Below are positions 1 through 32,658 of a DNA stretch of 32,658 bases, piece by piece. The notes below the pieces were generated by a model. The model saw nothing but the letters and a program-made list of their open reading frames with translations, ran no database searches and was not told the DNA's origin. Numbering within the stretch: the first letter of the stretch is position 1; each line of letters opens with the position of its first letter. This DNA comes from Bigelowiella natans CCMP2755 (Eukaryota; Protista; Cercozoa), in assembly GCA_000320545.1 (NCBI GenBank), contig ADNK01000613.1:1-32658 (forward strand), written 5' to 3'. The position numbers were made by a program, and so were the translations under genes.

Positions 1-220
1 TTTAAAACCAGAAATTTTGATGGTGGGGGGGAGATTTCCCAATTTTGATCCTCTTCCCCCTTTTGGTGGGGGGGGGGTTTTTCCAAGCCATGGGTATGGG
101 GGCCAACTTTTAAAACCCCGGTAGGCCCTTGGGATTCCCAAAAGTGCTCCCCAAATAAAACGGCCCGGGGGGGGAGAAAAAAAATTTGTGCCCCCCCCCC
201 CCCCCCCCCTCCCCCCCGTT
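1..220. other. Probable low-quality contig-end sequence
   Basis: Almost every base lies in a short homopolymer run up to a poly-C tract, which is typical of degraded read ends. Confidence 0.6.
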
Positions 221-233
221 ATACAATTCTCAG

Positions 234-649
234 GACATGCTGAAAAGCCTGGAAGAAGAGGTGCGAGAGAAGACGCTGGAAATCGAGGAAACGCGGAAAA
301 ACGTGCGGGCAGAGGCGGCCGCTGAGTATGCAAAGGTGAGAAGAAAAGGTGGTGTGTTGCTGCCGCTCCCACTTCCTGATCGCCCTTGTCGCTACTGCAG
401 GAGCTCCAAGCAAAAGAGCGCCGTCTCAACAACCTAGTGAAGGAACTTCAGGAGGCCCAAAGAAAACAGCAGAATAACCAAAAGCAGCAAGGAACGACTA
501 GTGTCGGTGAGGACTCCGCGCTGGGAAGCAATGGTGAGAGTTAGATATGGTGTCATGGTGTGCATTCGGTGCTGGAAGAGCGACTGCGGTGATGGTGGTG
601 AAAGCCATAGTCGCGCAGAGGAATGATAGCAACACCGATATATGTATTT

Positions 650-688
<39 letters not shown>

Positions 689-1488
689 TTTATATATGAG
701 AGCGTCAATGTGTGCATATAATGTGTGTATATATGCGGGCAGTACCATTTTACTTGTCATCATGGCTAACAACTGTCGTCGTCGATAGGAGGTAACATCG
801 TGGGTGACGACATCAACACGCTGAAGGTGCTTAAAAGAGAAGTCCAGACTGTGAAGGAAGAGGTACTACTTCTTCGATACGACTGTTGCAAATCACAATC
901 AAAGCTTGATTCGAGCTTTCACTGTCCTTTCCCCCCCCTCCTTCTCTTTCTTTCTTTCTCCGTCTCTTTTCTCATTTTCTTCTCGTACCAAAAGTGAACG
1001 CGATGATAAACCCCATCTTTTGTCCTTCCTCCTCCTCCTCCTCCTCCTCCTCCTCTTCTCCACTCTTATAGGTCCGTGCAGCAGCGAAGCCTATGTACGA
1101 AGAGCAAGGATTGGTGCCCTTGACTGTGACCGACGTGATCGAGGTCGGAGACCAGCTTGCTATCATCGATGGAGGTAATGACGATATTCGTAGTGCTGTA
1201 GCGGTAAGGAGGAGGAGGAGGAGGGCTTGCGTCTAGTTCGTGGATTTCCATTTGCCCGCTTTTTGATGTACTGGTGACGAGCACATGCACCTCCCGACCT
1301 CCCTTCTCCCCCCATCTCTTCCTCCTTTATGCTGATTTCTTCCAGGTACGTTCGACAAGAGGATTGCTAGCGTCACGAGGGTGAGGGGGAGGAAGGTAAA
1401 ATCATGGCTACCTCTTGCAACTGAGGAGTCTCCCTGTCTGTACACATACATATCCGCATTATTATGAAAATAAAAGTATAAATATATA

Positions 1489-1534
<46 letters not shown>

Positions 1535-2266
1535 TTCTACGTCCTATCTCTATCATCCAGATCGACGTAACGATCACGCGGGGCCGAATTCCCTTCCAGC
1601 TTACCCTCGACCGCAGCGCACTTGCATACCCCTCGGAAAAGCGACTGAAAATGTCTCCAACCGTGCAGGCCTCCCCTGCTGCCAGCACTCTGGGGGGGGG
1701 GGTAGGCATGTTTGCCAATGTGGTTCACAGGCAAGCGAAATCTATGAAGGCCAAGGAGAAGTCCGCTGCAAAGAATAGCAAGAAGGCTCTGGCTGCTGCT
1801 GCTCAGGATCAGCAGCAGCTACGAGGCATTCGTACGCCGGGCAACACCGTGGATGTTAGAGGAATGTCGCTACCAGATGCTAAGGAGGACGTCGTCAACT
1901 TCATCTCTGATTTTCGCAAGTCAGGGGAGCAGGTGTGGGAAGCGAGAGGCGACAGCAGCACTCACATACTAATCGATAAGAAGCAAACTGTAGTAGGAAA
2001 TGCGCATACGACGAACTCGTTCATCACCATTTTCTGACACAGGAGCGACTCGCTGTTCGTGGATGTTTCCCCTGCATGATCTGAGGGATCAATATTCATT
2101 TTAGGTAGCATATATCGCACATGGCCATGGTACGGGTGAGGAGATGGGTGTGCTCAAGAATGGCCTCCGTGAATGGCTCCAGAGCGGTAAAGCTCCGGTC
2201 AGTGTGTTCGAGCCAGCGGCAATGGAAGATGGAGGGGATGCTTTTACAATCATTGCTTTGAAATAA
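234..2266 (+). CDS. mutS2: MutS2-like protein, 3' part (coiled coil + KOW-like + Smr endonuclease domain); 5' end lies outside the window
   Basis: Phase-consistent GT-AG exons: 234-335, 401-506 (or 533), 789-862, 1072-1174, 1346-1395, 1561-1932, 2105-2266. They give a coiled coil (EEEVREKTLEIEETRK...ELQAKERRLNNL), a KOW-like segment (IEVGDQLAIIDGG...IDVTI) and Smr motifs (TVDVRGMSLPDAKEDV, VAYIAHGHGTG..GVLKNGLREWL, EDGGDAFTIIALK*). This domain order matches the MutS2 C-terminus. The ATPase domain is not in the window. Confidence 0.8.
652..682. repeat. (AT)n intronic microsatellite
   Basis: Perfect AT run inside a MutS2 intron. Similar runs occur at ~1498-1528, 10422-10456 and 23807-23835. 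Confidence 0.95.
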
Positions 2267-3192
2267 CCATGACCAGGCGTAGGTCTGTGCGTGCGGCATG
2301 GTGAATGCAAGCCTTGTGTCACTGTTGTTTGTGTGCACCACTTTAGAAACTAATCATTGTTACCATTATTATCATGATGTGCGAACCTTCTAATCGTGTT
2401 GAAGTGTTGTTAAAGCTCAGGCATATGAGATATCTTGTTATGTGATAATAACTTGTGTCTCTATATACACGAACACGCAACATGTGCGCACGCAGCATGA
2501 CAAGAGTGACTTAATGATAATACATTCACATGCATGATTGACTATGTGACATGATGGCGGAAACAGCCAAATACAACTTAAAAGCTGTGGCCGCAGCCAT
2601 TACATTGCAAAGCACACAGCTAGGATGACAATTGATCAAATGTAATCTTTTTCATTATTCATGTCCGTTTCATGCACGTTACGCGCTGCACACACAAGCT
2701 AGCATGACGCATATGGGACGGATGTCAACAAATGAAAAAGCTATAAGAAAGATTACATTTTATCAATGGCAATCCTTAGCAATTAGGTGTAGGTAGCTAT
2801 CTAGCTAGCTATGGCAAGCAGCGCATAGCGCATATCTAGATATGTCTAGACATCATCTAAACACAAATTCACATAAAAATGCACGCTAATATGTAAATTG
2901 TACATCATCTCATATGCTATGCATATGACAGTTGCAGCCCCCCATAATCATGACACGCTACACGTCTAGTCCATCTAGACATATCCGGCAAATCGCCAAG
3001 CATGCTGCTAGTATGTACACCTCACGTGCGTAGACCAGCATGGTAATATAGCATGCGTTTATTTCGAATATGCAGTAGAGCCTTTGCCTACTGTAATTAA
3101 CATTTTATTGGCTATTTGTATTAGAATAGAACTGTTGCTGAGGTATCACCTTGCATACATCGCATTCATCACACACACATTTTTTGGTTCAT

Positions 3193-4705
3193 CTACTGTG
3201 CGCGGAGATATTCTGCCACATCAGCGTCAATGGCCCATCTTTCCAAAGCTGTGACGGTCGTCACATATCCTTTCTTAAGCGCCATAACATCCTAAATTCG
3301 AGCACGTGTTCAAATTTAAAATGACTGAAAATGAAACGTGCTTGACAACGATATAAAACTGAATGTCACCATGCTGAGCGTATGTGGAGCTACCTTGTTG
3401 CTAGCAGCTTTCGTCATGCCGTTGAAAGCATCCTGGAGCGACGAAGCAGACGACTTCGATGCATCGCTAGTAGAGATCTCAGTTACCTTGTCCTAGTAGA
3501 GTATTGAGAGAGGGAAGAGGGAAAATTGGGTGGAATAGTGGCAGAAAGAGGGGAGCGGCAATGCGATTAGTTGCGTGAACAAATCATGTAGACATCGGGA
3601 GTGGGGGGGGGGGGGGGGGGAGGCGAGAGATAAGATGGAGGAGGACGATAATGGAGAGACGATGACGACAATGCCGGCATAAATCCAACGTCCTTAGTGC
3701 ATTAAAGACATCATCGTGAAATTTTGAGGAGGGAAGTGTTACCATAAGAGGCTGGATCCAGCCGCCGGTACCTCCTTTATCAGGCGAGAGAGATGTAGAG
3801 ACTTCGATCAAGTTCTTCTCGGAGATGGCTTTTCCTAAGGGTGAGCGAGGAGGAGAGAAGAAAAGAAAAGAGATATAGTAGGAACAACACAAAATGTTAA
3901 ATAGTCATCATTGTAGGAACTTTCTTTTTAAACCCCCTTCTGATATTTTGTGGTCTCATGATTCAACCAACCTAAGTCAGCAAGACGAGCTACCGCGCGC
4001 GTCACAGGAACAAGTTCAACTCTAGCCTTCTTGTTTGTGATTCCTGACAATGATACATTTTATCACTCTAGTGTTTTACTACGGAATAGATGCTGCCATT
4101 CACTACTGCACGGGCAAACCTTCAGCACGGAGAAAGTCCGACTCCAACTTCTTCTCCTCCTTTATTCTGTTATGCAGATGTATAATTTCAGGATTGTAAA
4201 TTGTATACATGCTAAAGAAAACTTAACCTTTCTGATCTCCTGGCCTTAGCTTTTTCCAAAAGTTCTGCATCGTCGTCATCCTGAAGAGATTCATTTTACA
4301 TCAACGTACTCCACTCAGCTCTGGCATTGGTTCATTATTTTTTCCATCTTTTATCTTTATCATGTTCTTTCTGTCCTTACTGGAAGAATTGCCATTGCAT
4401 TTCGAGCAGCCAAGATGGGAGCTGCAATGCCCAAGCTGCCAGCCACCGCCCTACGTATGATACAAATTGAATTTCAACAGATCCTTAATGCAATGCTTTC
4501 TCTCGAACAAATATATGGATGCAGTAATTTACCGGCGTCCAACAGACCCATCAGCTCGTGCGCATGCAGCAACACGGCCGAGAGGGCGCACAGCTGGCGA
4601 CGTCACCCCCCTCCCAAGTGGGGTGGAGGATCGATGTCCATTCCATAAGGTAATGAGAAGCACGGCGTTCAGCGCGACACTAGCTACTACAGCAAACGAC
4701 CGCAT
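3193..4705 (-). CDS. MPH2: Thylakoid lumen 16.5 kDa protein / MPH2 (Maintenance of PSII under High light 2) homolog, 234-aa precursor, 8 exons
   Basis: Exons (-): 4705-4533, 4450-4381, 4280-4228, 4166-4120, 4043-3972, 3834-3743, 3492-3394, 3291-3193, total 705 nt, all GT-AG and in phase. The mature part ILPDDDDAELLEKAKARRSER...LADLGKAISEKNL...GWIQPL...ISTS...DVMALKKGYVTTVTALERWA resembles plant TL16.5/MPH2 as I recall it (ILEADDDEELLEKVK...VGQAIE...EWVK...AFEKW). The ORF track misses it because the exons are short. Confidence 0.8.
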
Positions 4706-4977
4706 CTTTTTGAAACTAATCCCTTTTAGATAAGAAACACTATTAGACCATGAGTGTCTGTCTTGTGATCATTTGCAACAAACATTGCTAATTTCTTCTG
4801 ATTCTCTCTCTGCCCCTCTCTCTCCTATTCTCGATGAGCGGGTCCCAGCTCCCTTCTCTTCATTTCAAAATTTTATTCGAATCAAAATCATCACTATCTC
4901 TGCCACTTCCTTCCTTCTGAACGTCTCATTGATTCCCTCCTCCCACCACGAATCCACCCCCTCAAGAGCGCACCTCG

Positions 4978-6879
4978 ATGAAAAATGGTTCTTTACAATA
5001 CGTCAAGACATGTGGGATGACGCACAAGCTGTCCACAGGGCTTTTCCGAAATATCGATAATGTTGAACTGTTCTATATTTTATATGCTCGACAAGAGCAA
5101 ATGGATGACGTAGCTTGGTTTTGTCGAATTCCTTCATAAAGTTTCCGTCTCTGCTCGAAGTTCTTTTACTGACGGACGTCCTTGATTGGACAGTAAGCGA
5201 CATTGTCAACTTGCGGATTGTTTTTGCAGAATGCTCATAACAAAATGCAAAATTCAGAAGTGCCGATAGAGCCGTTGGCATAATTTCAGAAGTGGATGAA
5301 AACGGACAAAAGCTTTGTTCTTCCGCTCCATTTTTGGAAGCCAATAATAATTCTTTCAACAGACTAATCCAGATCTACGAGTAGGGTTGTTGTGTAAATG
5401 TGCAAATGTACCCCTTAAACTACCAGAAAATACTGTCTGAGCCATTCCTCAAAAGAAGTAATCGAGGTTTTTAATTGAAAGTTAGCATATTTTTCACTAC
5501 ATTTTCCATTTTGCAAAACTGCGATACGTGTTTTTTGAGTCTGAAATAAAAACACGTGACTGTACCCCCCGCATAAGGGTCATGTGACCCTTCTCGTACG
5601 TATTCCTACACCAGCTGCCAATAATTGATGGAGCTAAAATGAAAGATGTAAACGAGTTACTTTTGTCAGATATTTTTCGGAAGAAAACCGTGTTACATTT
5701 TGTTCCACTTGCAAGCCGTAGTCGCTGAAGTGAAATCCTATGCAAGATAGGTGTTCAACTCACTGGTGGTGAACAATGTTAGCATGAAACTCGGTCAAGA
5801 TCCACAAGCCAACTCGGATAGTTTTAACTCCCCTAATTTCACAACATCGGTTCGAAAATGTGCAGTCGCAGGCAGATAATTCGAGGATATCCCCAACATA
5901 AACCTAGGAAAGGATGGGCATTTTTTGGGCTTGAAAACTGTGCCTTGGTTTGATGTGGAGAAGTTGGACATCGGGGTCGATAAAAATAGCAGTCTTTACG
6001 CAGAAAACATGCAATAAACACTTCATTTTTTAGCCCCTCTTTTTGCTTGGCTTACACAGCCTAAAATTAGGTTAAATGTAATTCTATTACAGAATACGAC
6101 AAGGTCCTGAGGGGATTTAGAGGAGATCAGGAAATCAGGAAATCCTGAAAATCGCTGCCTTCCACTGAAGCCCTCCACACAAAACATTTTTCCAGCCTGG
6201 GAGCCCCCGTCTTCGTTCCCGAGCTCTCGAGAACAGCACTTTCTCTTTTTACATCTCACAGTCAATAGAATGGTTTTCATTGAGACCTACACAACGCCAT
6301 GGCCAGGTGGTAACGCCTGACGAGTATTGACCGAGACACAGATAACAACACTACTATTTCACGAGCTTGACAGAACGAACAGATACTAGAAAAATGAAAT
6401 CCTCGCAGGAACGGGAGGTGGGTGTTGCTCATCCCAGGCCTGTTTATGCGATGCTTAGCAAGGATGAATGCACGCGGTCCGCATGGAACTGCAGTCGTTC
6501 CTGCGACAGCAAAAGCAGTAGCACTGCCTCCATATCCACGCACAGTAACAGCGGAAACAAACGTTTAAGAGAGCCCACCGCCCAGCAAACCAATCATCAC
6601 CCAAACAAAAAAATCCGCAATCCCACATCAAAGGGGATGACAGCCTCATCCGGGGATTACATCAAATCACCGGCAGCCCACCAGGAGTTCATAACTCCGT
6701 TAATGATTTCTGCACCCGCTAATATGGAATCCGGGATAAAAACTCCCGTCAATGGTTCACCGAAGAACTCAACAAATGTAGACACGAAGCCATCTATCAA
6801 TGGTGGACAGCCTTGCTCTATGATAGATGGTAGCGATAGATCACAAGATGTAAAGCCCGTCCTACCACGCACAGAATGA
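4978..6879 (+). CDS. Hypothetical multi-exon protein with a possible N-terminal RGS (regulator of G-protein signalling) domain and a disordered C-terminus
   Basis: Tentative exons: 4978-~5109, ~5161-5192, 5230-5273, 5363-5380, 5427-5457, 5615-5689, 5751-..., with the last exon ending at 6879. They give ELFYILYARQEQMDD..LLLTDVLDW..LIQIYEKYCLSHSSKELPI..KDVNELL..KTVFNSLVVNNVSMKL, which follows the RGS helix pattern. Several junctions (5109-5161 and 5870-6370) are not uniquely resolvable. Confidence 0.4.
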
Positions 6880-7422
6880 GACGTAAGGTCATGGGGTTTC
6901 GAGAATGTTCTGATTGTTCAGAATGCAATCTTAAGAAATCTAGGAAGCGTTGTAAGGCAACGATACGACACGCTGCTTTGTAGGAAGCAGTTGAACTAGG
7001 TCTTGTTCTGTTGAAGATTCAAGAAACCTACATTAATCTAGAAAACCCAACCAAATGTGATCATTGAAAACAAGCTTCTATCAATTCACAATGAGCAATG
7101 TGCACAATTGTGCAGATGTGCATCTCTCATATCCAATCATTTTGGGTCAACGCACTGAAAATGATCATGCGTACTATGCGCATGATCGCATTGCTAGATT
7201 GCGCCAGAGCAAAGCACGCTATCAAGCATTGAAACGCAACCAGCAATCAAATTGTGCGTGGTTCATTGGGCATGAGAGGGCACTTTATTTTGTGAATGTC
7301 GGCACAACCATGCAAGTCCATGAAAAATGCCCTGATGCCCAATGAACCACGCAAGTTCAGATGGAATGTCCTGATTGTCTGTCTAATCTGATGACACCTA
7401 ACAACCAGCAACGCACCATGCA

Positions 7423-7499
7423 GCACGCGCTAGCACGCTAGCACGCTAGCACGCTGTGGCACATGCTAGCATGGCACGCTACGCTAGCACGTCGCTAGG
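7423..7499. repeat. Degenerate tandem repeat of the 8-mer GCTAGCAC
   Basis: Three perfect units at 7429-7452, followed by decayed copies. Confidence 0.85.
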
Positions 7500-8368
7500 T
7501 CGTGTAGCCATGCAGCATGAACCACTCGCACCGTCACCAGCATGCACACTTTGCGCACACCGAGCTTGCTCGATCACTGCTGCTTGTGTGCTCGGCATGC
7601 ACATGCATCTATCTAGCTAACTGCTAGCTAGACAGGAAAATCATCTTCATTGCTAGATTGCTGCGGCGATGACGTCTACGCTGTGGACGTGAGGCAAATT
7701 GTATTACATTTTGCATGGTGCACACACAGCCACACACACACACATGCGCCAGCATGCTAGCATGGCCTTGCGTGTCTAGTTGTGATCATCGTCCAGTGGT
7801 CTGGTGGTGTTGGTTGGCGCGCGGGCTGTGGTTCATTGCACATCTAGACATGCGCACAGCTAGACAGCTCCAGCCAGAGCTGCGTGCGATCAACCGCAGA
7901 AGTTCTTGTGCATTCTGAGGCAAATGACTTGCTTGAGCAAGCTAGCCAGCCACCAGAGCCAGCTGTGAAGTCCAATGTTTGGAGCTTGATGTTCGATCAA
8001 ACTTGGCGCATGCAGAGCCTGAGATGCAAGTCCAAAGTTTGGCTCGATCACTTGTTTTTTCGATCCTGGCTTTTGCCAATGAAGCTTGATCAGAAACCGG
8101 ACACCATGCATGACACGTTGCGTGCATTCTGACGCGTTTGTGCGAATGGAGAACAACCAGGAAAACTCATCGAAAGAAAGGAAAAAAAAAGAAAGAAAGA
8201 AAGAAAGAAACTTTGCGAAGTGAAATCGTCTCGTAGTCATCTTTGTGCATGCCAAAATCATTCCACACGTTCACTTTCATCGCTGAGTCTTCACAAAAAC
8301 ATCATCAGAATCGAAAGAAAAGAAAGAAAGAAGCTGTGATGATCGACAACGTTTCCAAAGTGTTGCAT

Positions 8369-8575
8369 GACACTTGCAAAGTGCGAAACGCAGGGCCTCG
8401 AGCCAAAAACAGCGAGGACCGAAAGTGTTGGTCGCAGTGAGTGAACAATGAGAACAATGAGAACAACGATGAAAAACCACATTTGTGACAAGACACTTGC
8501 AGTGTGCGAAATGCAGTGCCTCGAACTGGCTTCAGTGAGGACTGAAAACTGTGCCTCGAACTAACTTTAGTGGGC
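8369..8575 (+). repeat. Degenerate ~58-bp direct repeat (two copies plus a partial third)
   Basis: 8369-8426 GACACTTGCAAAGTGCGAAACGCAGGGCCTCGAG...AGCGAGGACCGAAA aligns with 8492-8549 GACACTTGCAGTGTGCGAAATGCAGTGCCTCGAA...AGTGAGGACTGAAA. GTGCCTCGAACT occurs again at 8551. Confidence 0.8.
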
Positions 8576-9023
8576 TAGTGAGAACTAACTAGTGAAACAA
8601 AAAGGAATCAAGAATGGCATTCTAGTCACTCCTCCATTCCTAGTTTCATTGTCTTTTGTGCCTGATCTGAAGAAAGTGATTGGATCTGAATGAAAACGTA
8701 TCGCAAAAAAGGAGTAACATCCTAGGAGGACATCTGCGATTTTCACTCTGCGTCAATGGTAATGGCGTATCTGTCTGCTACCAAAAGCAACAATGCAGCG
8801 TAACGACGGGTGATCATTGATAAAAAATGCTAAAAATAGAGCTAAACGACCAGCTTTTCTGCCGAAACCGCAGGCCTTTTCTGCTGTACTACTGCAGAGG
8901 GCGTGCTTCGACATCAACCCAGCCATTATTATCTATCACCTAATGCTAGTTGCACCGCCATCTGCCTGAAGAAAGGGTGCGCCCCACGCGAAAGATTGTT
9001 GACTGCCTGTGCAATTGGAAGCG

Positions 9024-10419
9024 ATGCAGGATCTTGTGGTAGGGTTTCGAGCCCGCATTTTCTTTTTCTCCATCCTCGCATGTAGCTTCAAGCTGGTAGT
9101 GACCTCGGAGGTAGACAAAGCCTCAATGTGGGACCAACTCAAGGAGCCCCCAGCGTCCAAAATGAAAGATGGGAGCGATTATGTGCACAAGATAGGGACT
9201 CATTATCACTTGAACATGGACCTCATGAGAAAATCACTAGAAGAAGGTCTCCTTCACTTTGCACCAAGGCTCTGAACGTAATCAATCTAAACTGGATCAC
9301 ATTAGGTGTAATTTCCTTACCATTGAACGATGGAAGCTTTGTGCGCTTCACGGTCAGAGATACCACAACCGAGGTTTGTCCCTTCTAATATTGATCTAGG
9401 GTCTTTTCCTCCCAGAATGCACCATTTTTCCTGCTAAATTCTCGTTGAATCACAATTCCTCAAGTTATTCTTTGAATGCGTAGATCATGCATCCAGATCT
9501 GGCCCGTAAATTCAGTGGCATTAAGACCTACCATATTAAGTCGCTTGATTCGCAAGTGGTGGCTAATGGGGATGTTTCCCTATCGATTAGCAATGGTTTC
9601 CACGCGCAAATCGTGTGCTATAAATGTGGCCATGTATACATCGACCCGCACTATGGATCTACTCGTTACTACACCTCGTACTCTGTGCATGAGAACTCAA
9701 AAAAATTTCAGAGTAAAATGCATCATTCTTGCCACAGTGGAATGGATGATGATAACGAAATCGAGAACCCAGACGGCACAGAATCAAAGCATCATCACCA
9801 TCACCATCACAGGCGTCATCATAGACAGCTTGTGGCACCACAAAACCTGGTCAGCCACATCCAAGTTCCCACCCAGTCGAACAATAGAATCTACCGCATT
9901 GCAATAGCCGCAAATGCTGACTATTGCAGATTTTTCGGGAATTCCGTTAACTCCTGCTTAGCCGCAGTGGTGACGTGCATGAATCGTGTGAGCGGTATCT
10001 ACAAGCGCGAGCTAGGAATTGGGCTGCAGTTGGTGGCTAATAGTGACCGACTGCTTTGCATCGACTGTCCACACATCTCTTTTTTCGGATCTGGACAAGA
10101 GGCCCTAGCGAATGACGCTAACGATGCGCTTCAGCAGGTAACAGGGTTCATCAATCGTCGCCTGAGCGGCAGCTCTGCTGACAGCACGGACTACGATATT
10201 GGGCACGTCCTTACCACGGCCCCGGGTGGAAAAGCAGCGAGAGGGGTCTGCAGCAACATTAACAAGGCGATTGGAACTACCGGAGCGCAAGATCCGCAAG
10301 GAGACGCATTTTGGGTGAGTTACGTCGCCCATGAGATAGGTCACCAGTTTGGCGCTCGCCACTCTTGGAACGGCAATCAAAAGTTCTGTCGCTTCTCCGA
10401 CTGGGACTCCAGCACCGCG

Positions 10420-10458
<39 letters not shown>

Positions 10459-11080
10459 CTTACTCTCCCTAATCTCACACAGTATTTGTTGGCACTATCT
10501 AATTGATGATATCGTTGGCCCCCCTTCCTTCTTTTCCCCCTTGCATGATGATTTTCTTGGGCGAAAAGGTATGAGCCTGGAAGTGGAAGCACGATCATGT
10601 CTTATGCCGGGATATGTAGTGACTCGGTGTTTCTAAGGGGTGACAACATCCAGCAGAACAGGTTGCTTGCTCATTCTAAGCCCGCCACTCTATAATTTCA
10701 CCGCCGCCGTTTTTCTCTCACCCGCTATGATGAATTTGTCTAACGCGCTCTACCCCATACCACCACCACACATGCACGCACAGCGATAGCTATTTTCACC
10801 TGGGAAATCTCGACGAGATCCAGACCTACATCGCTACGGACACAGTTGGCAGCTCGTGCGGCAATGTGATCTCCTCATCCAACAACATGCCCACCGTGAA
10901 CGTCTCAGCCTTTAATATCAACATCCCAAAGACACAGCCCTTCGTCCTCGTTCCAGGCCATGGTGCTGACGCCGATTCAGATACGCTGCTCTGGTCGTGG
11001 GAGCAGATTGACCTGGGTTTCGCTCAGGCGCCGCTCGCCTCGCCCATTTCTACCGGTGAGACGAAGAGAACTAAAATGCT

Positions 11081-11134
<54 letters not shown>

Positions 11135-11643
11135 CGTGTCGGTGATTTAGTGTAACGATCGTCGCATATGCTGGTGATCATAAAGTTCGGCGGATACGTG
11201 TTTCTTCTTCTTCCTCCTCCTCCTCTTCTTCTTCTCCTTCCTCAATTCACAAGGATATCAAGTACAATCTTATCCCCTCTCGTAGGTACGCCTCGATTCC
11301 GTAGCTATCCGCCAACCACAGCGAAGGAGCGTTTCTTCCCCAACTTCATTTGCTACCGCGACACATGTGACGATCTGATATGGGAGCAGCTACCCACTGC
11401 GGCGGGGACAATGAACTTTGCCGTGACAGTGCGTGACCACTTCAACCCGGCGTCGGACGTAGGGTATGGCTCCTGGGATGCTGACCGTATGCAGGTAGTA
11501 GGTGTCCTAAGAGAGACAGAGACGACAAGAAGAAAGAAAGATATGATGGGGATAATGCTGGTGATGCTGATGGTGATTATGCGTGAGATTCCGAATCGAG
11601 TTTGTGACTATACAGAGCAACCGATCTAAATACAACCACTATC

Positions 11644-11684
<41 letters not shown>

Positions 11685-14339
11685 CTCCCCCTCCTCTCGT
11701 CGCACACACACACACACACACGCACGCACGCACACACAGGTAAACGTCTACTCCGTTGGTCCTCTGGTGATAACGAACCCCACAATATCTACGGTCTGGG
11801 CCCAAAACGCTACGGCCACGGTGACGTGGAACGTGGCGGGGACGCAAGCCATCACCCCCTTCCTCTCCATAGAGCTCTCGGTGGATGACGGACTCAATTT
11901 TCCCTTTGTCATTGCAGCCAACGTCAGCAATGCGGGATCCGCTGTTGTCAACATCCCATGTGTGGGGAACGGAAGGTTCATCGAAGCCCGATTGATGGTC
12001 AAGTCCAAGGAAGCTGCAGGCGCCAACTACTGGTTGCTTTGTCTGTCGTTGTCGTGCTGCCGTGTCGAAAAATGAGAAAAGGAGGGTGGGGGGGTGGGGG
12101 ACGGGGGATGGAAACGAGGTGGGCTGATGCGATTCTATACATAGATGGATTATGGTATTTGTACAATGCCCAAATGAATGCTTATGGAACGGCAATCCAA
12201 CTCATGATCAGGTACGCGCTCTCTCCCAAGTTCCGACTCGGAGCCAATGGGGACTGCATCCCAGCTCAAACGCCGCCGCCTACCCCTCTCCCACCCTACA
12301 CCGGACAAACGCCAGTACCCACGCCAAGTCCCATATTCACGCCCACTTCCGCTCCCACGCGCGCCCCCACCCCCAAGACTGTGATTAAAGTCGAATTTAC
12401 CGCGCGGTTTGCAAACGTGCGCTATTCCTCCATTCATTCGAGCAACGCCGCAAATGCCGAATTCACAGCAAGCTGGAGGAAGGCTGTAACGGCAGCCTCC
12501 TCGGCCAGCTCCATCGACGAAGTTAGACTGAGGTAAGGGAGAAAGAGAGAAAGGAGAGGTTATGTGCGTCGTATGCGATGTTCTCTTGTCAATCAATGCT
12601 GATGGTGCTATCTTTCTCGTGAAGTAGCACATCTCCGCTACTAAATAACTATTACTACTCCTTCTTAAAACTGACAACAACAACAACTACTACTACTACT
12701 ACTACTACTACTACGATGACGACGACATTTGCCACCAGATACATCGAGCGGCTGCAATCCGGAAATGACCTCGGCATTCTGGTGGATGGCCATGTCGACT
12801 TCGATGCCGCAACGGAAGCAAATAAGGCTCCTCAGTTTGTGAGCAAGCTGAATGCGGGTGGCGGACAGGTGTTCAGCACCGCCAACGGCTTCGATACGAG
12901 TCAATATGGCGTGCCAACCATTTCGAACATCACCCAAGAATCACTGGACGCGCCTGGCAACCTGTGCGCAGCTGACAAAACATGCCACTTCATCGTTTGG
13001 GAAGCGTGGAACAGCGGCGAGTCAGCAATTGCAGTCTACGCTCAGGTGCTCTCCGTCTTCTTCATCGAACCATAATATACATTATATTACATGATTTTCG
13101 TCACCACGATCACAAGCATCATCACTGCAGCACTCCTCGCCCCTCAATCACCATGCATCATCATCCCCACAATCACCATTTGTAATTGGTTTTGTCGTCG
13201 CCCTCGTCCTCGTCCTCGTCCAGGTCGGAGACCAGATCATATTCTTTTGGAACGGGGATGAGAGCATCTACAGTGTGCAGACGCAGGCGGAATATGACAG
13301 CTGTGATTTCTCAAACGCGACCAAACTTTCAACACAGACAGACGAGAAAAGAAGCATGTACGGGCACCATATCAACGAGGATGTCTTGGGCAAGACGATA
13401 TACTTCGTCAGCGGAACATCGGCACAAGATCACATCTCCGCGACACTTTGCTCTCGTGGCCTCAAGGCAGCCGTACATGTGAGATTTGCACGACCAAAGA
13501 TCACGCTGACGAATTGACGATGATGATGATGATGATGATGATGGTCATGATGAGATTCCAAACCAAGGGTTTCGATGATGGCGAACACACGTACAAACAC
13601 AAGCATACAGTGAAAGAGAGAGATAGAGAGAGAAGAGAGAAGAAGGAGGGAAGAAAAACAAGAGCATCAATACTAAAAGCATTCATTCCGTTTGCATCTT
13701 GAGTAGGTTGAGGACAACCGACGATCGCGCACAACGTCGCTGCTAGACGACGAGAACTTGGCATTATTTCTCCTAGGGGCTTTTGCTGTCGGGGCGGTGC
13801 TTTTTGCGATCTACTGGAATTTCTGCCGCAATGCTTCTAAGGCAAAAATGGCAGAGTTCGACGAACATGAGCGCGGCGATGTCGCCTCCGTGCGCGACCT
13901 ACACAAGTTGGAAGCTGAAAACAGAACGAATGTCAACAAGTTCAACCCTACCAGAGGGTCATTCGCAAGATCCCCCCGGAACTCTTCACAACAACAGTCA
14001 CCGCTTGTGAGCCAGCAGAAACCCACGTTCGGAAAAGCTCAACGCCGCCAGACTCTGGACGAAAAAATGGCAGAGGAGTTGCGAAAGAGCGCTATATTGG
14101 AGGCGAACCAAGAGATGGAGGAGGAGGAGGAGGAAGAGGAGGGGGGGGGGGGGGGGGGCGCTTTTATGCCGAAGTTACAGAGGATTTCTACGCTTCCACC
14201 TGGCTGGACAGCCCATCACGACGGCGAAAATATTTATTACTATAACGAGAGAAGTGGGAAAAGTCAGTGGCACTTCCCAACTGCAACAGACAAAAAGTTT
14301 CTAGCTCGTCAACCCTCCGCTGTACACGTTTCCCTTTAG
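9024..14339 (+). CDS. ~1202-aa type I membrane zinc metalloprotease (reprolysin-like M12B metzincin) with Pro/Thr stalk, SEA-like module, phytocyanin/ENODL-like domain, transmembrane helix and cytosolic WW domain; 11 exons
   Basis: Exons: 9024-9246, 9306-9373, 9484-10418, 10569-10661, 10784-11055, 11286-11494, 11740-12032, 12212-12532, 12739-13045, 13224-13478, 13707-14339, total 3609 nt and in phase. Motifs: hydrophobic signal IFFFSILACSFKLVVTS; prodomain ISLPLNDGSFVRF..MHPDLARKF; zinc motif HEIGHQFGARH; Met-turn EPGSGSTIMSYAGIC; TM LALFLLGAFAVGAVLFAIYW; WW LPPGWTAHHDGENIYYYNERSGKSQWHFP. Confidence 0.88.
11081..11130. repeat. Compound (TG)n(AG)n intronic microsatellite
   Basis: Directly visible in intron 5 of the metalloprotease gene. 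(CT)n and (CA)n runs lie at 11646-11738 in intron 6. Confidence 0.95.
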
Positions 14340-15328
14340 AATGATTTCAAAATTGCTATGCTGCAAGTAAGCGCAAATAACAGAGACTCTACTTTTTTGT
14401 ACCACCGCGGAATTCCAAATTCTATGTGTGCACATCTGGAAGATGCAAATCGAACTTGAAACGCGTGAGCTATTCATAGCGCTCCGAGCAAGAAAATGCA
14501 TTAAGACTACCTTCTATACCATACAAGTCTATCAATAGAATGGTGGCAATAAGAAGAAGAAATGAAGCGAATGAGCAATCAATGCAAGTGCATGTTTGTG
14601 TGTTTGTCATTGGTGCGCTTGTTTTTCTTTCCTACTTGATCCTCTCTCCTACTCACTCTCTCTCTCTCTCCCTCTCTCTCCCTCTTCTCTCTTTTTTCTT
14701 TCAAAGTGTGCTTGTATGCACACACACACACACACACGTGTGTTTGCCATCATCAAATCTCATTGCGAATGTGTTGGTGCTGTGATCGTTCGCCGAAGGC
14801 TAGCCACACGTACGTGAAATGCATGTGAAGCCTTGGACAGGCACATGCCAGCCATTGCTTGCCATTGTGATCACTTGTTTGCGTGCTTTGCTGCTCGCAC
14901 ACCTCATGCTATGTTGCAGCTAGTGAATGACATCGATCTAGGTAGCCATCATCTGTCTCTTTACCGATCCCATCTACTATACAACATTGAATGACGAAAC
15001 TGCAATTTGCATCTCTATACATTCGTAGTGTCAATCATCAACAGCTCCATGTACATTTGCACAGTAGCTGCATGGCATTGGGATGACAAGTGAAAAAGTG
15101 TAATTATTTCATTACATAATTTGCGTACATCGATCGTCGCACGCGGCCGCTATAATATTCTGATATTCAAAGAGCTACGTCTACTACACTCGCATCGCTG
15201 CTGAACAATGCGCAAGAAGGCGACAGAATACATATACGCATGTACTTCATTCCAGCCACTACACTCTTGAATGCACACATTTATGCGTGGTCAGGTTGTT
15301 GCATTCGAACATCAGCCGACAATACACA

Positions 15329-16267
15329 TTATTCATCCCCAATAGCGATATGCTGGAGAACAGAGTTTGAGGGCGCGGACTCCTCGCTGAGACAGTCACT
15401 ACACATGTAGCCCTGATGATAATGTAAGCGGATTATTATGTGTGTTTGTTGCGCTATCATGTATCGTTCATCATTCAAAAGCAAACCGCATGCACCTTGG
15501 CTGCTGTGTAGCCAACGCTCGACCATGCAATAGCACACTAACGAGCTGCACTCTTAAATTATTTACCCGGATATCATCGAGCGTCAGCGTCGCACTTGCG
15601 CCAAGTTTGGTGACCATTGCGCTCCCAACCGCGCAACCCATTTGCAGCGCCTTCCTGACATCCCCGCTCCGACTCCATTCGAACAGATATCCACCTGTGA
15701 ACGCGTCTCCTGCGCCTGGGTAAAAGCCGATAAAGAGTCTGCTCATCAAATGCTTCTTGCTGGTTTTTGGTGATATATGGCCAGCAATCTCCGTTTTTAT
15801 CTTTTTCGGAAGAAACGCGAGTCCGATATCAAATAGTATATTGATAATAGGAATAATAATAGTAATAATAATAGTAGTAGCGTTGATGCCTACCGGCGCT
15901 GCGGCTACTACCTGTTGTATCGAGGACCTCACTAACATTTTTTGCCTTGTGCCAATACCATCGCACCACGGGGCTGTTCTTCTTCTTCTTACTGTCCTCC
16001 TCAGAGCTATGGTACTCACGAATGGAAGCCACCGCACCTTTCGCGCCTATGGTGACCTATCGTTTTGCGAAGATTGATTATGGTGGGCTGATGATGATAT
16101 TTTTTTATATTCGTCACGGGAGGAATGACCGAATCGCGCGGTTGTGTGTATAAATATGGATTTCTTTTATTTATTTCTTAATTAGCAACTAGTTAGCGGT
16201 GCAGACGATGGCCATTTTGAGGCCCTGAGAGTGAAATTTCTCCAACGCATCCCCTAGCTTCGCTTGC

Positions 16268-16332
<65 letters not shown>

Positions 16333-16400
16333 ACGTGTTTACGTGCAGACAGAATAAGGATAACCCTGATGAAGAGAGTATCAGCAATAAGGCGAGACAG

Positions 16401-16439
<39 letters not shown>

Positions 16440-17109
16440 TACACACGCAACCTCGTAAGCTGGAAAGCTTCGTCCTCATTCATAATAAGATAATCGAGGT
16501 CATTGTAAAGATCGGCCAAGCCCCTCCATTCCTCCGATGCATCCCACTATTCCGACGCAGTACATGCCCATCATTCGTATCATTATCATAACAAACAGCA
16601 CAATAATGTCGTAGCCACCATTTCTCACTGCATACAACCCGCGTCGCTCTCGCTCTCTCTCTCTCTCTCTCTCCCTCTCTCTCTCTCTTCTCTACATCGT
16701 CGCTCCCCTCTCCCGCAGCCACCGCCGCCTCCTCTCTCCATCTTCCACCCACCCATACGTACTATGCGGTACCAACCAACCTGCGGGTTGCAGGAAACCG
16801 TGATGTTCTTCTTCTTCAACGCCGGCACGATCGAGCTTAGAGCGCTCCACATCTTCGGGAAATTGTAGTACCCAGCTATATGCACATGCGAAACCTAGGA
16901 GAAGAAGGAGGAGGAGGGGGAGGAAGAGGAGAGGGGGGAGGAATGGGATGATGGTGATACGGAAAAGAGGATGTATGTAGTAGAGCCCCCACCAGAACGG
17001 CTATAGACAAACAGACAGTATACTCGGAGAATTACTGCGCTTTATCAGTGTGTGGGGCGAGAGGTCATAACGGCAGTGGTGAGAGAAGAAGGCTGAGCTA
17101 AATCGTGGT

Positions 17110-17141
<32 letters not shown>

Positions 17142-18073
17142 ACTTGAAAATAGCGATGTTTGCCGTCGAGGATCTCTGCTATATGCACGCGAGAGCATCC
17201 ATACAGCGCAGGCACACGCACATGCACGCACGCGCACACTCACACACAAACAAACAAACACACACACACACATTCACACACGGATGGTTGTTACTCTTTG
17301 CAGCTGATCGATATCAAGGTCGTCCCCGTTGAATGCTGCCATCGCGCCTCTATACCTGAGGATAATTAGAAAATTAACGACGGTGAAGAAAAAGAAGAAG
17401 AGATCACACAATCACACAAAACTGCTTCGATGATCTTTTCTTTCTTTCCGCTGTCGTCATGAAACATAAAATTTCACATACTTTCTCCACATTCTTCGTG
17501 TGATCATTATTTGACATTGTTTTCACCGCTGCAACCACATCTACAACACCTGCCACTTACGTGATGAATGCGCGGTCCATTTTACCCTCCTCCCCCCCGG
17601 AGAAACACACACAGATACCCGTGCTTACGCGGCGAGCCGCCTCCTAAAGTGAGTATGTGAATATATATTTTAAAAAATGATTGTGTGTGTGTATGCATGT
17701 GTGTAATTCGAGAATTCATTTAAAGGAGTAACTGGACGCGTATCTAAAATGGATTGTGAAGGTGTATATCCACGTGTGACAGCCGATAAATGGATCAAGC
17801 TTCATCAAGTGTCCGTAGCTACTGCACAGGAAGAATATGATTCTGTCATTCCGCACCATTCCTCGATTGCTACCGCTGCTCTCACCTCAGTGTAAATAAG
17901 GCTGACTCTTGTGCCATGAACTCTGTTTCTGACTACGTCGCCGAATTTATCATAACCAATCAGCGAGTGGAGCTCCACGCTTCCGGATCCGCATGCCTGC
18001 TGCAGTCCTCCCAATATTAGGGCTGATGATGTTTTGGGCACTTCAGTGAACACATACGTATCTGCGTGCGCGC

Positions 18074-18109
<36 letters not shown>

Positions 18110-18647
18110 AGGTATGTATAAAGTAATACGTGCGCATATAAACATGTATCATGATGTGGTATGTGGCAGAAATTTTACCACTATTACTAGCTACCACCTG
18201 AGTTGAGTCCCCCCCCTCCGGGCATAAGTTTGATCGGTGATTGAGTAAGCTCATCCATTCCCCAATCCGGAAACTTCTTGATCCCGCCTAGCCAATAATT
18301 TCGTGTGAAAATGACAAAGCTCTGATGCTGTGCTTCTACGACATCATTATGCATTCAATGCTACATCAATTAAAGAAATGAACGGATAATCCTCACAACC
18401 TACAACGACGTCCATAAAAATATCTCCAATGATTCCTATACGCGGCTCGCCCTTTGTGACATCTGCTGTCTTCTTTTCCTCCTTGGAGATCCTATGATAA
18501 AGTGTTGCTTATTAGCACGCTCGTGTGAGGCAGAAACAAACAATTTGGAAACCTTGAGCTTCGTTTTTTATGCTGCTGGCGATAAAATCTCAATGTGAAC
18601 GTCGCTCCCACAAGGATACTTCCCAAAGCAACGACGACCTTCACCAT
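15329..18647 (-). CDS. PfkB/ribokinase-family carbohydrate kinase, ~401 aa, 12 exons, with an N-terminal hydrophobic anchor
   Basis: Exons (-): 18647-18553, 18491-18400, 18287-18198, 18022-17886, 17643-17561, 17355-17295, 16894-16781, 16546-16452, 16267-16207, 16056-15912, 15715-15567, 15412-15329. PfkB motifs: IIGDIFMDV, PGGGGLNSA, IGYDKFG, MNEDEA, VTIGAKGA, DTTGAGDAFTGG. The last exon is less certain, since read-through to a stop at 15471 is also possible. Confidence 0.88.
16270..16437. repeat. (CA)n(TA)n ... (CA)n intronic microsatellites
   Basis: These runs fill most of intron 8 of the PfkB gene and reach the acceptor AG directly. Confidence 0.95.
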
Positions 18648-19783
18648 TTTCGCCCGCCAGCTGATTCTCTGAACGCAGTAGTAGCAAAGACACAATATCT
18701 GTTTGTCGCTCTCACTCAACATCGTTTCAGACGATGCAATGAATCTCTTTGAGAGTCATCTCCTCTTTACATCCTTTACCTTTCCTCCTGCGAGGTCCCT
18801 CTTGGAGCTAAGCCTGGCCGAGGGAGGGATAGGCCGGAAGAAGGGGTGGGAACTCCTAGAACCTGTGCAAAACACAGAACATTTTCGAGCTGAGACACAG
18901 TTTCTCATTGTCGCAGGACCAAAATTATTGAAAATCTTGGTACTAATTGGTGTTTGCGAAGTGGGAGGTTCTCTCCTGGATCTAGTTTAATTTGTCGGCT
19001 TTGGTCTTCTGCGAGTACCACTCATCAAGCACCTGCTGCTGCTGTTTATCGTCGTTGCTAAATAAGAGCACGTATTCACTGCAGTTTTTACAGTTCGGCA
19101 TGAATCAATGTTTGTCGTAGATTGAAAAGGCACTCTCTCCGGCCGTCAGAAGGGGTTTGCGTAGGTTCCTCGATCTTCATCTGATGATCGAGTTGACCGC
19201 TGCTTTGCATTGCTTGCTATGTGCGGGAATGGAGAGGATTTTGGCCGGTCACCACCGCAGAATTCCAGAAGATTTCGAGTGCTATAGCAAATCTCTGCGC
19301 AAATAAATTCCCATATTATCTCCTAACGACGGGCCGCAAATGGCGGCCTTCCGGTGTTTTTCAACTGCATTTCTGCATGTTCGACGTTGCTTCATACGCC
19401 GAGCAATGACTGAATTTTGCAAGTGCTCAGGGTAGAAAAGGGACGTGGCGCTCCTTCTGCAGGATCAGCTTTCGAACAAAGCAGCGCTGCGGTACAACTT
19501 CAGCCTCCCTCCTCCCCGATAGAGTGGTAGGTAGCTGAGATTCTCAACGTAGCAGTTCGACATTCCTGGGCCCAGGTAGAAGGAAGCCCACGCTAACTCA
19601 GAATTCTTGGAGCTTGAGAGGACAAATTGACGAATTACTCGTGACATGTGTTCCATGATTTAGCTCTCGGTGCAAGTCTAATTTGTCTGCATGTTCGGAG
19701 GAAAAGGTGTCTGCAATCGCAATTCATGCAGTGATTTCTTCGATTTATTTACCTCGTTCAGCGAGGAACGCAGTTCCGAGATC

Positions 19784-20319
19784 ATGGCGGAAGGATCCGA
19801 GACGACCCTCTCGTGGAATTTACTTAATGGAATCATTCTTACCGAAGAACAGAAAACGCTCCTCAAAAGATTTAAGGAGATTCTGGTAAAAGCATGTAAC
19901 CGCCCCGTACCCTACGATGAGCTTGGATAAAAAAATGTGATTTAACCTCTCTTGTTACACCTGTTACTTGATGTGGACAGGCGATTCCATCAGAGCCACC
20001 GTTTGATGGCGTGCAGGATGACATCACGCTGTACCGATTCCTAAGCGGGAAAAAGTGGGTTATAGCCGAGGCGCAGAGACAATACAAGGTAGTAGTAGTA
20101 GTAGTAGACAGGAACGACCTCTGCCCAATTTGGGAAAGGTTGACGTTAATGAATTTACCATGAAGGAAAGCACTTTGGTGATTCTGCTATTATGTTGTTA
20201 TTGGTGATGGCAGCACATGTTGCAGTGGAGGCAGGAGACTAACATACCAGAGGTCTATAAGTGGGTCGAGGACAACAAAGAGAAAGTACCCTGCTTTATT
20301 AACTTTATGTATATGTGTA

Positions 20320-20357
<38 letters not shown>

Positions 20358-20904
20358 GTATGTGTGTGTGTGTGTGTGTGTGTGCAAAGTGGGGGAGTGT
20401 AGTACCTCATATCGTGTCAATACTACCCTTGGTGTGCATCGGCCTAACACTTATTACAAACTGTCAACCTTCTATCTCCAACGTTGTCGTATGGTGGGCT
20501 TTACTTGTCATCATCAGTGCGATCTCATCAAAACGCTTTACCCCGTTCAAGTCCATGGGTAGGCAGCACAAATTAGAAGTAGAAAGGCAGCGACGACGAC
20601 GACAATGATAATGATGATGATGGTGATGGTGAAGGTGCCGAACATAATGCTATCACGGTGATCGATCAGATTCGACAAGATGGACAGACCAATCGTTTAC
20701 GATGGACTAGGAATGCTGCCTGCTGGAAGGGTAAGCATGCGCGCAGTAGTAGTAGGAGGAGTAGTAATGATGGTAATATTAATTTGTGTTGAGAATTAGC
20801 AGCATAGAAAAGATGAGTCTGATGCTGCATGCTACTTTATTTGTGCGAGGCATTGAATATGTTCTTCCTGTATCAAGTGTATTGGGAACCCTCCCCCCAA
20901 CACA

Positions 20905-20942
<38 letters not shown>

Positions 20943-23807
20943 ATTTAATGTACTGTGTAGTTCGCAAAGCTTGTATCTGTGGAGGATTTCCGCAAGGTTG
21001 GTGACCGTGCTTCAGGAGACAAAGCTAGTCAGCAGTAACGACATAGCTATAGTCCGCTTCCATCTTCTCTTCTCCTCCTCTTCTGGGCGATTAAATCATG
21101 ATGATGCCAAATCGGGGTTGACGCCGCGCGCAGTTGTTCATACATATGCTTAAGCGTGGCACTGTACCTTGTTCAGTACCACATCCACTTCATGGAAGAG
21201 CTCGGGAAGACGATGAGGGCGCAGACTAAAAAGATAGGCCGCGCCGTGTTCCAGCTAACAGCCATAGGTATGTCTTTCTGTGCTCGTTGTGCTCATATTG
21301 GGAGCTACCTACACTGTGAGAAAGGTCCGAGAGTAGGAAGGAGTATCCCGCCCAGTTATATGCAAAGACTCACCTCTACTTCGTCCCCCACCCCCTTCTC
21401 TCTCTCCCTCTGTCTCTTTCTCTCTTTTTCTCTTTTTCTCACCCTCTCTCTTTTTCTCTCTTATGCGTGTGTGTATGTGTGTGTGTGTGTGTGTGTGTAT
21501 GCTTTTATTGCTATCAGTGGATATGGGCGGCATGAACGCAAGTAAGAGAAAGCTGTAACAACAAGAGAAGAGACATGATGATTGTATGGTTTTGCTGCTA
21601 GATCTCATTCAGAAGAAAAATATTCGCCCCCCCCCCCCTTTTTTGGAGCTGCGCTACCTGTTTCCACGTTCAATCTACGTGCTAATTAGGGGATTCCTTT
21701 CTGTATCATTGCACAATGCATTCTCGCAAACACACAATATATCGATATATAATACAATACTGTGTGGCTATATGATGTCGTCGTCATCCTTATCGCCGTC
21801 GCTCCTCTCCTCGCATATCGTTATCTCAGGCCATCGCCACTTCATCCAGTACTTCAAAGCCATCTCCAAAATCGATCAAGAGTAATAATTGCCCGAGAAG
21901 ACTCAGTAGCAGTTGGCTGTGCTACTGCGCTCCTTTTATCAACCTCATTCTGTTGTAATCCGTTATTACTACTACTACTACTAGTAGTGCTATTACTTCT
22001 GCTACAACACGGAGCTTTTCTTGCAAAACATGCTATGTTTACTGTCTTCATCCTTCATTTTTCAGGTGCTACCCAGAGTATATTCACAAAGTGTGCGGAT
22101 GCAATGCGCCTTGGGTATTCCCAGGCCTCTTCAAGTTCGTGAAGGGATGGATAGACCCCACAACAAGGTAATTGTTGTGTTTTTAATGGTGGTCATGATG
22201 ATGATGATGATGATCATCATCATCATCATATCGTCATCGTCGCCGTAGTAGTAGTAAGTAGTACCTCGAAATGATCAAATGATAGTGATGTTGCTGTTTT
22301 TGTTGTTGTTGATGACGATTACAATGTTTGTGGTTATCATTACATCTTCTGTATCTTTTTGCTCTCCCATTGTTCATCCCCCTTCCTCCCCTTTCCTCCC
22401 TCTCTCTCTCAGAGAGAAGATCGACGTGTTCTCTACGGGATATGAGGAAACTCTCCTGGAACTTGTGGACGAGAAAGTACTCAATTACAGGTAGAAATAT
22501 TTACATCGTCATCGGCATCGTACTCATCACACTGTCGAGACCACATTGGCAGTTTATAGCGGTAGTAGCCGTTAATTCTGGCAAGTGACATGATGCACTG
22601 ATCATCAGATTCGGGGGGAAAGACCAAGCTGAGGTGTTGAAGGTGCCAGCCTGCATTCTTGCAGCCCCGGAAGATGAGCTCATGGAGGCTCAGGTTGTGC
22701 AGTAATGTATTGCAATGTACTGCTAAAAACCTCATCAATGGTGTTTGTGTCATAGAATCTGCAGCTGCCTCGAACAACTCATTGCATCAGCAGCAGCAGC
22801 AACAACACTTGCCTCCTCCTCCTCCTCCTCCTCCTCCTCCTCCTCCTCCTTATCGTCATTATCGTTGTTGTCATCAACCATGTTTTCTCTCTCTTCTTCA
22901 GATACAGCCGGGGTCAAAATTCGAGATCCAGCTTCATTGCAATGACAGAAGAGGTAAGTCAGAGAGCAAGGAGTAGTGATGAGTGATCGCTTCCAAGTGC
23001 TCCTCCTCCTCCTCCTCCTCCTCCTCCTCCTCCTTCTCTCCCGCTACTATTTTCGTTCGTTGCTATCACCATTCATCGATTATAATGATTTGAAATCTCC
23101 TCCTCCTCATATGCTTTAACCCCCCCACCCCCTCCTTCTTATGCTTCATGGATCGAAAATAGGAGGGTCCTACCGATGGTGTTTCTCCTGTCTTAAGGAG
23201 GAGGAGGAGGAGGAGGAGGGGGAGGAGAAGGCCCAGGACGTCAAATTGCAAATCGAGTGGAAGAAGAGCACTAGTACAGACAACAAGCCTACAGTCGTAG
23301 TCCATGGTAGTATTTCTTCTACTACTCTTTAAACACACACACACACACATGAGTGCATGTCAACGACGTCATCCGGCGTAGTCGAATGCAGCATTGCACA
23401 CACTCACACTCACACTTACACTCACACTCTCCACACGCGCAACAATAACACTACTGCTCTCTCGTTCAGGACGTCGTATAAAAACAATGACGGAAAAGGG
23501 AACGTTCGATGTCAAGGTAATAGCGGCAGCAGCAATAGTAGTAGTTGTAGTATTATATTTAGTAGTAGTAGCAGTAGTGGTAGTAGTAGTAGTAGAAATG
23601 GTAGCCATATGGGCGGATATGGGATTCGTTATTAAAGCAGATGTATTGTATTTACCTTGTTACTCTACTGTCAAATGGTGCACGAAGTTGTGTCGTATTG
23701 TTCACATGCATCTTTTATCTTCTTTTTCTTCATACACAACAGGCAAAAGGTGTGCTGAGGTTTATTCTCGACAACCCTTGCACTGTCGTCAAAACGGTCA
23801 CTTTGCG

Positions 23808-23844
<37 letters not shown>

Positions 23845-24060
23845 ATATATACATATGGAGGGGAGGGGAAGGGATTGTCACATCATGACTCTGGTCAAAT
23901 ATTTCTCGAAATCATCCACCAATCTCAGGTGTCGTACGGCTTGCTTTTCCACTCGGTGGAGCTGCTCAAAACCAACGCGCTGTTGGTAGCTCGATCCAGG
24001 AAGGGAAAGAAAGTCCCAGGAGGGAAAAACAGCACAGGCAAGCAAAAGGAGGCAGCATGA
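19784..24060 (+). CDS. Sec14-like lipid-binding protein (CRAL-TRIO-N + CRAL-TRIO + GOLD-like), ~426 aa, 17 exons
   Basis: Exons: 19784-19885, 19981-20088, 20214-20285, 20518-20558, 20670-20730, 20961-20996, 21177-21267, 21518-21541, 21830-21881, 22066-22167, 22413-22490, 22609-22693, 22902-22953, 23163-23306, 23470-23516, 23743-23796, 23929-24060. Motifs: DDITLYRFLSGKKW, MLQWR, HGFDKMDRPI, IVDMGG, DQECYPE, NAPWVF..VKGWIDPTTREKI, RFGG, and GOLD-like GVLRFILDN. The start could extend upstream, as possible exons lie near 19430-19590. Confidence 0.87.
22198..22229. repeat. Perfect 32-bp palindrome formed by head-to-head (ATG)n/(CAT)n triplet repeats
   Basis: ATGATGATGATGATGA|TCATCATCATCATCAT in Sec14 intron 10. 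Confidence 0.9.
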
Positions 24061-25230
24061 ATAGGCGGGGGGAAGAGGGAGTTCTTTTGCAAGGAGGAAG
24101 AAGCGAAAGGAATTTAAAAAGAAAGAGAGATAAACGAGCTGATTAGAAATACGAAATACTCCAACACGTCAGACGTGCTGCGGGGAGGAACAAGATCTGT
24201 GCGAAAGTGAAGGTAGTTCTCAATGGAGACAACTGCACAGAATTGTTTCATACGTCACGGTCACGTAATCATTATTAAATACTCAGCTGTAGTCGCGAGA
24301 ACACTTTGCTCACGTGCCCAGTCTAGCAGTGCTAGCAGTGATGCATGCTGTTCATGTGCGCGGAACAATGCCGTTGTCCAGCCATAATTTCTACGTTGCT
24401 ACAAGCACACCTGCATATAATAAATGCACTATGTGCATGCAGCGTTTTGCTGTGTAACGCGTGTACTTAATCGCTTTTGTTTCTAGAAATCGAATAATTA
24501 CCTCAGCTGCAGCGCGCTCAAAGATCGGCTACAGATGTATGACTAGATGATATGGATCCAGTCATGTGCATTAATTTTGCTTATCATTGCGCAGTGAACT
24601 GTTTGATGTGACTGTCCGATATGTGACTGTTTCTGTCCAAATGGCCATGCGACAAGTGATGGAAAATTGTACAGACGAACAAAGGACTTCTGCAATGCAC
24701 AAGACTATGGCTTAAAAGCAGCAGGCTAGCAGGTTGAGCATCTAGATTTATGAACATTTAAAATGAGCATTAAAAATGGGGCGGTAACCATCCATCAGAT
24801 ACACAGATGGAATCTATCGTTGGTACGATTAATCAACGAATGCGTCTAATGTACTCGAATCACCAGCCTCGGCATTGCGATTGTGGTACATAGATGTGTG
24901 TGTGAGTAACGACCTCCCTAGCTAATAATTTGAACCAAAACTGCAGCAAGAAAGATAGGTGCAAACCCAAATAGAAGAAATATTGTTGAAAGAGCTAGGA
25001 AGTGAGGTTGGGAGAAGTAAAAAGGATCGTTCGACGACAAAATTTTGGAGACCTTCGCTGCCATTTTCTCTCTCTCTTCTTCTGCGTCCTTCTTTTTCTT
25101 CCCCTCTCGTTCAAGCATCCAGGCCATTATCCTCTTCAGCTTCTTCGGGCAAAATCTTTGGAGAGTATTGCAGCTCCCGTGGTACCTTTTCAATGTTGTA
25201 GCCGCTCAGTAGATTCTTCGATTCTGAGGA

Positions 25231-25740
25231 ATGCCAGAAAGAAGCTGGGCTCGAGGGCAATTATTGAAGCACCTTTTGTTTTGGAAACGGATGGGGATCA
25301 TACCCTGCGACATCAAAATATTACCGGGTTCTTCTACGACAGAGCATGTCGTTTTGATAGTGCGACATGAAACGGTACTCCCTCCTCTTCCGCATGGCTA
25401 CCGTCGGCACTTACAATGCTACATACAAGCACTACGGGGTCATTACGAGTCACAAATCAATCAATGCGAAGAAAGGACGATGATGAGGATTATGAGGATG
25501 ATGAGGATGATGATGATGCATGAAGATGTGATAGCACATCGCTTAGCAACAACAGATAACATCAGTTTTGCTTGCTCTTCTATTTAGTTTTAACGATTGA
25601 TCCTATTCAATTTCTCTGCCCCCCTCCCCAGCCCGAATCTGTGCTTCTCATATACTCAGCAACAAGGTGATGTCTTTTCTGGCAAATGCGTGGGGCCTAT
25701 GCGACTTGAACAACATAATAGCAGCGTACGCCAGGCGTGA
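25231..25740 (+). CDS. Possible short hypothetical gene or gene remnant
   Basis: The ORF from 25231 has a GT donor at ~25377, an (ATG)n-containing, pyrimidine-ended intron-like segment, and an in-frame acceptor at 25659 leading to QQGDVFSGKCVGPMRLEQHNSSVRQA*. No homology was recognised and alternative minus-strand readings exist. Confidence 0.2.
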
Positions 25741-26318
25741 ATACACAACATGCACTTCGTTTAAGTTTCAGGCGAACTGGATGTATGTTTCGCTTACATG
25801 CTCTGCAATCTTTATCTTGAAAACCAATGCAATTACATTTAATTCGTTTATACCAGAATTATGCATCACATGCATGGATTCAAGCGTCAACATGCACATC
25901 ACCACAGGAAGCAACAAGTTGCGCGACCAAACAAATGTACGGCAGAGCATCAGCTGTTGATTGCTTAGTAGTTGATTAAATTTACGCGCTTGCAGTATGT
26001 TCTGTTGATGAAGATTAAATTTGCTAGTCGCATAAAAATTGGCACATGTAGATTTACATGCCGAGTAGATCTAGCTAGGCCTGGAGGCGATGTCCTGACG
26101 AAACTTATCTAATCAATGTCGCATAATTACCCGTACATACGGCTTCAAATGAGCGGCCTATAAGATGCCACATTACACAATTTGGATAATTGTAACCATG
26201 CATAGCAGACATTCTAACTCTGCTATTTCGTTGTATAACGCAATATGGTAATTTAAACATCCCGATGCAGCAAATCTGCACATGCTGCTTCTCTTCCTCT
26301 TAAAAAAAGCGATGCATG

Positions 26319-27721
26319 TCATCTCCTTCGACGAAGCCGCAAGAAAGATATTGCTACTGCAACAGTTCCTACCGCAAAGGCAGTAAATGCTGCCCCTAGT
26401 TTCAATCGTCGAGAATTTTTTCTCTCCTCTACAAGGCCACATACAAACTCCCTCCATCTAAGCGGTATCCAGTTATCGAAGTAGTCCCTCCCCGCTGATG
26501 AAGGCTTCTGCTCCACAACTCGGATCTCAAAGGGCCCTTCCATCATCTGCTTCCGGTCGTCTTTCCATGAGAAGCAACCCGCACCAGCACTTGCATAGAA
26601 AGGGTTCAACTCAACTACCTTGATGTCGTCTGGAGCTTGAGAAAGGACTAAGAAATCAATCACGTAGCTTTCGTGTGTCTCTGCAAGTTTGTCGCGGACG
26701 TGCTTCTTGAAATATTGACAAATTTGCTCGCCGATGGCTTTCTTCCTTGAGACTAGCTCTGGAAACACAACGCTTGTGAAGTATTGCGTGGCGGAATTCA
26801 GCTGGCCTTTGTATACAAAGCACCGAAACTCGCCCTCCGGATGATTCACCACCCGTTCGTCCCACTCTCTCAGAACGATCTGGACGTCAAAGAAGTCCTT
26901 TCCATACGAGAGCGCTGCTGATAGGTCCTCAGATATCCTGAATGAGTGAATGAATACCTTCAGCAGTTCCAAGCCTGAACACACCGCCAATGCCCTGTTT
27001 TGAGCACGGATGAACGCCATCACAATTTCGTTAGCGCTGTCGCCACTGTAGACATCTCCCAAAAGGGGTAGGTGCAAGCTTCGGAGCTCATTCTTTACCA
27101 GCTGCTGGTATGCAATCTCAGATGGATTGTAGAGCGCGGAATCCTTCGGAGAACGCGTGTCTAGCTTAGCCATCACCGTGCTGAATTTGTGTTCAGCAAG
27201 AGTCTTGTCAATGCGTGCTGCCAGATGTGTGAGGACTTTAGAGCCGGCGATCAAACCGGGAGCAGTCACTTCAAAGTTCTTACGATTCTGAAAGCATTTT
27301 GCAGTACCGTTTGTCACCCAATCATGCAATCACTGAAAAGTGCAAAGGTGGAGCACAACCTGCGCTCTGACGTATTCCTTGCAAGCGCCAGAGAGCACCT
27401 TGGCCTCCTCAAATGTCAAGTCCACGAAGGCGGTGGGGAAGGTGTGGGCCCTGAGAGTCGAATACCAACTTCTTATTCCAAATTGTTTCTTGTAATAGCG
27501 AATCCTGTAGCTCTGCGCAACCTTCGCCGGAATGCCCATGGCAACAATCTGATTCGTTTTCTCTACATCACCAACGCGACATTTGAGAAATAAATATCTT
27601 CAATATCGACCTGTTCATCCGTGATCCAATGTTTATGCTCAAATCTAGTCCCTGCCATGCTTCTCACGGGGTTAGGCTTTCCCTCTACAGCCGCTGCAGT
27701 GTCCTCCTTTACCAGGTCCAT
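26319..27721 (-). CDS. CDC123/D123-like ATP-grasp protein (R2K-type) with a C-terminal tail anchor, ~422 aa, 3 exons
   Basis: Exons (-): 27721-27611, 27548-27360, 27287-26319, with 62- and 72-nt GT-AG introns in phase 0. Motifs: WY..L..HTFPT, AKLDTRSPKD, SFRISEDL, IVLREW, EFRCFVYKGQLNSATQY, YVIDF, VVELNPF..SAGAGCFSW. The C-terminus is LGAAFTAFAVGTVAVAISFLRLRRRR. Confidence 0.85.
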
Positions 27722-28451
27722 GGAAGATATGTTCCTCCTATGGATGGAATGTGAGGCCGAAAAATATTATGGGAATTTGTTATTATTTATTATAAAAAAG
27801 TCGGCTTTGTCAACACAGATTATCTCCTGGGAAAAGCTCTCGGTACTCGTACCGCATGATAGGTCTAAGTGGAAATAGTAAACTTTGTCGCACAGATAAA
27901 ATTGATGGGATTTCCTAGGATTTCCTGGATTTCCAAGAATTTCCTCCTCCTTCTGGTCAAAGATGGGTATCGTTGTGCTGCGCGTGTCATTGCAATGTTC
28001 AATGTCACGTAGATCTATTCGAAGCGATTGCATGACGCTTTCTTCCTTCGATGACGCCTTTCGTCTCCTTCTCAGGCCAAATCTGGTCCATTTTTCATGC
28101 TTACATTGGCCTAAAAGAGTTGAATTTGAGGTGTTTCGTGAAGAGTGGGAATCATGACGCATGAATGCAGTTCGGAGGATGCTGCCGAACCCAATACATC
28201 GTATGTAATTCTTCCAAAAATCAAGTTCCGGAGGAGCAGCACCCTGGCGCTACTGATCCTAAACCACCGTGTCACCTCCTCCCCGACCTCTACAATCGCT
28301 GCTTGTCCTAGGTAGTAAGTACACGAGAGAGCGCGAGAGAAACGAGAGAGATCTTCACGATTTGCTTGGAGTTGACGAAAGGTGCCCCTTGGCACTTGTT
28401 ACTATGAATTCTGGGTTCTTCGATATAAATCATCATATGTGATACCCCAGA

Positions 28452-29522
28452 ATGAGACTCCCGATGACCTTCAAAGGCTTTGCACGCGAAACGTCCAGTC
28501 TGGCTACTGGCATAGCGTCGGTGGAGATCATAGAGGATCTACTGTATAACCTCTTTTTCTTCAGCACTTTCATGGCACCCGGAGCCCTTGCTCTATATAG
28601 CTGCTACAACTTTCCGATGTTCTCCATTCCCATAGTCTTGGCATATTACACTTCCATTGCTTTGCGTGAATTAGAAACAACTGACGGTTCTCCATCGGAA
28701 CCGTTCTCACGGGACTTTCCGATCTTTACGATGAAGCGCAGGCATCACAGCTTGCGGCTGGTTCGGCCACCATCAGGAAGCCTGGACCCCGCTCGAATGT
28801 CCGAATACCTAAACTCATCGAAAAGCGCTTCCTACGTGTTTGCATGCCATCCTCACGGAGTTGCAGCCCAATGGAGGACCTGGATGGAGGGTCTCATGTA
28901 CACGACGTTTCCAGCTCTCGCTCGAAAGCGTGGTTGGCGTACGTTAGCTGCATCAGTATTGTTCTGGATGCCGCTGGTGCGAGAGATTGTCCTCTGGACG
29001 GGGTGCGTGGACGCGAGCAGGAAGACGGCACAGCTCCAGCTTCAGAAAGGTCGATCCCTGGTCATTCTTCCAGGGGGTGAGGCGGAGCAGCTACGAACAA
29101 AATTCGGTCAAGAGCGTGTCACCCTGAAGAACCGCATGGGCTTTGTAGCGCTTGCGGTGGAGTCCGGGACGCCTCTAGTCCCCGTGTATGTTTTTGGGTG
29201 CAGTGATCTGTATTACACCTTTGGCCCTTTCTTCGGATTCAGAGAAGCTGTGCGGAAGGTGCTCCGGGTCTGTTTGCCTCTCTTTCTAGGTGATTTCGGG
29301 TTGGCACCGCGGCGTGGGGTCAAGGTGACGGTTGTCTTTGGCGACCCAATTCCGGTCAACAGGGTGAAGAGGCCGCGACATGACGCAGCGGACGAACAGA
29401 AAGAACACTTTCGAAGTGTAGTGCAGAAGGTTCATAGAATGTATATAGAGAGACTAGCCAAGCTATTTGATGACGCCAAAGCTGATCTAGGTTTCGAGGA
29501 AAGGAAACTAGTGGTGGAGTAA
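28452..29522 (+). CDS. DGAT2: Diacylglycerol/monoacylglycerol acyltransferase, DGAT2 family
   Basis: A 356-aa uninterrupted ORF with N-terminal hydrophobic segments, YVFACHPHG, PGGEAE, RMGFVALAVESGTPLVPVYVFG and VVFGDPI. An AG sits just upstream (28449-28450), so a 5' exon (28154-28311, in frame) or a 5' UTR intron is possible. Confidence 0.92.
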   Translation: MRLPMTFKGFARETSSLATGIASVEIIEDLLYNLFFFSTFMAPGALALYSCYNFPMFSIPIVLAYYTSIALRELETTDGSPSEPFSRDFPIFTMKRRHHSLRLVRPPSGSLDPARMSEYLNSSKSASYVFACHPHGVAAQWRTWMEGLMYTTFPALARKRGWRTLAASVLFWMPLVREIVLWTGCVDASRKTAQLQLQKGRSLVILPGGEAEQLRTKFGQERVTLKNRMGFVALAVESGTPLVPVYVFGCSDLYYTFGPFFGFREAVRKVLRVCLPLFLGDFGLAPRRGVKVTVVFGDPIPVNRVKRPRHDAADEQKEHFRSVVQKVHRMYIERLAKLFDDAKADLGFEERKLVVE

Positions 29523-30321
29523 GATTATTTCAAATAATTCACTTCCGACTTATATTGAAATCTACGCTCCTATTCCGCTCATCTCTGCTCTTTAAGATCT
29601 TCATGCCTGTATCAAAGATCATCCAATTTTATGATACTTTAATACGGATGTTTGTTACTTTGAGAGAGGCCATGCTAATCTCAATACTGTAAAGGTAGCA
29701 CATGTGATTCAAAGCACAAATGATAGTGTACAGTACGTAGCAGAACGAAATGCTAAAGTAATACTAACACATAGCTGCGTTAAAACTATGAACAAAGCTA
29801 GAAAGGCTAGACGACACACACACGTAGTTCATTGCATAGTAGTTGAAAGCAATGGTGATGCCGCGCGCATATAAGGCTTTCTAGCTTTCAAGATAGTGAC
29901 TAGCCATATCGTATGCTTAGATGTCCCTAATACATTCTTTATGCTGTATGTGCGAACAAGCCGCCTGTTTGGTACTGAAACTATCAACTGACTCCACGCA
30001 CGGCTATCTGGACGGTTGTAAAGCGATGTAACGGACTCTATTCACGCGCGTATGTGTGTGTATCGCGCAGCCTGCGCGATCTCGGTCGCGGGAGCGAGAT
30101 CACTTATTATTCAATTTGTACGATACTCTATGTGCTCTTGGATATCATGTGCACGTGGCTTGCTATGGCAGGGATGTGTGACAAGAAGACATGAAGCTAT
30201 TGCTCTAATCTACAAGGATATACTGTTCTTGAACGGCCGTTGCTAGATAATCGTAACCGACCTTACTCGCTACTACACCTATCGTACGCCGAGCTCCTAT
30301 TTACCAACCCCCTCCGTTCTG

Positions 30322-32376
30322 CTACATCTTGCTTCGGTTGGTATGTGCGGAAGAAGGTGATCGCTGCGGCTGTGATGTGTGGAGGTGAGAGGGCCTTTTC
30401 ATTGATGGTTGGAACGGCGCAGCAGCTGTGGTGGAGTGAGAGACGTTGGACTTGTTCCTCTTCTTCGTCGTACCTGCAACATCGAAAAAGCTTCCATCTT
30501 TCCTGTCCCCCGTGCTTCGTATCGATCCAATTGGTGACGATGATGACGATGATGATGTTGATGCTACAGACGAAGACGACAACGACGAATTTGGAACTCC
30601 TTTGCTACGAGAATTGTCGGGATTCTGTTGCCGCCTCTGCGACATTCGCGGCGGTAGCGGCGGGCGAGGTGGTGGCATTTTAGATGACGATTGGTTTGAT
30701 CTTTTCGCATTCGACTTCTTTTTCTTTCTAGGAATGGATGGTCGTGGCTGCTGCTGCTGCTGCTGCTGACGTCGGCGCTCACGCATCTCACGGATGAAGT
30801 CATCGATCGAATCGGTCCTGCAGTAGAGGAGCAGAGAGAGGTAGAGAAGAAGGAATGAGAGCAGAGCCATCATCATGTGAGACGGCACGCAGGATATACC
30901 TGCCACCGTGTCGCATCATGGGCACACATTTCGAATATTTGTGAGTTGTCTTCCTTGCTGCCATGATCATAATTATCCCCATCACCATCATCATCATCAC
31001 CATCATCATCACACCACTACGTCAACCATTATTCCACACATAATTACCGAGGTGGCCTCTTGAGCAACACTGTGTTCTCCATTTCCATGCGCTTCAGTCG
31101 GTTCATCATACCCTGCAGGTCACGCAACTCCGGATTCATGCCGCTGCTACTGCTACTACCACTGCTACTGCCACTACCACCACCGTTGCTGCTGTTGCTG
31201 CTGCTATGATGATTAGGGGGGTGGGGAGCACGAGGATGCTGATGAAAAGGATGACGAGGAGCTGTTCCTGTGAAAGGCCGAGACGTCTTTTCTGTGGAAC
31301 CCCTACTGCCGTTCATTAGTATTTCTTCGTCGCTGTCATCATCTACACCATCCGTTGCAGTCTTCTTGTTCTTCTTCTTTTTCTGCTTCCGCTGCGTGGT
31401 GACTACATTCCTGGCGACCTTCTGCTGCTTGGATGCTGATGTCGAAGACGACGTTTTTTGCTGAAGTCGCTCTTCTCGCTGCTTCTTGCCCTGAGTCCCG
31501 CCGCCGCCATTGGCCTTGTAGCCGCCACCCCCGCTCCGGCTTCTTCTTCCTCTTCTTTTCTCCCCTCCTTCCACGCTATAGCTTCGACGGGGGAGGCAGC
31601 TTGCGGCGGCGCGGCCCATCTTCATGGTCATCCTTTTTTTCCTGAGGCTCACCTGATCGGACATGCGCCGCAGCAAGCTGCTGCGTTCTCGTCGCATCTC
31701 ATTCACGTTTGCACGCGACGACGGCCTTCTTGGCGGTGTTGCTGAAGAAGCATTTCTGGCATAGCTACTACTTTGCCTATTGCTGCTGCTGTCGTTGGTA
31801 CTGGTACTGCTGCTACTGACAGCTACCCATTCTTTCGTTCCTTTGGGATATCTGAGGGTGGGGGAGGGGGGGGGGGAGGGGGGACAGTAACGACGGTCGT
31901 GGCTTGAATGAAGAACAATTAAAAGTGTCAGGAATCCCCGCTCCTCAAACAGCTAGTTATGTATCCATCATGTGCTTTCCAAAAAAGCAGCAGAATCAGT
32001 GGCATCATGCTGGCAGCAGCGACGACTGGACTTCTCCTAGCAAGGACCTTTTCCTTGTGAAGCTTGTTTCATGCTGGCTCCATGCATGGCCACACGGGCA
32101 CTGCATCGAGCTTCGGAATTCCTACGGGAGGGGTTGGGGCGGACAGAGCACATAACGGAGCATGCTGTGAGACGATGATGCGCGTGAGGATAAACCAACC
32201 ACAGGACACGACAAAGTTGATTTTCAGGTGGTGCTACTGAACACATCGTCGATGCTTCTTGTCCCGTTGCAATGTCGTGGAACGAGCGGCATCATTTGTG
32301 CGTGCGTGTGTGTGTGTGTGTGTGTGTTGGGGGGGGGGGGATTTACCGGCCGATCACTCGGTTAGCTATCATAGAA
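30322..32376 (-). CDS. 3' part of a large low-complexity, likely disordered, basic protein of unknown function
   Basis: In-phase exons (-): 32376-32347 (tentative), 31851-31048, 30817-30322. The product is S/G/K/R/Q-rich with Lys/Arg clusters (KQKKKKNKK, RKKKK). No domain was recognised, and the 5' end probably lies beyond the window. Confidence 0.6.
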
Positions 32377-32658
32377 CTGGGGGAAGGGACTGGGGATAGT
32401 GGGCTGCATGATGCACGATGCTCCATATGGATAGATGCGTGCGAGTCTGGTAGAATGCACATGCACGGTATTACTACCGATGATACTTCAACCATGGTTT
32501 CGTAATTTATATCAAGTAAAAGCTGATAAAGAGGAAAAGTAACAATGATAGAAGTAACAATAGTAATATTTTGAACCTTTATTTAGATCGAATATTACTT
32601 CAGCGATGAGACATATCCCAGGACTTATTCCTGCTCAGGGAATTTAAAAAAAATCCTC

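What the first reader, a model, noticed from the sequence alone, without database searches (positions are those of the whole stretch)
9024..14339. ADAM-analogous receptor/sheddase built from a bacterial-type reprolysin, SEA-like and phytocyanin modules and a cytosolic WW domain
Seen in sequence: one in-phase 11-exon gene running signal peptide, prodomain, HExxHxxGxxH/Met-turn catalytic domain, beta-rich domains, Pro/Thr stalk, SEA-like region, phytocyanin-like domain, single TM, then a tail with poly-E/G and a WW domain. Established knowledge: EPGSGSTIMSYAGIC, PRFRSYPPT..ERFFP, MNFAVTVRD and VTWNVAGT...IELSVDDG.NFP are hallmarks of secreted bacterial reprolysin-like M12B proteases. Animal ADAMs use disintegrin/Cys-rich/EGF ectodomains and Pro-rich tails, not WW domains. 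Inference: a horizontally acquired bacterial protease was intronised and rebuilt into a surface protease coupled to cytosolic proline-motif partners. I do not know this architecture from any characterised protein.
Basis: partly seen in the sequence, partly recalled or inferred. Interest (0 to 1): 0.8.

Follow-up and report, generated by a model that had tools for sequence, protein, structure and literature searches.

The report
Bacterial-type surface protease with WW tail
A marine alga (by its assembly statistics, Bigelowiella natans) has a real 11-exon gene that joins a protease block otherwise found in bacteria to a home-made stalk, two small surface domains, a membrane anchor and a cytosolic WW domain. 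The alga's own ADAM proteases carry the same kind of WW tail, so this looks like a second, independently built ADAM-like surface protease.

Summary
Window 9024-14339 (+) holds one 11-exon gene with all introns GT-AG and in frame. The CDS is 3609 nt and encodes 1202 aa.

- **Layout:** signal peptide, ADAM17-like prodomain, adamalysin-fold catalytic domain (HEIGHQFGARH plus Met-turn), two beta domains, Pro/Thr stalk, SEA-like domain, copper-less phytocyanin/ephrin-like domain, one TM helix, and a tail with a WW domain.
- **Relatives with the same layout:** three uninterrupted ORFs, in two transcript-like contigs and one marine metagenome scaffold. One of the three lacks the WW domain. A partial gene in Amorphochlora shares two intron positions with the window's gene.
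- **Origin of the first ~600 aa:** this block belongs to a large bacterial family of secreted "reprolysin-like/M12" peptidases. The five eukaryotic sequences form one clade among them (SH-aLRT 99). A bacterial origin followed by intron gain and fusion is well supported; the donor is unresolved.
- **New here:** the genome also has three disintegrin loci. Two are shown to be genuine ADAM genes with a TM helix and a WW domain; the third is untested. A Norrisiella ADAM has the WW tail too. In this lineage the WW tail is therefore the usual ADAM tail, not a peculiarity of this gene.

Function as a sheddase or receptor is inferred, not shown. I found no paper describing the architecture. I rate it a new variant of a known kind. 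The scan has no earlier finding of this gene on other DNA.

The parts
9024..9246 (+). Exon 1: start codon, signal peptide (hydrophobic core FFFSILACSF at 9060-9089) and first part of the prodomain-like N-domain
   Evidence: It aligns with the N-terminus of the Amorphochlora protein P0001. Intron 1 (59 nt, phase 1 in a Gly codon) has the same position and phase as in Amorphochlora.
9306..9373 (+). Exon 2: 22 whole codons of the N-domain (VISLPLNDGSFVRFTVRDTTTE)
   Evidence: It matches the bacterial family consensus LPxPDGxxxxF. Intron 2 (110 nt, phase 0) is shared with Amorphochlora.
9484..10418 (+). Exon 3: rest of the prodomain-like domain, His-rich linker, and the catalytic domain up to the zinc motif. 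The linker Cys is in HHSCHSG at 9721-9741, the His run is at 9790-9825, and HEIGHQFGARH is at 10330-10362.
   Evidence: Pfam Reprolysin_4, _3, _5 and _2. HMMER gives 4431 relatives. The linker Cys column is conserved in 71% of 78 aligned rows. The AF2 model of relative P0049 matches the ADAM17 zymogen at Z 20.7.
10569..10661 (+). Exon 4: end of the catalytic domain with the Met-turn block EPGSGSTIMSY (10573-10605)
   Evidence: Reprolysin_4 profile positions 162-184. E, P, G, S, G, T and I of this block are nearly invariant in the family alignment.
10784..11494 (+). Exons 5 and 6 (10784-11055 and 11286-11494): the beta domain after the catalytic domain, shared with the bacterial relatives. Motifs: LLWSWEQIDLG at 10986-11018, PRFRSYPP at 11291-11314, MNFAVTVRD at 11411-11437.
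   Evidence: Colinear tblastn, family consensus, and strands in the AF2 model of P0049 at residues 393-530.
11740..12032 (+). Exon 7: Ig-like beta-sandwich domain (VTWNVAGT at 11821-11844, IELSVDDGLNFP at 11869-11904). This is the last block shared with bacteria.
   Evidence: Weak Pfam Kre9_KNH Ig-like hit, E = 0.026. Model residues 532-632 match beta-sandwich domains at Z about 7-8. Bacterial hits cover only the first 50-62% of the full-length profile.
12212..12532 (+). Exon 8: end of the beta domain, Pro/Thr stalk (12270-12374) and start of the SEA-like domain (KVEFTARF at 12387-12410)
12739..13045 (+). Exon 9: rest of the SEA-like ferredoxin-like domain and first strands of the cupredoxin domain. 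LGILVDGHVDFD at 12770-12805 lies in the beta2-beta3 turn and has no Ser after the Gly. The Cys pair CAADKTCHF is at 12965-12991.
   Evidence: AF2 model of the P0002 ectodomain. VIA gives Z 7-8.4 to MUC16 SEA, a dystrophin-glycoprotein complex chain, Trop2 and PCDH15 MAD12. hhalign gives 91.6% probability to the juxtamembrane domain of a mucin-like gene of the same genome, which has LGSVVAD at that site.
13224..13478 (+). Exon 10: copper-less phytocyanin/ephrin-like cupredoxin domain (IIFFWNGDE at 13236-13262, YDSC at 13293-13304, LCSRGLK at 13446-13466)
   Evidence: Pfam Cu_bind_like E = 0.0018, below the cut-off. Foldseek top hit is plantacyanin 1f56. VIA: umecyanin Z 10.4, stellacyanin 10.1, mavicyanin 10.0, ephrins about 9. 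No invariant His or Met in this domain among three full-length relatives; four invariant Cys only.
13707..14339 (+). Exon 11: TM helix (13758-13823), cytosolic tail with a poly-Glu/poly-Gly run (14118-14159), WW domain (14193-14279) and stop codon (14337-14339)
   Evidence: Hydropathy and sequence. Pfam WW E = 1.1e-8, 35.4 bits. Basic residues follow the TM helix, which fits a tail on the cytosolic side.

Best explanation
This is a functional nuclear gene of a chlorarachniophyte alga. The assembly statistics are those published for Bigelowiella natans CCMP2755. It encodes a 1202-aa type I membrane zinc metalloprotease.

**The N-terminal ~600 aa** consist of an ADAM17-like prodomain with a linker Cys, an adamalysin-fold catalytic domain with an intact HExxHxxGxxH motif and Met-turn, and two beta domains. 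This block descends from a bacterial family of secreted 'reprolysin-like/M12' peptidases. It entered an ancestor of chlorarachniophytes by horizontal transfer and then gained spliceosomal introns.

**The C-terminal ~600 aa** are eukaryote-built:
- a Pro/Thr stalk;
- a non-cleaving SEA-like domain, related to the one in a mucin-like surface protein of the same alga;
- a copper-less phytocyanin/ephrin-like domain;
- one TM helix;
- a cytosolic tail that ends in a WW domain.

The alga's own ADAM proteins also end in TM plus WW. The most likely working model is therefore a cell-surface, ADAM-like ectoprotease. It would be made as a zymogen and held away from the membrane on a stalk. Its trafficking, turnover or signalling would be governed by proline-motif (PPxY-type) partners that bind the WW tail, by the same cytosolic machinery that serves the native ADAMs.

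What is shown and what is inferred:
- **Shown:** gene structure, domain identities and folds, the family and its bacterial kinship, and WW tails on native ADAMs.
- **Inferred:** protease activity, zymogen latency through the linker Cys, surface location, and any shedding or receptor role.
For: **Gene model:** 11 exons, all GT-AG and in frame; colinear with homologues.

**Single-ORF relatives with the same order of domains:**
- P0002, 988 aa, an uninterrupted ORF in a metagenome scaffold.
- P0004, 1061 aa, and P0049, 1072 aa, in transcript-like contigs.

**Nuclear, not a contaminant:** the neighbours are ordinary eukaryotic genes (D123/ATP-grasp, DGAT, PfkB).

**Organism:** 91.4 Mb, 3,736 contigs and GC 45% equal the published B. 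natans assembly.

**Protease block:**
- Pfam Reprolysin_2 to _5.
- Model pLDDT 89.6. ADAM17 zymogen Z 20.7 over prodomain plus catalytic domain; snake-venom adamalysins TM 0.75.
- Zinc motif and Met-turn block conserved.

**Bacterial kinship:**
- At least 561 relatives in bacterial species genomes of eight phyla, covering exon 3 end to end.
- Named relatives are 'reprolysin-like metallopeptidase' or 'M12 family', many with T9SS sorting domains.
- Scores fall from about 1700 to 445 bits after the eukaryotic members, and bacterial hits cover only 50-62% of the profile.
- The five eukaryotic rows form one clade (support 99) next to marine Bacteroidota rows.

**Age in the lineage:** introns 1 and 2 are shared in position and phase with Amorphochlora.

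**C-terminal folds:**. The SEA-like paralogue sits in a mucin-like gene.

**WW tails on native ADAMs:**
Against: - There are no expression data for this very gene. The B. natans protein itself did not appear in the protein searches, so its splicing rests on sequence logic and on relatives.
- No biochemical evidence exists for this family, bacterial or eukaryotic, so activity and substrates are unknown.
- One full-length relative (P0049) has no WW domain, so the WW is not indispensable to the family.
- The window's WW is not clearly closer to the ADAM WWs than to other WW domains of the genome (scores 93 against 92, 91 and 90). A shared origin of the tails is therefore unproven.
- The SEA-like match is only middling (Z 7-8.4) and Pfam SEA does not hit.
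- The tree is unrooted, the careful search did not finish, and the donor phylum is weakly supported (SH-aLRT 83 with long branches).
Confidence: 0.75

Rival explanations
1. It is a surface-tethered feeding or matrix-remodelling protease. The alga kept the bacterial enzyme for what it does in bacteria, namely bulk extracellular protein degradation, and simply anchored it. The WW tail would serve only routine sorting or endocytosis, with no shedding or signalling role.
For: The bacterial relatives are secreted multi-domain degradative-type enzymes, many of them T9SS cargo. The whole ~600-aa bacterial block, including its non-catalytic beta domains, is retained. One relative lacks the WW domain. 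From my own knowledge, chlorarachniophytes are amoeboid and some take up prey.
Against: The conserved addition of a SEA-like and an ephrin/phytocyanin-like interaction domain, and a tail of the same kind as on native ADAMs, point to more than a plain tether. The gene is single-copy, unlike typical expanded digestive protease families.
Confidence: 0.3
2. It is mainly an adhesion or recognition receptor in which the protease is latent or vestigial. The phytocyanin/ephrin-like and SEA-like domains would do the work, as in catalytically inactive ADAMs such as ADAM22.
For: The cupredoxin domain has lost its copper ligands, as ephrins and (from my own knowledge) plant early-nodulin-like proteins have, and these act in binding. 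ADAM22, an inactive ADAM, is among the structural matches.
Against: The zinc-binding motif residues H, E, H, G and H and the Met-turn block are invariant in the full-length eukaryotic members and present in the window. This argues for retained catalysis.
Confidence: 0.1
3. It is an artefact: bacterial contamination, a misassembly, or two adjacent genes (a secreted protease and a separate TM/WW protein) wrongly read as one.
For: No transcript of this exact gene was retrieved. The protease block is bacterial in type.
Against: There are ten canonical spliceosomal introns, two of them shared with another chlorarachniophyte. The flanking genes are eukaryotic. Three relatives carry the whole architecture in one uninterrupted ORF, two of them in transcript-like contigs. 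No stop or plausible terminator/initiator break separates the halves.
Confidence: 0.03
4. It is a vertically inherited, highly divergent eukaryotic ADAM rather than a bacterial acquisition.
For: The pro-plus-catalytic unit resembles ADAM17 structurally (Z 20.7). The genome does contain true ADAMs.
Against: The window's exons do not hit Pfam Reprolysin PF01421, Pep_M12B_propep or Disintegrin, whereas the genome's true ADAMs do. The nearest 145 HMMER hits outside the small eukaryotic clade are long proteins of bacterial type. They share the prodomain, catalytic and two downstream beta domains at 36-49% identity. The self-search of the genome with exon 3 does not even pick up the native ADAMs.
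Confidence: 0.05

Closest known systems
Bacterial 'reprolysin-like metallopeptidase / M12 family metallo-peptidase' proteins (Pfam Reprolysin_2 to _5). Examples are Ignavibacterium album IALB_1293 and the Hymenobacter, Herpetosiphon, Verrucomicrobiota and Planctomycetota homologues, many carrying a T9SS C-terminal sorting domain.
   Same: The first ~600 aa are colinear: prodomain-like N-domain, catalytic domain with HEIGHQFG..H and EPGSGSTIM.YAG, the LTYxWEQxDLG / PLFRS / TVRD beta domain and the Ig-like domain. Identity is 30-49%.
   Different: The bacterial proteins end in secretion or adhesion modules (T9SS sorting domain, P-domain, cadherin-like, FN3). This gene instead has a stalk, a SEA-like domain, a cupredoxin-like domain, a TM helix and a WW domain, and it is split by ten spliceosomal introns. 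I know of no biochemically characterised member of the family.
Animal ADAMs, especially ADAM17/TACE (zymogen structures 8snl and 9o54)
   Same: Type I membrane layout with signal peptide, prodomain, adamalysin-fold zinc protease, non-catalytic ectodomain modules, TM helix and a cytosolic tail that recruits partners. The structural match covers prodomain plus catalytic domain at Z 20.7, with 336 residues aligned at 17% identity.
   Different: There is no disintegrin, Cys-rich or EGF module and no Pfam Reprolysin or Pep_M12B_propep hit. The tail carries a WW domain rather than the Pro-rich SH3/WW-ligand motifs of animal ADAM tails (the latter from established knowledge). Its ancestry is separate and bacterial.
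Native ADAM-type proteins of chlorarachniophytes: G000:C2987 (897-aa open frame), G000:C2575, and Norrisiella sphaerica P0273
   Same: They occur in the same organism or lineage, are also membrane metalloproteases, and have the same kind of ending: a TM helix, a tail of about 60-130 aa, and a WW domain close to the C-terminus. The WW domains are 48% identical.
   Different: These are true ADAMs (Reprolysin PF01421, Disintegrin PF00200, Cys-rich; the Norrisiella protein also has Pep_M12B_propep). They have no detectable sequence relation to the window's SEA-like or cupredoxin module.
Fragilysin / metalloproteinase II of Bacteroides fragilis (7pnd, 4on1)
   Same: A bacterial adamalysin-fold protease with a prodomain; structural match Z 14.5-14.8.
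   Different: It is much smaller, belongs to a different sequence family, and has no downstream beta domains.
Phytocyanins (umecyanin, stellacyanin, mavicyanin, plantacyanin) and ephrin ectodomains
   Same: The cupredoxin fold of the membrane-proximal domain: Z 10.4-8.6 and about 20% identity to phytocyanins, Z about 9 to ephrins. A conserved Cys pair lies where, from memory, phytocyanins have their disulfide.
   Different: No conserved His, Cys-ligand or Met/Gln copper ligands. The Pfam hit is below the cut-off. Here the domain is one module of a large protease.
SEA domains of transmembrane mucins (MUC16) and related juxtamembrane domains (a dystrophin-glycoprotein complex chain, Trop2, PCDH15 MAD12)
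   Same: A beta-alpha-beta-beta-alpha-beta ferredoxin-like sandwich that follows a mucin-like stalk in a type I membrane protein, Z 7-8.4. A paralogous domain in a mucin-like gene of the same genome has LGSVVAD at the position of the classical G/SVVV site.
   Different: No Pfam SEA hit. The window has G-I-L-V with no Ser nucleophile, so self-cleavage is not expected. The domain is separated from the membrane by the cupredoxin domain.

Membership tests
Bacterial reprolysin-like / M12 metallopeptidase family (Pfam Reprolysin_4, PF13583, and kin) | Pfam match above the curated cut-off | tested here: met
   Exon 3 scores 68.3 bits for PF13583 against a cut-off of 22. PF13582, PF13688 and PF13574 also pass.
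Bacterial reprolysin-like / M12 metallopeptidase family (Pfam Reprolysin_4, PF13583, and kin) | HExxHxxGxxH zinc motif and Met-turn block EPGSGSTIM | tested here: met
   HEIGHQFGARH lies at 10330-10362 and EPGSGSTIMSY at 10573-10605. Both are nearly invariant in the 83-row alignment.
Bacterial reprolysin-like / M12 metallopeptidase family (Pfam Reprolysin_4, PF13583, and kin) | Colinear N-domain and two post-catalytic beta domains with the family's motifs | tested here: met
   Alignments A2 and A4. Bacterial loci match exon 3 residues 1-311. Bacterial hits cover 50-62% of the full-length profile.
Bacterial reprolysin-like / M12 metallopeptidase family (Pfam Reprolysin_4, PF13583, and kin) | Bacterial secretion or anchoring module at the C-terminus (such as a T9SS sorting domain) | tested here: not met
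   There is no such domain. The C-terminal half is a stalk, a SEA-like domain, a cupredoxin-like domain, a TM helix and a WW domain.
ADAM (a disintegrin and metalloprotease) | Adamalysin-fold catalytic domain with a prodomain, in a type I membrane protein | tested here: met
   ADAM17 zymogen Z 20.7 on the model of relative P0049. Signal peptide and single TM helix in the window.
ADAM (a disintegrin and metalloprotease) | Pfam Reprolysin PF01421 and Pep_M12B_propep PF01562 | tested here: not met
   Neither hits any exon at E <= 1. Only relative P0002 gives PF01421, at 0.0015 and below the cut-off.
ADAM (a disintegrin and metalloprotease) | Disintegrin and Cys-rich domains after the protease | tested here: not met
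   No PF00200 hit in the window. The three disintegrin loci of the genome lie elsewhere.
ADAM (a disintegrin and metalloprotease) | Cysteine-switch latency | tested here: inconclusive
   A Cys in the disordered linker is conserved in 71% of 78 rows, the window included. Its contact with the zinc was not examined.
WW domain (PF00397) | Pfam match above the cut-off, with two Trp and the terminal Pro | tested here: met
   35.4 bits against 26.9. The sequence is LPPGWTAHHDGENIYYYNERSGKSQWHFP at 14193-14279.
Phytocyanin / Cu_bind_like (PF02298) | Cupredoxin fold closest to phytocyanins | tested here: met
   Tested on the homologue model: umecyanin Z 10.4 (rmsd 2.3, 96 aligned, 20% identity), stellacyanin 10.1, mavicyanin 10.0. 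Foldseek's top hit is plantacyanin.
Phytocyanin / Cu_bind_like (PF02298) | Pfam match above the cut-off | tested here: not met
   18.6 bits against a cut-off of 20.8, E = 0.0018. The relatives give no hit, and a profile search of PDB sequences gives none.
Phytocyanin / Cu_bind_like (PF02298) | Type-1 copper ligands (His, Cys, His, Met/Gln) | tested here: not met
   No invariant His or Met in the domain among three full-length members. The only invariant Cys are two pairs.
SEA domain (PF01390) | Ferredoxin-like alpha/beta sandwich next to the membrane, after a mucin-like stalk | tested here: met
   The secondary-structure order is beta-alpha-beta-beta-alpha-beta. MUC16 SEA Z 7.7 and 7.2, a dystrophin-glycoprotein complex chain 7.7, Trop2 7.0. 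These Z values are middling, so this is fold-level evidence only.
SEA domain (PF01390) | Pfam match | tested here: not met
   No SEA hit for the window's exons, the relatives or the mucin-like paralogue.
SEA domain (PF01390) | G/S[VI]VV autoproteolysis motif in the beta2-beta3 turn | tested here: not met
   The window has LGILVD, P0002 has GVLAD and P0004 has GILVD. The paralogous mucin-like gene has LGSVVAD.

The most novel reading that the evidence does not exclude
Chlorarachniophytes run a lineage-specific way of coupling membrane metalloproteases to the cytosol. Both their native ADAMs and this bacterial-derived ADAM17-like enzyme carry a C-terminal WW domain. That domain would dock onto unknown PPxY-type (and, in one relative, ubiquitin-binding zinc-finger-linked) partners to control ectodomain shedding or contact signalling. 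The xenologous protease, with its ephrin/phytocyanin-like domain, would then be a convergent, independently assembled sheddase/receptor outside animals.
Probability: 0.2. Interest if true: 0.8.

Novelty: new variant of a known kind. Interest (0 to 1): 0.58.

Why it matters
It is a clean, checkable case of a eukaryote taking a ready-made bacterial pro-protease and rebuilding it into a membrane protein. The result has the layout of an ADAM, and even the same kind of cytosolic tail as the host's own ADAMs.

It also shows that true ADAM-type genes, here with WW tails, exist in Rhizaria. An older survey that had only ESTs for B. natans placed the origin of ADAMs in opisthokonts (PMC2770060).

If the WW tails really couple these proteases to a common cytosolic partner, that would reveal how regulated surface proteolysis is organised in a major but little-studied branch of eukaryotes. 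It would also give the uncharacterised bacterial protease family its first functional handle.

Tried and rejected
**Searches that found nothing**
- PDB sequence search with exon 3 and with the ectodomain profile A1: no useful match.
- NCBIfam scan of the exons: only noise.
- ESM Atlas look-up of the C-terminal ectodomain: no usable hit.
- Literature searches found no description of this architecture. These covered reprolysin + Bigelowiella; reprolysin + HGT + protist; and disintegrin + B. natans.

**Searches limited by the method**
- The search for related loci with the single exon in bacterial genomes found none. The alignment-based scan then worked.
- The word search with the C-terminal half of P0002 found only P0002 and P0004 and missed P0049. 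The profile search in turn missed P0002. Absence in these word searches is therefore weak evidence.
- The metagenome scan with the ectodomain alignment found no conserved stretch for A1 and no confirmed relative for A5.
- Cluster look-ups of the top bacterial-type hits gave almost no names.

**Work that could not be completed**
- The 'careful' IQ-TREE search did not finish in two 300-s runs, so I used the quick tree and the FastTree tree.
- The IQ-TREE set had 85 of the 231 rows: the 35 rows nearest the eukaryotic clade, up to six named rows per phylum, and 12 random unnamed rows. The remaining 146 rows were left out.
- The Amorphochlora gene runs off its contig end, so its C-terminal architecture could not be checked.

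**Ideas tested and not supported**
- That the window's WW is specifically derived from the ADAM WWs: the scores are tied with other WW domains.
- That the juxtamembrane region of the native ADAMs is homologous to the window's SEA-like domain: no signal.

**Rejected explanations**
- Contamination, two separate genes, and a vertically inherited ADAM. See the rival explanations.

**Deliberately left out**
All searches used single exons by reference or database relatives.

Full report
**1. What is in the sequence**

Three-frame translation of 8900-14500 shows eleven open coding pieces on the + strand. For every gap there is one GT...AG pair that keeps the frame and restores the sequence seen in homologues.

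The exons are 9024-9246, 9306-9373, 9484-10418, 10569-10661, 10784-11055, 11286-11494, 11740-12032, 12212-12532, 12739-13045, 13224-13478 and 13707-14339. The introns are 59-245 nt. The CDS is 3609 nt and encodes 1202 aa, and an in-frame stop lies upstream of the ATG.

Proteins P0001, P0002 and P0004 hit exons 3-11 in order by tblastn.

Every search used single exons by reference, or natural relatives returned by the tools.

**2. Whose genome**

The window is a whole contig of an assembly of 91,405,885 bases in 3,736 contigs. Table 1 of PMC12730881 gives exactly these figures (91.4 Mbp, 3,736 contigs, GC 45%) for the Bigelowiella natans assembly of Curtis et al.. The short, frequent introns fit as well.

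The neighbouring genes are ordinary eukaryotic ones: D123/ATP-grasp, a DGAT-type acyltransferase and a PfkB kinase. Nothing here is human.

**3. Domain by domain**

*Catalytic domain.*
- Exon 3 hits Reprolysin_4, _3, _5 and _2 (best E = 9e-19). Exon 4 hits the C-terminal part of Reprolysin_4.
- The zinc motif HEIGHQFGARH (10330-10362) and the Met-turn block EPGSGSTIMSY (10573-10605) are intact.

*Model of the first 632 residues.* I modelled the complete relative P0049 with an 83-row alignment that included the window's exons as separate rows. The model has pLDDT 89.6 and pTM 0.91. Its best structural matches are:
- the human ADAM17 zymogen: 8snl_A, Z 20.7, 336 residues aligned, model residues 6-395, that is prodomain plus catalytic domain; and 9o54_A, Z 20.0;
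- ADAM, ADAMTS and snake-venom catalytic domains at Z 13-16, with Foldseek TM 0.75 to H2-proteinase and atrolysin C;
- profragilysin at Z 14.5.

The disordered linker between the prodomain and the catalytic domain is His-rich in the eukaryotic members. It holds a Cys that is conserved in 71% of 78 aligned rows. A cysteine-switch role for it is an inference.

*Beta domains.* After the catalytic domain come a beta domain (exons 5-6) and an Ig-like sandwich (exon 7; model residues 532-632, Z about 7-8). Both are shared with the bacterial relatives.

*C-terminal ectodomain.* I modelled residues 624-867 of the near-intronless relative P0002, taken by locus reference. The alignment had three relatives and the window's exons 8, 9 and 10 as separate rows. 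Mean pLDDT is 76. The model has two domains:
- Domain 1 is a beta-alpha-beta-beta-alpha-beta sandwich. Its best VIA matches are dominated by juxtamembrane SEA-type domains: MUC16 SEA at Z 7.7 and 7.2, a dystrophin-glycoprotein complex chain at 7.7, Trop2 at 7.0, PCDH15 MAD12, CELSR1 and CARD1 at 8.4. These Z values are in the range where only the fold can be claimed.
- Domain 2 matches phytocyanins best: umecyanin Z 10.4 (rmsd 2.3, 96 aligned, 20% identity), stellacyanin 10.1, mavicyanin 10.0. Foldseek's top hit is plantacyanin. Ephrin ectodomains follow at Z about 9.

*Independent support for domain 1.* A self-search of the genome with exon 9 finds a second gene at G000:C1189. Its 396-aa ORF is a Ser/Pro/Ala/Thr mucin-like repeat, then a domain related to domain 1 (hhalign 91.6%, E = 8e-7), then a TM helix. 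In that gene the beta2-beta3 turn reads LGSVVAD, like the classical G/SVVV self-cleavage site. The protease family has G-I/V-L there, so self-cleavage is not expected.

*Copper site of domain 2.* Among three full-length relatives the domain has no invariant His or Met and only four invariant Cys. A type-1 copper site is therefore not conserved. Pfam Cu_bind_like stays just below its cut-off.

*Exon 11.* It encodes a clear TM helix followed by basic residues, a tail with a Glu8-Gly6 run, and a WW domain above the Pfam cut-off. This is a type I topology with the WW domain in the cytosol.

**4. Relatives**

A full HMMER scan of 1.84 billion representatives with exon 3 gave 4431 hits. Four stand out among the top 150.

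| Protein | Source | Length | Content |
|---|---|---|---|
| P0001 | Amorphochlora amoebiformis (GAB5369559.1), partial because the gene runs off its contig | 399 aa | Signal peptide to Met-turn |
| P0002 | ENA marine metagenome scaffold, one uninterrupted ORF | 988 aa | Full layout with WW |
| P0004 | JGI 3300017015, a 3.9-kb transcript-like contig | 1061 aa | Full layout, with a RanBP2-type zinc finger before the WW |
| P0049 | JGI 3300017038, complete ORF | 1072 aa | Full ectodomain and TM, but no WW |

These rest. The architecture is therefore a small conserved family, and the WW domain is frequent in it but not universal.

A profile of the three full-length proteins scored them at about 1700 bits. 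The next hits scored 445 bits or less and covered only 50-62% of the profile. Where named, those hits are bacterial 'reprolysin-like metallopeptidase' or 'M12 family metallo-peptidase' proteins, often with T9SS sorting domains (PF18962), P-domains, FN3 or cadherin-like repeats.

In species-representative bacterial genomes at least 561 loci encode relatives that match exon 3 end to end at 30-38% identity. They come from Bacteroidota, Verrucomicrobiota, Planctomycetota, Ignavibacteriota, Chloroflexota, Pseudomonadota, Acidobacteriota and Rhodothermota.

The genome itself has one copy of the protease block and of the cupredoxin exon.

**5. Origin**

In a FastTree of 231 domain sequences, and in an IQ-TREE quick tree (LG+C20 PMSF) of 85 rows, the five eukaryotic rows form one clade with support 99. 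Their nearest rows are marine Flavobacteriales and other Bacteroidota, one of them with a T9SS domain. That placement has only 83-90 support, involves long branches, and the tree is unrooted. The careful search did not finish.

The family has thousands of bacterial members in many phyla, against one small eukaryotic clade. Transfer from bacteria to an ancestor of these algae is therefore the economical reading. The donor remains open.

Exact mapping of P0001 on its locus gives 19 exons for 399 aa. Its introns after '...LLEAG' (phase 1, in the Gly codon) and after '...DTTNM' (phase 0) coincide in position and phase with introns 1 and 2 of the window. The third intron lies two codons away. The gene was therefore already intron-bearing before Bigelowiella and Amorphochlora diverged.

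**6. The WW tail in context (new)**

Following that lead, I searched the genome for WW domains and found 73 matches. I then looked for a TM helix in the same open frame.

- **G000:C2987.** One hit is a single 897-aa open frame with Reprolysin PF01421, HExxHxxGxxH, Disintegrin PF00200, 41 Cys, a TM helix and a WW domain. This is a genuine ADAM with a WW tail.
- **The three disintegrin loci.** C2575 also has Reprolysin + Disintegrin, followed by a TM-like exon and a Pfam-confirmed WW exon. C2585 has a WW-like sequence downstream that I did not test with Pfam.
- **Other evidence.** A B. natans MMETSP transcript (P0272, 100% identity, Disintegrin + WW) shows that the C2987 gene is expressed. Norrisiella sphaerica has a complete ADAM, P0273, with propeptide, Reprolysin, Disintegrin and WW. 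The next relatives are animal and fungal ADAMs without a WW domain.

So in chlorarachniophytes the native ADAMs end in TM plus WW, and the bacterial-type protease has the same kind of ending. Its WW is 48% identical to that of C2987 and lies at the same distance from the C-terminus.

Two limits apply. The window's WW is not clearly nearer to ADAM WWs than to other WW domains. I also found no sequence link between the ADAM juxtamembrane regions and the SEA-like domain.

**7. How it most likely works**

Shown:
- a secretory-pathway type I membrane protein;
- a complete, ADAM17-like pro-protease unit with intact catalytic motifs, held on a Pro/Thr stalk;
- two small non-catalytic ectodomain modules of kinds that elsewhere serve binding and membrane-proximal mechanics;
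- a cytosolic WW domain.

Inferred:
- It is made as a zymogen and activated by removal of the prodomain at the disordered His-rich linker.
- It acts at the cell surface on proteins of the alga itself or of its surroundings.
- Its WW tail binds proline-motif partners that also serve the native ADAMs, controlling sorting, turnover or signalling.

The zinc finger in P0004's tail resembles, from my memory of the NZF motif, ubiquitin-binding fingers. That would fit a link to ubiquitin-dependent sorting, but I did not test it.

The main rival is a plain tethered degradative enzyme. An adhesion-only role is less likely because the catalytic residues are conserved. Artefact and vertical-ADAM readings are essentially excluded.

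**8. Comparison and novelty**

The protein works like an ADAM but is not a member of that family: it has no PF01421 or PF01562 hit and no disintegrin domain. Its protease block is a member of the bacterial Reprolysin_4-type family. Its cupredoxin and SEA-like domains are fold-level relatives only.

I found no paper describing this architecture or WW-tailed ADAMs. The proteins exist in databases only as unnamed or hypothetical entries.

I rate it a new variant of a known kind, the membrane-anchored adamalysin-type protease. It has an unusually clear evolutionary story and an unexpected parallel with the host's own ADAMs. Interest is 0.58. Function is untested, and chimeric genes built on transferred DNA are not rare in this genome's literature. 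The convergence on an ADAM layout and the lineage-wide WW tails are, however, worth a specialist's attention.

Noticed in passing
G000:C2987:13320-16010, minus strand (L122:821-3511:-): A single 897-aa open frame encodes a genuine ADAM-type protein: Reprolysin PF01421 with HExxHxxGxxH, Disintegrin PF00200, a Cys-rich region, a TM helix and a C-terminal WW domain. An MMETSP transcript (P0272) matches it at 100% identity. ADAM plus WW seems undescribed.
   Followed up: partly
G000:C2575:26714-30795 (L123), G000:C2585:3808-8035 (L124), and P0273: Two more disintegrin loci have a WW-coding frame downstream on the same strand. In C2575 the Reprolysin, Disintegrin and WW domains are Pfam-confirmed. 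In C2585 the disintegrin match comes from the genome search and the WW-like sequence was seen by eye only. Norrisiella sphaerica P0273 is a complete ADAM with propeptide, Reprolysin, Disintegrin, a Pro/Thr stalk, a region holding 'AGSVVMT', a TM helix and a WW domain. A 2009 survey (PMC2770060) placed the origin of ADAMs in opisthokonts.
   Followed up: partly
G000:C1189:14477-15667, minus strand (L088:1363-2553:-): A mucin-like type I membrane protein: long Ser/Pro/Ala/Thr repeats, then a SEA-like domain with 'LGSVVAD' (like the classical G/SVVV self-cleavage site), a TM helix and a short tail. There is no Pfam hit. It is related to the window's SEA-like domain (hhalign 91.6%).
   Followed up: partly
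G000:C3227:32828-33160 (L096/L098): A large open frame holds several TM-like segments and two WW domains, so WW domains on membrane proteins recur in this genome. About 73 WW matches were found genome-wide.
   Followed up: no
L005 (JGI 3300017015), P0004 residues 930-955: The tail of one family member carries a RanBP2/NZF-type zinc finger (PF00641, 27.2 bits) just before the WW domain. From memory it resembles ubiquitin-binding NZF fingers.
   Followed up: no
L091 (Amorphochlora amoebiformis BAAHQB010000257.1): The orthologous gene is split into at least 19 exons of 6-49 codons over 12 kb for its first 399 aa (locus GC 28%), and it runs off the contig end. This is an extreme example of that genome's intron richness.
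   Followed up: partly
window 9790-9825, and the equivalent linkers of P0002 and P0004: A run of His (HHHHHHHRRHHR in the window) sits in the disordered linker between the prodomain and the catalytic domain. It is seen in most eukaryotic members but not in the bacterial rows shown. Its role is unknown; metal binding or a processing site are possibilities.
   Followed up: no
window 10420-10460, 11090-11135, 11650-11735 and other introns: Introns and intergenic DNA are full of (TA)n, (GA)n and (CA)n microsatellites.
   Followed up: no
window 26319-27329 (-), 28452-29522 (+), 15471-16037 (-): The neighbouring genes are a D123/ATP-grasp R2K-type protein with a C-terminal TM-like end, a DGAT-type acyltransferase, and an exon of a PfkB-family kinase.
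   Followed up: partly
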